From: Promethearchaeota archaeon | GTDB taxonomy: Archaea; Asgardarchaeota; Lokiarchaeia; Sigyniarchaeales; SOKP01 | DNA length: 64,000 nt | Assembly: GCA_019058445.1 (NCBI GenBank) | Contig: JAHPZA010000008.1 | Span: 1-64,000, forward strand | Direction of reading: 5' to 3' | Shown: positions 1 to 64,000 of the stretch, piece after piece | Layout of the letters: every line of letters begins with the position of its first letter | Position numbering within the stretch: position 1 is the first letter of the stretch | Position numbers and translations under genes: made by a program | Notes under the pieces: generated by a model | Seen by the model: the letters and a program-made list of their open reading frames with translations, nothing else | Told to the model about the DNA's origin: nothing | Database searches by the model: none

Positions 1-93
1 GTTGATAATCTTATTTGAAATAAAATGAGTATATTTTTACTTACTTTAATGGTCTAGACATAATTGATAAAAATTAAACTTTCTTAACTTATT

Positions 94-1179
94 TTGACTA
101 ATATGGACTTAATAGATCTTCATAAAATTCAAGGGAGGGCGGAGTTGTATTTAGATTTAGCGGGAGTTATGATCGTTGCTTTAAATAGCGATGGGATAAT
201 TACATTAATGAACAAAAAGGGTTACAGAATGCTTGAATATGAAGATGGGGATTTAGTTGGAAAAAATTGGTTTGAAACTTGTGTTCCAGCCTATTTACGA
301 GACCAAGTATATGACGTATTTAAGAGCTTAATGAGAGGAGAGATTGAACCTGTAGAGTTTTATGAAAATCCTATTATAACTAAAAATAATCACTTAAAAA
401 CTATAGCTTGGCATAATACACTGCTACATGATGATGATGGAAATATTATAGGCACGTTAAGTGCGGGAGAGGATAGCACCAAATTAGATAGAATGAAATC
501 TGAATTACTTGAAAGGATAACCCACGAGTTAAAAACACCTTTGGTTTCAATTAAGGGTTCTACTGAAATAATTTCGAGTTTTTATAAAGAGAAATTAACT
601 CCAAAAATGGTTTCACTATTAGAAATTATCGATCGCAACACATCTCGTCTTGAGAATTTAATCAATAACATTTTGGAAGCATCAAGGCTTGAAATAGGTG
701 TTTTAACGATTAACAAGTCTGGAAATGATTTGTCTCTCTTAATTAAAGAATGTGCAGAAGAGTTGCAAGATATAGCAGAAATTAGGGGGCATACTATTGA
801 GTTAAAATTACATAATGAACTTATTACTCAATTTGATTATCAACGAATAGATAATGTAATGAATGACTTGTTAATTAACGCGATTAAATTTACACCTCTA
901 AATGGAAAAATTCTGATTTCTTCAGAGATTTTAGATGAATATTTTTTAATTTCAATACAAGATAATGGAATTGGCTTCACAGAAGAAGAGAAATCGCAAA
1001 TTTTCAAACGATTTGGAAAAATAGAACGCTATGGGAAAGGGTGGGATGTAGGGATTGAAGGTTCTGGACTTGGATTATATGTTTCAAAAAAAATTATAGA
1101 ATTACATGGCGGAAAGATCTGGGTTGTATCAGAGGGGAGGGATAAAGGTTCAACTTTTAAATTTACTCTACCATATTAA
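94..1179 (+). CDS. PAS-domain sensor histidine kinase
   Basis: N-terminal PAS (DLVGKNWF...NPIITK...IAWHNT), HisKA H-box (THELKTPL), HATPase N/G boxes (NAIKF, DNGIG, GSGLGL, GSTF). TTG start at 94 or ATG at 103. Confidence 0.93.
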   Translation: MTNMDLIDLHKIQGRAELYLDLAGVMIVALNSDGIITLMNKKGYRMLEYEDGDLVGKNWFETCVPAYLRDQVYDVFKSLMRGEIEPVEFYENPIITKNNHLKTIAWHNTLLHDDDGNIIGTLSAGEDSTKLDRMKSELLERITHELKTPLVSIKGSTEIISSFYKEKLTPKMVSLLEIIDRNTSRLENLINNILEASRLEIGVLTINKSGNDLSLLIKECAEELQDIAEIRGHTIELKLHNELITQFDYQRIDNVMNDLLINAIKFTPLNGKILISSEILDEYFLISIQDNGIGFTEEEKSQIFKRFGKIERYGKGWDVGIEGSGLGLYVSKKIIELHGGKIWVVSEGRDKGSTFKFTLPY

Positions 1180-1198
1180 ATCAATTATATATTCTTCT

Positions 1199-2146
1199 TT
1201 ACATTGATAACTTCTTGTTCCATTCTTTATACCTATCAATAAACTCATCTATAAATAAATCTAAAAATGTTGGTGAGATAGCTGAAGAATGAGGTGTTAT
1301 TAAAAGATTTGGACAACCAAGCAAAGGAGAATTTAAATCTAATGGTTCTTTCTTAAACACATCAAGGTAGGCTCCTTTAATTATATTATTTTTAAGCGCA
1401 TATGCTAAATCTTCTTCGTTAATAGCATTTCCTCTTCCAATATTATAAACATAACAAGTTTTTGGTATTAGTTCTAATCTTCTTTTATCTATGAGATTAT
1501 TAGTAGATTTATCTCCCGGTAATGCGAGAATAAGATGGTCTGCTTCAGGTAAAATAGAATCAAGATCATCAATAGTAATGATCTTGTCAGTTTTATCAAA
1601 ATAATCGGGGGGTTTAATTAAAGTTCTTTTCACACCTGTGATTTTAGCTCCAAATGGTTTAGCCAGTTTAGCAATCCAATTTCCAATCTTGCCAAATCCA
1701 AGTATAACAAGATGAGATCCTCTTAAAGTATTGCAATATGGCTCAATTTCTTCCCGTGGCCACAGATATTGATCTTGAAATTGACCAGCGAAATATAATC
1801 CTCTAAAAAATCCCAAAATTGCACCAATTACGTTTTCCGCTATAATTTTTCCGTGAAACGCACCATATGAAATAACAATATCCTCAGGCGCATCTATACT
1901 AAACCAATCCTTTCCTGCGGATGGTGTAGCAATCCATTTCAATTTTGGTGCTAACTCTAGCCATCTTTGGTTAAAAACCCAGACTAAGGCAATATCCGTA
2001 TTTTTTAGATTTGCTTTAAAAGATTGGGAATTATCATATAAAGAGACTGAGCAGTCAGGAAGAACATGCTCTATTTTTTTTTTATGATCTTCAGACGCGT
2101 TAAATGCCTTGACGACAGGATTGGTAAGCCATATACTAATGTGCAT
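1199..2146 (-). CDS. D-isomer-specific 2-hydroxyacid dehydrogenase
   Basis: GFGKIG Rossmann motif, NIGRG, LDVFxxEP, TPHSS catalytic His. Confidence 0.9.
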   Translation of the reverse strand: MHISIWLTNPVVKAFNASEDHKKKIEHVLPDCSVSLYDNSQSFKANLKNTDIALVWVFNQRWLELAPKLKWIATPSAGKDWFSIDAPEDIVISYGAFHGKIIAENVIGAILGFFRGLYFAGQFQDQYLWPREEIEPYCNTLRGSHLVILGFGKIGNWIAKLAKPFGAKITGVKRTLIKPPDYFDKTDKIITIDDLDSILPEADHLILALPGDKSTNNLIDKRRLELIPKTCYVYNIGRGNAINEEDLAYALKNNIIKGAYLDVFKKEPLDLNSPLLGCPNLLITPHSSAISPTFLDLFIDEFIDRYKEWNKKLSM

Positions 2147-2270
2147 ATTAATTGACCTTGAGGGATGTAAATTTTTAATCTGTTAACGTTTTATAATCAT
2201 ATAAAGATTATAAAGGATTTCGATAAAAACGATATATAATATAGTAATTTAAAAAATAAGTTTGGAAATA

Positions 2271-3899
2271 TTACTCTATGCTTTTTAATACTTTTCCTGC
2301 GAATAAATTAGTATTAAACTCATCTTTTTCAAGTACTACTTTCCCGTTTATTAGCACATATTCTATCCCTTCAGATGGTTGGTAAGGATTAGTATATGAT
2401 GCTCGATTATTAACCGTCTGAGGATTGAAAATAGTGATATCTGCAAAGGCACCTTTTTGCAAAATACCGCGATCTTTAATTTGCATTTGTTTTGTGGGTA
2501 AGGAGGTCATTCTTCGAATTGCCTCTTCCTGGGACATAGCTCCTTTCTCTCGCGCAATTTGCCCTAAAACTTTCGTAAAATTCCCATAGGCGGCAGGTGA
2601 AATTGTTTTTAAGCCAGCACCAACGATATCTGTTCCAATGGAGCAATTAGGATCAGAAAGAAGCTCAACCACAAAGTCTTCTGCCATTGGATTATCAAAC
2701 TGACCAGAAATTATAAATAATTTTCCTTCTTCTTCAATAACTAACTCTATAAATGCTTCAATTGGCTCTAATTTTAACTTATCTGCAATATCTTTCAACT
2801 TCATATTTTCAAATCTTTTATTTTTCTTTTGACGAAAACCTGCAAGTATTACGGATGCATTAAAGTCTCGATCCACCCAATATTTATTTTCCCATGGAGG
2901 CCACTTTACCTTAAAAGTTAGCATTTCTTCAATAGCTTGCTTTCGAATTTCAGGTTTTTTAAGCAGATCCAAATTGATCCCCCCGTCAAAAAGCCATGGA
3001 GGAAACCAAGAAAGAACAGTTGTAGAAGAATTTGGCCAAGGGATATTGTCATGATTTATTTTAACTCCACGTTCTATTGCTTCTTGAACTAATTTTAGGG
3101 ATCGTTTTCTAACTCTTCCGATTCCTCCTCCACAATGATGCGAAATGTGTAAAGGAATATCATTTTTTTCCGCGACTTGAATCATTTCTTCAATGGCATC
3201 CGCATATAATTTACTGAAAAGACCTCTTGTATGCGGTACAATTGGCAATTTGTACTCGGTTAAAACAGATGCCAATTCAATTAGTTCCTCTGTATTAGAG
3301 TACATTCCGGGAACATACCCTAAACCAAATGATAAACCAAATGAGCCAGATTCAATAGATTCTTTTAATAATTCTTTCATTTCATTTATTTCTTCGGAAT
3401 TTGCAAAGCGCGCATCAAAGCCCATAACGTTTGTGCGGAGAGTGTTATGACCTGTCAGAATCGCTACATTAAGAGTTTGACCTTTTTTTTCCAAAAAATC
3501 CAAAAATTCTGCCATTGTGGTCCATTCATAATTAAACTCATCATACGGTAAAGCAAAATTCCAATAGGTATTTATTAATTCCTCATATTGATGATTTATG
3601 GGAGCCGGGCTGTAGCCACAATTACCTGAAACCACAGTCGTGACTCCCTGACGTATCCAATTCTCTAGAACGCTAATCTCTTGTGATGATGCAATTATGA
3701 AATCAAGATGAGAATGAACATCTATAAATCCGGGGGCAACAGCCAATCCTTCAGCATCAATAATCATAGATGCTTCTTCTTGATCAAATTTTCCAACATC
3801 TTCAATGCGATCTTTATCTATTAAAACATCAGCTTTAATAGCTGGTGTACCCGTACCATCAATAACTAATCCATTTTTAATTAAAATATCTTTTGCCAT
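2271..3899 (-). CDS. N-acyl-D-amino-acid deacylase (D-aminoacylase) family amidohydrolase
   Basis: IDGTG, PGFIDVHSH, GVTT..GNCG, HTR, SHH, AIRRMTSLP. ATG at 3899 preferred because GAGGAG lies just upstream. Confidence 0.9.
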   Translation of the reverse strand: MAKDILIKNGLVIDGTGTPAIKADVLIDKDRIEDVGKFDQEEASMIIDAEGLAVAPGFIDVHSHLDFIIASSQEISVLENWIRQGVTTVVSGNCGYSPAPINHQYEELINTYWNFALPYDEFNYEWTTMAEFLDFLEKKGQTLNVAILTGHNTLRTNVMGFDARFANSEEINEMKELLKESIESGSFGLSFGLGYVPGMYSNTEELIELASVLTEYKLPIVPHTRGLFSKLYADAIEEMIQVAEKNDIPLHISHHCGGGIGRVRKRSLKLVQEAIERGVKINHDNIPWPNSSTTVLSWFPPWLFDGGINLDLLKKPEIRKQAIEEMLTFKVKWPPWENKYWVDRDFNASVILAGFRQKKNKRFENMKLKDIADKLKLEPIEAFIELVIEEEGKLFIISGQFDNPMAEDFVVELLSDPNCSIGTDIVGAGLKTISPAAYGNFTKVLGQIAREKGAMSQEEAIRRMTSLPTKQMQIKDRGILQKGAFADITIFNPQTVNNRASYTNPYQPSEGIEYVLINGKVVLEKDEFNTNLFAGKVLKSIE

Positions 3900-3980
3900 T
3901 TTTCTGCTCCTCAATATACAATAATAATGTAATTTTAAAAAAAATTTAAATTTTAATATTTGGATGTTCTAACTTTCGAG

Positions 3981-3994
3981 GATAAATTTTATAT
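3981..3994 (+). promoter_or_regulatory. Archaeal BRE/TATA promoter upstream of the structured RNA
   Basis: GATAAA followed by TTTTATAT, about 24 nt upstream of GGA at 4018. Confidence 0.5.
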
Positions 3995-4017
3995 ACATAT
4001 TCGTCTTATTTTTTTAA

Positions 4018-4229
4018 GGAATTAAAAAACAATCTTACCCCTAAACTGGGGTGAAATAGAGAAACTCTCGTAAAATTCATTTACTATGTAGGATAATATG
4101 AACCATTATCCGTTAAGGTAGTCTTTAAAAATTTACGGGAAACAATGATAACCCAATCATTCAGTGATGTAGTTAATAGCTACAATATCCAAAACAATCT
4201 ATTTTCACCCCACCTTTTACTTTTTTTCC
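4018..4229 (+). ncRNA. Candidate novel structured non-coding RNA or leader element
   Basis: Closing helix 4047-4060/4198-4212; nested stems 4066-4077/4130-4140, 4083-4087/4118-4122 and 4091-4097/4105-4111; hairpins 4144-4161 and 4168-4184. G-U pairs form only on the + strand. Upstream TATA and downstream U-tract. Confidence 0.65.
4213..4229 (+). terminator. Oligo-U archaeal terminator-like tract
   Basis: CCTTTTACTTTTTTTCC directly after the closing helix. Confidence 0.45.
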
Positions 4230-4324
4230 TTTAAAATTCAGATGTGAATAAATAATCCGTAACAATTTAAAGGAATAACCAGATAATCTTCTTAGATAAA
4301 ATCTTTTTCAAATAAATTTATAAT

Positions 4325-4924
4325 ATGAAAAACGAAGTACAAAAAAACAAAGAATACGAATATAAATGTATTCAATGTGGGAATTGTTGCCGAGCAGGAT
4401 TCGAAGTAGTTATTGAAAAAGAAGATATTGAAAGATGGATAAAATATGAGCAAAATGAGTTCGTTCAGTTTATTCAAATTGACCCGAAATGTATTTCTCC
4501 TACTGGATTAGGAGGTTTTCACATTGAAGAGGTTAATACATTACAAAAGATCAAAGAAACCTATAAAGAAAATGAAGTTAATGAAAAACTGGAGGATTTA
4601 AAGCAGTTTATTCTCAAAAATCATAATTATTTTGGAAAAGGTTCTCCCCTCCCCATTTATACTTTTATACCTGATTTAGGGAGAACTCCGATTTTAGTTC
4701 CCAAAACCTTTCAGATAATCTTGGAAGGATTAAAATGGGGCTTGATTTATACTATAAAGTTTGAACTCGGAGGATATTGCCCCTTTTTAAAAGAAAATCT
4801 ATGTTCCATTCATCAAATAAAACCTAATGTATGTAGGAGTTTCCCTTATACTAAGAATGGGGAATTGAAAATTGATGATTACCTTATAAAAATTTGTAAA
4901 GGAATTTCTAAGGACTCTTCTTAA
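4325..4924 (+). CDS. YkgJ-family (zinc/iron-chelating) cysteine cluster protein
   Basis: CIQCGNCC N-terminal motif and CPFL...CSIH.IKPNVCRSFP...C C-terminal motif, with a long central insertion. Confidence 0.85.
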   Translation: MKNEVQKNKEYEYKCIQCGNCCRAGFEVVIEKEDIERWIKYEQNEFVQFIQIDPKCISPTGLGGFHIEEVNTLQKIKETYKENEVNEKLEDLKQFILKNHNYFGKGSPLPIYTFIPDLGRTPILVPKTFQIILEGLKWGLIYTIKFELGGYCPFLKENLCSIHQIKPNVCRSFPYTKNGELKIDDYLIKICKGISKDSS

Positions 4925-4958
4925 AACTTCTAAGGGTTCTAATAATTTATGCTATTCT

Positions 4959-4988
4959 TTCCGATATGAATTCTCGAACATATCGGGA
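4959..4988. promoter_or_regulatory. Inverted repeat upstream of aor (operator or RNA hairpin)
   Basis: CCGATATG-N10-CATATCGG, perfect 8-bp arms. Confidence 0.45.
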
Positions 4989-5127
4989 TATTGTAAGCAA
5001 TAAAAATAATAAAAAAAGCAACCTAATTGAACTTATAATAAATATTTTTAAATTCAGTGCTGCAATTATTACAAATTAAGCAGTTCGTTAAATTATTAAA
5101 ATACTAAAAAAATGGAGTTAAAAAAGT

Positions 5128-6969
5128 ATGCCAAATGGATATATGGGTAAAATATTATGGATAAATCTATCAGACGGATCCATTAAAAAAGAAGAATTAC
5201 CCGAAGATATATATCGTCAATATCTTGGAGGTTATGGCTTAGCTACAAAACTGATTTATGAAAATATGCCTGCGAAAGTTGATCCTCTAGGGGCTGATGG
5301 GGTTTTTGGCTTTTTCCCGGGTTTATTAACCGGCACTGTAGCTCCCTTAAGTGGTCGTTTCATGGTAGCAGGAAAATCACCTTTAACAGGAGGATGGGGA
5401 GATTCCAACTGTGGCGGGTTTTTTGGTCCTGAGATTAAGAAGTGTGGATATGACGCGATTTTAATCAAAGGTAAGTCCGATAGTCCAAAATACATTACCA
5501 TTATTGATGATGAAACACAAATTTTAGATGCTTCAGATCTCTGGGGTTTAGATTGTGTTCAGACCGAAGACAAATTAACAGAAAAATATGGAAAAATACA
5601 AGTTGCAAGTATTGGTCAATCAGGCGAGAAACTTTCCTTAATATCTGGAATTGTAAACGATAAAGCAAGAATTGCAGGAAGATCTGGTTTTGGCGCGGTA
5701 ATGGGCTCTAAAAATTTAAAGGCTATTGTACTTAGAGGGAGTAAGAAACTTGAACTAGCAGATAAAGATGCAATTCTTAATGTCACAAAAGAATATAATG
5801 AGGGTATCAAATCAGCTTCAGTTGGAGCTATCCAAGCATGGAAAACATTAGGGACTTCTTTTGGAAACGTAATAAGCGCTCAAATAGGAGATACCCCTAT
5901 AAAAAATTGGGGAGGAACAGTAGCAGAAGATTTTCCTATGGATAGAATAAGCAAAATTTCAGGGGAAGAAATAACTAAGTATAAAGAAAAGTCATATGGA
6001 TGTTTCTCATGTCCTGTTCAATGTGGAGCTATAATGAAAGTACCTGAAATTGGTTTAGAAGAAACTCATCGACCAGAATATGAGACATGTGCCTCATTTG
6101 GGCATATGTGCTTAAATGATGATATTATATCTTTGTTTACCGTAAATGATTTATGCAACCGAGCTGGGATTGATACGATTTCAGCAGGAGCCTCCGTTGC
6201 TTTTGCTATCGAGTGTTATGAAAACGGTTTGATAAGTAAAGAAGATACAGACGGGCTTGAAATGACTTGGGGCAATTCATCAGCTATAATTGAATTGATT
6301 AAGAAAATGATCAATAGAGAAGGCATTGGTGATATTTTAGCAGATGGAACCAAAATCGCTGCCGAAAAAATTGGAAAAGGGAGTGAAAAATATGCTATGC
6401 ATTCAGGTGGACAAGATTTACCAATGCATTCTCCTAAATATTATAAAAGTTTAGGATTTGGTTATGCATTTGATCCGACTCCCGGAAGACACACAATCCC
6501 ATCTTTAGATATGATGGCTGGAGGTCCTTTAATGAAACCAAACGGTCTAATCGAAGGGGTAGCTCTGCCGAGGAAGTTTAAAAGGGCGGGTGACGATCGA
6601 TATGAAGCAGAAAAATTAACTGTTGCTCTTGGACAAGTAAGAAATAGTATAGGGTTATGTGAATTCATTGATTTCTTTCAAAAATATCCCCTTTTTGAAG
6701 TAATCAAGGGAGCAACTGGCTGGGATTTAACTGTGGATGAAATAATGAAAATAGGAATGAGGATACAATCTTTAAGACAAGCATTTTCATTGCGAGAAGG
6801 AGTAAATATAATTAGCAATAAGCTACCTGAAAGAGCAGTTGGAGTGGATTATTTAGAAGAATTTAAAGGTTTTTGCCAAAAATTCGGCTGGAATCCTGAG
6901 AATGGCTATCCACTCAAGGAAACTCTCACAGATCTGAACTTAGATTTTGTTATAAACGATTTATATTAA
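5128..6969 (+). CDS. aor: Aldehyde:ferredoxin oxidoreductase (W/Mo-pterin)
   Basis: GYMGKIL, YLGGYG, KSPLTG, GRSGFGAVMGSKNLKAI, CFSCPVQC, PEYET, DTIS, GLC. Confidence 0.93.
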   Translation: MPNGYMGKILWINLSDGSIKKEELPEDIYRQYLGGYGLATKLIYENMPAKVDPLGADGVFGFFPGLLTGTVAPLSGRFMVAGKSPLTGGWGDSNCGGFFGPEIKKCGYDAILIKGKSDSPKYITIIDDETQILDASDLWGLDCVQTEDKLTEKYGKIQVASIGQSGEKLSLISGIVNDKARIAGRSGFGAVMGSKNLKAIVLRGSKKLELADKDAILNVTKEYNEGIKSASVGAIQAWKTLGTSFGNVISAQIGDTPIKNWGGTVAEDFPMDRISKISGEEITKYKEKSYGCFSCPVQCGAIMKVPEIGLEETHRPEYETCASFGHMCLNDDIISLFTVNDLCNRAGIDTISAGASVAFAIECYENGLISKEDTDGLEMTWGNSSAIIELIKKMINREGIGDILADGTKIAAEKIGKGSEKYAMHSGGQDLPMHSPKYYKSLGFGYAFDPTPGRHTIPSLDMMAGGPLMKPNGLIEGVALPRKFKRAGDDRYEAEKLTVALGQVRNSIGLCEFIDFFQKYPLFEVIKGATGWDLTVDEIMKIGMRIQSLRQAFSLREGVNIISNKLPERAVGVDYLEEFKGFCQKFGWNPENGYPLKETLTDLNLDFVINDLY

Positions 6970-7002
6970 TCTTTTTTATTTATTAACCCTAAAAATTTTT
7001 TT

Positions 7003-7959
7003 TTATTTCTTCTTTTCAACCGGAAAGCGTGGTTCTTCGTTGATTATTAATTGAAAAATATCAGGTCTTGCATAATGCCCTACCACATCAAAATCTAACT
7101 TACTCTGAATGACTTTAGATAAATCAAGATTTGCGTATAAAATCCCCTCTTTATCATAGAGAGGTCCGGCTAATACATGTCCTGAGGGAGAGATAATTAC
7201 ACTCCCACCTCGACACATAATTTCAGGTTGGTTTTCAAGCTTATCAAGTTCTTCTAAATCAAGTGGATACATATCTTTTGTCACAAACTGATTGCAGCCT
7301 AACACATAACAACGTCCCTCTAAGGCAATGTGCTGCATCGTGGCTTGCCATCGATCTCTATGATCAGCTGTAGGTGCGAGATATATTTCGACTCCTTTAC
7401 CATACATAGCCATGCGAGCTAAGGGCATATAATTTTCCCAACAAATTAAGCCTCCAATCTTTGCGATGTCGGTGTCAATTACAGTAAGAGTGCTTCCATC
7501 ACCCTCACCCCAGATCAAGCGTTCAGCAGCAGTAGGTTTTATCTTTCGATGTTTTCCAAGAATTTTACCATCTGGACCGAAATATAAAAGAGTACAATAG
7601 AGTGTACCTCGACTAAATTGAGTATCTCGTTCTATCACCCCAATAGCTAAATAAACTTTTGATCCTTTAACTGCTTCACTTAAAATCTCTGTAGTAGATC
7701 CCGGGATATCAATAGAATTTTCCCAATATCGCTGCCACACTTTTCTTCCCTCTGGACTGCGGTCCCCAATAACATTTCCAAAAGTTAAACCTCTAGGATA
7801 TGCGGGAATAAACGCTTCAGGAAATAAAATTAATTGTGCTCCTTGGTTTGCGGCTTCAGAAATCAATTTACACACTTTTTCTAATGTAGCATTGAGATTG
7901 AATAAAACAGGGGCTGCTTGTACAACTGCAACTTTTACTTTAGAAAATTTTTCTTTCAT
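7003..7959 (-). CDS. Nitrilase (carbon-nitrogen hydrolase family)
   Basis: Glu-Lys-Cys triad motifs FPEAF, HRKIKPT, ICWENYMPLAR; C-terminal DVVGHYARPD. Confidence 0.92.
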   Translation of the reverse strand: MKEKFSKVKVAVVQAAPVLFNLNATLEKVCKLISEAANQGAQLILFPEAFIPAYPRGLTFGNVIGDRSPEGRKVWQRYWENSIDIPGSTTEILSEAVKGSKVYLAIGVIERDTQFSRGTLYCTLLYFGPDGKILGKHRKIKPTAAERLIWGEGDGSTLTVIDTDIAKIGGLICWENYMPLARMAMYGKGVEIYLAPTADHRDRWQATMQHIALEGRCYVLGCNQFVTKDMYPLDLEELDKLENQPEIMCRGGSVIISPSGHVLAGPLYDKEGILYANLDLSKVIQSKLDFDVVGHYARPDIFQLIINEEPRFPVEKKK

Positions 7960-8098
7960 AATTTAATTCATTTATCATGTTATTTATCATTTTAATCAAA
8001 TTCAAAGATTAAATAATTTATTTTAAAAGAGAATTAAATGATAAAGCTAATTTGAAAACTAATTTGTTTATCTTCGTTAAGCAATTATTAGACTTTAA

Positions 8099-8425
8099 CT
8101 AAGTTTGCACACCCCAAGAAAGATGAACAATATAATTTTTTGCTTTTGCTCTATAATATTTTAAAGTCATACCCATTTTATTTCTGACCGTTTTAGTTTG
8201 GAATATTAATCCTTTATCAGCAAGATCCAAGATGTGCCTTCTAATCTCTCCGGGATTCATTCTTAACTCAGTTTTTAGGTCATAAATTGTCATTTCTTTT
8301 ATAATGAGTTTTTCTAAAATCAATTGTTTTTTTTTATGAAATAAACTTGACACTACTTCAGGAGTATTGAAAATAATCTCATCTAGTATTTTGGAATCAT
8401 CTGTGTTATTTTTTTTTTTTACCAT
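8099..8425 (-). CDS. ArsR-like winged-helix transcriptional regulator
   Basis: 108 aa with HTH pattern (MTIYDL..EL......IRRHI..L...GLI) and a KYY wing; overlaps the upstream gene. Confidence 0.75.
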   Translation of the reverse strand: MVKKKNNTDDSKILDEIIFNTPEVVSSLFHKKKQLILEKLIIKEMTIYDLKTELRMNPGEIRRHILDLADKGLIFQTKTVRNKMGMTLKYYRAKAKNYIVHLSWGVQT

Positions 8426-9248
8426 TAAGCTCCTCCTGATTAAATATTGAATGATACATTACGGTTGAGACAAGAATCATATAAGGAAAAATAATAAAGA
8501 AGCTCATACATGAAAGTAATGCTATAATGAGCAATAGAATTATTGATTTATTAAAATAAAATATAAGAAAATATAGTGGTATATCGATTGAAATAGAAAG
8601 AATGAAAAATATAGCAAAGATTGTTAAATACACTTTAGGATTATGTTTTAATAAATTAAAGGTTTGATTTAAAGCATTTTTAAGGGAACCGGTCGAAGTT
8701 AGTGATACGGGTAGCAAAAAAACCAAGGTTTCAAATAAAAATAGAAAGGAAAAAAAAATGATAAGAAATATTACTCTGGGAAATGCTGGATTTAATTGCA
8801 TGACATAATTGGTTAATAAAATAGCAATCAAAAAACCAAAAAAAAAGCATAGAGCAATCAGAAAATAATGCCACCAAAACTTATAAAAATAGGTAAATGA
8901 ACTCTTCAATTCTGTATAATAATCACCACTAGAAATAATTTCATTGCTCATTCCATAAAGACTTCCTATAAAAGCCACGAAGCAAATTAAACCAGGGATC
9001 ATGAATCCTAAAAAGATTATTCCAGTTAAATCCGTAATATTTAATAATTGTTCTAATGGTGAAAAATTCAGCAATATAATGATATATATAATTATTGAAA
9101 TTAATGAAACACATACAAAAGTAATTAGTGCGAGTAACTGAGCTCCAATTAAAGGTTTATAATAATCTTTATATAATTCCCATCCTAACTTTAAATAGTC
9201 CTTTATCGAGTTTGAATCTTGCTTTACAGAGTCTGGATCTTCTTTCAT
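8406..9248 (-). CDS. Integral membrane protein (about 6 TM)
   Basis: Long hydrophobic segments; probably co-transcribed with the wHTH gene. Confidence 0.75.
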   Translation of the reverse strand: MKEDPDSVKQDSNSIKDYLKLGWELYKDYYKPLIGAQLLALITFVCVSLISIIIYIIILLNFSPLEQLLNITDLTGIIFLGFMIPGLICFVAFIGSLYGMSNEIISSGDYYTELKSSFTYFYKFWWHYFLIALCFFFGFLIAILLTNYVMQLNPAFPRVIFLIIFFSFLFLFETLVFLLPVSLTSTGSLKNALNQTFNLLKHNPKVYLTIFAIFFILSISIDIPLYFLIFYFNKSIILLLIIALLSCMSFFIIFPYMILVSTVMYHSIFNQEELNGKKKK

Positions 9249-9297
9249 GATAGTTTTATCACTAATTTATATTAATAATAAGTATTGATAATTTTAA

Positions 9298-9339
9298 AAT
9301 ATTTTCAAAAAAAGTAATATTTTCAAAAAAAGTAATATT
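9298..9339. repeat. Tandem direct repeat, 18 bp x 2.3, in a divergent promoter
   Basis: AATATTTTCAAAAAAAGT at 9298-9315 and 9316-9333, then AATATT. Confidence 0.8.
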
Positions 9340-9387
9340 AAAAAAGGAAATTATATATAATCTATCTATAAAAATTCAAAAAAAAAA

Positions 9388-10326
9388 ATGCAAAATATTT
9401 TAGTTATTCGGAACTTGGTCAAAAAATATGGATCCTTTCCTGCTCTTGATAGTTTTTCTTGCGATATTGCCAAAGGTGTTACTGGTTTATTAGGTCCTAA
9501 TGGTGCAGGGAAAACTACCTTAATTCGAGCATTTCTCGGAATTCATCCATTCGAGAGTGGTTCAATCAAATTTCTTGACTATGAACTTCCTAAGGACTTG
9601 TTAGCCGTAAAAGATAAAATTGGGTATCAACCAGAGGTTGATACTAAGATTCTAAAAACTTCTGCGATGCGTTATGTTACTCATATGGGAACAATGGCTG
9701 GTTTATCCCGAAATACTGCAAAACAAAGAGCTTTTGATACTCTACATTATGTTGGATTAGGTGAGGCACGATATAGAGATATGAATACGTTCTCCCAGGG
9801 AATGATGCAGAAAGTAAAACTTGCAACAGCTTTAGTCCATGATCCCTTACTATTACTCTTAGATGAGCCCACAGCTGGTTGTGACCCAGATTCTCATGAA
9901 CAAATTCTTGAACTGATTTCAGATCTTGGGAATAGTCATCACAAAAATATCATAATTTCGACTCATTTATTACCAGATATTGAAAGAACTGCAAGTCATG
10001 TTGTCTTAATGAATCGAGGAAAAAAAGTGATACAAGGAGATTTAAACAATATACTACGACAAGATGATAAAATAATTAACTTGCAGGTTCGTGTAGACGG
10101 GGATCATAATAAATTTGCTCAGCTATTACAAAATAATGGATTTGAGGTAACAAATGCTACCGAGATTATATCCTTTAATATTGAACGAGATGATGATAAA
10201 AAATACCTATCAATTTTTAAAATCGCTCGAAATAATGGAATGAATATCAGAATGATGACTACTTATCGCCAGTCTTTGGAAGATGTATTTCTAAATGAAA
10301 TTGCAAAAAATAAGTTGGAGAACTAA
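9388..10326 (+). CDS. ABC-2 type exporter ATP-binding protein
   Basis: GPNGAGKT, FSQGM, LLLDEP, STH. Confidence 0.93.
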   Translation: MQNILVIRNLVKKYGSFPALDSFSCDIAKGVTGLLGPNGAGKTTLIRAFLGIHPFESGSIKFLDYELPKDLLAVKDKIGYQPEVDTKILKTSAMRYVTHMGTMAGLSRNTAKQRAFDTLHYVGLGEARYRDMNTFSQGMMQKVKLATALVHDPLLLLLDEPTAGCDPDSHEQILELISDLGNSHHKNIIISTHLLPDIERTASHVVLMNRGKKVIQGDLNNILRQDDKIINLQVRVDGDHNKFAQLLQNNGFEVTNATEIISFNIERDDDKKYLSIFKIARNNGMNIRMMTTYRQSLEDVFLNEIAKNKLEN

Positions 10327-10328
10327 AA

Positions 10329-11330
10329 ATGACAGAAGACCAGATGAATGCAAATTCAACCGATTATCTACAGAAATTTACTTATCGTTTATATGATGGT
10401 AAATTTCAACCTAGATGGATGCGAGTTTTATATTTAATCCGTTTTGAATTGATATCAACTTGGCGTAAAAGTAAGTTTGCTAAATATTTGATGATTATAA
10501 TCCTTGTATTTAGTTTTTTTTCAATATTGGGCGCCGCAATGTTAAAAGATATAGAGCCTGACGAGGGAGAAGGAAAAGTATCAGTAAGGGATGCGTTAAA
10601 CGAATCCATTGCAAGCTATTTCGCATTTAACCTTTCCTTTATTCTCTCTAATTCTGATGGTATTTCGTATGGCTTAGGTAGGGGATTAGCCATGTTGTTG
10701 TTTATTGTCATAGGACTTGCAGGTTCTGGATTTTTTGCCGATGATAAACAAGGGAAAGTAATTGAAATCTATTTATCTAGATTAGAAAAAAGAGAATACC
10801 TCACTGGAAAGGTTGGAGCAATTGTGATTTATATTAACATATTTGTCCTTCTCCCATTAATTATAACTGGGGTTCTCTTCGTGCAATCATTGGAAAAAGA
10901 TCACGAAAAATTTTTAGATTTTTATATGGGTATTATTATATATTCGGTATTGTGTTCTATAATACTTGGTTTATTTATTCTCGTTCTATCGATTTTTGTT
11001 GAAAAAAGATCCTACGCTAGTCTAATATTTTTCTTGGTTTTTCTTTTTGGTACAATCATAGGTCAGGCGATAACTTATGATAACTTGGATAACGAGTTTT
11101 TTTTACTAGTCTCTCCAACAAATTTCTTGGTCTTATTAGCCTATGTTTGTTTAGGTGATTATGATTTAGGTGTATGGGATGCGAAAAAAGAAAAATATGT
11201 TGAACTCAATCTTGATAATAGTGTAGGTCTCGAATATTGGCATGTGTTTCTTCAAGCATTCCTGTTAATTATAGTTTTTAGTTTACTTTTAGCCTATAAA
11301 ATATGGAAAACAACAACAGAGGAATTATAA
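10329..11330 (+). CDS. ABC-2 type exporter permease
   Basis: About 6 TM; DDKQGK.IEIYLSR..KREY..GK motif; operonic with the ATPases. Confidence 0.85.
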   Translation: MTEDQMNANSTDYLQKFTYRLYDGKFQPRWMRVLYLIRFELISTWRKSKFAKYLMIIILVFSFFSILGAAMLKDIEPDEGEGKVSVRDALNESIASYFAFNLSFILSNSDGISYGLGRGLAMLLFIVIGLAGSGFFADDKQGKVIEIYLSRLEKREYLTGKVGAIVIYINIFVLLPLIITGVLFVQSLEKDHEKFLDFYMGIIIYSVLCSIILGLFILVLSIFVEKRSYASLIFFLVFLFGTIIGQAITYDNLDNEFFLLVSPTNFLVLLAYVCLGDYDLGVWDAKKEKYVELNLDNSVGLEYWHVFLQAFLLIIVFSLLLAYKIWKTTTEEL

Positions 11331-12302
11331 ATGAGTAAAGCTTTAAATAATTTCGAAATCATTGCAAAAGTTGACAATGTAACAAAATCATTTGGGGAAG
11401 TTGTAGCTGTTAGCGACGCTTCATTTTCTATTGAAAAGGGAAAAATAACGGGCTTCCTTGGACCAAACGGTGCGGGAAAAACAACTTCAATTAAAATGAT
11501 ATTGGGATTAATCAGACCACAAAAAGGAAGAATTAGTTTATTTGGTAAAAATCCCTTTTATAATTCTAGAATAAAACAACTTATAGGATATATTCCTGAA
11601 GTAGAGGCTTTTCCCAAATGGATGAAAGCTCGAGATTATTTTTATTGGCTTGGACGTTTTCAGCTTACAAAAAAGGAGGCAATCCAACGGACAGATGAGG
11701 TTTTAGAAGAAATTGGATTGTTAGATGTCTCACATAAACGTATCAGGAAGTTTAGCAAGGGAATGAAGCAACGAATGAAGATTGGTCAATCCTTACTTCA
11801 TAAACCGGCACTGATAATCGGAGATGAGCCTTTTAATGGTTTGGATCCAGTTGTAAGAAAAAAAATGTTTGACTTATTTAAGGACTACGCTCGAAAGTAT
11901 AATTCCACGTTCTTTATTTCATCACATATATTATTTGAAATAGAGAAAATTTCTGAGACAGTTATTTTAATGTACAAAGGGAGGACTATTGCTCAAGGTT
12001 CGCCAATTCGCATAAGAGAGATGATTGACGATCAACCGCACTCCATCCAAATTACGGTAAAAGATTCAAAAAAATTATCGACATTACTTATCAATAATGC
12101 GAACAAAGAGGTTGTTTCACAAATCAAATTTCAAAAAGATGTCCGCTCAAATGAAGATCAACTCGTAGTTCTTACAAACGAACCGCGAGAATTTTATAGC
12201 TTAGTAACGGATCTCGTCTGTGATCACGAGATTCCAATACTAGAGATAAAAGCTACCGATGAGGGGCTTCAGAATTTATATAAATCCTTAACAATAGGAT
12301 AA
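11331..12302 (+). CDS. ABC-2 type exporter ATP-binding protein
   Basis: GPNGAGKT, FSKGM, DEP, SSH. Confidence 0.93.
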   Translation: MSKALNNFEIIAKVDNVTKSFGEVVAVSDASFSIEKGKITGFLGPNGAGKTTSIKMILGLIRPQKGRISLFGKNPFYNSRIKQLIGYIPEVEAFPKWMKARDYFYWLGRFQLTKKEAIQRTDEVLEEIGLLDVSHKRIRKFSKGMKQRMKIGQSLLHKPALIIGDEPFNGLDPVVRKKMFDLFKDYARKYNSTFFISSHILFEIEKISETVILMYKGRTIAQGSPIRIREMIDDQPHSIQITVKDSKKLSTLLINNANKEVVSQIKFQKDVRSNEDQLVVLTNEPREFYSLVTDLVCDHEIPILEIKATDEGLQNLYKSLTIG

Positions 12303-12313
12303 AAGATGATGTT

Positions 12314-13168
12314 ATGACTAATAGAGAAGAAAAGATTAACTCAACTCAATATATTGAAGAAATAGTTCGCGCTGTAAGTATAAAAAAAATGATCTATGAT
12401 CAGCAAGAAAAATTGATCAATAGTGTTATAATTGGTTTCAAAACCTTCTTAAACAGTAAAAAATGGTTGATTTACCTCCTCTTAGCTTTCATGTGGATTC
12501 CCGTCATAATTATCGTTGAAGATTATGATTTACAAATCGAAAAACCAGATGAGGCATTTGTCGACGCTATGCTTGATGGATTATTTCCCACCATATTTAT
12601 ATTCGGCTGTTTATTGCTTAGCTTACCTCTAAGCGCCGATGAAATCTCGGATCATTCGATAGACCTTTACCTCGTAAGACCAATCAAACGTGAGGTCTAT
12701 TGGCTAAGTAGATGGATCGTTGTAAATGTGGTAGTTTATTGTGTTAATCTTATAATATATTTTTTCTACTATATCTTTGTTCACGCATTTGCAGAAGATG
12801 GGGTGTTTGCAGGTATAGAAAAGAATCTACCTGTGTTTGGAAAGGTTGCGATTATTCTACTTTTGGCCACTTTAATCTATTCGGGATGTTTTCTCCTGGT
12901 AGGAATGATTGGCAATCGAGGCCTGCTTCTAAGCTTCATGTTAGCGATATTTGAGGTATTTCTCATTGATTTCTTTTTCCTGGGCGATAGTCTTTATATC
13001 CCTCAAAACAATATTTATGAAATTGCAAATGACTTATTACCAGACCATGTTGATTTTGACACGCCAGATGATTTAGAATTACTGAATGCATGGATATATG
13101 TTATTATATTCCCAATTGTAGTATTCTTTGCAGGTGCTTTTTATCTTAGAATGCGAGAAATTAAATAA
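12314..13168 (+). CDS. ABC-2 type exporter permease
   Basis: About 6 TM; ADEISD.SIDLYLVRPIKR motif. Confidence 0.85.
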   Translation: MTNREEKINSTQYIEEIVRAVSIKKMIYDQQEKLINSVIIGFKTFLNSKKWLIYLLLAFMWIPVIIIVEDYDLQIEKPDEAFVDAMLDGLFPTIFIFGCLLLSLPLSADEISDHSIDLYLVRPIKREVYWLSRWIVVNVVVYCVNLIIYFFYYIFVHAFAEDGVFAGIEKNLPVFGKVAIILLLATLIYSGCFLLVGMIGNRGLLLSFMLAIFEVFLIDFFFLGDSLYIPQNNIYEIANDLLPDHVDFDTPDDLELLNAWIYVIIFPIVVFFAGAFYLRMREIK

Positions 13169-13264
13169 TTAAATTAATTATTTTAGTATACATTTACCCC
13201 TCTACCCTTTATATTTTTATATCAATCTTTATTATTTTAATGTTTTTTTTAAAAGTGAGTATAT

Positions 13265-14083
13265 TTGAATAAGAAATATTACGATGCAAACAAAGAACTC
13301 TGGGATGAGCTTGCTAGGTTACATTATAGTATGGAAAATGAGGATTATAGTGTAAAATCATTTTTAGAGGGACTAAGCACTTTAAAATCTTATGAATTGA
13401 AAGAAATGGGGAATGTGAAAGGTAAATCATTATTGCATTTGCAGTGTCATTTTGGTCTTGATACACTTTCTTGGGCAAGAGAAGGAGCTATAGTAACTGG
13501 TATTGATATTTCCAGTGAAGGAATTCGATTAGCAAAATTACTAGCTAATCAAGCTAAACTTGAAGCTCGTTTTATTAAATCGAATTTTTATAATTTGCCG
13601 AAAATTTTATCTGAGGAATTTGACATTGTATATACATCAATTGGAGTTCTCTGTTGGCTGAATGATCTGAATGAATGGGCAAAAATCATTACACATTTTA
13701 TAAAACCAGACGGATTCTTTTATATTGCCGAGATTCATCCATTTTCAATGATATTTGATAATGAAACTAAAGATATCAAAAATCTTCAAGTTTATCGCAA
13801 TTACTTCCACGATCCTAAACCAATGGAATTTTATGCCGACGGATCATATGCCTCAGATGAAATCAAATTTGAACCAAAAAAGGAATACGAATGGGCTCAC
13901 AGCATGTCAGATATAATTAATTCACTAATCGAAGCCGGTTTAAGAATTGAATTTCTAAATGAATACCCTTTTACAGTCTGGAAGCAATTCTCGTTTGTAG
14001 AACGGGAACCTGATGGATTTTTTCGATTAAGAAACCAAAAAGCTGAAATTCCTCTTTTGTTCACATTAAAGGCTGTAAAATAA
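13265..14083 (+). CDS. Class I SAM-dependent methyltransferase
   Basis: LLHLQCHFGLDT, GIDIS, FDIVYTS.GVLCWL, EIHP; TTG start. Confidence 0.88.
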   Translation: MNKKYYDANKELWDELARLHYSMENEDYSVKSFLEGLSTLKSYELKEMGNVKGKSLLHLQCHFGLDTLSWAREGAIVTGIDISSEGIRLAKLLANQAKLEARFIKSNFYNLPKILSEEFDIVYTSIGVLCWLNDLNEWAKIITHFIKPDGFFYIAEIHPFSMIFDNETKDIKNLQVYRNYFHDPKPMEFYADGSYASDEIKFEPKKEYEWAHSMSDIINSLIEAGLRIEFLNEYPFTVWKQFSFVEREPDGFFRLRNQKAEIPLLFTLKAVK

Positions 14084-14258
14084 TCTCTTGTAGTAGTATA
14101 GAACTTTCCGAAATAAATACTAGCATGACTTTTAATTTATAAATAAAAAGAAGATATTGGTCCAACTGATAAATATAACATTTAATTAACAAATATTTAT
14201 AAAATCGTACTCCTACTATTGTTTTTGAGACTATTTAAAATAGCAAGAGGTTTTTATT

Positions 14259-14978
14259 TTGGAGCCATTTGAAATATTCAACGGATTTAGTCAAATTATA
14301 TTTGTTGTAATTGTTTGGATCGTGGGTATTAAGATTGCATCAAAATATGTTAAATTGGAGGAAAAAAATTTACTCTTCGTTGGGATTGTATGGATTGGAT
14401 TATCAGAACCTTGGTTTGCCACTGTAGTAGCCTTCATGCTTGCATTTCTTTTCGGGATACCAACTACAGTTGAAGCATTCCTTTTAATTGGATTCGCATT
14501 TACGCCAGTCACCATGGTTCTTTGGGGGTACGTAATTACCGATTTTATCTATAAAGAGAAACAAAAAATAATTCTATTAATTGTTGGAATTTACGGACTA
14601 TTGTTTGAAATATTATTTCTATTTTTACTCTTTACCCAACCATCTTTACTTGCCGAAATGATATCTCCCTGGAGAATTGTTTATAAACCTCTCATACAAT
14701 TATGGATTATTTCGCTTTTAGTTTTATTTGCAATCACCAGCTCATTGTTTTGTCGAGAATCCTTAAGATCAGACAATCCAAAAATAAAATTAAGAGGAAA
14801 ATTCTTACTCTTAGCGTTTATTACTTACATTCTTGGGGGAATCCTCGAAACTTTCTATACTCCCTTTATATATATGATAATTATAAAGCGGGTAGTCACA
14901 ATTAGTGCTTCAATAGAGTTTTATTTTGGATTTATTTTACCTGAACGGGTTGAAAAATTATTCTTAAAAAAAGATTAA
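14259..14978 (+). CDS. Stand-alone 7TM membrane protein (paralog of 58652-59362)
   Basis: Seven hydrophobic segments; shares IASKY, SD.P.IKL.GKFLL.AF and FYFG.I.PE with 58652-59362. Confidence 0.8.
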   Translation: MEPFEIFNGFSQIIFVVIVWIVGIKIASKYVKLEEKNLLFVGIVWIGLSEPWFATVVAFMLAFLFGIPTTVEAFLLIGFAFTPVTMVLWGYVITDFIYKEKQKIILLIVGIYGLLFEILFLFLLFTQPSLLAEMISPWRIVYKPLIQLWIISLLVLFAITSSLFCRESLRSDNPKIKLRGKFLLLAFITYILGGILETFYTPFIYMIIIKRVVTISASIEFYFGFILPERVEKLFLKKD

Positions 14979-15027
14979 ACCATCTAATTTAAAATAAAAA
15001 AATAATATTATCTTTATTTTTTAGTTA

Positions 15028-16446
15028 TTAATATTTAGGAATCATCTTAAGCGCTACATCCATAGCTTCGATAAACTTGTCATTATCTTCAGGAGTATGT
15101 TGCATACATGTGAATGCTCGGTTTCCGTACTTCGTAATCACTCCCTCAGACATCATAATAGTTGCTATATTATCAACTAGCTCTTTTCGCTTAATCGCTT
15201 TAGGAATGTTGTCCATGTCACGAATATCCATACATAACGGCGAGAAAGTCTCATAGTGAATGATTGATTTGTAGTTATAGGCAAAATATGGCCGATTATG
15301 GCTTTCAAAGAGACTATTTAATTTTTTTACTAGATCATCACCTGCTTTCCCGGCTTTCTCTATTACATTTTGTTCTTCAATAATTTTTATACCCCAATAC
15401 GTAGCGGCTACTGAAAGGGGATTTCCTCTTATAGTTCCACTGACAGACGCCTTTTTCCCTGAAACATCAATACCCCCCTCTACAACACCCATTACATCTG
15501 CTCTTCCTCCGATGGCTCCTGCGGATGGGTATCCTTGAGTAATAATCTTGCCAAATATGGTTAAATCTGGTTTAACATTATAATAGTTTTGAGCACCTCC
15601 AAGGTCTAACCTAAAGCCGGTAACCACCTCATCAAAAATATACAAGACATCGTATTGATCACATAATTCTCTCACTGTTTTATGAAATCCTGGTGGAATT
15701 GGAAGAGCTCCCGATTCTGCTCCTAAAGGTTCTACGATTACAGCCGCTACCCCACTTCTCTTTGCTGACCATTTTTTCAGATTTTCTTCTAATGCTTCAA
15801 GATCATTTGGTGGAAGTGATACTGTATCTTTATAACACCCTCGTGGGATCCCATCTGATTCCATAGCTCCGGAAAAGGGAATGTGTATATCGTAGTTTAG
15901 TTGGTCAGACCACCCATGGTAAGATCCTCCGAATTTAATAATTTTATCCTTACCCGTGAACACTCGAGCTATACGAAGAGCAGCCATATCTGCTTCTGTA
16001 CCTGATTGAAAATACATCATTCGTTCTATTGATGGGACATGTTTCTGAACCATTTTAATCGCTTTATTTTCCCACTCACAATTCCAATATAAATCTGGCG
16101 GAAGATCATTAAGCACTTTAATAATTTCCTCTCTAAAAAGTGGATAATTGTGCCCTAAAATACATGCTCCAGCACTCATCAAATAATCAATATACTCGTT
16201 ATTATCCACATCCCACATTCTCGTGCCAAGCGCACGTTTCATAGTAACTGCATATGGATCTTTAAGACACATCTGATGCTGAGTGCCTCCTGGGATTAAT
16301 GAACGTAATTCATCAGCCAACGGCTTTGATTTCGGTGATTTATCAGCAATTTTTTTACGTATTTTTGCCATATCTTCATCTGAAAAGCCTTTCACGGGAT
16401 TATCCCTTATAACTGCTATTCTTTTCTGAATTTCCTCAAATTCCAT
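15028..16446 (-). CDS. Class III PLP aminotransferase (glutamate-1-semialdehyde aminomutase-like)
   Basis: WDVDNNEYIDY, SGTEA, GSYHG, FDEVVTGFR, FGKII (PLP lysine), GT..GNP. Confidence 0.88.
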   Translation of the reverse strand: MEFEEIQKRIAVIRDNPVKGFSDEDMAKIRKKIADKSPKSKPLADELRSLIPGGTQHQMCLKDPYAVTMKRALGTRMWDVDNNEYIDYLMSAGACILGHNYPLFREEIIKVLNDLPPDLYWNCEWENKAIKMVQKHVPSIERMMYFQSGTEADMAALRIARVFTGKDKIIKFGGSYHGWSDQLNYDIHIPFSGAMESDGIPRGCYKDTVSLPPNDLEALEENLKKWSAKRSGVAAVIVEPLGAESGALPIPPGFHKTVRELCDQYDVLYIFDEVVTGFRLDLGGAQNYYNVKPDLTIFGKIITQGYPSAGAIGGRADVMGVVEGGIDVSGKKASVSGTIRGNPLSVAATYWGIKIIEEQNVIEKAGKAGDDLVKKLNSLFESHNRPYFAYNYKSIIHYETFSPLCMDIRDMDNIPKAIKRKELVDNIATIMMSEGVITKYGNRAFTCMQHTPEDNDKFIEAMDVALKMIPKY

Positions 16447-16628
16447 AATTTTTTCACTACCTAACTATCGTTTTTATTCAATTATGAAATAATAAAATGG
16501 TAGGATATTTAAAATTTTTAATCTAGATCTAACATTAAAAAATTTAATATAAAATAAAATAATAGGATCAAATATCCTAGAATTAATTAACATAATTTAG
16601 AGTAAAATAAATAAAAGGGAATAATAAA

Positions 16629-18335
16629 ATGCCGAGAGTAATAGATTTGGTCATTGACACGGTAATCGAAGCTGGAATAGATCATGCCTTTGGTTTACCG
16701 GGAGGAGTCACCCCTTTCTTACTACAAGCGTTTTATCAGCGAAAAGACGAGATTCGAACCATTATTGCTCGCCAAGAGGGAATGGCGGCAACAATGGCTG
16801 ATATGTATGGTAGATTAACAGGTAAACCAGGATTACTTATTGGACAAGGTATATGGATAGCAACAAATGGTGCATTTGGAATTGTAGAGTCCTTTTTAGG
16901 GGGAGTTCCGATGGTTATTATTACAGAAATATCTGATTTAGATAATTTAAGTCAACAAGCACCATATCAATGTGGATCAGGAGAATACGGAACAGTGAAT
17001 ATTCAAAATATATTTCGTTCCATGACTAAATATACAACTTATGCCACAACACCAGCCGAAGTTGTTTATGGTGTCCAATTGGCTATTAAACATGCGATTT
17101 CGGGAAGACCTGGTCCTGCGTGTGTGGTTACCAGATGGAGCTCTTTGGGGGGGAATATTGATGATCCAGCCACCTTATTACCGCCGCTTTATCCTGTAAC
17201 AGGATACCTGCGTGTGAGCCCTCCATGTATAAGTGATGTCGATGCTAAAAAAATAGCTAAAATGCTACTTGAAGCCAATAATCCTATTATGATTTGTGGA
17301 CGTGGTATACATGCTTCAAAGGCGTATCAAGAGGTTCAAGAATTAGCAGAAATTATTGGAATGCCCGTAACAACAAGTTATATGGGAAAAAGTAGTCTCC
17401 CTGATACACATGATCTTTCATTGGGAGTTATGGCATCGCGAGGTCAGAAATTAGCTTCAGATTTCATTAAAAGGTCAGACTTAATTTTGGCTGTAGGTAC
17501 TTGCTTAGCACCAGATAACACAAATAGTTGTAGTCCTGATTTGATCAATCCCAATAATCAAAAAATAATCCAAATTGATATCGATCCTCGCAATGCTGGA
17601 TGGACGTATCCTATCACGTTAGGGGTTACTTCTGATGCGAAATTAGCTTTACGAGCCATAATTGAATCAATTAAAATTATTGGTCCTCCCTCTGAAGTAC
17701 AAAAAACAATAGACGAAATTAAGTCAGAAAAACAAAATCCTGAAAATGAATTTTTCATTAGCAAATTTTATTTTTCAGACAAAGAACCAATTGAACCAGA
17801 ACGTGTTGTAAAAGAAATTAACGATTTATTTAGAGAAAACGATTTACTTGTGCTAGATGCTGGAAATAATCGAGTTTGGTTCACAAAATTATTTAAATCT
17901 AAGAAAGCCGGGCAAGTGATAGCACCAGGAGGAGCAGCAGGAATGGGATATTCCGCAGGTGCATCAATATCTGCAGCAATGCTCCATAAAGATGGAAAAG
18001 TAATACAAATAATAGGAGATGGTTCCTTATTAATGACTTTAGGAGCGATTGATATGGCTAGAGAATTTAACCTTCCTTTAGTTTATGTTGTACTAAATAA
18101 CTCAAGTCTGGGAAATGTACGTGATTTTCTTTCACGCAAAGGTCGTCCTTTAACACATTACCCCGAAACTAATTTTGCTGATATTGCGAAAGCCATGGGA
18201 ATTCAAGGAGTCAGGGTAGAAGGTGTAAGTGAAATCAAACCTGCTTTTGAAAAAGCTTTGAATAGTGAAGGGCCCATCTTATTAGATATAATTGTAAGTA
18301 AAGCTTCACATTTACGTATTAGAAGTTCCTTATAA
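16629..18335 (+). CDS. Thiamine diphosphate-dependent enzyme (acetolactate synthase-like)
   Basis: FGLPGG, RQE catalytic Glu, GRPGP, GDGS...NN ThDP motif. Confidence 0.9.
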   Translation: MPRVIDLVIDTVIEAGIDHAFGLPGGVTPFLLQAFYQRKDEIRTIIARQEGMAATMADMYGRLTGKPGLLIGQGIWIATNGAFGIVESFLGGVPMVIITEISDLDNLSQQAPYQCGSGEYGTVNIQNIFRSMTKYTTYATTPAEVVYGVQLAIKHAISGRPGPACVVTRWSSLGGNIDDPATLLPPLYPVTGYLRVSPPCISDVDAKKIAKMLLEANNPIMICGRGIHASKAYQEVQELAEIIGMPVTTSYMGKSSLPDTHDLSLGVMASRGQKLASDFIKRSDLILAVGTCLAPDNTNSCSPDLINPNNQKIIQIDIDPRNAGWTYPITLGVTSDAKLALRAIIESIKIIGPPSEVQKTIDEIKSEKQNPENEFFISKFYFSDKEPIEPERVVKEINDLFRENDLLVLDAGNNRVWFTKLFKSKKAGQVIAPGGAAGMGYSAGASISAAMLHKDGKVIQIIGDGSLLMTLGAIDMAREFNLPLVYVVLNNSSLGNVRDFLSRKGRPLTHYPETNFADIAKAMGIQGVRVEGVSEIKPAFEKALNSEGPILLDIIVSKASHLRIRSSL

Positions 18336-18472
18336 CCCTACTATTTTTCTGATATAAAGTCCTTTTTTTTTTCCCTTTCTTTTTTTTCTGAATCTATAAT
18401 TCAAAAACATAGATTTTAATAAAAGTTGAAGTAAGTAACTACATATAATTTAATAATAGAAATTAGAAAAAA

Positions 18473-19789
18473 ATGACAGAACAAGAAGAAATTGAATATA
18501 AGTCGTCTTATACATGGGTTTTTTCTATAAATTATTTTAACCAAGGTTTAGTAACAAGTATTTTGTCCGTGATAATTCCAATATATATCTTAATGATGAT
18601 TGCAGAGGGGGGAACTTCGATTACACCTTCTGATGTTGCCTATATCGCCTCTATTATTACAATCCCATGGGCAGTGAAGCTCTTTTTCGGAATTGTTGCA
18701 GATAAATATGGACTCAAAACATTAGGAAGGCGAAGACCTTGGGTTTTAGGTGCTTTATTGATATCATCGGTAGGCTGGATAATGCTCCCCGTTATGATAA
18801 CTCCAGTAAATGTGCTTCTAATGGTTACATTACTAGGATTTGTTATCAATTGCGGGACCGCATTCAGTGATACCGTTTTGGATGGTTTTATTATTGATAT
18901 TTGTCCAAAAGAGAGACTAGGTCGCGTTCAAGGATTTGTCTGGGGGTTGCGATCTATAGGGACAATCGCAGGAGGACCTGTACTTGCTCTCTTCATAGTT
19001 TTAGGACATCTCTCGGTAAATGCGATTTTTATCGGTGAGGCCATTTTAACAGTGTTCTTTGCTATTTCGATTCTTGTAGTAAATGAAAAAAAGGATTATC
19101 CTAAAGTAATGCTTAAAGAGCATTTCAAAGGCATGTTTAATACTGGTAGAGATTGGAAAGCCTATATGTTCGCTTTAGCAAATAATGTTATGGGTGATGT
19201 TATTGTTCTCTTTTTAGCCATGTTTATTTTAATAGAGATGGGCATTATAGAAATGAAAGGCAGAAATATAACCCTTGGGGAAAAGACATTGGAAGTGTAT
19301 CTTTTTCAGGCAAATGTAACTTTGCTTATCGCAATAGGGATAGTTATCGGGGCAGTTCTCGGAGGAATCATGGCCGACAAAAAAACGAGAAAATCTGCAA
19401 TTCATTTGGGGGTTGTGATAACCACAGCTTCTATTTTACTATTGCTAATCCCTGCAACTTGGGAACTTTTGCTTTTTTTTACAATAATAATCGGTGTTGC
19501 ACTCGGTTTCCGTCATTCCTCCTATTCAGCAGTAGTAGGTCAACTAGCTAAAAAGCATCCCGAAATGGATAGCACATACTTCTCAATCGCAAACTCATTT
19601 AGTAATTTCGGTGCAACCTTAGGACTCATTATCACGGGGCTAATTTTCCAAGTTTTCGGCACTTATGCGTTCTTATTTATTTTTCTCGCAATAATTAGTA
19701 ATGTGTCATTAATCCCCTTTTGGGCAATTAACGCTGAAGAATATGAACATAAAACAAAAGGAAGCACAATTGTGTCAGATATCAAATAA
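18473..19789 (+). CDS. MFS transporter (AmpG/BT1-like)
   Basis: 12 TM; IPWAVKLFFG..AD...LGRRRPW and D..LDG motifs. Confidence 0.85.
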   Translation: MTEQEEIEYKSSYTWVFSINYFNQGLVTSILSVIIPIYILMMIAEGGTSITPSDVAYIASIITIPWAVKLFFGIVADKYGLKTLGRRRPWVLGALLISSVGWIMLPVMITPVNVLLMVTLLGFVINCGTAFSDTVLDGFIIDICPKERLGRVQGFVWGLRSIGTIAGGPVLALFIVLGHLSVNAIFIGEAILTVFFAISILVVNEKKDYPKVMLKEHFKGMFNTGRDWKAYMFALANNVMGDVIVLFLAMFILIEMGIIEMKGRNITLGEKTLEVYLFQANVTLLIAIGIVIGAVLGGIMADKKTRKSAIHLGVVITTASILLLLIPATWELLLFFTIIIGVALGFRHSSYSAVVGQLAKKHPEMDSTYFSIANSFSNFGATLGLIITGLIFQVFGTYAFLFIFLAIISNVSLIPFWAINAEEYEHKTKGSTIVSDIK

Positions 19790-19834
19790 TCTTAATTTTA
19801 TTTTTTCTTTTTTTTCTTTTTTCTTTAAACGTTA

Positions 19835-20563
19835 CTATGTTTTCCAAAAACGCTTAAAACGAGCTTCTTGAATTTCTTTTATAGGCAGGATTATATCTAA
19901 TACTGTATAAATTTTATCTGTTTGAATAGATTTCTTTGGTTTTTTTCGCTCGCTTCTAAAAGTCTCTAATTCCTTTAGCATTCCTTGATATTTCTCAAAA
20001 TAAAACTCAAACTCTTCCTCATCCAATAATTCAACATAATAATTAATGTGTTTTTTGAAATAAAAATCATCCATATTTTTCCTCGTAGGTGATAATTCGA
20101 ATAGTTTTCTATCAAGCTCATCGTAATAAGGAGGTAAATCTTCAAATATTTTTTTTATTATCTCTATAGTCTTTGCATCGGATCTGAGATCGTGAGAAAG
20201 AATCTCTACAATATCTTCTGGAGGTAGTTTTAAAAAATCAAATCCTAACCTTGTATATGCAAGTAAATTAGGAATTACGGAGTAAATTTTTTTATTAAAT
20301 TGTCCACGTGATTTTACTTCACGTACTTTCAGCAGTCCTGACTCTTCTAGAACACCAAGATGCTTAGTGACTGTTGGCCAACTTTTTCCTAATTTTTCAC
20401 ATAAATCTTTAGCGCTTTGCTCTTTATAAATCCAGAGAAGGAGAAGAATTCTAATTCTAGTAATATTATTTATCGCATCTATAACTTCAACTTGGTTTTT
20501 TATCCGATCTTTTAAGTGATCAATTTTTTCCTGACTAAGTTCCTCGTTTTCTATTTTCACCAT
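19835..20563 (-). CDS. ArsR-like winged-helix regulator with C-terminal extension
   Basis: TRIRILLLL...SAKDLCEKLGKSWPTVTKHL.VLEESGL HTH. Confidence 0.82.
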   Translation of the reverse strand: MVKIENEELSQEKIDHLKDRIKNQVEVIDAINNITRIRILLLLWIYKEQSAKDLCEKLGKSWPTVTKHLGVLEESGLLKVREVKSRGQFNKKIYSVIPNLLAYTRLGFDFLKLPPEDIVEILSHDLRSDAKTIEIIKKIFEDLPPYYDELDRKLFELSPTRKNMDDFYFKKHINYYVELLDEEEFEFYFEKYQGMLKELETFRSERKKPKKSIQTDKIYTVLDIILPIKEIQEARFKRFWKT

Positions 20564-20590
20564 TTTAGTTCAGAATGAAATTTTAATTAG

Positions 20591-20672
20591 TTAAAATTAA
20601 TAAAATTTAATAAATAAATAATAAAAATTTTATATAAAAAATTTTTATAAAAAAAAATATATAAAAAATTTA
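20591..20672. promoter_or_regulatory. 82-bp pure A/T divergent promoter with a 14-bp direct repeat
   Basis: No G or C from 20591 to 20672; TATATAAAAAATTT at 20631-20644 and 20658-20671. Confidence 0.55.
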
Positions 20673-20710
20673 GAATATAGAATCTTTAAAAAAATTTTGT
20701 GAGATTAAAG

Positions 20711-22105
20711 ATGAGTGAATCAACTAAAGAGGTAAAATACTCAAAAAAGGTACACTGGTCATATGGGATAGGTGGTTTTTTAGACAACTTTATGCTTGCA
20801 GCCTTTACAGTGAGAATTATTGATTTTTATGAAAATGAGCTTTTATTGGCAATTTTTTGGGTTGGACTAGCTTTCGGAATATACGGCTTCTGGAATATGA
20901 TCAATGATCCCCTATTAGGTTTTTTATCTGATAGAAAAACTCGTTTTACAGAAAAATATGGAAGGAGATATCCATTCTACTTGATAGGAGCTCTGACATA
21001 TGCATGGATTTTTTTGTTTGTTTTCACGGTACCTTTCACTGATCAAATTGGTATGTTCATCTGGCTTCTAGTTACTATATGCATTTTTGAAGGTCTATTT
21101 ACACTTTGGCAGATCAATTATTTATCGCTGTTCCCTGACAAGTTTCGTTCACCCATGGAAAGAACAAAAGTTGGTGTTACTAATACTGTATGGGGATTGA
21201 TTGGTATTGTTTTAGGAGTTGCATTGCCACCAATGTTAATTACTTATGGAGATATCCAAAGTTATATAATTATGGCAATGGCAGTTACGATAATTTGTTT
21301 TATTTTAGCAATCTTTTCAATACCAGGTATGAAGGAGGACCAAGAATTAATTGATCGACAACTAAAAATTTTGGAAGAACAAAAAGATAAAGTATCATTT
21401 TGGCAAACTCTAAAACATGCTATGAAAAATCGGAACTTTGTGGCATATGTATTGACATATATGGGGCATTTAGTAATGACGACCATGATGTTAGCTTCAT
21501 TGCCATATTGGAATAAATATATAATTGGTTCAGATGATCCTGAATTAGAAACAATCTTAGCAGCGGGATTTTTAGTAGCAGTACTCATATCAGTTCCAAT
21601 ATGGAGTAAAATTGGACAAAAATATGGGAATAAAAACGCATTTATGATGGGAACTCTTTTAACGACATTTCTCTTTATTCCAATGTTTTTCATCAGTGAT
21701 TTATTATTGAGCACGATCTTTATTGCGTTAATCGGTGTTGGTATAGGGGCTATTTGGGTGTTGATGTATCCTTGTTTCTCAGATGTAATTGACGAGATTG
21801 TGATAGAAACTGAAAAGCGACAAGAGGGGGTTTATACAGGGATTAGAACTTTTTTTGGAAGATTTCCTATTGTGATCCAAGCTATCGCATTTATGGTCGT
21901 ACATCCACTTACAGGGTATAGGGCAGGTGCACCTCCAGGACAAAGCTCTCAGACATTATTAGCACAATTTGGAATTCGATTTCTAATGGCAGGACTTCCG
22001 ATGATCTTCTATTTTATAGGATTTCTATTAATGTGGAAGGTCTACACGTTAGATAAGGCTTGTGTAGCGGAGAATAAGGAATTACTACAAAGAAAACTTC
22101 TTTAA
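20711..22105 (+). CDS. MFS transporter, GPH (MelB-like) family
   Basis: WNMINDPLLGFLSD...GRRYP, ERTK, DVIDE...KRQEGVY. ATG 20711 preferred over GTG 20699. Confidence 0.9.
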   Translation: MSESTKEVKYSKKVHWSYGIGGFLDNFMLAAFTVRIIDFYENELLLAIFWVGLAFGIYGFWNMINDPLLGFLSDRKTRFTEKYGRRYPFYLIGALTYAWIFLFVFTVPFTDQIGMFIWLLVTICIFEGLFTLWQINYLSLFPDKFRSPMERTKVGVTNTVWGLIGIVLGVALPPMLITYGDIQSYIIMAMAVTIICFILAIFSIPGMKEDQELIDRQLKILEEQKDKVSFWQTLKHAMKNRNFVAYVLTYMGHLVMTTMMLASLPYWNKYIIGSDDPELETILAAGFLVAVLISVPIWSKIGQKYGNKNAFMMGTLLTTFLFIPMFFISDLLLSTIFIALIGVGIGAIWVLMYPCFSDVIDEIVIETEKRQEGVYTGIRTFFGRFPIVIQAIAFMVVHPLTGYRAGAPPGQSSQTLLAQFGIRFLMAGLPMIFYFIGFLLMWKVYTLDKACVAENKELLQRKLL

Positions 22106-22238
22106 CTTATTATAAAATAAATTTTTTATTTTTTTTTCTTTATGTTTTAGGATAAAAATATTTAGTAATCAGAACAATTTATTAACACTGGGGCTTAAAA
22201 CGGACTATTAATTAAATAAAAAAAAATATATTTTAAAA

Positions 22239-22613
22239 TTATTTTACCTGCGCAATAGCTTCGATTTCAACCACCATTCCGGCTGCTGGGAATTGTGAAA
22301 CCTCAACTGTGGTCCTTGCAGGAAAATTTTCAGTCACTCCATTGTCTTCGAAAAATTTCTTATAAGTTCTGTTCATTTTTCCGAAGTCCTTCATATCTTT
22401 TAAAAATACCGTAGTTTTCACGATATTTTCGACCTTTAGACCTGCAGCCTCCACGATCGCTTTCACATTTTGAAGCGTCGTTTGGGTTTGGTCTTTAATA
22501 TTATCTGTCCCCGCAGCAGGACCTTGACCTGAGACGAAAAGTAAAGTACCAGTCTTAACGCCTGGAGTATAAGGGCCGGCGACAGGGGTACCTGGTCTTA
22601 TATATTCAGCCAT
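22239..22613 (-). CDS. ridA: RidA/YjgF-family reactive intermediate deaminase
   Basis: GPY, LFVSGQ, VKTTVFL.DM, PART (catalytic Arg), VEIEAIA. Confidence 0.9.
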   Translation of the reverse strand: MAEYIRPGTPVAGPYTPGVKTGTLLFVSGQGPAAGTDNIKDQTQTTLQNVKAIVEAAGLKVENIVKTTVFLKDMKDFGKMNRTYKKFFEDNGVTENFPARTTVEVSQFPAAGMVVEIEAIAQVK

Positions 22614-22636
22614 ATTTTAATTTACACCTTTTTATT

Positions 22637-23716
22637 TTAATAACTTTTTCCTCGAGCAGATATTTCCCATCTTCCCACATATTCATTATCTTTTACAATA
22701 TGTATATAGTCGTATAGATTTATTGAAGTGCATATATGGGCGGGAAAAAATTCAATTTTATGTCCTATTTCTAAACCCTCTGCTCCTATTGCTTTAAATT
22801 GTGTATGCTCTTCATTCATAACCCTAATTTTGGATTTAGGAAACTCTTTAAAAACTGGTTTACCATCTCCGGTTGCAATTGCTTTAGCTCCTGCGTCGGT
22901 CGTAAATTCTTTTTTTCCAGTTTGATTTTGTATTGTACCTAATATGGTAACTGCCAATTCAAAATCTGATTCTACCATATGAAGATGCTCATCTGAAAAT
23001 ACGTAAGTTCCTGGTCGTATTTCAGTAATTCCGTCGTATTTTGCAGCATACTTATATGTTCCGGAGCCTGCTGTTGAAATATGATTTATGCCAAATCCGT
23101 TTTTATTTAATAAATCTCTTGTATCAACAATTTTCTTATAACATTCATTCGCCATTTTTTCTTTTTGTTCCAAGTTCATCATTGGAGTCAAATGACCTTC
23201 ATACCCATGTAATCCTATAAGCTTTAAATTGTCCGTTTTTTTAATAAAATTCGCCATCTCAAGTGCAGGTTCACCAGGTTGCACTCCAGATCTTCCTAAT
23301 CCAAGGTCTATATCCAGAAGAACTTCCAATTCAGTATTATTTTTTACGGCAATCTTACTTAGATCCATTATATTTTTTTGTGAATCAACAGCACAACTAA
23401 TCTTAATATATTTGCTTAATTTTGCCAATCTGTCTATATGTGAGGGATTAATAACTTGATTAGCAATATAAATATCATCTATGCCGCTCTGGGCAAAAAC
23501 CTCAGCTTCTCCTACTTTTGCAACGGTAATCCCTTTACATCCTGCCTTAAGCTGCATATGTGCAATAATCGGACATTTGTGGGTTTTTACATGTGGTCTA
23601 TGATTCACATTGTTATCTCGCGCAAATTTTGCCATTGTTTCAATATTCTTCTGCATGATGTTATAATTCAGCACCAGAGCAGGGGTAGGGATCTCATCTT
23701 TCCAACTGTCATCCAT
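22637..23716 (-). CDS. DSD1/D-threonine aldolase-family PLP enzyme (fold type III)
   Basis: TPALV, RPHVKTHK, GYEGH, GSGT, EIRPGTYVF, DAGAK, EEH, HIC metal ligands. Confidence 0.9.
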   Translation of the reverse strand: MDDSWKDEIPTPALVLNYNIMQKNIETMAKFARDNNVNHRPHVKTHKCPIIAHMQLKAGCKGITVAKVGEAEVFAQSGIDDIYIANQVINPSHIDRLAKLSKYIKISCAVDSQKNIMDLSKIAVKNNTELEVLLDIDLGLGRSGVQPGEPALEMANFIKKTDNLKLIGLHGYEGHLTPMMNLEQKEKMANECYKKIVDTRDLLNKNGFGINHISTAGSGTYKYAAKYDGITEIRPGTYVFSDEHLHMVESDFELAVTILGTIQNQTGKKEFTTDAGAKAIATGDGKPVFKEFPKSKIRVMNEEHTQFKAIGAEGLEIGHKIEFFPAHICTSINLYDYIHIVKDNEYVGRWEISARGKSY

Positions 23717-23971
23717 GAATTTTAACTCCTTTTAGAAATTCGATTTTAATAATTGTAAAAAAGCAAAATAATAATTAAATATTTATTAATGCAAAACCGA
23801 ATAATCTATTTAATAATTCTAAGAAAATGATGAACTAAATGGATAAATCTGAAGGCAGTTCTAATAATATAAATCTTTCAAGTAAGACAAACAAACCAAA
23901 ATCTGCTTAGAGAACGGGGTCTTTAGTAATAGAAATAATAAAAAGTAAAAAAATAAAGAGAAATCGAAGTT

Positions 23972-24685
23972 TTATTTTTCAATTTGCTTTCCTACACCGT
24001 AATATAGTAAGAACGCTGTAGCGTAAAGGGTTAAACCTAATATCGATGTCATTAATCTAAATGACGGATCGTTCAAATAATTCGAAACAGAAGATATATA
24101 TAGAATAGCAAAATAGCCTAGAATTGCCAAAATATAAAAGAGCCATTTCTTTTTTATGATTTCATCTTCAAATTTTTTATAGACTTCTACCGAATAGTAG
24201 ATTGTTGGTATTATACAAAAACTAATGACTATAAGAGCATATATCAAAAATGTTAAGGACCATACAGGTTTCCAATTCGTAGAAGCATCAATAGTTATTC
24301 CGCCGTACCATCCAATTGGCGCTAAAACAAGTAATGCACCTCCGTAGATTATTGCTATAAGGTTGTGTTTCTTAACGGTAAAAACCTTCTCTGACTTTAA
24401 GACAATTAGAGTAAATATCAATAAATATACCATGGCGAAACAGAATAAGTAGTATGTTATAAAATGTAATATTTTTACCAATGGATTTACATTCAGCGAA
24501 ACATACACGACATTAACAATCGTTGCAGAGGCAGATAAAAGATAAAATGTACTAAAAAGTTGGTTTAACCTTTTTGTATCTCTTCTCAGAATCATTAGAC
24601 CGAAGATAATATAAATAATTCCCATACCCAGCTGAACAATATAAATCTGGATAAACCTGGCTGTATCTACTTGAAAAAGTACCAT
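23972..24685 (-). CDS. Stand-alone 7TM membrane protein (HisKA_7TM-like sensor domain without output domain)
   Basis: Seven hydrophobic segments; KRLNQLFS.FY after TM1; no soluble domain. Confidence 0.75.
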   Translation of the reverse strand: MVLFQVDTARFIQIYIVQLGMGIIYIIFGLMILRRDTKRLNQLFSTFYLLSASATIVNVVYVSLNVNPLVKILHFITYYLFCFAMVYLLIFTLIVLKSEKVFTVKKHNLIAIIYGGALLVLAPIGWYGGITIDASTNWKPVWSLTFLIYALIVISFCIIPTIYYSVEVYKKFEDEIIKKKWLFYILAILGYFAILYISSVSNYLNDPSFRLMTSILGLTLYATAFLLYYGVGKQIEK

Positions 24686-25136
24686 AATATCAATCCTTTT
24701 TTATTTGTTATATCTTTTAATATTGATTATAGTTGTTTAGTTATAGAAGTATAAATACATTGTTAAATAAAAATCCTAAATAATTTCATTAAAAATTTTT
24801 AAGGTTTACTTTACAACAAAATTATAAAAGCTATTAGATAACTTTATTTCGATTTCCAACTAGATATATCAATGATCAAATTTCTATAACAAAATATTTG
24901 AAAGCTGAATATATTTTTCAGAGTTTCATTACAAAAATCACTAGAGATTAGAGTTTTTTGTCATTCGAATTTATTAAAACATTTTTTCTCAAATTCAAAT
25001 CTAATATTGAAACATCAGTAAAAAAAAGATAAATTTAAATTCGAGATTGGTTTTATTTATTCTTAAAATCGTATACATTTAAAACTCTCATAATTTAACA
25101 ATTTAAATTATATATCCTCTATATAAAGCAGATCGG

Positions 25137-26087
25137 ATGTCAAGCGTAGAAGAGATATTTAATGATATGGCGCAGGAATATGACGATTTATCCGATTTGT
25201 GGTATTCATGGTTTTTTTCGCGGCTTCATTATTTTATAGCTAATAAAATTATTCATAAAAATAATAAGAAGAAAGTTTTAGATATCGGATGTGGAACGGG
25301 ATTTCAATCTTATCTATATTCAGCTGCGGGTTATAATGTAATTGGGATAGATATTGCGAATAATCTTCTTGATATTGCCAAACAAAAAAACCAAATTTTT
25401 AATCCTGATAGGGTTGAATTATTCCCAGAATATTACGATTATGTTACACGATATAATCAAAAAATAAGAAAAATCCTCAAAAAAAAAATTGGTAACATTA
25501 AATATTTACCTCCTAAATTTCATTTCGGTGATGCCCAGAATATAATTTATAATGATAGTGATTTTGATCACATAAATTGTTGCGGTAGTACTCTAAGTTT
25601 TGTCCCGAAACATAAAAAAGCAATATCAGAAATGGCAAGAGTCTTAAAACCTGGTGGAACTTTTCTTATAGATGTAGAACATAAATGGAATTTTAATTTT
25701 TTATGGTATATTTTAGATCCCTTAGTTCGAGGAAAACTCCAAATAAATAATAGTATTAGACAAGGATTAAAATTTTTAGCTAAAAAGTTTACTCGTAATA
25801 TTTGGATTAATTTTCCTTTTGGTGAATTCAATAATCCCGTAAACATGATTTTAAAACTATTTACGACTTATTCCTTAAAAAGAGACTTAATGAAATATGG
25901 ATTAAAAGTAGAAAAAAAATTTTCAATTCATTCCCTCACTAATTTAATTCCTTGTACCTTTCTTGATAGCCTTAAACCTTCTAAAAAACTAGTATCCCTT
26001 TTTAAATTTTTAGCAAAATTAGAAGAAAAACTTCCATGCTATTTACCTGGATCTATTCTAGTATTATATGGTAAAAAAGTAAAATAA
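25137..26087 (+). CDS. Class I SAM-dependent methyltransferase
   Basis: VLDIGCGTG, GIDIA, GDAQ, FDH, EMARVLKPGG. Confidence 0.9.
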   Translation: MSSVEEIFNDMAQEYDDLSDLWYSWFFSRLHYFIANKIIHKNNKKKVLDIGCGTGFQSYLYSAAGYNVIGIDIANNLLDIAKQKNQIFNPDRVELFPEYYDYVTRYNQKIRKILKKKIGNIKYLPPKFHFGDAQNIIYNDSDFDHINCCGSTLSFVPKHKKAISEMARVLKPGGTFLIDVEHKWNFNFLWYILDPLVRGKLQINNSIRQGLKFLAKKFTRNIWINFPFGEFNNPVNMILKLFTTYSLKRDLMKYGLKVEKKFSIHSLTNLIPCTFLDSLKPSKKLVSLFKFLAKLEEKLPCYLPGSILVLYGKKVK

Positions 26088-26150
26088 ACAAATTTAATAA
26101 AGCTTAAGTCTAATCTATAAGGTATGATACTATTTTAAAATTAATGCATT

Positions 26151-27140
26151 TTAAATTAGCTTCAATCTCTGGAGTAAACCAGTAACTAAAATAGGGAGAG
26201 CAATAGTGGCATCACACCAAACACTAACATAATTTGAATCTAAAGAATATTTTCCCCATGATTTAGATTCAGATATAGTACAACCAGAAAGGCCCCCGTC
26301 ATATTCAGTAGCAGTATGGATCCTGACGGAATAATTATACCCCATTGTTTCGATATTATCGATCTGGTCAAGTAAGGGAAAGATTTGTTGAGCCCAGTTC
26401 CTTGGAACACCACCCCCAATCACTATAGTCCCATACTTTTTAGAAGTTTTTATTAAATCTCCGAAATTTAAAACATCCTTTAAAATATCAAATTGAAAGT
26501 TATAATCATCTCTTTTTGAATATTTTATAAGATTTAGGGCTAATTCAGAGTCCGAAAAAGCGGGTACATAAATAGGGATGGCATTTTCAGAGGCAACAGA
26601 TATAATACTCCTCTTTTGTATTTTATCTCCGAGAAGTTTTAGAAATTCTGAGGGTGTTAAGCGTATATCCTTAGATTTAAATGTGTCTTGAATTATTTTA
26701 AATAATGCTTCTTCAGCTGATTGGTAATTCTCTTCAGGAAGAAATACATCATAAATTCGATTTATACGATATTCAAATAATTCATTATCATCAACAAATG
26801 GACTCCCTATATAGTGACCTTGATGTGCAAAAATATCAACAATATCATGTATAATATTTGCTCCAGTCGTAACTAAAACATCTATTAATTTATATTCCAT
26901 TAATACGCATATAAGCTCCCCCATCCCTGCTGGAACCATAGCTCCACTCAATGTTAAAACAGTGAGACATTCTTGGTTTGTGACCATTTTTTCCAAAATA
27001 TCAAGGGCTTGTCCTAAATTGCGACCCTGAAATCCACAATATCTAAGAGCTGATAAAAGATCATCTATGTTAGAGACTCTTTTCACATCAAGGGGTTGAA
27101 TTTTTTTTAATAAGTAGTCTTCCTTCTTATGATATTCCAT
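26151..27140 (-). CDS. dys: Deoxyhypusine synthase family protein
   Basis: GFQG.NL, SGAMVPAG, TTGAN..HD, RIYD, PAFSDS, GGGVP.N, DGGLSG, SWGK (catalytic Lys), DATIALP. Confidence 0.92.
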   Translation of the reverse strand: MEYHKKEDYLLKKIQPLDVKRVSNIDDLLSALRYCGFQGRNLGQALDILEKMVTNQECLTVLTLSGAMVPAGMGELICVLMEYKLIDVLVTTGANIIHDIVDIFAHQGHYIGSPFVDDNELFEYRINRIYDVFLPEENYQSAEEALFKIIQDTFKSKDIRLTPSEFLKLLGDKIQKRSIISVASENAIPIYVPAFSDSELALNLIKYSKRDDYNFQFDILKDVLNFGDLIKTSKKYGTIVIGGGVPRNWAQQIFPLLDQIDNIETMGYNYSVRIHTATEYDGGLSGCTISESKSWGKYSLDSNYVSVWCDATIALPILVTGLLQRLKLI

Positions 27141-27215
27141 ATATAGTAAAATACTTTAAATATTAATAATTTTATTTATATTAATAATATTAAATAACTA
27201 ATAAATTACCGAATT

Positions 27216-27764
27216 ATGTCTCTAGTTCCAAATACTGTATTTTTTACGAAGGGTAAAGGATACCATAAATCAGAATTAGGCTCTTTCGAACAAGCCTTAC
27301 GTGATGCTAGTATTGAAAAGTATAATATAGTATCTGTATCATCTATTCTTCCTCCGTATTGTATTGAGATTCCAAAAAAAGATGGGTTAGCTCAACTCCG
27401 TTCTGGACAAATTGTATATTCAGTCATGAGCCGTGTTTCGAGCAATGAGTACAATCGCTTGATTTGTGCTTCTATTGGTGTAGCGAAACCTGCGGACCAG
27501 AGAACCTATGGCTATTTGAGTGAACATCATGCTTTTGGCACAAAACCTGAAAATGCGGGAGATTTTGCTGAAGATTTAGCTGCGGAAATGTTAGCTACAA
27601 CATTGGGCGTAGCTTTTGATCCCGAAGCGAATTATGATGAAAAGAAAGAAATTTATAAAATGGACGGGAAAATTGTAGAGACTAAAAATATCACAGAATC
27701 AGCCACAGTTAGGGAAGAGGGGGAGTGGCTCACAGTATTAGCCGCTGCCGTCTTTATAATATAA
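27216..27764 (+). CDS. pdaD: Pyruvoyl-dependent arginine decarboxylase
   Basis: SFEQALRDA.I..YN.V.VSSILP self-cleavage site, GYLSEHH, AEDLAAEMLA. Confidence 0.92.
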   Translation: MSLVPNTVFFTKGKGYHKSELGSFEQALRDASIEKYNIVSVSSILPPYCIEIPKKDGLAQLRSGQIVYSVMSRVSSNEYNRLICASIGVAKPADQRTYGYLSEHHAFGTKPENAGDFAEDLAAEMLATTLGVAFDPEANYDEKKEIYKMDGKIVETKNITESATVREEGEWLTVLAAAVFII

Positions 27765-27844
27765 TTAGAATTTTATACTTTTATTTTCTTTCCTATTTAA
27801 TTAAGAATAATTTTAATTATTCGAATATTATATAATCTTAGACC

Positions 27845-28972
27845 ATGCATACGATTGTTGGCGAAGCAGTTTTTATCAGATTATATGATGTTGGCAGATC
27901 TATTGATTTAAACAGAGTTTTATCTGTTTTGCCAGGAATTCGTGACCGGAAATTTATAAGAACAAAAGATACTCCACCATATATTTTTATTCCAGAAACA
28001 ATATCTCTAACAATACACCATGATTTTGAGAAAAATCCAACATCAATTAGTAAGTTAGAACTTGAAATTAAGTTATATGAATATGGGGTTATTTCTTTCA
28101 TCGCAAAACTGAACGTTAAGGAATTTCCATTAGAACAAATGCATAAAATTAGAAAAATGGAATTTAGGATTTCAGAAAGCCTTTTAACAATTGATAAATA
28201 TCTGGATAGCTATTATCATAAAATTTATAGCCAAATCGAAGTATTTATTGATAAAACGATATATGGGTTTAACCCTCCAGAAGAAGAAAATTATGCTTGC
28301 TTCTGTATTACTAATGATGTGGGTGATCCATATGAATTTATTAAAAAACATAAAGAATATCTCGCAGCATTTTTAATGGGAGAGTCACCTGAATTAAATC
28401 TTCACTATAGTCAGGTTAAAAGCACATTAAACTATCCATTTTCCTTTTTAAAGAATGACCTTGTTATATTTGATCTTGATCGTTGTTTAATAATTGATCC
28501 TAACCAAGATTATGACGATATTCTATTAATCGTAGAACTTGCGAATTATCAATTACTCGAATTACGAACACTCGATCATTTCCTAGATGAAAGCTTAGAT
28601 ATTGCAGAAAATGATATTCGTTCAATATTTTTTGACAGATTTAAATTATGGAAAAAGCTAAATAAAAGATTAGGTCAGCTCTTTCGATTGAGAATCGATA
28701 TGGAATTCATTTTAGATAATATCGAGAATGTTTCAAAAATCATAGGAGATTATTTTTTAGCTCAAATATTAACCTTTCTGAGCGATTTATTTCAATTGGA
28801 CAAGTGGACTACTAGTATTCGCAATCGTTTGAATCTTTTAGATAATTTATATAGCACAGCAAAAACCAGTGCTAATGAAAGAATTTTATTAATAGTAGAA
28901 ATACTTTTAGGTGTAGTTTTTACTTTAGAATTCATTTTATTTTTAATAGAATTCTTATATTTATTTATCTAA
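27845..28972 (+). CDS. RMD1/DUF155-like protein with C-terminal TM anchor
   Basis: YDVG..IDL, YEYGVISF, helical core (ELRTLD..LD; DYFLAQI...F.LD.W...IRNRL), single C-terminal TM. Confidence 0.6.
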   Translation: MHTIVGEAVFIRLYDVGRSIDLNRVLSVLPGIRDRKFIRTKDTPPYIFIPETISLTIHHDFEKNPTSISKLELEIKLYEYGVISFIAKLNVKEFPLEQMHKIRKMEFRISESLLTIDKYLDSYYHKIYSQIEVFIDKTIYGFNPPEEENYACFCITNDVGDPYEFIKKHKEYLAAFLMGESPELNLHYSQVKSTLNYPFSFLKNDLVIFDLDRCLIIDPNQDYDDILLIVELANYQLLELRTLDHFLDESLDIAENDIRSIFFDRFKLWKKLNKRLGQLFRLRIDMEFILDNIENVSKIIGDYFLAQILTFLSDLFQLDKWTTSIRNRLNLLDNLYSTAKTSANERILLIVEILLGVVFTLEFILFLIEFLYLFI

Positions 28973-29145
28973 AGATAAGAATTAATTCGGATAATATAAA
29001 ATATTACTTACTTATTTTAAAAAGAAGATCATAGAATTTGCTACAAATAATAGAAATGTTTAAATAAAATATTTGTTATATAATAAAATTGATATAACCT
29101 ATTATTTAAGAACATAATTAAATCTCAGAATAAGGTGGTAGAAAA

Positions 29146-29361
29146 ATGATGATTGATGAGGTTACCGGTCCTAAAAAGGGAAAGAAATCTAACGATGACT
29201 ACGATGATGATGACGATGAGTGGGATGATGACGAGGATTGGGAAGATTATGATGAAGAAGATTGGGACAACGATGGTGATTACGAAGATGAGTGGGATGA
29301 GAATGCCGTGGGTGATATAGATGGATATGGGTCTCCCGATTATTATGATGACCGCTTCTAA
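29146..29361 (+). CDS. Small highly acidic D/E-W/Y-rich protein
   Basis: 71 aa with 34 D/E, 4 W and 6 Y; upstream AAGGTGG SD-like sequence; GAY/GAR codon periodicity. Confidence 0.7.
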   Translation: MMIDEVTGPKKGKKSNDDYDDDDDEWDDDEDWEDYDEEDWDNDGDYEDEWDENAVGDIDGYGSPDYYDDRF

Positions 29362-29530
29362 AGACACCCTTGAAAGACAGGCTAGAATAGATCTCATGTA
29401 ACTAATTCAATAAATAAAAAATTTTTTTGATAACTGCTTTTATCTTTTAAAATTAACATTATAAATATTATACCAACTCATTTTATATACATTCAAATTT
29501 TAAACATGAAAATATAGTGATTCAAACAAG

Positions 29531-29662
29531 GTGAATGAAAGCTCAAAGAAGCTTGAAGAAGATAAGGTGAAATATACCTCTCTAACTCTTTGGTCACATG
29601 GTCTTGGAGGATTTTTCACAAATTTCATAAATGTTGTTAAGGGTATTTTTTCCTTTTTTTAA
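29531..29662 (+). pseudogene. N-terminal remnant of a GPH-family MFS transporter
   Basis: GTG ORF MNESSKKLEEDKVKYTSLTLWSHGLGGFFTNFINVVKGIFSFF* aligns with MSESTKEVKYSKKVHWSYGIGGFLDNF of 20711-22105. Confidence 0.65.
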
Positions 29663-29753
29663 TCTAACGTTCTAAAATAAAAGAACTTTAATCAAAACTT
29701 AAATTTTAATTCATAAATCTTAATTAAATTGAATTTAAAATTAAGAAAATAAG

Positions 29754-31376
29754 ATGCCTATATTAATAAAGAATGGTTTAATAGTTGATGGAACAGGGTC
29801 TCCCGGTTATAAAGCGGATATTCTGATTACCGATGATAAGATTAGTAAGATAGGAGAAAATCTGGATGCAAATGGATGTAAAATAATTGAAGCATCAAAT
29901 AGAGTGGTAGTACCGGGATTTATTGATCCACATAATCATAGTGATCTCAGTCTCTTTCAATCCTATAAAATAGAACCTTTTATAATGCAAGGAGTTACAA
30001 CCCTTGCTATTGGGATGTGTGGACTTGGGATTGCACCAGCTAATGAAAAAGTAGTAGAAAACTATTTTGATTTTCTTAATAAAGCATTTATTTCGACTGG
30101 GGGAATTTACAGAAGTCTTCAAGATTATTTTGATGACATAGAAAGTAAAGGCGGAGTTTCGGCGAATTTGGCATTTTTTATACCACAAGGGAACGTACGA
30201 GCATGTGTATTGGGAGCTGAAGAACGTCCTGCTACAGAAGAGGAAATTAATGCCATGAAAGAGATCGTAAGAGAAAATATGGAAGCTGGAGCCTTCGGGT
30301 TATCAACAGGCTTAGTATATCCTCCAGGTTCAGTCACTCCAACAGAAGAATTAATAGAATTATCGAAAGTAGTTAGTGAATATGATGGGATTTATGATTC
30401 CCATATGAGAAATGAAGGAACATTTGTAATAGATGTTGGAATGAGTGAATTGGTGAGAATAGCGCGAGAAGCAAATGTAAAGGCTCATATTTCTCACTGG
30501 AGTGTAATTGCAAGAAAAGACCTCAAAAAACAGACAGCTAACGTTATTGAATATATGAAAAAAGCGCAAAACGAGGGACTTAAAATTTCTGCTGATGTTA
30601 CGGTTTATCCTGATGGAGCTACAAGTCTATCGTTTATATTGCTCCCTACTTGGGTTTTTGAGAATTTTAAGGAAAACCTTACAAATGAGGATACGAGAAA
30701 GAGAATCGCAGATGAAGTTTTTCAAAAAGTACATTCATTCTTTTTACCAGGAGAACCTGATGAAAGTAAGAGAAGTGCACTTTACGAAGGGTTAAGTAAA
30801 TCTACTGAAATCATTAGTGCAACCCATTCTACTCAAATTGAAGGGCTTTCAATTTATGATACCTTGAATAAACTTTATCCTAATAAAAATATTGAAGATG
30901 CGCTATTAGATTTCATCAGAGATGAAGATGGAGGGATTATGATCCGAGTTCAAACTAAAGACGAGAAAAAGAGTGTAATTCCTATTTTTAAACAGGAATA
31001 TGTATGCCCAAGCTCAGATGGATTCTTGGAAATGGAAAAAAATACTCATCCCCGTTCATATGGTGCCTTTGCACGGATTTTACAGAGATGGGTTAGGGAA
31101 ATGAATATTGTATCTTTAGAAGAGGCAATAAGAAAGATGACATCCTTACCTGCTTCAATACTTTCATTGACGGATAGAGGACTTATTAAAGAAGGTTATA
31201 AAGCAGACATCGTTATCTTTAATATTAACACTATTGAGGAAAAAGGTACAATTGCAAATGGGCGTCAACATCCAGTAGGAATTGATTACGTTATCGTAAA
31301 TGGAGCTATCACTGCTGAAAAAGGCAAGCATACGGGAGCATTAAATGGTCGAATATTAAAGCATAAAAAAAAGTAA
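29754..31376 (+). CDS. N-acyl-D-amino-acid deacylase family amidohydrolase
   Basis: VDGTG, PGFIDPHNH, GMCG, SHMRNE, HISH, SSD, HPRSYG, AIRKMTSLPA. Confidence 0.92.
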   Translation: MPILIKNGLIVDGTGSPGYKADILITDDKISKIGENLDANGCKIIEASNRVVVPGFIDPHNHSDLSLFQSYKIEPFIMQGVTTLAIGMCGLGIAPANEKVVENYFDFLNKAFISTGGIYRSLQDYFDDIESKGGVSANLAFFIPQGNVRACVLGAEERPATEEEINAMKEIVRENMEAGAFGLSTGLVYPPGSVTPTEELIELSKVVSEYDGIYDSHMRNEGTFVIDVGMSELVRIAREANVKAHISHWSVIARKDLKKQTANVIEYMKKAQNEGLKISADVTVYPDGATSLSFILLPTWVFENFKENLTNEDTRKRIADEVFQKVHSFFLPGEPDESKRSALYEGLSKSTEIISATHSTQIEGLSIYDTLNKLYPNKNIEDALLDFIRDEDGGIMIRVQTKDEKKSVIPIFKQEYVCPSSDGFLEMEKNTHPRSYGAFARILQRWVREMNIVSLEEAIRKMTSLPASILSLTDRGLIKEGYKADIVIFNINTIEEKGTIANGRQHPVGIDYVIVNGAITAEKGKHTGALNGRILKHKKK

Positions 31377-31476
31377 ACCCTTCCATTTTTTTCAATAGAA
31401 GTTATGAAACTTAAAAGTAAAAATTTAAAATATTCAAAGTTTCATTAATAATTAAATTTCAGATGAGAGTAGAACA

Positions 31477-32337
31477 ATGGTCATAGATAAGAAATGGTTT
31501 TTAGATAAAATAAAAGGCTTTTTATCTGAAGATGAAAGTAATAAGATAAAAGTTGATGGATCATTTATATTTGATCCCGATGTTTTGGTCGGATTTTGCG
31601 ACGGTCACGATTCAATTTTCGAAGAATATAAGGAAATAATTGGAGATTTTCATCTAACTCCCGTTGAGGCATATACGAAATATTGTGAAAAATATAAGAG
31701 TCCATGTTCCACTGAGAACCTTTCAGTCGTAGCATATATTCTTCCCATCAGCCAGAATACCAAAAAAGAAAACCTTGAATATTCCAAAGAGATGCCAAGT
31801 GAAAGATGGGCACATACTAGATTATTTGGAGAGCAAGCAAATCAAAAACTACAAAAATATTTAGTTGCTGAGTTAAAAAAGCAAGAAATAGATGCAGTTG
31901 CTCCAATGACACAAGGTTATATGTTTAGGATTCATCGCAAGCATAAAAAAGGTGTCTGGGCATCCACGTGGAGTCATAGGCATATGGCTTTTGCTGCTGG
32001 GCTTGGTTCATTTGGGTTAAGTGATGGATTTATAAATGAAAAAGGGATTGCTATGCGATGTGGTAGTCTTATCGTCAATTATGCTCTTCCCTCTGATGCT
32101 GACAAACGACCCACTGATCCATATTATTATTGCACAAACTGCGGATCTTGTATTAAGAGGTGTCCTAAAGGAGCAATCACCTATGAGGGCCGTCATGATA
32201 AGCAGAGTTGCTCGGAACATGTCATGTCAACGATTCCTTACATTAAAAATAATTATCAGATTAATATTTATTCATGTGGATTGTGTCAAGTGGGTGTGCC
32301 CTGCTCAGATGGAATCCCTTCAGCAGAAGATAAGTAA
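31477..32337 (+). CDS. Epoxyqueuosine reductase (QueG)/reductive dehalogenase-like 4Fe-4S protein
   Basis: SHRH.AFAAGLG.FG, CTNCGSCIKRCP, C...CGLCQVGVPC. Confidence 0.75.
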   Translation: MVIDKKWFLDKIKGFLSEDESNKIKVDGSFIFDPDVLVGFCDGHDSIFEEYKEIIGDFHLTPVEAYTKYCEKYKSPCSTENLSVVAYILPISQNTKKENLEYSKEMPSERWAHTRLFGEQANQKLQKYLVAELKKQEIDAVAPMTQGYMFRIHRKHKKGVWASTWSHRHMAFAAGLGSFGLSDGFINEKGIAMRCGSLIVNYALPSDADKRPTDPYYYCTNCGSCIKRCPKGAITYEGRHDKQSCSEHVMSTIPYIKNNYQINIYSCGLCQVGVPCSDGIPSAEDK

Positions 32338-32387
32338 TTTTAAACGAAAATTAAATTTTAATAAAATACAATTAGATGTGAAAAATT

Positions 32388-33620
32388 ATGGGTAAAAATA
32401 TTAAAATTCCATGGGCTGCTTGGAGAGAGCCTGAAAATTTGGAGTTGAACTTTCCTGATTCTTGGGATATTACTGTTTGTAATATGAATGGAACTCCAGA
32501 AGTAAGTGATGAGGATATAAAAAATTCAATATTAAATCCAATAGGAACTCCAACTATATCAGTATTGGCAAAGGGAAAGGAAAAAGTAGTCATAGTCACG
32601 GATGATATGACAAGAACCACTCCTGTCTATAAGATTATGCCATATATTCTCAATGAATTGGAAGGAGTGGGTATAAACAAAGATCAGATTACAATTCTTC
32701 TAGGAATTGGTGCACATAGACCAATGGATCGTCATGATTGTATCTTGAAGTTGGGAAAGGAAATTGTCGACACGATGAGAATTGAAAATCATCATCCTTA
32801 CGAGAATTTAATCGACCTTGGAGTTTCTGGGATAGGGACACCAATAGATGTCAATAAAACATATTATAATGCTGATTTGAAAATCGCAGTGGGAGGTGTA
32901 ATCCCCCACCCTCTCGCAGGTTTTGGGGGTGGTGCTAAAATTGTGTTACCAGGGGTTTGTGGTATTAGAACTCTTGAGGGAAATCACAAAGCAGGTATGG
33001 AAGGGAAAGGTGCTGGGATTGGAAGAATGACAGGAATCAGAGAAGATATCGAAGAAATTGCAGGAAAAGTAGGATTAGATTTTTCTGTGAATGTAGTTTT
33101 CACTGAAGAGGGACAAATTGGAGGAATCTTCTCAGGACATTTCAAAGATGCTCATAAAAAGGCAATGGACTTAGCAAAACAGGTATATAGCACAAAGGTT
33201 ACATTAGATAATCAAATCTGTTTTTTTAATTCATGGCCCGAAGATTCAGAGCTCAACCAAGCTCAATATAAAGCCTTAAATTTTTTAATGACTGCGCCGA
33301 ATAAATTGATTAATCGGGATGGAGCTATGGTGTTAATGTCATCTTCCTATGAGGGACGAGGATATCATAGTTTAGTGTCTGAAACTGGTTCAAAACTCTA
33401 TCATAACGCCGGAGATGGGATAGCATGGAAAGCCTTTGTAAAGAAGAGAAAAGTATACTTTTATTCTCCCAATGTAAATAAATATGACATTTATCATTTT
33501 TATCCAAAGAGCGTAAAATTGTTCAATGAGTGGGATCCACTTATCGAAGAATTAGAGAGTATATATGGTAATTCTCCTAAAACAGCAATATTGCCAACTT
33601 CTATGCAATTGGCAGAATAA
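32388..33620 (+). CDS. LarA-family nickel-pincer racemase/epimerase
   Basis: DDMTR, GAHR, PHPLAGFGGGAK, NH: the NPN-binding Lys/His and catalytic His positions are retained. Confidence 0.85.
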   Translation: MGKNIKIPWAAWREPENLELNFPDSWDITVCNMNGTPEVSDEDIKNSILNPIGTPTISVLAKGKEKVVIVTDDMTRTTPVYKIMPYILNELEGVGINKDQITILLGIGAHRPMDRHDCILKLGKEIVDTMRIENHHPYENLIDLGVSGIGTPIDVNKTYYNADLKIAVGGVIPHPLAGFGGGAKIVLPGVCGIRTLEGNHKAGMEGKGAGIGRMTGIREDIEEIAGKVGLDFSVNVVFTEEGQIGGIFSGHFKDAHKKAMDLAKQVYSTKVTLDNQICFFNSWPEDSELNQAQYKALNFLMTAPNKLINRDGAMVLMSSSYEGRGYHSLVSETGSKLYHNAGDGIAWKAFVKKRKVYFYSPNVNKYDIYHFYPKSVKLFNEWDPLIEELESIYGNSPKTAILPTSMQLAE

Positions 33621-33683
33621 TATTTTTATTTCTTCTTTTATTTCCTTTTTTATTTGGGAGATTAGCACAAAATTACCAGCTAA

Positions 33684-35045
33684 TTACATTTCTTCTCGTA
33701 ATTTGAGAATTTTCTTTCGTAGTTTTTTAACTCCAGAATCATCCCCACTATAAATTAAAAATCCTTCATGTAATTTCAAAGCTTTTTGATAATAATATAT
33801 CGCATTGATAGAATCTTTATTTTTTTCTGCATTTTCTGCAGCTTCTAAAGCAAAGTCTAATTCCACTTGTTTAGCTTTTTTCTCGGTTTCAAAAAGCAGG
33901 CTCGAGATCTTGTTGATTTCATCCTTTAATTTGAATTTTTTTGCTACAATAAGCGCTTTATTATACTCCTTTTGAGTGATATCAAATGTTGAGGACTTTT
34001 CAGCTGTTTTACCCCTTTTAATAAGATTTTTAATTAACTTTTTTGCTCCTACTTCATTTAAGTCCTCCATCTGCTTTTCTAGCTTAGTTATATCATCATC
34101 GCTTATAATGATTGAAGAAATAGGCTTAATCTTCATCGCTCGTTTTTGATTAGCTTCCTGGCGAACTTCTAGGTTAGAGATCACGGTTTCCAATTGCATT
34201 GGAACGATTATATCCTTATTTAAAAGCTTGTAAATTCCCTGGAGGATTACTTTAGCTTGAATATTTGCAATTTTTTTGACTTTGTCAATCAGAGTATTTA
34301 TATAGAAAAATGATTTTGAACTTAGAGTATCTCTTGCAAGATTAATAATTGCATTTTGAACAGGATCGTTATTAATCTCTTCCAAATACTCAGGTGGGAT
34401 CGCATACGCTAAGGTCATAGGAAATACAAGATTAATGTTGAATGATCTAATGATAAACTCTGCCATAGATTTGGAACTAAAAGCTCCAGAGTTCTTATAA
34501 ATCGCAAGTTGTTCTTTAAATTGAATTTCAAATTCTTGCAAAAAATGTGAGACAAGATTTTTCATATGTCCTGAGGATTTATGGTCAAGGATTAATACTA
34601 TTCTGATATAATCTCCGTTCTTTAGCAACATATTGAATTTTTTATATTGTAGTTCATAAAATGGGTGTTCTAAAGCTGAAACTGAATCTTCACTTAACCC
34701 TTTGCTTGATTCAGAAAAAGTTATGTTTGCCTGAATGAATCCACTTAATAATTCAACTTCTATATCAACAGCAGAAACAGGATAATTTAGAAGAGCTATA
34801 CCGGACTCTATATCCATTAGAATTATATGCTTAATATTTAAAACATCTAAGAAAATCTGCCATATTTTATCTCGTTCTACTTGAAGTCGTTTTTCATCCA
34901 CACTTGTAATCTGCATCTCTGGACTGATTTCAAATCCCATTTTTTCTAGTTTATTTATTATGCATTCTTTACAGAGTTTCGGGGCTTTAGAACAATTTGA
35001 TAAACCACAATCGAATTTTAAACCATTTATGATAAACGTTGCCAT
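33684..35045 (-). CDS. Cys4 motif + longin-like + winged-helix + helical-repeat protein
   Basis: C-x4-C-x6-C-x2-C; longin-type pattern IILMD.ESGI.L...ELLSGFIQA; wHTH ending IYKLL.KDIIVP; TPR-like C-terminus (AIYYYQKAL). Confidence 0.7.
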   Translation of the reverse strand: MATFIINGLKFDCGLSNCSKAPKLCKECIINKLEKMGFEISPEMQITSVDEKRLQVERDKIWQIFLDVLNIKHIILMDIESGIALLNYPVSAVDIEVELLSGFIQANITFSESSKGLSEDSVSALEHPFYELQYKKFNMLLKNGDYIRIVLILDHKSSGHMKNLVSHFLQEFEIQFKEQLAIYKNSGAFSSKSMAEFIIRSFNINLVFPMTLAYAIPPEYLEEINNDPVQNAIINLARDTLSSKSFFYINTLIDKVKKIANIQAKVILQGIYKLLNKDIIVPMQLETVISNLEVRQEANQKRAMKIKPISSIIISDDDITKLEKQMEDLNEVGAKKLIKNLIKRGKTAEKSSTFDITQKEYNKALIVAKKFKLKDEINKISSLLFETEKKAKQVELDFALEAAENAEKNKDSINAIYYYQKALKLHEGFLIYSGDDSGVKKLRKKILKLREEM

Positions 35046-35394
35046 TTCATTTATTCACTTGAATTTTAAAATAAAAAATAAAAAATATTCTCAAAAATAC
35101 CCAAATTAACGCAATAATTTAGAGCATCATTTAAATTGTAATAAATTATGAAAATTTAAGTTTTGAGTTCTAAAAAATTAGAACATTGATAGACTTTAGA
35201 GTTCCATCGTAACCGATAGTTGAAATGGAAAAAATTAATTTCCGCTAGTAGCTGGTTAAAATTATTCATAATTCAAATTAGTAATGAAACTAAAATGAGG
35301 AAAAAAGAAGAAGTTATGAATAAGCGAACTAAATAGGTGATTAAAGTGATTAAAAATATATTAAATGATAAAAAAGAAAAAAATTTATACTCAT

Positions 35395-36673
35395 TTATTT
35401 TATATCGCTTAAATCTACACCTTTTGTTTCTGCACCATAAAGAAAATTTAAAGGTATTAGCAAAAATAATAAGAGTGCGTAGATTATAAAAGTAGTTCCT
35501 AACCCATAAAATAAGATTAAAGCACTGGCGATTAAGAGTCCAAACGTGATACCAAGAGCATTTAATAAACTTCTAAATCCTAAAGCTGTGCCTCTTTTCT
35601 CCGTGGGTACCAACTCCAATGTAGTCACTCGAAAAATCCCTAATAATCCCCAATAACATACATGAGTTAATGCATATCCTATTTGAACAAGGATATATGC
35701 ATAGGGAGTGAGAGCTCCCCATACCCACATCATAACTGAAATCGGCATTAATGCGGCCCATATATATAATAAAGGTTTTCTTCCGATTCTATCTGCTAAA
35801 ACACCATTTATGGTATAAGCAACTAAAACTGCCAAGATCGTCCATAAAAAAATCAGAGTAATTTGAGATTGACTAAGACTACCCACATCCGAAATATATT
35901 TTTCGAATAGACCTAAATAGATGGTGCTAGCCCCGTAAATTGCACTCATTATTAAAATAGCGGTGTATGGTTCGATTTTCGGTCTTGAAAATAGATTTTA
36001 CCTCATTTAGAAACGATTCTTCTTTTATTGGTTTCTTAATCCCCTCTTTCTTCATCATTTCATATTTCTCTGTCTCCTTAATCGTTAAAAGTATAATTAT
36101 GCAGAGAGGAATACCTAAGAGAATCGGAAAAACCATCATCATTCGCCAATTTGATGTAGTATCTGTAATATATATACTGCGTAAAATTACCATGATAACA
36201 GCACCCACTAATCCTCCAACTAAAAGAATACTAGTAAAGAACATTCGTTTTTCTTTTTTTGATTCTTCATTTATATAGAGAAACCATATATCGGAAAGTT
36301 GAAAAAAATTCAACAGAAAAACAAAGATTACATATTGGACGTAATTCTGCGAAATAATGATCAATAAGCTAGCAATTGCCATACCAGCCACGGTAATCGC
36401 TAACATAATTTTTCTCCCGATTCTATCCGCCGCATATTGATTAAAAAAGATTAAATAAGCACCTACAGACGCAATACTCCCCCCCAAAGCCATAATGGCA
36501 TTTTGCTCATTTACAGAATAATCACTTAAAAATTCTTCAGCAATTTTAGAAGGAAAAGCCCCCACAACTACAGTTGCATAACTATCAAGAATTTCAACTA
36601 GAATTAATATTATTATCAAATAAATAAAATACGCTTTGGTTCTAGATTTTAAATTAGAATTTGTTGGATCCAT
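35395..36673 (-). pseudogene. Frameshifted MFS transporter (ORFs 35927-36673 and 35395-35949)
   Basis: Each half has one ADRIGRK motif. The frame changes near 35970 (…ENR then PYTAILIMSA…). Confidence 0.85.
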
Positions 36674-36862
36674 ATTAAATCATTTCACTTTTATCTTTAA
36701 AAATCTTCGCTATAATCGAAAATATGTAATGTTGGTCCTATTTTGTTTTGTCATAAAGGGTTTAGATATAATGAGAAAACTAAACAATATTTCTTAAATA
36801 AATTAAAATTAACTCAATTATAAACATAATATGTTATTATTATAATCTAGGTAGAATCAAAA

Positions 36863-38536
36863 ATGAGCGATAAAGAAATTGATTTGAAAAAAAGGAGTAA
36901 GGAGATATTTGAAGTTATAAAAAATACGACATTCTATTATGCTCCAAGAGGGATTATAATGGGTGTAGGCCTTGAGGAAAAAGAGATTCATAGTAAACCT
37001 TTTATTGGAATTGTAAATACTTGGAACGAGATTAATCCTGGTCATATGCATTTAAGGCAATTGGCTGAAGCAGTTAAGCTAGGCATTGCTGAAGGGGGCG
37101 GAATTCCTCTTGAGTTTAATACTGTAGCACCTTGTGATGGGTGGGCAAATGCAAATATAGGAATGCGTTTTATCCTCCCTCAAAGAGATATAATTGCTGA
37201 TTCAATTGAAGCTATGGTTGAAGCTCATCGACTTGATGCTATAGTCACACTCTCTTCCTGTGATAAAATTAATCCCGGAGTTTTAATGGCCGCAATTCGA
37301 CTGGATATTCCCACAGTATGCGTACCAGGAGGACCTAATCTGTTTGAAGTAGCTTTTACTCCTGGCTATAAAGGAGTAGATGTGAAGAATTATGATGACT
37401 TTCAAAGCAAAACAATGTGTATATCTTGTGCGACTGCTGGAGCTTGTGAATTTATGGGGACCGCCAATACTACCCAATGTCTCATGGAAGCGTTTGGGAT
37501 GACATTGCCCAATGCAGCAACGACACCTGCATTTACTAGAATGAAATATGTAATTGCTAAAAATTCAGGAAGAAGAGTAATGGAATTATTAAAGAAGGGA
37601 ATAACAGCCTCGCAGATAATGACCGAAAAATCTTTAGAAAATGTTATGACGATCGATGCGGCGATTGGTGGTTCGACGAATGCCGCTCTTCATATACCAG
37701 CAATAGCCTATGAAATGGAAATAGATTTTGACATCGAACTTTTTAATGAATATAGCAAGAAAGTGCCTATGATTGTAAATACTTCCCCTTCAGGAGAATA
37801 TGGAGTTGTTGATTTATATAATGCCGGGGGCATTCCAGCAGTAATGAATAGAATAAAGGATCATTTAAATTTAGATTGTATGACTGTATCAGAAAAGCCT
37901 ATAGGGAAGCTCATAAGAAGAGTAAAAATCATGGATGATAGGGTGATTAGACCTTTAGATAATCCCGTCTTTCCTGAAGGAGGGACTGTTATCTTAATAG
38001 GTAATTTAGCTCCTGAATGTGCTGTTGTAAAACAATCTGCAGTAGGAAGAAAGGATTTACTAAAATTCGAGGGTCCTGCAAAAGTATTTAATTCTGAAAA
38101 AGACGCCCTTATTGCATTATCAAAACATGAAATCAAAAATGGAGATGTAGTTGTAGCTCGATATGAGGGACCCAAAGGAGGTCCTGGGATGCCTGAACTA
38201 GTTGCTCTCACCTCTAATCTTATGATTAGACAGGACATGACCGATTATGTATTAATCACCGATGGTAGGTTTTCAGGAGCATCTCAAGGGCCTTGTATAG
38301 GCCATGTCAGTCCTGAAGCATATGTAGGTGGTCCAATTGCTATAGTTCAAGAGGGTGATATTATAAAAATAGATATTCCAAATAAAAGTCTAAATATAGA
38401 TCTTTCCGAGGAAGAAATAAAGAGAAGATTTGAGAATTGGAAACCATATGAAAGAGACATTAAGAGTAAAACCTTGCTAAAATATAGAGCATTAGTGACT
38501 TCAGCGGCAAAAGGTGCCATTTTAAAATTTGATTAA
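36863..38536 (+). CDS. ilvD: Dihydroxy-acid dehydratase (IlvD/EDD family)
   Basis: NEINPGH.HL, CDG, CDK, GAC..MGTANT, GGSTN, GNLAP, RYEGPKGGPGM, TDGRFSG, GHVSPEA. Confidence 0.92.
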   Translation: MSDKEIDLKKRSKEIFEVIKNTTFYYAPRGIIMGVGLEEKEIHSKPFIGIVNTWNEINPGHMHLRQLAEAVKLGIAEGGGIPLEFNTVAPCDGWANANIGMRFILPQRDIIADSIEAMVEAHRLDAIVTLSSCDKINPGVLMAAIRLDIPTVCVPGGPNLFEVAFTPGYKGVDVKNYDDFQSKTMCISCATAGACEFMGTANTTQCLMEAFGMTLPNAATTPAFTRMKYVIAKNSGRRVMELLKKGITASQIMTEKSLENVMTIDAAIGGSTNAALHIPAIAYEMEIDFDIELFNEYSKKVPMIVNTSPSGEYGVVDLYNAGGIPAVMNRIKDHLNLDCMTVSEKPIGKLIRRVKIMDDRVIRPLDNPVFPEGGTVILIGNLAPECAVVKQSAVGRKDLLKFEGPAKVFNSEKDALIALSKHEIKNGDVVVARYEGPKGGPGMPELVALTSNLMIRQDMTDYVLITDGRFSGASQGPCIGHVSPEAYVGGPIAIVQEGDIIKIDIPNKSLNIDLSEEEIKRRFENWKPYERDIKSKTLLKYRALVTSAAKGAILKFD

Positions 38537-38720
38537 TAAAAGAAACAAAAATAATTTCCTATCTATATATGAAGCAATATTTAATATATTGAATTTTTTT
38601 AAATTTTGATAAAAAATAAAAATCTTTTTTTATAAAATTGATTAGCTAAGACTTAAATAAAGCTAATTTCATGTTAAGTTTAGCAATCATGGATTTTAAA
38701 GTACGAGAATATCAAGGTCT

Positions 38721-39854
38721 ATGCTAATTAACCTTAGGGAAATCTATCTAATAGGGGTATTTTATTCAATTGTTATCGGATATCAATTATCTGCTTATTT
38801 TTTTTTACAATATTATAGATATAAAAAAGTAAACCTAAGTTACAATAAAACTCTTCGAATTTATGGTTTAACTACATGTATACTTCTAATGGCATATGTA
38901 TTTCAGACAATACGAGAATTTTATATTACAAAACTCTATTTAAATGAGTTATTCCTAAGAATTAGTATTACCATAATGTTAATTGGAATTGCTCATTTTC
39001 TATTTTCAATATCATCAAAACCCTTTACAGAGATTATGAATTTCATTCCTATTAGAATTACACTCATCTATGTCATTATAGTGATACTGATTCTGCCTTT
39101 TATTAATATATTTTCAGTGATGTTTCTAGTTTTTATTTACACCGGTATGTTGAGTGGTTTTTACGTAATATATTTCCAAGTGAAACTTATTAAGCTTACT
39201 ACTGGGAAGGTAAAAAAAAGTCTTATCTTATTTACAGTAGGATTATTCTTTGCTCTTAGTGGGGTAATGATTTATAATCCTATAATATATGAACGATCTG
39301 AAATGCTTTTTAGTCTAATTTCAATTTTTATGATTCTTACTGGAATAACAATTGATTTCATAGGAATTTACAATTTTCCTGCATTTCTTGAATTCCATTG
39401 GCAAGATAATTTACTTAAGCTATATATCTTTGAAAAGAAAAAATTTAGAGTTCTTTATTCGTTAGACTTTATAACTTTTGATATGAATGGCACTCTTACT
39501 AATGAAGTCAATTCTCCTATCACAAAGAGTATAGAACAACTGTTTTCAAGAGGTATTACAGGAATCGAACAAGTAACAACTCATTTTTTAAATTCAAAGG
39601 AAGAAAAGATTTTAAAAATAAAACAAGGCGATTCTTATATCCTTTTAGAATATGGAGACCCTCCTTTATCTAATATAACTTATGGATTATTAGTTAGGAA
39701 AGATATGCACAGTTTAATGTACTTTTTAGAAAAAATTAAGAATCAATTCCAAGATAAATACAAGTATCTTTTATCCAATTTAGAACTAATTGAGGGAAAT
39801 GAAGAGAAATTTTTTTTGAATTTTATAAATAATATAAAAACAGCTTTAAAATGA
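38721..39854 (+). CDS. 7TM protein with C-terminal longin/roadblock-like domain
   Basis: Seven TM segments, linker FPAFLEFHW, soluble domain LYIF..VLYS...QLFSRGITGI...IKQGDSYILLE...L.YFL..IK..F. Confidence 0.7.
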   Translation: MLINLREIYLIGVFYSIVIGYQLSAYFFLQYYRYKKVNLSYNKTLRIYGLTTCILLMAYVFQTIREFYITKLYLNELFLRISITIMLIGIAHFLFSISSKPFTEIMNFIPIRITLIYVIIVILILPFINIFSVMFLVFIYTGMLSGFYVIYFQVKLIKLTTGKVKKSLILFTVGLFFALSGVMIYNPIIYERSEMLFSLISIFMILTGITIDFIGIYNFPAFLEFHWQDNLLKLYIFEKKKFRVLYSLDFITFDMNGTLTNEVNSPITKSIEQLFSRGITGIEQVTTHFLNSKEEKILKIKQGDSYILLEYGDPPLSNITYGLLVRKDMHSLMYFLEKIKNQFQDKYKYLLSNLELIEGNEEKFFLNFINNIKTALK

Positions 39855-39870
39855 AAATTATCAAGCAACA

Positions 39871-40968
39871 ATGATATTTGAAAATATACAATTTCCAATA
39901 CAAGGTCCATTAAGAGAATTATTATTAATCTTGGAGTGGCTAATTATTTTATTATTTTTCGAAATAGCTATTGTATTTTATGTAAGAGTTAAAAAGCAAA
40001 AAATCAAAAAACAGCCTAATCAGCAAGAAAAAGGCTATGTAATGATGTTTTTAGGATATTCAATTATGTGGATCTTTTGTATTCTGGGTGATTATGCTGC
40101 AGAGAGTAATACTCTCAGAACCTTTTTTTTAAGTATTGGATTTTTCACAATGATGCTCTGCGGGTTAGTATTTTTATACAGAATGGAAAAATCTGAGATA
40201 TTTTTTAAGAGGTTTCTTTTCTCAAAGATATTTGGTATTGTAATAATATTCATCTTCATTAGTGTGATAATAGGTATTGAATCTCCTCGAATTATAGCTT
40301 TTTTATTATTTTACTCTATTTTCTATCTTTTTATGATAATATATCTCATAAAATTTGCTTCAAATCCCTATATAAAAAGCATCCAAAAAAATTTAACTAT
40401 AATGACTTTAACTCTTTTAGTTGGCTTTACGTGTTTAGGGATAGGATTCTTCTTCACAACCGAATATATATTAAACTATTTTGGTTTGGTTTTCAGAGTT
40501 ATTGGTGATATTATTCAATTAATAGGATTTGTGCTTATTAGTGTTTTTTTCTTTAGTGTACCTTCATTAGAGGAGCATGAATGGAGAAAAAGGATTGATA
40601 AACTTTTTATAATGCTTAAATCGGGAATCTGTATTTATCATAAAGGATTTAAAGAAAAACTTAGCGAAATTGATGAACATTCTACTACGGGAGTTATTAA
40701 GAGTATTAATGATATTCTTAAAGAGCTAACTGATAAAAAAGGTATTTCTATCATTGAAAAGACACATAAGATATTTATAATTCAACCAGGTAAATTTATT
40801 ACTGGTTTGTTAATATGCGATCAAGAGTTAAATTCGCTTAAAGTTCTATTAAACAGGCTAATTGTAAATATTGAAGAAATTTACGCTAAAATTATTGAAG
40901 GTTGGAATTTTGAAATAAAAATATTTGAACCAATTGAAGAAATGGCAAAAGAAATCTTTCTATTTTAA
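39871..40968 (+). CDS. 7TM protein with C-terminal longin/roadblock-like domain
   Basis: Seven TM segments, linker VPSLEEHEW, soluble domain LFIM.KSGICIY...DE...TGVI.SI..IL.E...GKFITGLLI. Confidence 0.72.
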   Translation: MIFENIQFPIQGPLRELLLILEWLIILLFFEIAIVFYVRVKKQKIKKQPNQQEKGYVMMFLGYSIMWIFCILGDYAAESNTLRTFFLSIGFFTMMLCGLVFLYRMEKSEIFFKRFLFSKIFGIVIIFIFISVIIGIESPRIIAFLLFYSIFYLFMIIYLIKFASNPYIKSIQKNLTIMTLTLLVGFTCLGIGFFFTTEYILNYFGLVFRVIGDIIQLIGFVLISVFFFSVPSLEEHEWRKRIDKLFIMLKSGICIYHKGFKEKLSEIDEHSTTGVIKSINDILKELTDKKGISIIEKTHKIFIIQPGKFITGLLICDQELNSLKVLLNRLIVNIEEIYAKIIEGWNFEIKIFEPIEEMAKEIFLF

Positions 40969-40997
40969 AAAATAAATTATATAAAAATAAAAATTAT

Positions 40998-42815
40998 TTA
41001 TTTTGAATAAGATCCAAATTGTGGGAATTTCTTTATTTGTTCTGATGTGAAAATTGGTCCATCTTTACAAACACATACATCATTATTTTCTCCAATACAG
41101 CATGATCCACATAATCCAACTCCACATTTCATCTTTCTCTCGAGTGAAGCTTGCACTTCTATGTTTTTTGTTTCAGCAATATCTAAAATGCGTTTCATCA
41201 TAACTTCTGGGCCACATGTCAGAATGAGATCGATATTCTCGTTATTAAGGATATCTTCCACGGCATCTGTTACGAAGCATTTTTTACCTCTAGAGCCATC
41301 ATCAGTTGTACACATGGTATTAGGGATCCAATCAATAAGACGATCGGCAAAGATTAGTGAAGCTTCGTCCTTAGCTCCGATTGCGACAAATACATTTTTC
41401 TTATTTTTCTTTAAAGGTTCGATCAAAGTTGTCACAGCTGCAATCCCCACACCACCACCGGTTACCAGAATATTTGTAGCGTCTTCATAATTCCATGCAT
41501 TTCCAAATGGACCTCTTATCCCTATAATATCTCCTGCGTTCTTATTAAACAATTCAGCAGTTCCCTCACCGATTTTTTGCACGGTAATTTCAAGTAAATT
41601 CCCCTCAACATTAGAGATCGACATTGGTAAAAAGTCAACATCGGGTAACCATAGAACTACAAAATTTCCAGGTCTATAGGCTTTTGCAATTCGAGGATTT
41701 CTAATATAAAAACTTTTTAATTCAGGGGAATGATCTACGATTGAATCAATAACTGATATATCAGTTTTACTTCTGGTGATGTCTAATACTAATTCTTCAT
41801 TATCTTTATCAAGTGATTTTTCTTCAAGAATTCCTTTTTCAATTGCTAAATCGAAAATTTGTTTTCCTCTCTGTGTTCTGATAATTGCGGTTTTCCAACC
41901 ATTGTCACTGCCGACCTCTCCTATGGCGATATCTGCAAAAGAAGCGGTGTAATCAGAACACGAAAAACACGCATTTCTAATAGATTTATCATAAAGCTGA
42001 TTAAGTGGAATTTCTTTCACACTTGAATTGATAACTACTTTTAATTTAAAATTATTTCTGTCATGTTCGATGTTCTTAATTTCATTTGGGTTTATATAAT
42101 ACTCCTTAAAGATCTCATCTAATACTTTATTATGGAAAGTACCGAAGCAAAAGGTGCCAATCGCTAAGGAAACTAAGTCGAACGCTTCGAAATCGAAGCG
42201 AGGATGGTTCTGTAATTTTCTAAGCCCTTGAATTTGACAAGGTGTACCTACCACGGCAATATCTACGAATCCCTTATTAATCGCATCTCCTATAAGTGAT
42301 AAGGTAGGACTCTGACTTGGTTTATATCCGATGCTCTTAAATAGTTCCTGTTGGTTTTCGGCAATCATAGGATATGGTTTGAAGTCCTCGTCCTTTCCCG
42401 TAACAATTGATGCATCTATTATCCCCTGTTCCAGTGCGGTCCATAATAATGCGGTAATTGGTCCCGCATCCATCGCCAGTTTTTCCCGTGCTGAATCCGA
42501 AATCTTAACTGATACAATTTTGATAAAGTGACCAAGAATTCTATCATGTTCTTTACCAAATACCCATTTATCCAATAGCGCTGAGGAAATTTTTTCGATT
42601 TCTGTTTTTGGACAAATATTATAACACAATCCAAATCCATCACGACAAGTATTAACATCTTTGCATGAGCCATCTTCAATCGGTACTTCTTTTTCAGAAT
42701 CAAATTTAATATTTGCACAAAAAGCTCCACAAGCCCCGCAATATACACACTTTCCGGTTTTTATGATTTCAGAATCTAATTCTTGCCAACCTTTTTGAAT
42801 TTTATCTATGTAAAT
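40998..42815 (-). CDS. Fusion: ferredoxin + FrhB (F420-binding) + PyrK/NfnA-type FAD/NAD(P)/[2Fe-2S] subunit
   Basis: The frame is open upstream of TTG 42629 to 42836 and encodes CVYCGACGAFC...C...C..LCYNICP. FrhB motifs VGTPCQ, IGTFC, CFSCSD.TA..ADI. PyrK motifs PMSIS, IRGPFGN, GGGVG, TDDGS, CGP, MKCGVGLCGSC..VCKDGP. Start is uncertain (ATT 42815 or ATA 42809). Confidence 0.88.
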   Translation of the reverse strand: MYIDKIQKGWQELDSEIIKTGKCVYCGACGAFCANIKFDSEKEVPIEDGSCKDVNTCRDGFGLCYNICPKTEIEKISSALLDKWVFGKEHDRILGHFIKIVSVKISDSAREKLAMDAGPITALLWTALEQGIIDASIVTGKDEDFKPYPMIAENQQELFKSIGYKPSQSPTLSLIGDAINKGFVDIAVVGTPCQIQGLRKLQNHPRFDFEAFDLVSLAIGTFCFGTFHNKVLDEIFKEYYINPNEIKNIEHDRNNFKLKVVINSSVKEIPLNQLYDKSIRNACFSCSDYTASFADIAIGEVGSDNGWKTAIIRTQRGKQIFDLAIEKGILEEKSLDKDNEELVLDITRSKTDISVIDSIVDHSPELKSFYIRNPRIAKAYRPGNFVVLWLPDVDFLPMSISNVEGNLLEITVQKIGEGTAELFNKNAGDIIGIRGPFGNAWNYEDATNILVTGGGVGIAAVTTLIEPLKKNKKNVFVAIGAKDEASLIFADRLIDWIPNTMCTTDDGSRGKKCFVTDAVEDILNNENIDLILTCGPEVMMKRILDIAETKNIEVQASLERKMKCGVGLCGSCCIGENNDVCVCKDGPIFTSEQIKKFPQFGSYSK

Positions 42816-42816
42816 T

Positions 42817-43416
42817 TTAATTCCCCCCCTCTTCTTTTAATTTTTTAAGAAAATCTTGTGCTTCTAGCTTTCCAAGTTCAAATGCTTCAATATTTTTATC
42901 TAAAGTTGCGCTCGGAACGAATTCTTGAATAGTTTTAAGTGCCGATTCCTCTGAAAAAATTCCCGAAAGCGCTGTAAAAGCACCGAAAAGAATAGTATTA
43001 CCATATACGGTATTTCCAAATTTCTCTAAAGCTAATTTTTGAACCGGAATTGATAATGCTTTAGAGATTCTTTTAGCTGCTCTGAATTTTTGGATGGTTG
43101 AGGGATCCCAGATTAAGAATCCTGAATCTCCTTTTTTCAAACTACTCGGCTTTACATCCTTCGCGGACTCTTCTGAAAGAATTATCAAAAAGTCATATGG
43201 TTCTAAGGCTTTTGGATAATCAATTAATTTCATCTCTTTATCTAAATCAACTACTACTTCAGCCCAACATCGTCCTCCTCTCGCCGCAGCAGAATAAGCT
43301 TCGGTTTGAGTAGCGGCTAAATTTTCATAGAGCGCACTAGCCATTACAATCATCTTACTTAGGGTTATAACTCCTTGACCCCCAAAACCCGCAACTCTAA
43401 TTTCATATCGAGCCAT
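42817..43416 (-). CDS. korC: 2-oxoacid:ferredoxin oxidoreductase gamma subunit
   Basis: EIRVAGFGGQG, Y...ARGG, NTILFG, NIEAF..G. Confidence 0.9.
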   Translation of the reverse strand: MARYEIRVAGFGGQGVITLSKMIVMASALYENLAATQTEAYSAAARGGRCWAEVVVDLDKEMKLIDYPKALEPYDFLIILSEESAKDVKPSSLKKGDSGFLIWDPSTIQKFRAAKRISKALSIPVQKLALEKFGNTVYGNTILFGAFTALSGIFSEESALKTIQEFVPSATLDKNIEAFELGKLEAQDFLKKLKEEGGN

Positions 43417-44333
43417 TATTTATCCCCCATGGCTATTTTTTGAATTCTAGCATATTCTTCAGAATATTCTGGTTTATCTGACTCATATCTGAATTCCCCG
43501 ATAATATATTTATTAAATAACTCCTCCTCAGTCATGAATTTGGCTTGATTTATTCTTACGCTGTTTCTTTTTATCCAATCTACCATTTTTCCACCAGTAT
43601 CCATCTTTTTTCCCTCTAATCCTAAATATTCTGCACCTAAGCTATCTACATTTTTTCTTCCAAAGTAAGTAACACAGGGAGTAACGATTTCAATAACTGA
43701 AGTTCCTTTATGCTTTAAGGCTTTTTTAAAATATTTCATAAAGGTACGGGGATGTGCGACCGTTGTTCTTGCCACGTGAGTAGCTCCTGCAGCTAAAGCA
43801 AGTTTAATACCATCACTTCGATTTTCAAACATAGTATAAGGTGTAGTGCTGCTTTTAGCTCCAAAAAGAGTTGTAGGTGCTCCTTGACCTCCCGTCATTC
43901 CATAAATACTATTATTGAAGATAAATATGACACAATCTAGATTTCTTCGGCATAGATGGATGAAATGATTACCCCCAATGCCTAAACAATCTCCATCACC
44001 TGAAAAGACTATGGGTTTCATATTGGGATTAGCCATTTTCATTCCGGTAGCTACAGCTGGAGCTCTCCCATGAAGTGCTAAAACTTTTTGAGCGTCAGCA
44101 TGAACTAATAGCAAAATCTGAGAATAACAGCCGATTCCAATTACTAACGGATGTAAATTCGGATCTAACTTTAAATCCTCAAAAACACGAGTGTAAATTT
44201 GTCCAATTATCCCATATCCACAACCAGCACAAAATCTCGAAGAATAAGTGTTTAATATGCGACCGGCATATGAATCCAAAACATAAGGATGTTCTGGCTT
44301 CTCACTCGGATACATTGGAAGTTCTCCCGACAT
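43416..44333 (-). CDS. korB: 2-oxoacid:ferredoxin oxidoreductase beta subunit
   Basis: FCAGCG, GIGC, HGRA, GDGD..GIGGNH, NN.IYGMTGGQ.APT, PC; TAATG stop/start coupling. Confidence 0.93.
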   Translation of the reverse strand: MSGELPMYPSEKPEHPYVLDSYAGRILNTYSSRFCAGCGYGIIGQIYTRVFEDLKLDPNLHPLVIGIGCYSQILLLVHADAQKVLALHGRAPAVATGMKMANPNMKPIVFSGDGDCLGIGGNHFIHLCRRNLDCVIFIFNNSIYGMTGGQGAPTTLFGAKSSTTPYTMFENRSDGIKLALAAGATHVARTTVAHPRTFMKYFKKALKHKGTSVIEIVTPCVTYFGRKNVDSLGAEYLGLEGKKMDTGGKMVDWIKRNSVRINQAKFMTEEELFNKYIIGEFRYESDKPEYSEEYARIQKIAMGDK

Positions 44334-45511
44334 TATTGTGCCACCTCCCTTATTGCTTTTAAAATATCATCTGGATGATGAAACACCGCTACTTGAGGAA
44401 CTTTAATGATAGGAGTTCCAAGTGGAGTAACTCGTTCAACTTGCTCCGCAATAATTCCAGTGTAATTTAATTCGGGAACAATAACGGCTTTAGCATTTTT
44501 TACTACTTCTTTTACTTGTTCATCTGGAAAGGGCCAGACAGTAATTAATCTAAAAGCTCCCACTTTAATTCCCTCTTCACGTGCTATTTCAATTGCTCTA
44601 TAGCTTACTCTTACAGGTAGACCATAAGCAATTATAACGATTTCAGCATCATCTAACTTATAATTTTCGGTAAGACAAATCTTATCCTTGTTTGTTTTAA
44701 TTTTATCAACCATAGTCTGTACAAATCGAAAAGGATCAGGTGATAATATTCCTTCGGGACCGTGGGGAGTATGTAAAAACATACCTGGTACATATTCTGT
44801 TCCCATGATAGGTGGTTTAGGAATTACATATTCATTTTTGACTTTGTCTAAGTAGGAAAATACACGAGGACTAATCTCTTCAGATGGAGGGACCTCTCGT
44901 TTTATTACCTTATTTAATATCTCTTCTTTTGGCGGGATATCAACGACTTCATGTAAATGTCCTAAATACGCATCAGATAGGATAAATACAGGGCAACGAT
45001 ATGTCTCAGCATAATTAAATGCAGTGATTGTTAAATCAAAGAGTTCCTGGCAATTCATAGGAGCTAATGCTATTACTTCAAACTCACCATTTCCAGAAAA
45101 ACGTACAAGTCCTAGATCGTTATGATGAGGATCTGTTACGCTTCCAGTACCAGGACCACAGCGTTGTACATCGCAAAAAACAAAAGGAATTTCAAGATTT
45201 GCTGCCATTGAGATAGTTTCTACCATTAATGACAGTCCTGGTCCAGAAGTTGCAGTCATAGCTTTTGCACCGACCAATGATGCGCCCATTACCGAATTAA
45301 TAGATGCTAATTCATCTTCCATTTGCATGCAGACACCCCCGACTTGAGGCAATCTTTTTGCAAGATGTTCAATTACCTCAGTACTTGGAGTTATGGGATA
45401 CCCTCCAAAAAACCTTAAACCAGCGGATATCGCTCCCTCGGCCATAGCTTCATTGCCCATCATTAAATGTCTTCCTGGTTTTAGAAATCTTTTACCATTT
45501 TGATTATTCAT
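44333..45511 (-). CDS. korA: 2-oxoacid:ferredoxin oxidoreductase alpha subunit
   Basis: GNEA.AEGA, GYPITPSTE, QMEDE, ATSGPG, QRCGPGTG. True start is ATG 45511 after SD GAGGTGA (45517-45523). Confidence 0.93.
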   Translation of the reverse strand: MNNQNGKRFLKPGRHLMMGNEAMAEGAISAGLRFFGGYPITPSTEVIEHLAKRLPQVGGVCMQMEDELASINSVMGASLVGAKAMTATSGPGLSLMVETISMAANLEIPFVFCDVQRCGPGTGSVTDPHHNDLGLVRFSGNGEFEVIALAPMNCQELFDLTITAFNYAETYRCPVFILSDAYLGHLHEVVDIPPKEEILNKVIKREVPPSEEISPRVFSYLDKVKNEYVIPKPPIMGTEYVPGMFLHTPHGPEGILSPDPFRFVQTMVDKIKTNKDKICLTENYKLDDAEIVIIAYGLPVRVSYRAIEIAREEGIKVGAFRLITVWPFPDEQVKEVVKNAKAVIVPELNYTGIIAEQVERVTPLGTPIIKVPQVAVFHHPDDILKAIREVAQ

Positions 45512-45524
45512 ATGATTCACCTCT

Positions 45525-45809
45525 TTATGTTTTGGCTTTTCCAGCCGAATTTTCTGTACCCTCTTCAATGATATAGATTGCCCAGTCCGGACAACCAAAT
45601 TCACACCGCCTACACATCGTACAATACTTTTCTTTGCCTTCCTTGACTCTTGGAACATAAGCTATTCGCATATTTAATTCATCTCCGATTTCTAATATAC
45701 CCGTAGGACACACTGCAACACATATTTCACAGCCACCACATCGATCTTTATTAAAAAATAAGGAAAAATTTTTTTCTTTGTTTTCAATTAATTTTGGAAT
45801 TTTAATCAA
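45525..45809 (-). CDS. korD: 2-oxoacid:ferredoxin oxidoreductase delta subunit (2x[4Fe-4S])
   Basis: CGGCEICVAVCP and CTMCRRCEFGCPDWAI. Confidence 0.9.
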   Translation of the reverse strand: MIKIPKLIENKEKNFSLFFNKDRCGGCEICVAVCPTGILEIGDELNMRIAYVPRVKEGKEKYCTMCRRCEFGCPDWAIYIIEEGTENSAGKAKT

Positions 45810-45842
45810 CTCCGTTAATTATTGAGTAATTAAATATGTTAA

Positions 45843-45856
45843 CAGTTATAAATTTC
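45843..45856 (-). promoter_or_regulatory. BRE/TATA promoter of the kor operon
   Basis: GAAATTTATAACTG about 35-45 nt upstream of korD; an identical 14-mer lies at 49536-49549. Confidence 0.5.
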
Positions 45857-46118
45857 AATTTATTAAATTTTAAGTTTTTTCAAAATAAATCTTAATTGAA
45901 AGAATGCCATTATTTTTTTTTAAAAAAGTAGATAGTATTATAAGTTATTGTATTCTTCTAGTCTTTTTTCAGCAATATCATCAATACTGCCATAATCTAA
46001 ATAATTTAACATAGAGAATTTATTTTAATAAAGAAATTATATTAAGTAACACTTACTTGCATTTGAAGTCTTTTAAAGAAACATTAGTGCAAGCAATTTA
46101 TATTTAAAAGAAATAGTT

Positions 46119-46529
46119 ATGAAACGAAAAATTCGTGTCCTCATAGCTAAACCAGGTCTAGACGGCCATGCTCGAGGGGCAAAGGTAGTCTCAATGGCAT
46201 TAAGAGACGCTGGGATGGAAGTAATTTATACAGGACTTCAACAAACACCTGAACAAATAGTCAATGCTGCTTTACAGGAGGATGTTGATTGTATTGGAAT
46301 ATCCATTCTAAGTGGTGCTCATATGACATTAATACCTCGCATCTTAGAATTGATTAAAAAACAAGGATTATCAGATAAATTAATAATCGCAGGAGGCACT
46401 ATTGTTTTAGAAAAAGATATAGAAGCTCTCAAGGAATTGGGAGTTAATGAAATATTCGGTCCAGGAACTCCAACAAAAGAAATTATTGATCATATTAATC
46501 ACTATTTTGGAATAATCAATAAACTTTAA
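46119..46529 (+). CDS. B12-binding small subunit of an acyl-CoA mutase
   Basis: [10 protein letters not shown] (DxHxxG), YTGL.QTPE, SILSGAH, FGPGT. Confidence 0.93.
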
Positions 46530-46561
46530 AATTCAATAAACAACCAAAGAGGCAATAAGAA

Positions 46562-48223
46562 ATGTATGATAAAGAGAAATTAAAAGAAATAAAAAATAAT
46601 GAGGTGTTTTGGAAAAATATAATTGTTCAAAAATGGATTGAAAGATTTCCTGAAATAAAAAATGAATTCAAAACATCTTCAGGTATAATACTTAAAAATG
46701 TCTATACTCCCATAGATATCGTGAATTTGGATTATTCAAATGACCTTTCATTTCCCGCTATTTATCCTTTTACACGTGGAATTTACCCAAATATGTATAG
46801 AGGTCGAATATGGACTATACGTCAAGTAACAGGGTTTGGTAAGGCCGAAGAAACCAGTGAAAGACTTTCTTTTTTAGATAAAGCAGGACAGACAGGTCTA
46901 AATATTGTTTTTGACATGCCTACTCACCATGGGTTGGATTCGGATGATCCTATCGCAGAAGGAGAGGTAGGTAGAGAGGGCGTTGCGATTGATACAATCA
47001 AAGATATGGAAGATCTATTTGATGGAATTCCTCTTGATCAGGTAAGCACTTCACTCATAACGATCGGTGCAGCCCCGATATTACTGGCTATGTATATTGC
47101 AATAGCTGAAAAAAGAGGGATGAAATCTGAAAATTTAGCAGGTACTATTCAGAATGATTCTATTACTGCTTTTGCAGTAACTGGTGCTGAAGGTTCTGGT
47201 ATCAGGCTTGATCCGCTTATAAGACTTGCCGTAGATACTGCTGACTATTGTATCAGATATATGCCAAAGTGGTATCCATTAAGTATTGTAGGATATCATA
47301 TACGTGAAGCTGGAGCTAATGCAGTTCAAGAATTAGCATTTACCTTAGCTAGTGGTATTGCATATGTTAAGGAACTTTTAAAAAAAGGATTGGATATTGA
47401 TGAGATAGGACCAAAGATAACATTCTTCTTTGGTGCGCATAATAATTTTTTCGAAGAAATTGCTAAATTCAGAGCTGCCCGAAGGATGTGGGCTCGAATT
47501 ATGAAGAAATGGTTCCATGCTAAAGATATAAGATCAATGGTTTTAAAATATCACGTTCAAACCTGTGGATGTACCTTAATCGCTCCACAACCAGAAACAA
47601 ATATCATAAGAACCACGATTCAAGCTCTAGCAGCTATTTTAGGTGGAACAAATTCTTTGCATACCAATTCTATGGATGAAGCATTTGCTTTACCCTCAGA
47701 AAAAGCATCGAGAATTGCTGTAAGGACTCAGCAAATTATAGCTCATGAATCAGGAGTAGCTGAAGTATGCGACCCTCTTGGTGGTTCTTATTTCATAGAG
47801 GCACTCACTAATGAAGTCGAAAAAGAGGCTTATAAGTATATCGAAAGAATTGAAGATATGGGTGGGATGATTGAAGCTGTGAAAAAAGAATATATTCAAA
47901 ATGAGGTTGCAAAGTCAGCTTATAAATATCAAAAGGATATAGAAAGCGAAAAAAGTATTGTGGTGGGTTTAAATAAATACCAGATTGATGAGAAATTAGA
48001 ACTTAACCTCTTTAAAATAGGACGCAATTATGAAATACGGCAAATTGAAAATTTACAAAAGATTAGAAAAACAAGAGATAATCTTAAAGTTAAAGAAGTT
48101 TTATCTGAAATTAGTGATGGATTGCATAAAGGTGAAAATCTTATGCCGCTGCTAATTAAAGCAGTCAAAACCTATGCAACAATAGGAGAACTTATGGGAA
48201 TATTAAAGAAGGATTTAATTTAA
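46562..48223 (+). CDS. Acyl-CoA mutase large subunit (methylmalonyl-CoA mutase family, atypical specificity residues)
   Basis: YPFTRG.YP.MYRG..WTIRQ, FDMPT, GTIQND, GYHIREAG, EIAKFRAARR, NSLHTNS.DEA, DPLGGSY. Confidence 0.93.
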   Translation: MYDKEKLKEIKNNEVFWKNIIVQKWIERFPEIKNEFKTSSGIILKNVYTPIDIVNLDYSNDLSFPAIYPFTRGIYPNMYRGRIWTIRQVTGFGKAEETSERLSFLDKAGQTGLNIVFDMPTHHGLDSDDPIAEGEVGREGVAIDTIKDMEDLFDGIPLDQVSTSLITIGAAPILLAMYIAIAEKRGMKSENLAGTIQNDSITAFAVTGAEGSGIRLDPLIRLAVDTADYCIRYMPKWYPLSIVGYHIREAGANAVQELAFTLASGIAYVKELLKKGLDIDEIGPKITFFFGAHNNFFEEIAKFRAARRMWARIMKKWFHAKDIRSMVLKYHVQTCGCTLIAPQPETNIIRTTIQALAAILGGTNSLHTNSMDEAFALPSEKASRIAVRTQQIIAHESGVAEVCDPLGGSYFIEALTNEVEKEAYKYIERIEDMGGMIEAVKKEYIQNEVAKSAYKYQKDIESEKSIVVGLNKYQIDEKLELNLFKIGRNYEIRQIENLQKIRKTRDNLKVKEVLSEISDGLHKGENLMPLLIKAVKTYATIGELMGILKKDLI

Positions 48224-48265
48224 GTTTCATAAGAAATTATAAAAATTTTAAAAATAAATCATCTT

Positions 48266-49444
48266 TTACAATTTCTTATATTCTTCTAGTATTTTTTTAG
48301 CAACATCATCAGTGTTGCTGTATTTTCCCTCTTTTCTAAAATTTAGAGGTACGGCATCTGCTGGTAAAAACATCCAATTCTTTTCAACATCAAGTCCATG
48401 AGCTAATGTATTTTCTAAGGCATGCATGAGTTTTTTAGATTCTGTTTCAAATCCTAAGTAATCAAGCATCAAGGTAGCTGAAACTATCGCTGCTGCAGGG
48501 TTTGCGATTTTTTGACCTGCTATATCAGGAGCAGAACCATGAGTAGGTTCGAAATATGGGATTTTTGGACCATAAACACCAGAGCCAGCAACACCCAAAC
48601 CTCCCACAATTTGAGCCGCTTCATCGCTCAAAATATCCCCCATCATATTGGGAATTACTATAGTATCGTGATAGTCAGGAAATCTTATTAACCGGGCCGC
48701 AAAATCATCCACAATATAAGTCTCTACTTTTAAATCGGGAAATTCGGTCTCGGCTATTTTTTTTATTCTTTTAATGAACATACCGTCTTGCTGGCGAAAA
48801 ATATTAGGTTTGCAGACGATTTCAAGCAATCCTTTTCCAACACCCTCATTTTTGCGTTTCATACACAGCTCGCAAGCTGCTCGACCTACTCTGTCAGTCG
48901 CGTGGGGGGATACCACCCTTAGGCCATAAATTGCCTTTTCAGTCCATCTTTCAATCTCTGGTTTATAGATTAATCCTTTTTTAATTAATTTTGTAATTTT
49001 TCCTTCTTTCCCTACTGCTGCATATGCGCCTTGCGTACATTCTCTTACAAACACATAATCAATGTTTTCTACCAATTCTGGTTTGAGATTGGTATCCATT
49101 CCTTTAAAATATTTGATAGGCCTTATATTAGCATAATTTCCAAGCCCCCAACGCAAATATGCAATGACTTGTGTTGCTGTTTCGTGCGTTGCTCCAAATA
49201 AAACTGCATCGCTATTATTTACTGCTTCTTTTGATTCAGGAGGAAAAGCGTTACCATGTGTTTGTATAGCACTCTCTCCACAAGGCATACTTTTGATTTC
49301 TAAACCATTAATTTTCATTCCCTCCAAAATAAAAACAGTCGCGTTGACAACCGTTGGTCCGATACCGTCTCCCCCCAGAGCTGTGACAACTTTTTTTGAT
49401 TTATCAATATTTGGGCATTTAAGCACGCTTCTGTATCGTTCCAT
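48266..49444 (-). CDS. Isocitrate/isopropylmalate dehydrogenase family protein
   Basis: GGDGIGP, YANIRP, VRE, K.N, VDD, N..GDILSD, FEPTHGSAPDIAG..IANP. Confidence 0.92.
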   Translation of the reverse strand: MERYRSVLKCPNIDKSKKVVTALGGDGIGPTVVNATVFILEGMKINGLEIKSMPCGESAIQTHGNAFPPESKEAVNNSDAVLFGATHETATQVIAYLRWGLGNYANIRPIKYFKGMDTNLKPELVENIDYVFVRECTQGAYAAVGKEGKITKLIKKGLIYKPEIERWTEKAIYGLRVVSPHATDRVGRAACELCMKRKNEGVGKGLLEIVCKPNIFRQQDGMFIKRIKKIAETEFPDLKVETYIVDDFAARLIRFPDYHDTIVIPNMMGDILSDEAAQIVGGLGVAGSGVYGPKIPYFEPTHGSAPDIAGQKIANPAAAIVSATLMLDYLGFETESKKLMHALENTLAHGLDVEKNWMFLPADAVPLNFRKEGKYSNTDDVAKKILEEYKKL

Positions 49445-49754
49445 TATTTTTTTTCCACTTCTTTATAATAATTATTTAATTTTAATTGAAAAATTAAGAG
49501 AGTTTTATTAATAATAATTTAAATTAATCTTATTGCAGTTATAAATTTCGATATATTACAATAAAAGTCTTTTAAGATAAATTATGTTCCTAAATAAATC
49601 AATTATTCATACAAATATGTATTTTTTAGAAGCAAACTTTACTTTTTACACCAATATTTCTTTCTAGGTTTTTTTATATTAATTGTCTCATATAAATCAC
49701 ATACTAATTGATATGAGAAATTGTATTTTTTACCAAGACGCCAAGCGCAAGAGT

Positions 49755-50423
49755 TTAGATTTTCTTAATAAGATTTTCTTTTAATTTTAAGAAATTTTTA
49801 AATTCTTCTGTAAGATTTGTAGTTTGGTTGTTTATATTAATATTAGGTGGTAATTTCTCAATATCTCTTCTTTCATATCTTCTTTGAAATACAAATAATA
49901 AAAAAATAATAGAACATATGAACAATGATATTATAAAAGCAGTAGTTCTAGAACTTTTTAGAAATTCGGAATTTTCAAATAACCCATGTAAGAGAAATAT
50001 CGATGATATAAATATTAGGATAAATGAGAAGAAAATTAAAAATTTGTCCAAAAGTTTAGCATAATAATTGGCTTCTATTTCTCTAATCGGGTTATGTATC
50101 TTGTTTCCTTTAATCGTACAAGACTTAGCCTCAAATAACACAATTTTGTAGATTGAATTATTTATAATTGAAAGATAATAACTTTTATCTACCCAAATTT
50201 CAAAAATCCTGCTATTTTCAATAGAAATATTTTGAGAATTTTTCAAATTAATTCGTTCAATAGTAATATTTCTTAGAATTATATTATAATCGATTTTTTC
50301 AAACCACAAGAGTTCATAAGGATCTTTAATAGAGTCAATAATGATAGGATCGCTTCTTGTACCAATACCTTTCCAATAATGCTTTTTTTGATATTCTTTT
50401 ATATTATAGTTATTAATTATCAT
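49755..50423 (-). CDS. Hypothetical protein with short beta-helix (NosD-like) repeats and 2 TM
   Basis: G.GT..DPIII motif, repeated I.NS.NI.I.N units, two hydrophobic helices. Confidence 0.6.
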   Translation of the reverse strand: MIINNYNIKEYQKKHYWKGIGTRSDPIIIDSIKDPYELLWFEKIDYNIILRNITIERINLKNSQNISIENSRIFEIWVDKSYYLSIINNSIYKIVLFEAKSCTIKGNKIHNPIREIEANYYAKLLDKFLIFFSFILIFISSIFLLHGLFENSEFLKSSRTTAFIISLFICSIIFLLFVFQRRYERRDIEKLPPNININNQTTNLTEEFKNFLKLKENLIKKI

Positions 50424-50491
50424 TATCTATTCACAGATTTTTAGATATTTCAAGATATTTCTTCGATTATATCTCTGCAATCTTTCCTTTA

Positions 50492-50599
50492 TCATTTTTT
50501 ATTTATCATTCTGTGTCCTCCAATATTCACTCCACCTAATGCGATAATAGTTTTTTTCGTTTTATCTAAATTTGGAATTTTTAATATCCTATTTGCCAT
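50492..50599 (-). pseudogene. N-terminal remnant of an isocitrate/isopropylmalate dehydrogenase paralog
   Basis: MANRILKIPNLDKTKKTIIALGGVNIGGHRMINKK* versus MERYRSVLKCPNIDKSKKVVTALGGDGIG of 48266-49444. Confidence 0.7.
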
Positions 50600-50742
50600 A
50601 CTTTTCACTTGTTCTTTTATTTAATAGATAAAATAATAATTTAAATATCAGTTTTTTCCCCTTTTTGAATCAATACTATAAAATAATTGTTTTCATTTGA
50701 TTTGATTATAAAACTAAAATAAATATATGCAATTGATAAAAA

Positions 50743-51588
50743 ATGAATTATGAGACAATAAAATTTGAATTGCAAGAAAATGGTATAGGATTTTTAACAT
50801 TTACCAGAGCAGATAAAGCAAATGCTATGTCGTTTCAAATGGTTGAAGAACTTCATTCGATATTTGACGATTTAATGATTAATCTGGATTGTAGAGTGCT
50901 AATTGTTAAAGCAGAGGGGAAAGTATTTAATGCCGGTCAAGATTTGAATGATGGAACGATTTTAAAGCAGAAAAAAAAGCCTGAACGCTATAAAAATTTT
51001 TATTATTTAGATATCCCTGAAGTGCTTAAAAATTTTATGTATTATCAAACTCGGATCTCACATCTTATTATAAAAATGAGAAAAATTTCCCAACCAATTA
51101 TTGCGATGGTTCAAGGTGCTGCAATGGGAGCAGGGTTCTCTTTTACTTTAGCAACTGATATCCGGATTGCCAGTAAGGAAGCAAAGTTCAATGCTGCTTA
51201 TATTAACCTTGGATTAACAGGTTCAGATATGGGTAGCAGTTACTTCCTACCTCGTCTAGTAGGTATGTCAAGAGCTGCTGAACTTTTATATACTGGACGC
51301 TTTTTTGATGCTGAGGAGGCTCTGAAAATGGGGTTTATCTTAAAAATTGTGGAGAGAGATAAATTACTTGATTCTGCTTTAGAACTTGCCGAAGAATTAC
51401 TTACTAAAAGTCCTTTAGGATTAAGGATGACAAAACAAGCCATAAATTTAACTCTTGATTCTCCCAGCTTAGAAACAATGATTCAATTTGAAAATCGTGG
51501 TCAAGTATTAAGTGGTAGTTCTGAGGACATTTGGGAAGCATTTTATGCCTATATGGAAAAGCGAAAAGCCAAATTTCCTTTACGTTAA
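50743..51588 (+). CDS. Enoyl-CoA hydratase/isomerase (crotonase) superfamily protein
   Basis: NAMS, FNAGQDL, GAAMGAG..LATDIRIA, LPRLVG..RA.ELL.TGR. Confidence 0.9.
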   Translation: MNYETIKFELQENGIGFLTFTRADKANAMSFQMVEELHSIFDDLMINLDCRVLIVKAEGKVFNAGQDLNDGTILKQKKKPERYKNFYYLDIPEVLKNFMYYQTRISHLIIKMRKISQPIIAMVQGAAMGAGFSFTLATDIRIASKEAKFNAAYINLGLTGSDMGSSYFLPRLVGMSRAAELLYTGRFFDAEEALKMGFILKIVERDKLLDSALELAEELLTKSPLGLRMTKQAINLTLDSPSLETMIQFENRGQVLSGSSEDIWEAFYAYMEKRKAKFPLR

Positions 51589-51616
51589 AATAATACTATT
51601 TCAATCTTGAAAGAGA

Positions 51617-53002
51617 GTGAAAACTATCTTGAAAAATAATAAAAAACAGTGGTGGGAAAAACCCGGCTTTTCAATCATGTATCAGATAGAAGCGAGACCG
51701 GGTTGGTTTTGGAATAGAAACTATGATAAATTTAACGCATCTATGATGGATGAGGAAGGAAAATTAAAATTTAACGGTCCTTTCTGTAAAATGAAAAAAT
51801 GGGTTGAATTTTCGAAAAGAATTGGCGTAGATTACCATATTTTTGAAGTCAAATGGCATGACGGAATCTGTTATTGGGATACCAAATTAACCGAATGGAA
51901 AACGCCTGAAGATTATGTTAAGATTTTTTCTGAAGAGAGTAAAAGAGCAGGTATTCCATATTTATACTATTATTCCAGTATTTTTGATCATAATCCCGAT
52001 TTTGATGATATTCAACCCCTTCGTGGTGTAACGCCATCCTTTATAGCAAAACATGATGAAACTAAAGAAAATATCGCGAAATATTCTAAAGGTTTCGCAG
52101 AACGTCTTAGAGACATGTTTATTGACCAAGTACAAGAAAGGGATATCCCCTATACAACTAAATTTTTTGATGATGTTGAATTTCATGATTTTACTTATAA
52201 TCCTAAAAAATACGAGGATTACGTCTTGAATCAAATAAAGGAACTAATTGATAACTACCACCCCAATGGCATGTGGATGGATTGGTATTGGGGTACTGAA
52301 GAGGCATCTACTTTTTTAGTTATGAATTTCATGGAGAAAAATTATCCTGATACCATTCTAACCTATAATGTTAGTATAGACAGACACCCGAGATATATCC
52401 ACTATTTATCTGGCGAAGCTCATGATGTTAAAACAGCCTGGCAGAGTGGTAAAAAATACAGGAGAAAAAAGAGACCTTGGGAATTATGTGGTCCAGCGGC
52501 TTACGGTTGGGATGTTCCACAGGCAAGACCAGATCCCTATGAAATATTTAGGATAGCTGTGATAATTATGGCTAGTGGTGGAAAATATTCTTTTGGTCTG
52601 CCTTCACAAATGGATGGAGATTTATATCCCGAACCAGCGAAAAATGTGGAATTATTTGGTGAATGGTATAAATTAAGAAGAGAATTATTTACAGAGGCAA
52701 TACCAATGAAATATCGAGGAGAAAATGTTCCGGGAATCAAAATTAGTGAAGAAAATTTTGGAATTATTGGAACCTTCTATGAAAATGATAATTTAATCCA
52801 TATTATTAATTTAAAAGGATTAAAAAAGGAGCTACTGCTTGAATTATTTGGAGATCAATGGCATAACATTACTAAAGTTATTCTTGAACCTCAGAAAAAA
52901 GAGCTTGAATTTTCTACGAAAAATAATATAACAATAATAAAATTAAACAAGAATGATATTGATCCTGCTGATACAATACTCCGAATTATTTCTAATAAAT
53001 AA
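51617..53002 (+). CDS. GH29 (alpha-L-fucosidase)-like glycoside hydrolase, copy 1
   Basis: KWHDGICYWDT, YYS, NQIKELI..Y.P.GMWMD (nucleophile Asp), PWE. Confidence 0.75.
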   Translation: MKTILKNNKKQWWEKPGFSIMYQIEARPGWFWNRNYDKFNASMMDEEGKLKFNGPFCKMKKWVEFSKRIGVDYHIFEVKWHDGICYWDTKLTEWKTPEDYVKIFSEESKRAGIPYLYYYSSIFDHNPDFDDIQPLRGVTPSFIAKHDETKENIAKYSKGFAERLRDMFIDQVQERDIPYTTKFFDDVEFHDFTYNPKKYEDYVLNQIKELIDNYHPNGMWMDWYWGTEEASTFLVMNFMEKNYPDTILTYNVSIDRHPRYIHYLSGEAHDVKTAWQSGKKYRRKKRPWELCGPAAYGWDVPQARPDPYEIFRIAVIIMASGGKYSFGLPSQMDGDLYPEPAKNVELFGEWYKLRRELFTEAIPMKYRGENVPGIKISEENFGIIGTFYENDNLIHIINLKGLKKELLLELFGDQWHNITKVILEPQKKELEFSTKNNITIIKLNKNDIDPADTILRIISNK

Positions 53003-53055
53003 TTTTTTATAGAAGAGATATATGCGAAAATCATATAATTAATGAGATTCAGACT

Positions 53056-54438
53056 ATGAATATTCAAAAAAATACTCCTCAAAAGAAAGAATGGTGGGAA
53101 AAACCTGGATTCTCTATTCAATATCAAATCGAGGCAAGACCTGGATGGCTTTGGAATAGAAATTATGATAAATTTAATGCGTTCATGATGGATGAAAATG
53201 GTAGTCTTAATTTCAATGGTCCTTTCTGTAAAATAAAAAAATGGGTGGAGTTTTCAAAGAAAGTTGGAGTAGATTATCATATGTTTGAAACCAAATGGCA
53301 TGATGGAATATGTTATTGGGATACAAAATATACTAAATGGAAGACTCCAGTTGATTACGTTAAGATTTTTTCTGAAGAAAGTAAAAAAGCAGGAATTCCA
53401 ATCCTATTCTATTATTCCAGTATTTTTGACCATAATCCCGATTTCGATGATATACAACCATTAAGAGAGATAACTCCTTCATTTATAGCTTTGCATAATG
53501 AAAAAAAAGATTTTATTCCAGAATATTCAATGAATTATTTAAAAACAATTTGGGATATAACTAAAACTGAGATAGATGAGAGAAAAATACCTTATAAGGA
53601 TGAATTCTTTTATGATGTTAAATTTCACGATTTTAAGTATAATCCAGAAAAATATGAAGATTACTTACTCAAACAAATTAAAGAATTGATTGAGAAATAT
53701 GAGCCAGATGGTATGTGGATGGATTGGTACTGGAAGGATGCATCTACTCCCATAGTTATGGATTTTATGCAGAAAAATTATCCCTACATTCTTCTAATCT
53801 TTAATGTGAGTATTGATAAACGTCCAAAGTATGCAACATATTTATCCGGTGAAGCCCACGATGTTAAGACAGCATGGATAAGTGGTCAAAAATATAGATA
53901 TAAAAAAAAACCTTGGGAACTCGTTGGACCTGCAGCTTATGCATGGGATGTTCCCCAAGCTAGACCCGATCCCTATGAAATTTTTCGAATAGCAGCTATT
54001 ATAATGGCCAGTGGAGGTAAGTATTGTTTTGGTTTACCCTCTCAAATGGATGGGGAACTATATCCTGAACCAGCAAAAAATGTGGAAATGTTCGGAGACT
54101 GGTTTAAACTTAGACGTAATTTATTTATTGAGGCTATTCCTATGAAATATAAAGGAGATAATGTTCCCGGAATTGAATTAAGCGAAGGTAATTATGGTAC
54201 AATAGCTTCGATTTATGGAGATCATAATTTAATTCATCTTATTAATTTTAAGGGATTACAAAAAGATATCATTTTAACATTCTCTCAAGAACTATGGAGT
54301 TGTATTAAGAAAATAACTCTTGAGCCCTCCAAAAAGGAACTCAAATTTGTAGAAAAAGATGGTGTTATTACATTACTCTTGGCTAAGGTGGATATTGATT
54401 TAGCTGATACAATAATTAGGGTTAGTAAGAAGCTATAA
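53056..54438 (+). CDS. GH29 (alpha-L-fucosidase)-like glycoside hydrolase, copy 2
   Basis: Tandem paralog with the same motifs and long identical stretches. Confidence 0.75.
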   Translation: MNIQKNTPQKKEWWEKPGFSIQYQIEARPGWLWNRNYDKFNAFMMDENGSLNFNGPFCKIKKWVEFSKKVGVDYHMFETKWHDGICYWDTKYTKWKTPVDYVKIFSEESKKAGIPILFYYSSIFDHNPDFDDIQPLREITPSFIALHNEKKDFIPEYSMNYLKTIWDITKTEIDERKIPYKDEFFYDVKFHDFKYNPEKYEDYLLKQIKELIEKYEPDGMWMDWYWKDASTPIVMDFMQKNYPYILLIFNVSIDKRPKYATYLSGEAHDVKTAWISGQKYRYKKKPWELVGPAAYAWDVPQARPDPYEIFRIAAIIMASGGKYCFGLPSQMDGELYPEPAKNVEMFGDWFKLRRNLFIEAIPMKYKGDNVPGIELSEGNYGTIASIYGDHNLIHLINFKGLQKDIILTFSQELWSCIKKITLEPSKKELKFVEKDGVITLLLAKVDIDLADTIIRVSKKL

Positions 54439-55200
54439 CCGCACTTTCATAAATTCATTTATCATATTGCTTGCCGTCTTTTTCGCCTCCTTTTTATCAG
54501 AATCACTAGCTTCTAGAGGAAATCTAGGATTCTCTTTATAATATTGATAATCTGCTTCAAAGTACTCTTTATTTAACTTGGATATTGATTTAAAAATGTT
54601 AAACCTTACTAGATCGCCCATTGTTGGTGTGTTTTTCTGCTTATTTTTTATGCTAGTAATAAAATTGTTAAATTCTTTCATAGTCTTTTCATGAACGTAT
54701 TTCTTTTCCTTTTCTGAATTTAATGCTATTTCAAGTTCAAGAGATGAGACAACATTAAAACCAAATGTGCCAAAAATTCCTTTCATGAATTCATTCGTTT
54801 CTTTTGCTCCAAACATAGCGCAAACTGCCATTACCATTGCATATTTATCATAATAACGAGGTCTGTGGGCTTCATACCCAAATCTTTCCATGAAATTTTT
54901 CATTAATGAGGTAACTTGATTAACATATACTGGAGATGCAAAAATTACCCCATCAGCTTCTAAAATTTCGTTGATAATCATATCTCGATCATCCTTTAGG
55001 GGACAATATTGTTCACTTTTTGATATGCAAGTATAACATCCTTTACATTGCTTAAGATTTATCTCATTAAGCATCAATATCTTAAAATCAATATTAGGAT
55101 AATTTTCTTTAATCATATTAAGTACTGAATATGTATTACCTCTTTTTGGACTGCCACAAATTGCGAGAATTTTCATTTCTTTCATTATTTTTACATACAT
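54433..55200 (-). CDS. Flavodoxin-family iron-sulfur flavoprotein
   Basis: GSPKRGNT, CKGCYTC......C...DD, SPVY. Start may be ATG 55176. The 3' end overlaps the convergent gene by 6 bp. Confidence 0.88.
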   Translation of the reverse strand: MYVKIMKEMKILAICGSPKRGNTYSVLNMIKENYPNIDFKILMLNEINLKQCKGCYTCISKSEQYCPLKDDRDMIINEILEADGVIFASPVYVNQVTSLMKNFMERFGYEAHRPRYYDKYAMVMAVCAMFGAKETNEFMKGIFGTFGFNVVSSLELEIALNSEKEKKYVHEKTMKEFNNFITSIKNKQKNTPTMGDLVRFNIFKSISKLNKEYFEADYQYYKENPRFPLEASDSDKKEAKKTASNMINEFMKVRL

Positions 55201-55241
55201 AGAATTTTAAAAAAAATATTATTTAAAAAATATAAATATTA

Positions 55242-55772
55242 TTATTTCTGCTTTAATTCAGCAAGGAGTTGCTTTTCAAGTCCTCCATTCTTAAGGAGGT
55301 TTAATAATATCGGATGGATTTTTTTACCAACCAATTTTTTACCAGTTCTTAAATTAGTAACTTCTGCGTTTGGAATATTTATTTCAATCACATCTCCCGT
55401 TTCAAATTCATTAGAAATGCGTTCTACTTCTATAACAGGAAGTGCTCGCGCAATAGAGGAACGATAGAATATACGAGCAAATGATTTGGCTATAACGGCA
55501 GCAATTCCTTTTTCTTGTAATATCATAGGGGCGGTTTCCCGACTCGAGCCACATCCAAAATTTCGTCCTGCAACAATAATATCCCCTTCTTTAACTTGAC
55601 CTGGGAATTCCTTTATAATTGTGTCACATGTGTGTTTTAATGTTGCTTCCAAGTCATCTAAATATTGACCTGGTGAGATAGCGTCTGTATCAACATTATC
55701 TGGAAATACCCATACTTTTCCTTTTAATACATCTTGATATTCTTTAATTTCTTTTTTACTTGATATTGCCAT
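55242..55772 (-). CDS. LeuD/homoaconitase small subunit-family protein
   Basis: DNVDTDAI.P..YL, AGRNFGCGSSRE.A, SFARIFYR; SD GGAGGTG upstream. Confidence 0.92.
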   Translation of the reverse strand: MAISSKKEIKEYQDVLKGKVWVFPDNVDTDAISPGQYLDDLEATLKHTCDTIIKEFPGQVKEGDIIVAGRNFGCGSSRETAPMILQEKGIAAVIAKSFARIFYRSSIARALPVIEVERISNEFETGDVIEINIPNAEVTNLRTGKKLVGKKIHPILLNLLKNGGLEKQLLAELKQK

Positions 55773-55784
55773 TTAGAACACCTC

Positions 55785-57053
55785 CTAAAATCCTCTCGGA
55801 TCTGTAATTTCTCCTTTTAAAGCAGAAGCCGCTACAGTAGCAGGAGATCCTAAATAAACTTCTGATGCGGCACTCCCCATACGACCTTTAAAATTTCTAT
55901 TCGCACTTGAAATACATTTTTCACTTGGACCCAAAAGACCTCCTAGTGCCCCAAAACATGCACCGCACCCTGGATTAGTAATAATTGCTCCTGCATTCAT
56001 TAAGATTTCAGATATTCCTGATTTCGCAGCCTTTAACCAGATTTCCTTACTGGCAGGGGTCACTATCATGCGAACATCTTTGTGAATTGTTTTTCCCTCT
56101 AAAATTTTGGCAGCTATTTCTAAATCCTCATATCTTCCATTTGTACAAGAACCCAAAAATGCTTGATTAATTTTTGTGCCCGCAACCTCAGAAATAGGTT
56201 TTACATTATCAACCGTATGAGGACAAGAAATTTGAGGTTCCAAATCACTCACATCCATCTTATAAATTTCAGAATATACTGCATCAGGATCGGACTTGAC
56301 TAATTCAAACGGTTCAGTGGTTCTGTTTTTTACCCAATCCACAACCTTTTGATCGGGAACGCCAAATGCAAATTTCGCTCCCAATTCTAAAGCAAAATTA
56401 GACATTGTCATTCTAGATGCAATGCTTAAATTTTCCATGGTATCTCCCGTGAATTCGATTGATTTATATGTCGCAACTTCCGCAGTATAATCTCCTGCGA
56501 TTTTTATTATGATGTCTTTGCTCATAAGATTATAAGGTAATTTTCCAGTAATATTGAATTTAATAGTTTCAGGTACCCTAAACCATAATTCTCCTTTTAC
56601 ATATCCATAAAAAAGATCTGTATTACCAACTCCACAGCTACCTGCATTGAATGCTCCATATGTGGGTGTATGGCTATCTCCTCCAATTATAAGCATCCCA
56701 GGTCTTGCATGACCTTTTTCGGGAATAACTTGATGGCAGATCCCTTCCCTAATATCATAAAAATTCGTGATTCCTTGTTTTTTTACAAACTTCCGAATAA
56801 GATCATGAACTGCTGCCCATCGTTCGGAGGGTGCTGGCACATAATGATCGAATAATACTACAATCTTACTTGGATCAAAGATTTTTCGATTTTTAGAAGG
56901 TCTTATTTTATTAAAATCTAATACTACTTTTCCGGTTCCAATATGACTCATTATTAAATCTAATTTTGCATTAATAATATCATCTGGTTTAAAATCAGTT
57001 CCAGAAAGAGAATGAGATGCCAGAATTTTTTCCGCTATGGTTTTCCCACTCAT
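55785..57053 (-). CDS. LeuC/homoaconitase large subunit-family [4Fe-4S] hydratase
   Basis: KTIAEKIL, DH, GICHQ, DSHT, GSCTNGR, GCGAC, SSANRNF.GRMG, SPA. Confidence 0.93.
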   Translation of the reverse strand: MSGKTIAEKILASHSLSGTDFKPDDIINAKLDLIMSHIGTGKVVLDFNKIRPSKNRKIFDPSKIVVLFDHYVPAPSERWAAVHDLIRKFVKKQGITNFYDIREGICHQVIPEKGHARPGMLIIGGDSHTPTYGAFNAGSCGVGNTDLFYGYVKGELWFRVPETIKFNITGKLPYNLMSKDIIIKIAGDYTAEVATYKSIEFTGDTMENLSIASRMTMSNFALELGAKFAFGVPDQKVVDWVKNRTTEPFELVKSDPDAVYSEIYKMDVSDLEPQISCPHTVDNVKPISEVAGTKINQAFLGSCTNGRYEDLEIAAKILEGKTIHKDVRMIVTPASKEIWLKAAKSGISEILMNAGAIITNPGCGACFGALGGLLGPSEKCISSANRNFKGRMGSAASEVYLGSPATVAASALKGEITDPRGF

Positions 57054-57111
57054 TTTATTACCTCATAAATTTAAATTAAGTAGAATAATAAATTATTATT
57101 TAAATTTCAAA

Positions 57112-58497
57112 TCAAAGTCCTAATTCCTTTAGTTTATCCTTATTTGAAGCAACTTTTTCTGGAGTAAGGTCATAAAGGATTAAGAAAGCAATCAAACCGA
57201 TAATCATTATAAGCATAGGGGCTATTGAGAATTGTATCCGGAGCCCTAATAAGGCTAAATCTGACTGTTTCTCCAATGAGGGATCGAAACCCGTCATAAT
57301 ATGTATGATCCAGAATGTAAACGCTTGTATAATAATAGATAATCTCACCATAAATGTTCTGATTCCTAAAAATATACCTTCCTGACGTTTACCAGCATCA
57401 ATCACTATTTCGTCAATACAATCAGAGAAAACTAATTGATTACCGTAATATATGGAAGCTACTCCAAAGCCCACAATACCGACCAAAAATACAGCAGACC
57501 ATAAATCTACAAAGAAAAATAATAGACCTAAAGTTATAACAGCCCATATCAGGCCTAATAAAAAGAGTCCTCGATGACCGAGTTTATTGGTCAATTTCAC
57601 CCAAAAAATTATTCCCACTAGCTGGCCGATGAGAAGTGCGACACCAAAATATATTTCGGCACCCGCAGGTAATCCCAATATGTATGGAACTATATAAGGT
57701 ACAGAAGCCATCATAATTGTAATTAGGGAGTGGAATGCAAGATACGCGATTAGATACGCAATAAAATTTTTATGTTTTCCGGCAATTTTCAACGCCTTAA
57801 GAAATGAATCCTGTTTTTTCTGTTTTTCAATAAAAATAGCAGCATTTTCTCTCATTTCTTGATCTTCACGGCATCCCGGGATAGTGATAAGGAAAGCTAT
57901 AACTGAAATTATTGCCATTACTATCATTGCTAATATGTATGACTGTCTATCTCCATAAGTAATGAATAATGGAGGAAGTAATGTACCTAATGCAGTAGCA
58001 AATAACCCTATAGGGGCTCCAATCCCGGCAATCTTTCTGCGTTCCCTATCAGAGCGAAATTTATCGGGGAAAAGAGCATATGTGTTAGTCATCCAGGCTG
58101 AATAAAAAGCATCGTACAAACATATAGAAGCCAAAAACCATGCAAAAAGAAACATTGAGTGGGCAGAAGCATCATCAGCAGGAGGAGTAAATACAAAAAC
58201 GATAAAGAAGCAATATGGAATTCCCGATGCGACTATCCAGGGAAATCTTCTACCGTATTTATTCCAAAATCGATTTGGTTTATCCGAAAAAAACCCTAAG
58301 AGAGGATCATTTACCATGTTCCATAAACCATATATAATATAACCGATTAAGATAAGCGTCACATCAAGCCGTACTTCGTTTTCATAAAAAGCAAAAACTC
58401 TTGCAAGAAATACAGTGAATAGAAATGAGCGTACAAAGTAAGTGAATGCAAAACTTTTATAGATTTTGGGGGGATATTTTAATTCTGAATTTTCCAA
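57112..58497 (-). CDS. MFS transporter, GPH family
   Basis: WNMVNDPLLGFFSD..GRRFPW, LFPDKFRS..ER, DCIDE...KRQEG; paralog of 20711-22105. Confidence 0.9.
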   Translation of the reverse strand: MENSELKYPPKIYKSFAFTYFVRSFLFTVFLARVFAFYENEVRLDVTLILIGYIIYGLWNMVNDPLLGFFSDKPNRFWNKYGRRFPWIVASGIPYCFFIVFVFTPPADDASAHSMFLFAWFLASICLYDAFYSAWMTNTYALFPDKFRSDRERRKIAGIGAPIGLFATALGTLLPPLFITYGDRQSYILAMIVMAIISVIAFLITIPGCREDQEMRENAAIFIEKQKKQDSFLKALKIAGKHKNFIAYLIAYLAFHSLITIMMASVPYIVPYILGLPAGAEIYFGVALLIGQLVGIIFWVKLTNKLGHRGLFLLGLIWAVITLGLLFFFVDLWSAVFLVGIVGFGVASIYYGNQLVFSDCIDEIVIDAGKRQEGIFLGIRTFMVRLSIIIQAFTFWIIHIMTGFDPSLEKQSDLALLGLRIQFSIAPMLIMIIGLIAFLILYDLTPEKVASNKDKLKELGL

Positions 58498-58651
58498 TTC
58501 TTGTTCTCCTCGATATTTTATTATTTCTTATAGATGTTTAATTTAATTTATATTATTTATCTTGATAATTATGTTTTGTTATTAAAATTTATATATCTTA
58601 ATGCTATTTTGGTATTTTAACAAAAATATAAAGAAAGGATAGAGTTAATAT

Positions 58652-59362
58652 TTAGTTTTTCCTTAAAAGTCGTTTTTTCATCTTTTCCGGCATAATCCAT
58701 CCAAAATAAAATGCAATTGAGCTAATCATTAAAATTATTCGCGTAATTGGGACGTCTAAAATTAAATCTATAATCTCACCGATTGTAAATAAAATAAATG
58801 CAATTAACAAAAATTTACCTTTTAATTTAATTTCAGGACTGTCCGATTTCAGCGGTTCAAATGATAAGAGAAACCCGGTTATAATTATAGTAAGAATTAA
58901 TGGTATAAAATATAGGATTACAATAATAGACCAGTTTGTATCAACAGGTCCTTCTTTGACACCAATAATAGTCAAATCTGTAAAAAGTGCATAGAGAATA
59001 ATGATTTCAAATATTCCCCCAAAAATGGCATAAATAATCAAAATGATTTTTTGTCTATTCCTGTATAAAAGTTCTGTAAATCCTGCCATCCATAGTAATA
59101 AAAATATAGGAATAAATCCTACAACAATCAGAAAATAAAGAAAATCATTGATAGGTTCACCGGTAATTAGTACAGACAGGAATGAGAGAGAAACCGCATA
59201 ATAGGGTGTCGCAAATCCTATCCAGCCTAATCCAATATATAACATTGTTATTTGTTTGTACTTGAAATATTTTGACGCAATTCTTAAACCTACACATATT
59301 ACTATTACAGCATATATAAGTCCAGTAAGTCCATTTAAAAATTCATTTGGTGTTAGAGCCAA
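58652..59362 (-). CDS. Stand-alone 7TM membrane protein (paralog of 14259-14978)
   Basis: Seven TM segments and shared motifs; TTG start. Confidence 0.8.
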   Translation of the reverse strand: MALTPNEFLNGLTGLIYAVIVICVGLRIASKYFKYKQITMLYIGLGWIGFATPYYAVSLSFLSVLITGEPINDFLYFLIVVGFIPIFLLLWMAGFTELLYRNRQKIILIIYAIFGGIFEIIILYALFTDLTIIGVKEGPVDTNWSIIVILYFIPLILTIIITGFLLSFEPLKSDSPEIKLKGKFLLIAFILFTIGEIIDLILDVPITRIILMISSIAFYFGWIMPEKMKKRLLRKN

Positions 59363-59458
59363 TTTTATCCTCTTATTGATATTTTAAATTAGATATTGTT
59401 CAGTTCTTAATATATCATACACTCGATTTTTTATTAAAATTTATGTTATTCTTACTGA

Positions 59459-60328
59459 TTACTTCTCACTGGAGTCAAATTTTTTTTCTAATTCGTTATA
59501 GTAAGGTACTCCTAAAAATTCATTGAGTTCGGTAAATGATTGAAGTACATCTTTAAAATCTCTTTGACGTCCTGTTTCTTTCAGAAGTCTAACATCTTCT
59601 CGGCATGCTAATATCGCCGCAGCTAAGCATATACCTGGAAAAATTGCTATAGTGTAACCCATTTCTTTCAATTCTTCGACAGGTAAATTTGGTGTTCTCG
59701 GGCTCATATTTATGAGTAAGGGCTTTTTATTGAAGAGTTTTGGGATTTTTCTCATTTGGTTTTTAGTTTTTGGGGCTTCAATAAATATAATATCTGCTCC
59801 TGCTTCAGCGTAGAGATGTGCCCGCTCAATAGCATGATCAAATCCATGGGTTGCAATTGCATCTGTTCTTGCAATTATTAAGAAATCGGGATTTTTTCTG
59901 GCTTCTACTGCTGCTTTCAATTTACTGACCATTTCATTCTCATCGATTACTTCTTTACCCAACATATGCCCACATCTTTTCGGCCACACTTGATCCTCAA
60001 TATGAATTGCGGCTACTCCCGCTTTTTCGTATTCTTTTACAGTTCGATCCGCATTAATAATAGTCCCATAACCCGTATCAGCATCTGCGATAAGGGGGAT
60101 GTTAATAGCATTAACAATTCTACTGGCGTTTTGAACCATTTCAGTCATGGTTAATAATCCTCTGTCAGGCAAACCGAAATGAAAAGCAGAAGTTCCAAAA
60201 CCTGTCATATACACTGCGTTGAATCCTTCCGATTCTATTATTCTAGCAGTTAAAGCATCATAAGCCCCCGGAGCTATGACAAATTCCCCATTTTTGATCA
60301 TTTCATTTAATGTCTTTGATTGTTCCAT
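59459..60328 (-). CDS. Isocitrate lyase/PEP mutase family C-C lyase (2-methylisocitrate or 2,3-dimethylmalate lyase-like)
   Basis: PGAYDALTAR, DADTGYG, HIEDQ..PKRCGH, IARTDA, GAD.IF.EA. Confidence 0.92.
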   Translation of the reverse strand: MEQSKTLNEMIKNGEFVIAPGAYDALTARIIESEGFNAVYMTGFGTSAFHFGLPDRGLLTMTEMVQNASRIVNAINIPLIADADTGYGTIINADRTVKEYEKAGVAAIHIEDQVWPKRCGHMLGKEVIDENEMVSKLKAAVEARKNPDFLIIARTDAIATHGFDHAIERAHLYAEAGADIIFIEAPKTKNQMRKIPKLFNKKPLLINMSPRTPNLPVEELKEMGYTIAIFPGICLAAAILACREDVRLLKETGRQRDFKDVLQSFTELNEFLGVPYYNELEKKFDSSEK

Positions 60329-60491
60329 AATTACACTCTTTTTAAATAATTTTATTCAAATTCTTTTTAAAAAATTTAAGTAATAATCAAAATAATAACT
60401 ATATAAAACTTTAGAATTAAGTTATAATTATTAATTAGAGTAATAATCTTAATATAAAAATAACAATAAAACAAAAGAATGGATTGATAAT

Positions 60492-61454
60492 ATGGTCGAT
60501 TATGCGATAATTTTTAATCCCATCGCTGGTGGTGCCGAAAAAGCTAAGAAAGATATCGAATTTGCACGAAAATGTTTAGATGATTTAAATATTTCTTACA
60601 AGATCTTCGCAACTGAATATGCACAACATGCAATTGAATTGGCAGGTCAGTGTGCAAAGGATGGATATAGGGTACTAGCCGCAGGAGGAGATGGGACTCA
60701 TAATGAGGTTCTCCACGGCGTTATAACATCTAAATCTGGAGCGTTATGCGGTTTTATCCCCCTCGGATCCGGAAATGATATCCCAGGAGCAATTGGTATA
60801 AGACCTGACGTTAAAAGAGCTTGTGAAATTATTGCTGAGGGAAAATCCAGCAAGGCTGATATAGGTTTAGCCAAAACAGACGCAGGTGTTGAAAGATATT
60901 TCTTAGGGATAGGAAGCCAAGGTTTTGATGCGGAAGTCGCAAGGAGAGCTAATTTACCAGGGGCATCTAAAAATTACAGTGCTATAGTTATGAAAGCAGT
61001 TTTTAGCTGGAAAAGTAAAGATATAAAAGTCACTATGGATGATGAGGTTTATGAGGGAAAGGCAAACCTAACAGCAGTAGGTAATGGGCCTACTTACGGA
61101 GGATGGATGTATGTATGCCAAAATGCCCGTGTAGATGACGGAGTTTTCCATATTAGTATTGTCGATATTGGTAAGCTAAAATTGCTAATGCAGTTCAAAA
61201 GAATGTATAAAGCTAAACTTTTACCTCATCCAAATGTGTATGTACATACAAGTAAAAAAGTGAGAATAGAAATGAAAGATCCAGAAGAACTTGAACCTTA
61301 CCATTGTCAAGTTGACGGAGAAGTCATAGGGAATGTGCCAGTGAACTATGAATGCATAAAAGACGGGTATGAATTTATACGACCGGAAATTGATGAAGTA
61401 GCTGAAGCGTTCAAAGAAAAGTATGGACGCTATTTTTATGAATGTGAGGAATAA
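60492..61454 (+). CDS. Diacylglycerol/lipid kinase family protein (YegS/BmrU-like)
   Basis: NPIAG, AGGDGT.NEV, IPLGSGND, GFDA, GNG..YGG, DDG, QVDGE. Confidence 0.92.
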   Translation: MVDYAIIFNPIAGGAEKAKKDIEFARKCLDDLNISYKIFATEYAQHAIELAGQCAKDGYRVLAAGGDGTHNEVLHGVITSKSGALCGFIPLGSGNDIPGAIGIRPDVKRACEIIAEGKSSKADIGLAKTDAGVERYFLGIGSQGFDAEVARRANLPGASKNYSAIVMKAVFSWKSKDIKVTMDDEVYEGKANLTAVGNGPTYGGWMYVCQNARVDDGVFHISIVDIGKLKLLMQFKRMYKAKLLPHPNVYVHTSKKVRIEMKDPEELEPYHCQVDGEVIGNVPVNYECIKDGYEFIRPEIDEVAEAFKEKYGRYFYECEE

Positions 61455-61537
61455 TTTCTTTTTTTCTTCTTTTTTATAAGGTTATTCAAAATAAAATAAA
61501 TAGTAGAGAAATAAAATTTTACAAATCTAATTTGTAT

Positions 61538-62404
61538 TTACTCCGAAATCTCAACTACTTGTTCTTGAGAAACTTCAAGAAAATTAATTATTATGTTGTT
61601 CACTTCTGGAGCCCTTGATCTAGGCGAGCTATGACCTGCTTTATCAATCACTTCTAAAGTGCTATTTGGTATTATCTCATTCATTTCAGCCATAACTGAT
61701 TTTGGGCATACTCTATCATGGGATGAAGCAATTAATAGAGTTTCACTTTTAATTTCTCCCAGTCTTTCATAAGTACGATGCGTAATTAAAGCATTTGCTT
61801 GAGCTTCAATATCTTCTGGAGATGAGGGATTAATACTCTCTTCCCTAATTAAATCCTCCACTGACCATAGATCATAAAATTTTTTCTTAGGATCCATTTC
61901 CATTTGTTTTCGAAAATTTCGATGATAACTTACTCTAGTACCATCCCAGAATGCTTTTACCGGATCTTTTTTTAATTGTTCAAGTTTATCAAGCCTCATT
62001 TGTTTATATGCGATAGGGCCTTGTTCGTCAGGAGTACCGTAATTTGTGTTTATTAATACCACTTTATTTACATAATTAGGATATTTTAGTACGAAATTTT
62101 GAACAATCATTCCACCTAATGACCAGCCAATTATATGTGCTTTTTTAATTTTTAAATAATCCATTAATCCTTTGATATCAGCAGCAAAAACTTCCATCGT
62201 GTAGATAGTTTTAGGACGATCACTTTTACCCGCTCCTCTATTATCAAATCTTATAATTTTGAATCTTTCACTTAGAGGTCCAAATTGTGCAATCCAATCC
62301 TCCTTTTTACCACCAAATCCATGGACTAATAATACCGGATATCCTGAGCCCTTAGTCTCGTAGCAGATTTTAATCCCATTTACAGTTGCAAATGATTCAG
62401 TCAT
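61538..62404 (-). CDS. Alpha/beta hydrolase
   Basis: LVHGF, FDNRGAG.S, GWSLGG nucleophile elbow, HD, AGH. Confidence 0.92.
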   Translation of the reverse strand: MTESFATVNGIKICYETKGSGYPVLLVHGFGGKKEDWIAQFGPLSERFKIIRFDNRGAGKSDRPKTIYTMEVFAADIKGLMDYLKIKKAHIIGWSLGGMIVQNFVLKYPNYVNKVVLINTNYGTPDEQGPIAYKQMRLDKLEQLKKDPVKAFWDGTRVSYHRNFRKQMEMDPKKKFYDLWSVEDLIREESINPSSPEDIEAQANALITHRTYERLGEIKSETLLIASSHDRVCPKSVMAEMNEIIPNSTLEVIDKAGHSSPRSRAPEVNNIIINFLEVSQEQVVEISE

Positions 62405-62612
62405 AATAGTAATTAAGGACTTTTAATTTAAATATTCTTAGTCCAATCATCAGAAAATGTAATTTAACCGCTTTTCTACATTATCATTTGTGCGTGATTA
62501 ATCGAAATATGGGATTGTTAATCATTTTCCTTGTTAAATATTAAAGAAATATTTTTAATAGGCTAAAATTTATTCTTTTCATAGTTAAAAATTCTTTTAT
62601 AGATGGAATAAA

Positions 62613-64000
62613 ATGAGTTCGATAAAGAAAGAAAGAGTTCCCTCAACAGAACAAATGATGGATTGGACTGCCGAAATTTTTAATCAAGGTATTCGCCTCC
62701 CGGGATATCCAGCGGACTATTGGGCTGAAAATTGGATTAAAGAGCAATTTGAGTCTTTAGGTCTCCAGAACATTAAATTTGATCCGATCAATGTAAAAAA
62801 ATGGGAAGCATCTAATGCTAAACTTGAAATTTGGCTGAATAATAATCCGACCGAGAGATTTGACATACCTTGTTTTCCTATTCCTTATACTTCACCAACT
62901 AATGGTGTTGAAGCTGAACTTAGCATGATTTCTGATAACCATGATCTATCAGGAAAGATTGCAGTTTATGAGTTGAATTTAACAACACTTCCTGTCAAAT
63001 TGATGGCGGCTCTTAGAGGATCAGATCGATATTATGATCCTAAGAATGAATTTGAAACTTTGGAGCAAACTGTTCCATTCGATATGAACTTTGAAAATAA
63101 AATAGAACCTTTATATGAAAAAAACGCGTTGGGACTCATTGGAATACTTTCTGGGTATCCTTGTGAAACAGATAAATATTATGTTCCTTATGATGCCGTG
63201 GAGAGAAAAATTCCGGGCATTTGGGTTTCTGGAAAAAATGGGAAGAAAATTACGGATTTAATGAAAAAAGGTAAAGTAAAAGCTAATATCTCTTACAGTG
63301 GAAAGATTTCAGAGGTAATATCTCATAACATTACAGGCACTTTACCAGGAGGAATGTCTAATGAATGGATAGTGATAGGGACTCACCATGATGGCCCCTG
63401 GAATTCGGCAGTAGAAGATGCATCTGGAATGGCATTAGTATTGGCTCAAGCAAAATATTGGTCGCAGATCCCTAAAGGACAACGGCCGTTCAATATAATG
63501 TTTTTAATGAACGGAGCTCATATGGCGGGAGGATTAGGTCAAACAGAATTCGTTAAAAGAAATGAGGAATTTTTAAAGAACGTAGTAGCAGCCATTCATT
63601 TAGAACATGTCGCCCGGGATGTGAAACGTGAAAATGGAAGAATGATTCCTTTAGATGATCCTACTGTTCGGTGGTGGTTTGTAAGTCGGATATTATCACT
63701 TGAAGAAATAACAGAAGAAGCAATTATCAAAGAGGATTTACGACGCTCGCTTTTCCTTCCTCCTGATGATTTTATTCCAGGTGCGGATGGCCCTCCCACT
63801 GATGGGCATAGCTATCAACCTGCAGGAATACCTTTTATCTCATTCTTAACAGCTCCTCCTTATCTATTTGATTCTGAAGATACGATGGATAAAATCCATG
63901 AAGAAAGTTATGTACCCCTCACACGAGCAGTGATACGTATTATTAATTCATTAAAAGGTCATACAGCAAAAGAATTACGGGATCAGATTCTTACAAAGAG
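62613..64000 (+). CDS. M28-family metallopeptidase (partial; runs off the window end and is absent from the ORF track)
   Basis: ATG 62613 MSSIKKERVP...GIRLPGYPAD..AE.WI; later NITGTLPG...IVIGTHHDGPWNSAVEDASG, HMAGG, HLEH. Confidence 0.82.
   Translation, partial: MSSIKKERVPSTEQMMDWTAEIFNQGIRLPGYPADYWAENWIKEQFESLGLQNIKFDPINVKKWEASNAKLEIWLNNNPTERFDIPCFPIPYTSPTNGVEAELSMISDNHDLSGKIAVYELNLTTLPVKLMAALRGSDRYYDPKNEFETLEQTVPFDMNFENKIEPLYEKNALGLIGILSGYPCETDKYYVPYDAVERKIPGIWVSGKNGKKITDLMKKGKVKANISYSGKISEVISHNITGTLPGGMSNEWIVIGTHHDGPWNSAVEDASGMALVLAQAKYWSQIPKGQRPFNIMFLMNGAHMAGGLGQTEFVKRNEEFLKNVVAAIHLEHVARDVKRENGRMIPLDDPTVRWWFVSRILSLEEITEEAIIKEDLRRSLFLPPDDFIPGADGPPTDGHSYQPAGIPFISFLTAPPYLFDSEDTMDKIHEESYVPLTRAVIRIINSLKGHTAKELRDQILTK

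Follow-up and report, generated by a model that had tools for sequence, protein, structure and literature searches.

Results

Architecture of the locus

The window, by which we mean the whole stretch of 64,000 nucleotides of Lokiarchaeia DNA analyzed here, carries on its plus strand a segment (4047 to 4212) that RNAfold, applied to 4040 to 4230, folds into a 14-bp closing helix (P1) enclosing three arms (P2 to P4). A promoter-like motif and a predicted leader precede the fold, and a T-rich tract follows it (Table 1). Downstream lie the genes for YkgJ, a PF03692 protein, and then for an aldehyde:ferredoxin oxidoreductase (AOR). The minimum free energy of the folded segment is -44.4 kcal/mol, compared with -28.6 +/- 4.0 kcal/mol for 200 dinucleotide shuffles (z = -3.94), one of which folded as well; the minus strand folds less exceptionally (z = -2.07). 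The RNA gene is single copy in this 4.6-Mb, 10-contig genome, where BLAST of positions 4018 to 4229 finds only the query itself. Its core measures 164 nt here and 134 to 169 nt across the family of homologs described below, and at a G+C content of 30 to 35% the RNA forms no GC island.

Table 1. Features of the RNA gene and its upstream region (positions in the window)
Feature	Position	Strand	Basis or remark
Putative BRE/TATA promoter, GGATAAA-TTTTATATA (family consensus RGAAAAG-TTTTATATA)	3980..3995	+	Nearly invariant; 32/32 aligned upstream regions
Promoter-proximal element TTCGTCTTA (family consensus TTTGTCTTA)	4000..4008	+	About -18 to -10 from the predicted start
Predicted 5' leader	4016..4046	+	Start at about 4016-4018, about 23 nt after the TATA; from TATA-to-start spacing
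P1 closing helix, 5' strand (UGGGGUGAAAUAGA)	4047..4060	+	RNAfold; part of the family with the highest sequence conservation
P2, long interrupted arm	4066..4140	+	P2a 4066-4074/4132-4140; P2b 4083-4087/4118-4122; P2c 4091-4097/4105-4111
P3 hairpin (AAUGAU-AACCCA-AUCAUU)	4144..4161	+	Stem 4144-4149/4156-4161; RNAfold and covariation
P4 hairpin (UGUAGUU-AAU-AGCUACA core)	4164..4188	+	Stem 4164-4174/4178-4188; lineage specific
Single-stranded A-rich linker (CCAAAACAA) joining the arms to the 3' strand of P1	4189..4197	+	A-richness shared by nearly all members
P1 closing helix, 3' strand (UCUAUUUUCACCCCA)	4198..4212	+	14 pairs with 4047-4060, one bulge; RNAfold and covariation
T-rich tract (CCTTTTACTTTTTTTCC), probable archaeal oligo-T terminator	4213..4229	+	Predicted site of termination

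Conservation upstream of the RNA begins abruptly at the BRE/TATA motif and runs to the predicted start, and the sequence further upstream is unrelated among members. Judging from the archaeal BRE/TATA consensus, the motif presumably acts as a promoter, and it is conserved on the plus strand only. In archaea, the center of the TATA box lies at about -26 from the transcription start. Within the promoter-proximal element, TGTCTTA is almost invariant across both genera in which the RNA was found. In this genome, the TTTGTCTTA element occurs only at the RNA gene and is seen in neither the tRNA nor the RNase P RNA promoters; a factor site and a promoter-proximal element are the possibilities that we consider for it. 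The TATA region also resembles the P1 3' strand, a likeness that we dismissed as coincidence, given that the TATA region is unchanged where P1 changes in the lineage of this genome. At the other end of the gene, a T-rich tail follows P1 in most members, and some have no T-tract directly after P1.

The first-pass annotation of this DNA, made from the letters and a list of open reading frames, had described these helices together with a BRE/TATA motif and a U-tract. All of them lie where it placed them, RNAfold returns the same architecture, the promoter motif is conserved in the family, and the folding energy is better than that of the dinucleotide-shuffled controls. Its three arms are likewise reproduced in this genome, but the hairpin at 4164 to 4188, to which it had ascribed a T-loop-like pentaloop, is found in the closest relatives only and is not a feature of the family. 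It had further read G-U wobbles as a sign of the strand. G-U pairs do outnumber A-C mismatches in the family alignment, but only modestly (88 versus 64 cells), so that the strand assignment depends chiefly on promoter conservation, the T-tract, and the z scores.

Homologs and their distribution

By BLAST, two other genomes of this genus proved to carry full-length relatives (87% and 82% identical), with the whole intergenic region conserved. A covariance model (R1) built from the window RNA and these two relatives detected the RNA in 13 of 101 family genomes, with exactly one full-length match in each; all 13 belong to two genera (g1 and g11). With a second model (R2), 36 of 151 genomes of the order were positive, each with one full-length copy: three of seven genomes of g1 plus the window's own genome, and 32 of 53 genomes of g11. 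There was no R2 match in the 22 other genera of the order. A third covariance model, searched against 52 genera of the phylum, matched in g1 and g11 and in none of the other 50. Further copies came from pattern scans of contigs in GTDB and in metagenomes, bringing the set to 45 distinct sequences. The homolog-bearing metagenome-assembled genomes (MAGs) are labeled Promethearchaeota or Promethearchaeia archaeon, with a few labeled Hermod- or Hodarchaeota, and come from one Lokiarchaeia family. The labels bear out an origin in Loki-type Asgard archaea, and the first-pass annotation was right to assume Asgard DNA.

Weak R2 matches in three genomes (E values of 0.08 to 0.9) were set aside as spurious, being devoid of P1 and promoter and, in two cases, looking like coding sequence. 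A hunt for diverged homologs in other genera by means of the promoter motif returned the degenerate pattern at the background rate, with forward and reverse counts close to those of the reversed-pattern control; R2 found no match on 22 loci from other genera, and viral contigs gave no match to the RNA pattern. One 99%-complete genome of the same genus yielded no credible copy, so the RNA is either not essential to the genus or has diverged there beyond detection. As far as these searches reach, the RNA family is restricted to two Lokiarchaeia genera. Given this confinement and its absence from a near-complete congener, it is probably a lineage-specific accessory RNA and not a universal machine.

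Conservation of the fold

Across the 45 distinct sequences, standard base pairs occupy 80.7% of the cells of the proposed pairs, compared with 39 to 44% when the 3' partners are slid by 1 to 3 columns. Double compensatory changes occur in 31 of the 46 pairs, and none of 500 shuffles reaches any of the observed measures. The alignments behind these counts, which were also made on a 32-sequence version, were fitted to the covariance model and are thus not independent of it. By helix, double changes are found in 8 of 16 pairs of P1, in 14 of 21 pairs of P2 (helices 2 to 4), and in all six pairs of P3, the stem of which reads GGAAAAA/UUUUUCC in the other genus versus AAUGAU/AUCAUU here. Minimum free energy folds of 13 members, each computed from its single sequence, nearly all give P1, a three-segment P2, and P3 despite their differing sequences. 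Given a plain MAFFT alignment, in which the variable arms are misaligned, RNAalifold recovers no helix but P1; the support for the arms therefore comes from the single-sequence folds and the model-fitted counts.

The best-conserved letters of the family are those of P1 (consensus GGGGUGAUAUAUAGA / UCUAUWWUCACCCC, about 15 bp). Loops and arms vary in sequence and length, the number and length of the arms differ between the genera, and no single-stranded stretch is conserved in sequence beyond its A-richness. The P4 hairpin is identical in three genomes of this genus, gives way to other hairpins in that position in three further ones, and is absent from g11. Since the helix-to-helix lengths fall into all three classes modulo 3 and no open reading frame or frame is conserved, the RNA is not coding. 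Judged from these comparisons, the fold is more than a product of chance, being kept in homologs with compensatory changes.

Alternative pairing between the leader and P1

Within the leader, a segment that we call anti-P1 (UUACCCC, 4035 to 4041) can pair with GGGGUGA (4048 to 4054) of P1; in the other genus, leader segment AUAUCAUUCC stands opposite P1 GGGGUGAUAU. Folding predicts a hairpin in the leader of 45 of 45 members (-3.1 to -11.6 kcal/mol), and the complete transcript favors P1 in every case. The two states come to -46.4 and -44.3 kcal/mol in this genome, about 2 kcal/mol apart. Duplexes of the leader with the P1 5' strand are moderately stronger than those of shuffled leaders (mean z = -1.8; 26 of 45 below -1.64, among sequences that are kin), and a control stretch further upstream pairs more weakly with P1 than the leader does. 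In one member whose P1 is changed to GGGGUAUU, the leader (AAUAC) and the 3' strand of P1 have each undergone matching changes. These comparisons are suggestive only of a meaningful complementarity between the leader and P1.

The leader and the P1 3' strand compete for the GGGGUGAU segment, which has a perfect Shine-Dalgarno-like match of 8 pairs to the 16S rRNA 3' end (GGAUCACCUCCU) of this organism, and both competitors resemble an anti-Shine-Dalgarno sequence. The match of GGGGUGAU to the 16S rRNA 3' end is probably coincidental.

Signs of expression

Parts of the RNA stretch occur in 20 public runs, three of which are metatranscriptomes from three different studies; the signs of expression come from sediment and wetland metatranscriptomes. 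Within 3800 to 4500, the metatranscriptome contigs (61 to 152 nt, 90 to 99% identical, and hence from relatives) cover only 4065 to 4209. They stop at 4207 to 4209, none of them runs on into unlike sequence, and one contig pair passes at 4207 straight into Illumina adapter sequence, so that a fragment must have ended at this point. A DNA run covers the whole stretch from 3800 to 4500. The flanks (3800 to 4064 and 4210 to 4500) have no cover from RNA runs; since the source relatives are 90 to 95% identical and their flanks may fall under the 88% identity threshold, the missing flank cover is no evidence of silence. Being assemblies from relatives, the RNA-library contigs show presence, not level or true termini. 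They give a hint of an abundant small transcript with its 3' end at or just beyond the P1 3' strand.

Neighboring genes

As one of two readings, the first-pass annotation had proposed that the RNA is a regulatory leader for YkgJ. Acting in cis on YkgJ-AOR as a riboswitch or attenuator, such a leader would terminate transcription through P1 and the U-tract and antiterminate through the leader hairpin. Consistent with such a device, the RNA stays with YkgJ-AOR in three genomes though the upstream genes differ, the U-tract lies directly 3' of P1, and the two states of the transcript are nearly isoenergetic. The wider gene neighborhoods argue against it. Among the 40 distinct loci with a called downstream open reading frame, YkgJ lies downstream in only 5; the downstream gene is convergent in 14, in 12 of these an OGG-like gene, which at one locus is only 29 nt away. 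Instead of the coherent same-strand genes expected downstream of a riboswitch or 5' leader, the downstream genes form six unrelated clusters. At the locus studied here, the T-tract and a second, separate BRE/TATA-like motif (TCCGTAACAATTTAAAGG, approximately 4256 to 4273), conserved in the three YkgJ-linked genomes, intervene between the RNA and the start of YkgJ, and the RNA-library contigs end where P1 ends. Because of the varied neighbors, the frequent convergence, and the separate promoter-like motif, we rejected the reading as a YkgJ leader; the gene neighborhoods largely refute it, and we regard it as very improbable.

Just 3' of this second motif, within 4256 to 4303, lie two near-palindromes, AGATAATCT and AGATAAAATCT (AGAT-N-ATCT), which are kept in the three YkgJ-linked genomes. 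The motif and the palindromes look like a promoter of YkgJ-AOR with a possible operator.

On the upstream side, a same-strand aminopeptidase gene directly precedes the RNA gene in 20 of 41 loci, those of g11; from a reading of its sequence, we take it to be of the M29 type. In two g1 genomes, the aminopeptidase gene lies downstream and is convergent. This adjacency is probably ancestral synteny.

Known RNA classes and other identities

None of the 4227 models of Rfam 15 matched at the gathering score anywhere in the window, and at E <= 10 the region from 3900 to 4340 gave only three chance-level matches of 12 to 19 bits. Rfam likewise found nothing on the RNA at six homologous loci, and a literature search found no description of this RNA. 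Specific signatures were also looked for. No RF00001 (5S rRNA) match falls on the RNA at E <= 10, and it lacks the signatures of loops C and E. As for box C/D small RNAs, the C box (RUGAUGA) is found in 0 of 45 members and CUGA in the last 40 nt in 0 of 45. As for H/ACA small RNAs, ACA-NNN stands at the end of the modeled span in 0 of 45 members, and by eye the internal loops hold no tandem G-A kink-turn. For Y RNAs, this 92.6%-complete genome has no PF05731 (TROVE/Ro60) match, and no Rfam Y RNA model matches.

The opening of the stem invites comparison with tRNA: in a tRNA-like RNA or an intron-laden tRNA gene, GGGGUGA/UCACCCC followed by ACC would serve as the acceptor stem, a substrate for RNase P, RNase Z, or the CCA-adding enzyme. 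The stem of this genome does open with a 7-bp G-C-rich helix followed by ACC, the leader of about 30 nt would need removal or tolerance, and tRNA genes are hard to recognize in this genome, where ARAGORN reports only 23, most of them with long introns. The helix, however, extends over about 15 contiguous pairs, and its covariation reaches past pair 7; no D- or T-arm adjoins it, the T-loop sequence GTTCRA occurs in 1 of 45 members and the ACC tail in 19 of 45, and the arms change in number and length between the genera. Neither the Rfam tRNA model nor ARAGORN, which finds no tRNA in the window, detects anything on the RNA, and we judge this identity highly unlikely.

A strongly diverged universal RNA fares worse still. 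A multihelix junction closed by the 5' and 3' ends brings 5S rRNA to mind as the closest in shape, with signal recognition particle (SRP) RNA and RNase P RNA as other candidates, and this genome gives no match to the Rfam models for 5S rRNA and archaeal SRP RNA. RNase P RNA (RF00373), however, is accounted for on contig C3 at 7495 to 7803 with 127.5 bits, five relatives that carry the RNA have a separate RF01857 match (238 to 321 nt, 65 to 86 bits), and 5S-like genes bearing the signatures of loops C and E are found at other places in a closed relative and in this genome (contig C4, 391.5 to 391.8 kb). The RNA itself has none of these signature motifs. These separate loci already refute the idea, to which we give hardly any weight.

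Equally negligible is the chance that the element is not an RNA at all and represents a MITE, a palindrome in the DNA, or a minus-strand gene for a small protein. The 14-bp terminal inverted repeats and a minus strand that stays open for about 51 codons in some members speak for such an origin. Against this, the arms keep their pairing through compensatory changes, promoter conservation is limited to the plus strand, and the pattern is absent from viral contigs. Every positive genome holds one copy, and the closing-helix pattern is no commoner in the window than expected by chance, for which reason a MITE or other repeat was discarded; the length differences are not multiples of three, and stops interrupt the minus-strand frame in many members. 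Copy number and length pattern thus already refute a non-RNA origin.

Discussion

Our data indicate that positions 4016 to 4229 of the plus strand constitute, very probably, a stand-alone structured noncoding RNA gene of a new family. Its promoter motif is kept among the members, a T-tract is present, the neighbors vary, and the RNA-library contigs lie on the RNA body only, these being contigs from relatives that do not fix its ends. The discrete noncoding RNA that the first-pass annotation had named as its other reading is supported by a single-copy gene with one covarying homolog per positive genome, a conserved promoter, and contigs confined to the body. Its suggestion that the RNA belongs to no known family agrees with the missing Rfam matches in the window and at the six homologous loci. 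The homologs to be sought across Asgard genomes exist, with one full-length copy per positive genome, and their compensatory changes (31 of 46 pairs in 45 sequences, in a model-fitted alignment) supply the covariation by which it had proposed to judge the structure. The novelty is that of a new family fitting no known class, not that of a demonstrated new mechanism.

We propose a model for the synthesis and action of this RNA. The BRE/TATA motif and the element at -18 to -10 would start transcription about 30 nt upstream of the fold, and the T-tract would end it. During transcription, the leader may pair first with the P1 5' strand, forming a transient anti-P1 hairpin that guards this strand; once the P1 3' strand has been made, the longer P1 would displace the hairpin, and the leader would possibly be trimmed. 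The mature RNA would then act in trans, most likely bound by protein, with P1 as the recognition handle and the arms as variable scaffolding. Taken jointly, a stand-alone gene of a new family and a trans-acting, most likely protein-bound product appear to us a likely combination; protein binding as the specific mode of action is a tentative proposal that we would put at somewhat below even.

The main alternative to a protein-bound RNA is a trans-acting regulatory RNA that works by base pairing, in which the fold would present a single-stranded seed, either the A-rich linker or a loop, to target mRNAs. A stand-alone gene with its own promoter and T-tract would suit such a regulator, as would the restriction to one lineage and the absence from a near-complete congener, which are typical of accessory regulators, and nearly all members retain an unpaired, A-rich linker. 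Its weakness lies in the pattern of conservation: no unpaired stretch is conserved beyond A-richness, and the loops vary. Because the invariant positions are found in the paired strands of P1 and the loops and arms diverge, recognition of P1 by a protein seems likelier than a base-pairing seed, and we consider regulation by base pairing unlikely. A more elaborate scheme, in which the RNA is the core of a new Asgard-specific ribonucleoprotein or riboregulator with a built-in two-state switch, one state engaging 30S subunits or another partner and the other being silent, would be conceivable from the competing pairings and the Shine-Dalgarno-like match of GGGGUGAU; we regard it as a long shot.

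With respect to known systems, the nearest kind appears to be the orphan stand-alone structured RNA genes of archaea. Such genes were reportedly described by Klein, Misulovin and Eddy in 2002 as the Hgc RNAs of Methanocaldococcus, an AT-rich archaeon, and several Hgc RNAs were reportedly assigned to known classes later. They share with the RNA described here an intergenic single-copy gene, its own archaeal promoter and oligo-T end, a stable fold, and a restricted lineage. In contrast, there is no similarity in sequence or to an Rfam model, our RNA forms no GC island, and it shows none of the marks of the classes to which several Hgc RNAs went.

Y RNAs and bacterial YrlA, which are bound by Ro60, resemble it in that the long stem closing the 5' and 3' ends is the best-conserved part, with a single-base bulge, variable arms, and a U-rich 3' tail. 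This resemblance points to a possible mode of working, with the stem as a protein handle; the genome has no TROVE/Ro60 gene, no Rfam model matches, and the stem sequence is unrelated, so that the RNA is not a member of this group. In 5S rRNA (about 120 nt, versus 134 to 169 nt for our family), the ends also close a junction carrying a long interrupted arm and then a shorter hairpin, whereas here an A-rich linker precedes the 3' strand, the 5S signatures are missing, and 5S-like genes lie at other loci. Riboswitch aptamers likewise have a P1 that encloses a junction and a competing hairpin that uses one P1 strand. Unlike them, the RNA here has no conserved downstream gene and many convergent neighbors, it has its own probable terminator, a separate putative promoter precedes the next gene, and no junction nucleotides suggest a ligand pocket.

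Asgard archaea are the closest known prokaryotic relatives of eukaryotes. To our knowledge, hardly any of their structured RNAs have been described apart from rRNA, tRNA, RNase P RNA, and SRP RNA. A covariation-supported RNA family of 45 sequences with a promoter and an architecture can be added to RNA family catalogues and would improve the annotation of these MAGs, and it offers a concrete target for pull-down, probing, and structural work as soon as cultures or heterologous systems exist.

Some other RNA genes of this genome were noted along the way. The Archaea_SRP model (RF01857) detects no SRP RNA in this 92.6%-complete genome, and the SRP RNAs of the five relatives score below the gathering score of 96.5 bits, which indicates that the SRP RNAs of the family are divergent. 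The Rfam 5S model, which finds nothing in this genome, gives only 22- to 27-bit matches in the family (cutoff, 38), and these carry the loop C and loop E signatures. On contig C4, outside the window at approximately 391550 to 391760 on the minus strand, BLAST with the 5S matches of the family finds the 3' two-thirds of a 5S rRNA with a 5' part immediately after it, the loop C of which has an insert of about 27 nt; these could be tandem, permuted, or intron-bearing 5S genes. The tRNA genes of the genome seem to be intron rich and hard to detect: most of the 23 that ARAGORN calls in 4.6 Mb have predicted introns, of up to 118 nt, and some are clearly misassigned. Its calls include a tRNA-SeC (contig C1, 27020 to 27126) and a tRNA-Pyl-like gene (contig C9, 655982 to 656074).

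Follow-up and report, generated by a model that had tools for sequence, protein, structure and literature searches.

Two neighbouring genes of a Promethearchaeota archaeon (Lokiarchaeia), referred to below as A and B, encode proteins in which a seven-helix membrane domain is fused to a longin domain, and genes of the two types are kept together, in the same order, across the class. We propose, as the probable reading of the pair, a membrane heterodimer whose two longin domains form a platform that docks a Rab-like small GTPase. In eukaryotes the longin fold docks and switches Rab-type GTPases; in Asgard archaea, Rab-, Arf- and Rag-like GTPases number in the dozens, and longin and Roadblock proteins are likewise numerous. 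A search of the literature, supplementary catalogue tables excepted, turned up no description of a 7TM-longin fusion.

A pair of strongly diverged paralogues

A and B are neighbouring ORFs on one strand of the window (the whole stretch of DNA that was analysed, 64,000 nucleotides), with A upstream and 16 bp (39855-39870) between them (Table 1). BLASTP aligns 42 residues of the two proteins at 24% identity (E 0.047), and a comparison of their homologue profiles (hhalign) extends over 337 columns (probability 98.7%, E 4e-16, 19% identity), confirming at the sequence level that A and B are full-length, strongly diverged paralogues. The original prediction of two adjacent, strongly diverged genes is borne out by the ORF coordinates and the BLASTP identity, which agree. 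Pfam and NCBIfam assigned no family to either whole protein. An upstream 453-aa protein (33684-35045), which has no Pfam match and is absent from the own-genome matches of the longin-tail profile A3 (E <= 1e-3), was not counted as part of the A-B system.

Table 1. Coordinates of the A-B unit and its parts within the window
Feature	Position	Strand	Basis and remarks
Putative promoter region of the A-B unit	38537..38720	+	AT-rich, intergenic, between ilvD (end 38536) and A; sequence read
Gene A, 7TM-longin protein, 377 aa	38721..39854	+	ORF; homologue family A2; AlphaFold2 pLDDT 80.5
A seven-helix domain, aa 1-219	38721..39377	+	Helices 2-33, 40-68, 72-97, 108-127, 133-159, 162-184, 194-216; TM1 predicted to contact B (interface residues 1-22)
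A linker motif P220-x3-E224-x2-W227	39378..39401	+	P 100%, E 98%, W 94% in 54 A-type sequences
A cytoplasmic longin domain, aa 228-377, ~150 aa	39402..39851	+	VIA matches; low-confidence insert 256-295
Gap A-B, 16 bp	39855..39870	+	Sequence
Gene B, 7TM-longin protein, 365 aa	39871..40968	+	ORF; homologue family A1; AlphaFold2 pLDDT 79.9
B seven-helix domain, aa 1-230	39871..40560	+	AlphaFold2 model, homologue alignments; VIA Z 12-13 to GPCR-like bundles
B linker motif P231-x3-E235-x2-W238	40561..40584	+	Short helix immediately after TM7; model and alignment
B cytoplasmic longin domain, aa 239-365, ~127 aa	40585..40965	+	VIA matches

The seven-helix domain and the linker

Computational analysis gives A and B the same architecture: in the AlphaFold2 models of both, the seven TM helices that had been claimed for each protein appear as seven long helices, followed by a domain of longin order. 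Lysine and arginine residues are concentrated in the inside loops (15 inside vs 3-4 outside in B, 12 vs 4 in A), a bias that indicates an outside N-terminus and a cytoplasmic longin domain; models and residue counts thus give the GPCR-type topology (seven TM helices, N-out, C-in). Both models lack an extracellular domain and have only very short loops on the outer side. The module always carries a longin tail (113 of 113 full-length matches, among the best 150 of 477 representative clusters). B conserves a set of acidic and polar residues, namely E22 and E31 in TM1, D74, E106 after TM3, and R209 and G212 in TM7 (G212 being conserved alongside them).

As regards relatives of the bundle, VIA superposes that of A on GABA-B and adhesion GPCR bundles at Z 12.2, and comparable Z values are obtained for both bundles with the adiponectin receptor, alkaline ceramidase and Myomaker, values of 11-13 being a range that unrelated helical bundles attain. 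At the sequence level Pfam connects neither protein with a GPCR family (7tm_3: E 0.71, 9.9 bits vs a cut-off of 33.5), and an Atlas feature search with the membrane domain gave scores of at most 0.86 and no informative cluster. The modelled likeness to GPCRs is of the level that helical bundles reach through arrangement alone, and homology to GPCRs is not established.

Bundle and longin domain are joined by the motif P-x3-E-x2-W, common to both proteins as originally noted (220/224/227 in A, 231/235/238 in B). In 54 A-type and 58 B-type sequences, conservation of its E and W is 91% or higher for each type, while across the same sequences the P is present in 100% of the A-type and in fewer than 90% of the B-type. 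The motif also occurs in single-copy forms from other Asgard classes.

The C-terminal domains

The ~140-aa tails had been described as longin-like from their pattern, and whole-domain superposition on solved longins upholds this, with lengths of ~150 aa in A and ~127 aa in B. The B model follows the longin order beta-beta-alpha-beta-beta-beta-alpha-alpha (strands 242-249 and 254-259, helix 269-286, strands 293-297, 300-306 and 310-316, helices 321-343 and 352-363), as does that of A, with a low-confidence insert around the first helix. VIA places the B domain on VAMP7 (Z 13.0, rmsd 2.3 over 113 residues), Sec22 (12.9), synbindin (12.3), AP sigma (12.2), CPLANE (11.1), the Lokiarchaeal longin 8yqg (10.7), Trs23 (3cue_A, 10.4) and Mon1-Ccz1 (10.2), and the A domain on SRX (Z 11.2, rmsd 2.5 over 109 residues), CPLANE (10.6), synbindin (10.3) and Bet5 (3cue_C, 9.3); further longin matches are Mon1-Ccz1 (Z 9.4) and BLOC-3 (Z 9.0). 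Searched against the PDB, the longin-domain profile likewise matched TRAPPC1/Bet5 (E 0.009-0.018), Trs23 and VAMP7 longins, nine of its ten matches being longins. Foldseek with the whole model returned nothing at E <= 0.001, and the rows listed for it all belong to the longin/Roadblock superfamily.

A Roadblock/LC7 (MglB) reading was rejected: that order (alpha-beta-beta-alpha-beta-beta-beta) ends in at most one C-terminal helix, and two are present here; Foldseek puts MglB and LAMTOR (TM 0.42-0.57, rmsd 5-6) below longins (TM 0.6-0.72), and the best 50 VIA rows of A and of B contain no Roadblock entry. On computational grounds, the modelled C-terminal domains are longin folds and not Roadblock domains.

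Their connection to Pfam longin families is only an indirect one. The best match is Sybindin (PF04099, E 1.7e-4), but A and B stay below every longin cut-off (Sybindin, Fuz_longin_1, Intu_longin_1), the whole proteins giving no match and the B tail reaching 15.1 bits vs 25 for Sybindin and 13.3 vs 23.7 for Intu_longin_1 (PF19031), which three family members match weakly. The sequence link runs through a free-standing own-genome paralogue, P0032, which matches the longin-domain profile and exceeds the cut-off of Fuz_longin_1 (PF19036; 29.7 bits vs 26.1). In the organism's own genome the same tail also occurs in fusions with membrane proteins of 11 and 12 helices. Conservation alignments of the two longin domains revealed no invariant or catalytic arginine or other catalytic signature.

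Conserved pairing and a predicted heterodimer

The pairing of A and B is conserved across the class, in keeping with the original prediction: the order A-then-B is found in 58 of 62 multi-gene units from other genomes, and two further own-genome pairs also have an A-type gene upstream of a B-type gene on one strand. Junctions in relatives include short overlaps and range up to about 125 bp, mostly below 20 bp. Units with unequal copies (ABB, BB, BBABBB) occur, other Asgard classes have single-copy forms (14 solo units), and in the own genome's second pair the A copy is shortened to 257 aa. Conservation is also type-specific, with E22, E31 and R209 conserved in B only and E7, Y31 and N42 in A only, a difference that fits divided roles.

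The heterodimer that had been proposed is predicted by multimer modelling of full-length A and B, in which ipSAE, the model's own confidence in the complex, is 0.65 vs 0.00 for the best of three controls; the mark reached is attained by 58 of 80 solved complexes and by 2 of 110 mismatched pairs. At least 95% of the contacts agree between runs, with partner pLDDT of at least 74. The predicted interface comprises TM1 against TM1, antiparallel strands (A 297-302/B 293-297) and the helices that precede them, so that the longin central helix and the next strand are included; proteins of this fold are known to dimerise through the central helix (PMC10933270). Since solved longin heterodimers exist, the longin part of the score may reflect likeness to them.

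Linkage to Rab-like GTPases

Genomic linkage to Rab-like GTPases extends across the family in our computational survey. A GTPase gene lies within 300 bp of 29 of the 62 units, where the density of such genes in distal flanks (0.018 per kb; own genome, 0.019 per kb) would predict 0.7, an enrichment of about 40-fold beside related pairs, in four different arrangements; as the loci counted are related to one another, binomial significance is overstated. One clade holds 21 of the 29 adjacent GTPases (SH-aLRT 90). None of the 29 has a C-terminal (prenylation) Cys, and 17 of 26 linked GTPases have Glu at the position of the catalytic Gln, a substitution more suggestive, perhaps, of a supplied catalytic residue than of exchange. 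Among the single-copy forms from other Asgard classes, none has an adjacent GTPase (0 of 14).

The suggested coupling to small GTPases thus stands for the family and lacks a counterpart at the window's own pair: its 74-kb contig contains no GTPase by Pfam Ras or a custom profile, tblastn with the syntenic relative's GTPase found no match on C8, and the closest relatives (79% identity) have no GTPase directly beside the orthologous pair. The best candidate partner, at C6:860514-861059, is unlinked to A-B; further own-genome GTPase candidates are a tandem set at C10:589.7-592.3 kb and the second domain of C6:609093-610868. Assigning the cognate GTPase by orthology to the neighbours in loci L001 and L003 proved ambiguous (L001 vs L003, 48%; L003 vs its best own-genome match, 49%). 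The GTPase tree is a better lead to the cognate GTPase than these neighbours.

A proposed mechanism and its rivals

We envisage that A and B are co-expressed and assemble as a membrane-embedded heterodimer, in which the first TM helices would pack together and the longin domains would pair via the central helix and next strand, the canonical Roadblock/longin dimer mode. Such pairing would create a two-longin platform right beneath the membrane, to which a Rab-like small GTPase could dock, by analogy with TRAPP Bet5-Trs23/Ypt1, Mon1-Ccz1/Ypt7 and MglB/MglA; for the window's pair, the docked GTPase would be encoded elsewhere. As the archaeal GTPases have no lipid anchor, it is through the platform that the GTPase would be held at the membrane. 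The platform would probably also control the nucleotide state of the GTPase, as GEF or GAP, and a cue from the membrane or from outside the cell would likely reach it by way of the bundles and the conserved P-x3-E-x2-W linker. We infer GTPase docking by the window's own pair, as well as any regulatory or sensory activity.

Among the competing accounts, one would have A and B be tandem duplicates that work separately, as homodimers or monomers, and are adjacent for shared regulation only. The 14 solo units of other Asgard classes are consistent with it, since the existence of single-copy forms implies that a lone 7TM-longin protein can be functional, as are the unequal units and the 257-aa A copy of the second own-genome pair; we nevertheless consider it unlikely, given that the A-then-B order has been kept across the class despite A-B identity below 20%, that the modelled heterodimer outscores its controls, and that the residues conserved in one protein differ from those conserved in the other. 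Equally improbable, in our judgement, is that the membrane domain is the working part (a transporter, a channel or a lipid-handling protein), with the longin domain serving in regulation or as an adaptor without acting directly on a GTPase. The comparison here is with the longins of SNAREs and of adaptor sigma subunits, and the SNARE longins VAMP7 and Sec22 and AP sigma are indeed among the best structural matches; the attachment of the same tail to 11- and 12-helix proteins, the absence of a GTPase from the A-B locus and the likeness of the bundles to adiponectin receptor, ceramidase and Myomaker agree with such a role. Against it stand the enrichment of GTPase genes beside related pairs, in several arrangements, and the profile matches, which are to TRAPP Bet5/Trs23 and Fuzzy/Mon1 longins, that is, to GTPase platforms.

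The form in which the idea was first put, a ligand-activated, GPCR-like receptor whose longin heterodimer is a GEF, seems to us the most doubtful. Seven helices with N-out/C-in topology, a helix-8-like linker after TM7, superposition on class C and adhesion GPCRs at Z 12-13 and conserved polar residues within the B helices, which could form a binding site, speak in its favour, as does the fact that the longin pairs of TRAPP and Mon1-Ccz1 are GEFs (PMC10933270). That superposition, however, is within reach of unrelated helical bundles, Pfam gives no sequence link to GPCR families, and the proteins have very short outer loops in place of an extracellular domain; moreover, the Glu that replaces the catalytic Gln in most linked GTPases may suggest a supplied catalytic residue instead of exchange. 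Longin heterodimers can equally act as GAPs, examples being FLCN-FNIP and the NPRL2-NPRL3 pair of GATOR1. We likewise hold out little hope for the broader notion of a true receptor, in which a cue would act on the bundles (through the buried acidic and polar residues of B) and pass through the linker to the longin platform, so that a lipid-free Rab-like GTPase is switched at the membrane. The original prediction as a whole is partly supported: the longin fold, the pairing, the predicted heterodimer and the family's GTPase linkage hold up, and this particular pair has no GTPase gene beside it. Its "pre-eukaryotic analogue of receptor-G-protein signalling" has the standing of an analogy and not of a result.

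If the preferred reading of a GTPase-docking heterodimer is correct, a longin platform in the form of an integral membrane heterodimer would offer a testable answer to how lipid-free Asgard GTPases reach membranes and are controlled, and the A-B family would tie a TRAPP/Mon1-Ccz1-like longin pairing to membranes before eukaryotes. A published structural survey (PMC10933270) notes that in MK-D1 the genes of small GTPases as a rule share no operon with those of Roadblock, longin or TRAPPC3 proteins. The window's pair is the less informative copy, as it has no adjacent GTPase, and it illustrates that A and B are kept even without a linked GTPase gene. Should the pair be a true receptor after all, it would represent an archaeal pathway from receptor to GTPase, assembled from two components, 7TM receptors and longin Rab regulators, which eukaryotes later went on to use apart from each other.

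Comparison with known systems

Bet5-Trs23 (TRAPPC1-TRAPPC4) is the core longin heterodimer of TRAPP, which binds and activates Rab1/Ypt1. As in that complex, two diverged longin paralogues heterodimerise, in the case of A and B by prediction; Bet5/Trs23 are also the best sequence-profile matches of the A-B longins, which stay below the Pfam cut-offs, and the A-B family shares the tie to a Rab-like GTPase by genomic linkage. TRAPP subunits are soluble and need Bet3-family subunits, whereas A and B are each fused to a seven-helix domain of their own and no Bet3/TRAPPC3 partner is implicated. Mon1-Ccz1, CPLANE Fuzzy-Inturned and BLOC-3 Hps1-Hps4 are tri-longin Rab GEFs, in which the first longin domains pair and hold the Rab; the A-B longins match them structurally (CPLANE foremost), but those chains have three longins each and are recruited peripherally, while A and B have one per chain and are integral to the membrane.

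MglB-MglA and the solved Asgard Roadblock/longin proteins (9jq8, 8yqg) share with A and B the core fold and, by prediction for A-B, the dimer through the central helix, and have GTPase partners, as proposed here; A and B differ from MglB in having longin rather than Roadblock order, with two C-terminal helices. Published Asgard Roadblock/longin proteins are soluble or GTPase-fused, not membrane-fused (Tran et al. 2024, PMC10933270). Class C (GABA-B, GPR156) and adhesion GPCRs resemble A and B in their seven helices, N-out/C-in topology and short helix after TM7, their bundles superpose at Z 11-13 (VIA; the range of unrelated bundles), and they dimerise obligately or often, as predicted for A-B. 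A and B have neither a ligand-binding extracellular domain nor a detectable sequence relationship to GPCRs, and where the output of a GPCR is a heterotrimeric G protein, the output end of A and B is the fused longin domain.

Architecture of the two proteins

As originally predicted, A (P0001) and B (P0002) are two adjacent, strongly diverged genes: open reading frames on the same strand of the window, 16 bp apart, with 19% identity profile to profile. Neither matches a Pfam or NCBIfam model. By BLASTP the proteins share 24% identity (E 0.047) over just 42 residues around the linker, and their homologue sets are separate (14 to 16 proteins each, down to 31% identity, all from uncultured Promethearchaeota or metagenomes). 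The A-family and B-family profiles nevertheless align end to end in hhalign (probability 98.7%, E 4e-16, 337 columns), and on this sequence evidence A and B are old full-length paralogues. The linker motif P-x3-E-x2-W expected in both proteins is found in each; among 54 A-type and 58 B-type sequences its E and W are kept in at least 91% of either type, and its P in 100% of A-type and under 90% of B-type sequences. The motif is also present in single-copy forms from other classes of the phylum. In the same sequences the two types differ in which residues are conserved: E7, Y31, N42, F102 and several glycines in A-type, and E22, E31 (TM1), E106 (just after TM3), R209 and G212 (TM7) in B-type.

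AlphaFold2 models of A and B (pLDDT 80.5 and 79.9) contain the expected seven transmembrane helices, which are long and are followed by a short motif-bearing segment and a beta-beta-alpha-beta-beta-beta-alpha-alpha domain. Lysine and arginine are in excess on the side of loops 1, 3 and 5 (15 versus 3-4 on the opposite side in B, 12 versus 4 in A), which indicates an N-out topology with a cytoplasmic C-terminal domain. The membrane domain superposes at Z 10-13 on class C and adhesion GPCR bundles, a designed GPCR-like fold, Ste2, rhodopsins, the adiponectin receptor and Myomaker; since, by calibration of the structure comparison, unrelated helical bundles can also reach this level, we treat the modelled domain as receptor-shaped and do not take its GPCR likeness as homology.

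Coordinates of genes and motifs (G000 is the window's own genome, with contigs C3, C4, C6 and C9)
Feature	Location	Strand	Remarks
Gene A (P0001)	38721-39854	same as B	ORF, 377 aa
Gene B (P0002)	39871-40968	same as A	ORF, 365 aa
Linker motif in A	P220-x3-E224-x2-W227
Linker motif in B	P231-x3-E235-x2-W238
ilvD	36863-38536	same as A and B	upstream of A
453-aa protein gene	window 33684-35045	(-)
MFS transporter	window 35395-36673	(-)	two overlapping ORFs, 184 and 248 aa
Second A-B pair	G000:C6:512990-514872	(-)	also loci L007, L092
Third 7TM-longin pair	G000:C9:416510-418984	(-)
Two single 7TM-longin genes	G000:C4:393013-394332, C3:40116-41189
Proteins with ~11 and ~12 predicted TM segments and longin tail	G000:C9:16288-17985, C4:263044-265314
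Candidate partner GTPase gene	G000:C6:860514-861059
Six-gene array (locus L069)	G128:C5:1284351-1291645

The C-terminal longin domain

An exhaustive structural comparison of both models bore out the claim of longin-like C-terminal domains, with whole-domain matches for each tail. The B tail (~240-365) best matches the VAMP7 longin (Z 13.0, rmsd 2.3 over 113), followed by Sec22 (Z 12.9), synbindin (Z 12.3), AP sigma subunits (Z 11.4-12.2), CPLANE (Z 11.1), the solved Lokiarchaeal longin 8yqg (Z 10.7) and Mon1-Ccz1 (Z 10.2). The best longin match of the A tail (~230-377) is SRX (Z 11.2, rmsd 2.5 over 109), with CPLANE (Z 10.6), synbindin (Z 10.3), Bet5 (Z 9.3) and BLOC-3 (Z 9.0) behind it. Judged from these models, both tails belong to the longin fold. 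Roadblock proteins (MglB, LAMTOR) were matched in Foldseek only, with TM-scores and rmsd worse than those of the longins, and that assignment was rejected.

Support at the sequence level is weaker than the structural support, but consistent with it. The profile of the longin tail (A3), searched against PDB sequences, matched TRAPPC1/Bet5 (E 0.009-0.018), Trs23 and VAMP7, nine of its ten matches being longins. P0032, a free-standing paralogue of 136 aa in the same genome, matches the B-family profile (E 2e-5) and passes Pfam Fuz_longin_1 (29.7 bits, cut-off 26.1); single family members gave Sybindin and Intu_longin_1 matches that were all sub-threshold, and A and B themselves do not qualify as members of a Pfam family. 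Searched against 1.84 billion representative proteins, a profile made from just the membrane domain (A4) matched 477 clusters at E <= 1e-3 (204 at E <= 1e-10). Among the best 150 of the 477, 113 proteins are full-length, and every one of these has the longin tail; no other output domain was seen on the 7TM module. The same tail is also carried by other membrane domains in the window's genome, with ~11 and ~12 predicted TM segments, and membrane-anchored longins are a wider theme there.

Pairing across the phylum

At E <= 1e-10 the family is present in 206 of 400 genomes of the phylum. We fetched 73 loci and classified each ORF with the A-type and B-type profiles. Among 62 units (runs of family genes) with at least two members, 58 have an A-type gene followed by a B-type gene on the same strand (55 AB, 2 ABAB, 1 ABB), so that the proposed pairing is conserved; of the other four, three are BB units and one is a six-gene array. 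Junctions between A and B range from short overlaps to ~125 bp and are mostly below 20 bp, and units from other classes are mostly single genes. The array is a run of six consecutive 7TM-longin genes, after which lie two Rab-like GTPase genes in convergent orientation.

Two further A-B pairs occur elsewhere in the window's genome. The pair on contig C6 adjoins a CheR methyltransferase gene; here the ORF of A is intact but shortened to 257 aa, with ~four helices, and lacks profile positions 73-172.

Linkage to small GTPases

A Ras/Arf-type gene was first seen beside distant orthologous pairs (L001, L003). A GTPase domain lies within 300 bp of 29 of the 62 multi-gene units versus 0.7 expected, the loci being related and a formal p-value hence inflated; the expectation is set by how densely GTPases occur beyond 1 kb of the units, 0.018 per kb (0.019 per kb in the window's genome). 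Thirteen of these GTPases are upstream on the same strand, eight upstream and divergent, four downstream on the same strand and four downstream and convergent. On the B tree the trait changes at least six times on well-supported branches and is found in every major Lokiarchaeial subclade; none of 14 solo units of other classes has an adjacent GTPase. In a tree of 131 GTPase domains, one clade (SH-aLRT 90) holds 21 of the 29 and only one own-genome domain. A C-terminal cysteine motif is absent from all 29, and switch II reads DxxG-E instead of DxxG-Q (the catalytic Gln) in 17 of 26 pair-adjacent GTPases (L003, L024-L074) versus 19 of 69 others.

In the Rab-like GTPase genes beside related pairs at L024-L031, L042 and L044, the first ATG, GTG or TTG comes only after the P-loop; a conserved Ile codon ~six residues ahead of the 'FKI' strand points to ATT or ATA as the start codon.

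For the predicted coupling to GTPases, a genomic linkage is seen family-wide but not at the window's own locus: none of the genome's 87-88 Ras-superfamily matches is on the window's 74-kb contig C8. Close relatives (79% identity) retain the order 453-aa protein, ilvD, A, B, FrhB-like, and have a second B-type gene and a GTPase ~5 kb upstream of the orthologous pair (L094, L095, 1-1705), a unit absent from the window, where synteny breaks before it at ~32346. The window's B groups (SH-aLRT 88) with L020-L022, whose GTPase is 0.9-5 kb upstream on the same strand and clusters (support 99) with two pair-adjacent GTPases and one own-genome gene on C6. From phylogeny only, that gene would be the best candidate partner of the window pair.

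Downstream of B, a convergent FrhB/PyrK-like oxidoreductase gene ends a 2-oxoacid:ferredoxin oxidoreductase operon. The split MFS transporter is probably frameshifted, and its block (~1.65 kb) is missing from the syntenic relative L094, where ilvD directly follows the 453-aa gene. The 453-aa protein, syntenic with the pair in close relatives only, has no Pfam match and is not among the own-genome matches of A3.

Predicted complex and proposed mechanism

The proposed heterodimer was predicted in one complex job on full-length A and B, run from shallow alignments, one per chain, with ipSAE 0.65 (three runs) versus 0.00 for the best of three controls. Of 80 solved complexes 58 attain this mark, as do 2 of 110 mismatched pairs. 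At least 95% of contacts agree between runs, and partner pLDDT is at least 74. A confident contact is predicted between TM1 of A (residues 7-22) and of B (16-31). Within the longin tails, contact would be made by the central helices, through which members of this fold family dimerise (PMC10933270), and by the next strands, which would run antiparallel (A 297-302 with B 293-297). The longin half of the score may reflect likeness, as solved longin and Roadblock dimers exist; that A and B instead form independent homo-oligomers seems to us unlikely.

We hypothesize, as the best-supported and a reasonably probable reading, that a membrane-embedded longin heterodimer docks, and probably regulates, a lipid-free Rab-like GTPase. 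Another view makes the membrane domain a transporter or enzyme and the longin a non-GTPase adaptor, which we consider improbable. As for the direction of regulation by the longin heterodimer, eukaryotic longin pairs include GEFs as well as GAPs and no conserved catalytic residue was found in the A and B families, so that either would fit; the specific receptor-GEF version, a special case of GTPase docking, is unlikely.

Our literature search found no paper describing a 7TM-longin fusion or pair. In a structural survey of Asgard GTPases, Roadblock and longin proteins the word 'transmembrane' is absent, and MK-D1 small GTPase genes are generally outside operons with Roadblock, longin or TRAPPC3 genes (PMC10933270). 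The accessible part of a 2026 preprint names Asgard '7TM proteins' and a 'class C GPCR' cluster, with no detail given there. As modelled, the A-B pair would resemble the known longin-heterodimer GTPase platforms in its paired longins, and would differ from them in being an integral membrane protein.

Follow-up and report, generated by a model that had tools for sequence, protein, structure and literature searches.

A kor operon in an Asgard archaeon ends in a ferredoxin-FrhB-PyrK fusion that may supply F420 and/or NAD(P) with electrons from 2-oxoacid oxidation

Results

A kor operon with a fifth gene

Within the window, that is, the whole 64,000-nucleotide stretch of DNA from an Asgard archaeon analysed here, five genes on the minus strand form an operon in the order korD, korA, korB, korC and a frame of 605 codons for a fusion protein. 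The korD gene (45525..45809) starts at a TTG preceded by an SD-like AACGGAG and encodes the delta subunit, a protein of 94 amino acids with two CxxCxxCxxxCP motifs for two [4Fe-4S] clusters; its profile matches are of the OorD/PorD_KorD type, and its eight cysteines are invariant among 28 orthologues. The alpha subunit (korA, 44333..45511; 392 amino acids) carries POR_N and PFOR_II domains and begins at the ATG at 45511, behind the SD sequence GAGGTGA, the listed 441-residue open reading frame starting too early. It is followed by the beta subunit (korB, 43416..44333; 305 amino acids), with TPP-binding and TPP_enzyme_C domains, and by the gamma subunit (korC, 42817..43416; 199 amino acids), with a POR domain. 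The tight packing claimed in the original prediction is seen both in the list of open reading frames and on direct reading, with the korA stop and korB start, and again the korB stop and korC start, overlapping by one base in TAATG. The stop codon of the fusion (40998..41000) ends the operon, and a convergent gene ends 30 nt further on, at 40968.

The four Kor products have the composition of a four-subunit 2-oxoacid:ferredoxin oxidoreductase, namely POR_N with PFOR_II, TPP_enzyme_C, POR and an eight-cysteine Fer4 dicluster. Their best profile models are of the Kor/Oor type, every score lying below the cut-off of its own model (395.8 against 411 bits for KorA with NF006412, 196 against 364 for KorB, 122 against 235 for KorC and 62 against 93 for KorD). 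The operon has neighbours of the LeuA/LeuCD/LeuB-AksF type rather than genes for classical TCA enzymes. The substrate is presumably a 2-oxoacid of the Kor/Oor clade, perhaps 2-oxoglutarate or a chain-elongated 2-oxoacid.

The open frame of the fusion runs from 42815 to 40998, with its 605 coding codons in 42815..41001. A protein of about 605 amino acids had been predicted after korC, and this length holds only when translation begins at an ATT (42813..42815), one base past the korC stop. No ATG, GTG or TTG precedes the first Fe-S motif in this frame, and the earliest such codon, a TTG at 42629, gives the 543-residue product of the gene caller. The homologues are 605-606 amino acids long, and their initial methionine aligns exactly with the ATT. 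The ATT is preceded, at a distance of 7 nt, by an SD-like GAGGGGGGG (42823..42831) in the terminal part of korC. The ATT also occurs in a second MAG (L025/L026, 87% identity), where it is retained although the SD-like run reads GAGGGGGAG.

Domains and cofactor ligands of the fusion

The fusion joins a 2x[4Fe-4S] ferredoxin domain, an FrhB-type [4Fe-4S]/FAD module and a PyrK-type FAD/NAD(P)/[2Fe-2S] module, in keeping with the predicted architecture; Pfam places FrhB_FdhB_N at residues 105-175 (PF04422, 49.4 bits against a gathering cut-off of 22), FrhB_FdhB_C at 186-337 (PF04432, 129.6 against 23.3), NAD_binding_1 at 453-542 and DHODB_Fe-S_bind at 559-594. The ferredoxin-like bridge domain (residues 1-92; 42540..42815) has eight cysteines between residues 23 and 68 (23, 26, 29 and 33; 51, 57, 64 and 68) for two [4Fe-4S] clusters, and aligns with the ferredoxin domain (residues 1-83) of the CODH zeta subunit 8riu_B. 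In the FrhB-type F420-reductase module (residues 93-350; 41766..42539), an FAD site is accompanied by a [4Fe-4S] cluster on Cys 193, 223, 283 and 286; the cysteines of this module and of the N-terminus align with those of zeta and FrhB. The PyrK-type module (residues 351-605; 41001..41765) comprises an FAD barrel (PMS at 397-399), an NAD(P) site (GGGxG at 453-457) and an all-Cys [2Fe-2S] cluster on Cys 564, 569, 572 and 583. Across 28-31 fusions there is no variation in any of the 16 cysteine ligands, in the GGGxG or in the FAD motif, and the cysteines are retained even in fusions of 42% identity. The AF2 model is confident as a single body (pLDDT 93.9, pTM 0.92).

The FrhB half resembles F420-dependent subunits

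For residues 12-365, the best sequence match among solved structures is CODH zeta 8riu_B (phmmer E 5e-54, 29% identity), and further matches include FwdI 8rja_E (4e-44) and FrhB 3zfs_C (4e-38). Structural comparison with Foldseek gave the same relatives, with TM scores (by target) of 0.83 for 8riu_B (rmsd 2.8 A), 0.81 for 8rja_E and 0.80-0.82 for FrhB. Crystallography and assay have shown that CODH zeta and FwdI wire ferredoxin-type enzymes to F420, each having a ferredoxin domain, a [4Fe-4S] cluster and FAD and being encoded in the operon of its host enzyme (PMC11493965). The closest relatives of the FrhB module are proven F420 enzymes, and it may bind FAD and exchange hydride with F420. We rejected an identity as FrhB proper, the beta subunit of the F420-reducing hydrogenase (TIGR03289 gives 170 bits, its cut-off being 331.5). 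For a partner of the frhA/frhG type, the only two NiFe large subunits found in the genome lie on another contig (C3), distant from any FrhB gene.

A different acceptor or donor at this module, or a mere Fe-S/FAD relay that would leave a 2-oxoacid:NAD(P)+ oxidoreductase comparable to the five-subunit phenylglyoxylate:NAD+ oxidoreductase, appears quite improbable to us. HCAR (5dqr), also of the FrhB family, has other substrates, and the fusion scores below the curated equivalog cut-offs for FrhB and FpoF; however, its similarity to proven F420 enzymes (E-values of 5e-54 to 3e-31) is far greater than that to HCAR (only 2e-13), and the organism encodes F420 biosynthesis as well as Mtd, which depends on F420.

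The PyrK half and the remainder of the genome

The C-terminal half exceeds the cut-off of the PyrK equivalog model NF000796 (250 against 224 bits), shares 40% identity with the genome's own PyrK and superposes on PyrK with a TM score of 0.85 (0.81 for the NfnI small subunit, Foldseek). Among stand-alone proteins it is closest to true PyrKs, and at 22 of their 43 loci a pyrD gene lies no more than 300 nt away. In the PDB, the sequences that it matches best are the NfnA of Thermotoga maritima (T. maritima; E 3e-36) and that of P. furiosus, and both carry an Asp where the fusion has C564. An identity as NfnA was rejected on two counts: the cluster here is all-Cys where NfnA has Asp and three Cys, and no NfnB (GltD-type) partner was found in the genome.

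The PyrK score and the PyrK kinship would favour the name given by PGAP, a plain PyrK of dihydroorotate dehydrogenase B. However, a canonical overlapping pyrD-pyrK pair is present on contig C1 (PyrK 270 bits, PyrD 358 bits), as a genome check proposed in the original prediction could establish, and the fusion, with its 350 additional ferredoxin-FrhB residues, adjoins kor and never pyrD. We therefore rejected a role as the PyrK of PyrD. Because of the kor synteny, the F420-type relatives, the intact ligands, the F420 genes and the separate pyrD-pyrK pair, a mere PyrK is very unlikely, to the point of being scarcely credible.

The second genome check, for F420 biosynthesis, was also positive: cofH and cofD are present, at 463 bits (cut-off 374) and 306 bits (cut-off 257), respectively, as is a cofG-like neighbour, and cofH is found in 59 of 71 genomes of the family. 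The F420 user Mtd and a stand-alone ferredoxin-FrhB protein are encoded as well. Neither Fno nor NfnA was found in the genome (92.6% complete), and its best match to TIGR01316, for an NfnB/GltD-type protein, scores 45.7 bits, where the cut-off is 471.75. The window itself lacks pyrD, nfnB and a hydrogenase partner, as had been noted; pyrD and the hydrogenases (C3) lie on other contigs, and an NfnB-type protein was not found in the genome. Without Fno and an NfnB/GltD-type protein, some other link is needed among ferredoxin-level electrons, F420 and NAD(P).

Synteny and distribution

One exception apart, korD-A-B-C directly precedes the fusion in all of the roughly 29 distinct loci for which 3 kb or more of upstream sequence is available, including fusions of 42% (L058, L018/19) and 36% (L106) identity. 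At loci with less upstream DNA, korC abuts the fusion in each, together with korB and korA where space permits; the korC-fusion junction ranges from an overlap to a gap of about 10 nt (1 nt in the window). The fusion occurs in about 60% of the genomes of one Asgard family in the sample searched, and rare divergent copies are found elsewhere in the phylum. Identity within the family is 67-87%, which indicates strong purifying selection. About 40% of the genomes sampled from this family, including some that are 100% complete, lack the operon; it is thus accessory, a point against the reading favoured below.

A shared operon is by itself no proof of a complex, and the fusion could be a free soluble enzyme, merely co-expressed with Kor, that would oxidize free reduced ferredoxin and pass the electrons to F420 and/or NAD(P)+. 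Soluble FpoF has been reported to accept electrons from reduced ferredoxin; the N half has an FpoF-like layout (NF040616 and NF006808 match residues 16-331), and the genome encodes a stand-alone ferredoxin-FrhB protein as well. We nevertheless consider this unlikely, in view of the tight translational coupling, of a synteny that persists at 36-42% identity although the flanks vary, and of the closest solved relatives, which are tightly bound subunits (PMC11493965).

Discussion

We tentatively favour, as somewhat the better bet, the view that the 605-residue protein is a dedicated fifth Kor component, an electron-output subunit that takes the place of free ferredoxin and probably hands the electrons released from the 2-oxoacid directly to F420 and/or NAD(P). 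The route from 2-oxoacid to F420 and/or NAD(P) in the original prediction thus gains support from the synteny, the solved relatives, the ligands, the F420 genes and the separate pyrD-pyrK pair. The transhydrogenase or confurcating activity suggested there is conjectural, and the all-Cys [2Fe-2S] cluster is unlike the Asp/3Cys cluster of the bifurcating NfnA. Gene order, domains, conserved ligands, fold, relatives and the F420 and pyrDK genes were obtained here; we infer a physical attachment to Kor, the acceptors, the direction of electron flow and the substrate. In the proposed mechanism, KorAB would decarboxylate the 2-oxoacid with CoA at TPP, and the electrons would move from the KorB cluster through the two KorD clusters to the ferredoxin domain of the fusion with its pair of [4Fe-4S] clusters, and then via the FrhB [4Fe-4S] cluster to its FAD, from which hydride would be transferred to F420. 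The PyrK module on the same chain, with its [2Fe-2S] cluster, FAD and Rossmann site, could exchange hydride with NAD(P)+. Overall, this would amount to a strongly exergonic 2-oxoacid:F420 and/or 2-oxoacid:NAD(P)+ oxidoreduction, and F420H2 and NAD(P)H might be interconverted over the same wire. By textbook values, the donor lies at about -500 mV and the acceptors at about -340/-320 mV.

Two hydride sites of near-equal potential on one enzyme are not accounted for by a simple dual-acceptor model. They are the main argument for another reading, in which the enzyme, like Nfn, would confurcate or bifurcate electrons at a flavin, here with F420, and the FrhB FAD would be the counterpart of the bifurcating flavin of NfnB. 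This FAD would lie between the PyrK [2Fe-2S] cluster on the FAD/NAD branch and the [4Fe-4S] chain on the low-potential Kor branch; in the forward direction, two F420 would be reduced jointly by NADH and the low-potential electrons of the 2-oxoacid, and in reverse, two F420H2 would drive NAD+ reduction and the reductive carboxylation of acyl-CoA. The modules do parallel NfnAB, a PyrK-family subunit with a flavoprotein that has a hydride site and two to three [4Fe-4S] clusters; the top PDB sequence matches of the C half are NfnA, two similar hydride sites on one Fe-S wire beside a -500 mV donor are otherwise difficult to explain, and neither NfnB nor NfnA nor Fno was found in the genome. If true, Kor and the fusion would form a new confurcating/bifurcating enzyme with F420 in the role of Nfn's NADPH, and a ferredoxin-free link of 2-oxoacid metabolism, NAD and the F420-dependent C1 steps of the methyl branch in these Asgard archaea. 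We regard it as unlikely all the same. In its all-Cys ligation the [2Fe-2S] cluster resembles those of sulfhydrogenase gamma and PyrK and not those of the two solved NfnA, in which one ligand is Asp, and the stand-alone proteins closest to the C half are PyrKs that often adjoin pyrD. Moreover, we know of no FrhB-family flavin that bifurcates, and in zeta, FwdI, Fsr and Frh the FrhB flavin terminates a linear wire (PMC11493965).

The original prediction held that no enzyme of this architecture had been characterized. This stands for the whole chain, and no description of the fusion was found in the literature searched; it does not stand for the N-terminal 350 residues, which have characterized structural precedents. 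The CODH zeta subunit (8RIU chain B) and FwdI (8RJA chain E) of Ca. Ethanoperedens thermophilum share with the fusion the N-terminal 2x[4Fe-4S] ferredoxin and the F420-reductase domain (Lemaire, Wegener and Wagner 2024, PMC11493965), and are likewise operon partners of a ferredoxin-type low-potential oxidoreductase, with an electron output to F420 that we propose for the fusion. The fusion, known from its genes, differs in its host enzyme, a 2-oxoacid oxidoreductase instead of CODH or Fwd, in its Asgard instead of Methanosarcinales-related lineage, and in a full 255-residue PyrK-type module where zeta has a short C-terminal dimerization tail. A precedent for the gene order comes from ANME-1, where FrhB6 paralogues adjoin PFOR genes and were proposed to form a dedicated system that reduces F420 when multicarbon compounds are broken down (Chadwick et al. 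2022, PMC9012536); this genomic observation concerns another phylum and OFOR type and mentions no PyrK module.

Among systems with a PyrK-type module, NfnAB (4YLF, 5JCA) shares the fold and module order of NfnA with the C half (TM 0.78-0.81, E 3e-36) and pairs a PyrK-type subunit with an Fe-S flavoprotein bearing a second hydride site; in the fusion, however, the partner is FrhB-type, not NfnB/GltD-type, and the [2Fe-2S] ligation is all-Cys instead of Asp/3Cys. PyrK (1EP3, 5KSW) belongs to the same family and has the same all-Cys cluster, whereas the fusion carries ferredoxin-FrhB, never lies beside pyrD and coexists with a separate PyrK. Fsr (7NP8) also combines an FrhB-type F420H2 oxidase/reductase and a ferredoxin domain with a second redox module in a single chain, but that module is a siroheme sulfite reductase and not an FNR/PyrK-type NAD(P) flavoprotein. 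Direct NAD+ reduction by a four-subunit OFOR core with a fifth, FAD-containing subunit is known from the phenylglyoxylate:NAD+ oxidoreductase PadEFGHI of Azoarcus/Aromatoleum, whose fifth subunit is of a different family and which is not known to have an FrhB module or to use F420. The NCBIfam models for PadE, PadG and PadI match KorC, KorA and KorB, respectively, weakly.

The kor operon and the start of the fusion gene

The window lies on contig C8 of an assembly of 10 contigs (4.6 Mb, 92.6% complete), and its G+C content is about 32%. According to the ORF list and direct reading of the sequence, five close-packed genes on the minus strand form one operon: korD (45809..45525, with a TTG start), korA (45511..44333), korB (44333..43416), korC (43416..42817) and the open frame of the fusion (42815..40998), which encodes 605 amino acids. 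The one-base TAATG overlaps that the original prediction described at korA/korB and korB/korC are real. Pfam and NCBIfam support korD-A-B-C as a four-subunit 2-oxoacid:ferredoxin oxidoreductase, with the Kor/Oor label being a clade-level assignment in which KorD, KorA, KorB and KorC each score below their NCBIfam equivalog cut-offs.

Between the upstream stop codon and TTG 42629, the fusion frame contains no ATG, GTG or TTG, and the gene caller therefore returned a 543-aa product. The 62 codons 5′ of this TTG carry invariant cysteines, and the shorter product loses the whole first Fe-S motif. Homologues are 605-606 aa long and start with Met-Tyr-Ile where the window has ATT-TAC-ATA; this ATT (42813-42815, minus strand) follows the stop codon of korC at a distance of 1 base and a Shine-Dalgarno-like GAGGGGGGG run at 7 nt. 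In a second MAG (L025/L026, 87% protein identity), the identical ATT is found (L025 259-264), the G-run is interrupted, and the gene caller again gave a 543-aa fusion. Because ATT is kept in this MAG and korC and the fusion are separate genes in other genomes, initiation at ATT is favoured, and the sequence comparison argues for translation of the fusion gene beginning there. The same two observations disfavour a sequencing error at the start. A frameshift joining korC to the fusion through a +1 slip on the G7 run was likewise rejected, as the homologous genes are separate, each with its own Met, and the second MAG retains ATT though its G-run is broken.

Modules and predicted structure of the fusion

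The fusion comprises a ferredoxin-like domain (residues 1-92; Cys 23, 26, 29 and 33 and Cys 51, 57, 64 and 68), FrhB_FdhB_N and FrhB_FdhB_C domains (residues 93-350; Cys 193, 223, 283 and 286) and a PyrK-type module (residues 351-605) that carries the flavin motif PMS (397-399), GGGxG (453-457) and Cys 564, 569, 572 and 583. All of these cysteines and motifs are invariant in 31 close fusions, and also in a 28-row fusion set that includes members at 42% identity. An AlphaFold model built from a checked alignment of 150 sequences (85 fusions plus unfused Fd-FrhB (32) and PyrK (33) proteins) was confident, with a pLDDT of 93.9 and a pTM of 0.92. Two other inputs were set aside: the 31 close fusions alone, which gave a pLDDT of 58, and a 148-row alignment that placed stand-alone FrhB proteins on the PyrK half. 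In a structure comparison with solved chains, none was found to span both halves of the model.

The FrhB half resembles F420-reductase add-on subunits

Residues 12-365 matched best the zeta subunit of CODH (8riu_B; E 5e-54, TM 0.83, rmsd 2.8 Å over 354 columns) and, alongside it, FwdI (8rja_E) of Ca. Ethanoperedens thermophilum. Next in rank were FrhB, Fsr and FdhB, and HCAR, a member that does not use F420, came far lower. Consistent with the F420 link in the original prediction, the genome carries F420 biosynthesis genes, namely cofH (463 bits, cut-off 374) with a cofG-like neighbour and cofD (306 bits, cut-off 257), and cofH is present in 59 of the 71 genomes of the family. The genome also has an F420-dependent Mtd and several Mer-like members of the luciferase family, the latter with scores under the cut-off. 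We consider it highly unlikely that the FrhB module operates without F420.

Crystal structures and assays have established zeta and FwdI as bound add-on subunits, each with a ferredoxin domain holding two [4Fe-4S] clusters and an F420-reductase domain holding one [4Fe-4S] cluster and FAD; they couple the oxidation of CO or formyl-methanofuran to F420 without using ferredoxin (Lemaire, Wegener and Wagner, PMC11493965). The CODH and Fwd add-ons offer no precedent for the second hydride site of the fusion.

The PyrK half and the fate of its electrons

Because the C-terminal half passes the NCBIfam PyrK equivalog cut-off (250 bits versus 224), PGAP names the fusion proteins 'dihydroorotate dehydrogenase electron transfer subunit', a name that is very probably wrong for the one in the window. 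The original prediction had left room for the fusion simply serving PyrD, and the nearest stand-alone relatives of this half do have pyrD within 300 nt in 22 of 43 loci. A role as the true PyrK is nevertheless contradicted by a separate, canonical overlapping pyrD-pyrK pair on contig C1 of the same genome, whose PyrK shares 40% identity with the C-terminal half, and is extremely improbable.

The best PDB sequence matches of this half were NfnA of T. maritima and P. furiosus. Both have Asp at the position of C564 of the fusion; the [2Fe-2S] cluster of the fusion thus has only Cys ligands, a trait of PyrK and sulfhydrogenase gamma too. This bears on Nfn-like confurcation using F420, an idea encouraged by a single wire that bears two hydride sites of similar potential; the all-Cys cluster speaks against it, as does the lack of any known example of a bifurcating FrhB flavin, and we regard it as rather unlikely. 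In the main fusion cluster, an invariant Asp-Glu past the second Rossmann strand (GAK-D-E) may hint, if weakly, at NAD rather than NADP.

Gene neighbourhood and distribution

Wherever a locus extends far enough upstream (about 29 distinct loci), korD-A-B-C lie directly 5′ of the fusion, with L035 as the one exception, and this count includes the divergent L058, L018/19 (42% identity) and L106 (36% identity, cut by the contig end); in the shorter loci, korC adjoins the fusion in all. In L035, an ORF of 1036 aa that contains a LAGLIDADG_3 domain (13-3123, plus strand) stands directly before korC, in the expected place of korB; insertion and misassembly are indistinguishable there because the contig starts at this point.

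The flanks vary by genome. Common upstream neighbours are a dehydratase pair of the LeuCD/homoaconitase type, a dehydrogenase of the IPMDH/AksF type, synthases of the IPMS type or the methyltransferase MTTB; on the downstream side follow an EamA transporter and an ABC ATPase; and the operon in the window neighbours ilvD, an acyl-CoA mutase pair and an Iso_dh gene. From neighbour genes that differ in this way among genomes, no Kor substrate was assignable. Just upstream of korD, 46119-48223 (plus strand) and 48266-49444 (minus strand) hold a B12-binding small subunit with an acyl-CoA mutase large subunit, and an IPMDH/homoisocitrate-dehydrogenase-like gene. The large subunit scores 683 bits against TIGR00641 and 539 bits against the methylmalonyl-CoA mutase equivalog (cut-off 876).

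When 1.8 billion proteins are clustered at 50%, the fusions fall into three clusters, and the remaining matches are stand-alone Fd-FrhB or stand-alone PyrK proteins. In a 301-genome sample of the phylum, a full-length fusion occurs in 42 of the 68 genomes of the window's GTDB family, as well as in the window's genome, with MAG incompleteness affecting the absences; no other family in the sample yielded a full-length match at E <= 1e-60. Other Promethearchaeota MAGs are the source of the divergent copies. Loci with a kor-fusion 67-75% identical to that of the window (L028, L033, L035, L046 and L011-L013) belong to MAGs that one submitter named Thorarchaeota, Hodarchaeota or Hermodarchaeota; these names conflict with the GTDB-based tally of full-length matches in one family, and look unreliable.

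A possible output subunit of Kor

Building on the established gene order, domains, ligands, fold and relatives of the fusion, we propose, as the probable reading on balance, that it serves Kor as a dedicated output subunit, one that would load F420 and/or NAD(P)+. Electrons from the TPP-dependent decarboxylation would pass through the KorB cluster to the KorD clusters and on to the ferredoxin domain of the fusion, from which they could reach the FrhB flavin and reduce F420, or travel via the [2Fe-2S] cluster to the PyrK flavin and reduce NAD(P)+. In this scheme, zeta, FwdI and the PyrK family serve as the models for how the fusion would dock on Kor, which acceptors it would use and which way the electrons would flow. 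A complex prediction of KorA, KorB and KorD with fusion residues 1-95 gave an ipSAE of 0.00-0.01, which speaks neither for nor against binding. That the fusion is instead a free ferredoxin-dependent enzyme, just co-expressed with Kor, seems unlikely.

Asgard archaea are thought to be syntrophic, degrading amino acids and other organic acids, with the oxidation of 2-oxoacids as their chief supply of low-potential electrons. Models of Asgard energy metabolism, which in turn feed metabolic models of eukaryote origins, depend on how these electrons are split among ferredoxin, F420, NAD(P) and hydrogen or formate. Our proposal suggests that one Lokiarchaeial family may skip free ferredoxin for one 2-oxoacid, charging F420 and/or NAD(P) directly; the operon would then carry the 'F420-reductase add-on' principle from CODH and Fwd over to the OFOR family. 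A full-text literature search, with most subscription journals outside its reach, found no FrhB-PyrK fusion or F420-linked OFOR in Asgard archaea. The nearest published work is the Ethanoperedens study (PMC11493965) and the report of FrhB paralogues adjoining PFOR genes in ANME-1 (PMC9012536).

Other redox genes of the genome

Seven OFOR alpha-type loci were found, so the Kor of the window is one of several. In this 92.6%-complete genome, neither Fno (TIGR01915) nor an NfnB/GltD-type protein was found, the top match to the latter scoring 45.7 bits (cut-off 471.75). A gene resembling Fno, with a sub-threshold score of 77-97 bits, is confined to two genera of the family; the fusion and this gene are not complementary across the family, as genus g2 often has both and g3 neither. 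The only other DHODB-type [2Fe-2S] proteins of the genome are PyrK and a HydG/AsrB-like protein, and no FrhB gene lies near either of its two NiFe hydrogenase large subunits.

An unfused pairing of FrhB and PyrK-family proteins is encoded by an overlapping operon on contig C3 (~504938-507975; L004 3938-6975, plus strand), comprising a HydB/AsrA-like Fe-S protein (351 aa), a HydG/AsrB-like protein with FAD/NAD(P)/[2Fe-2S] (279 aa) and an Fd-FrhB protein (418 aa). These three proteins are a candidate for a differently built F420:NAD(P) oxidoreductase. A stand-alone Fd-FrhB of 369 aa with an FpoF-like layout lies amid glycoside hydrolase genes on contig C10 (~604823-605932; L023 6824-7933, plus strand), and C6 encodes a fourth FrhB_C protein, divergent and 312 aa long (L024 5617-6555). 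Elsewhere in the window, two overlapping minus-strand ORFs (35395-35949 and 35927-36673; 184 and 248 aa), each matching MFS_1 and Sugar_tr, are possibly a single transporter gene broken by a frameshift.
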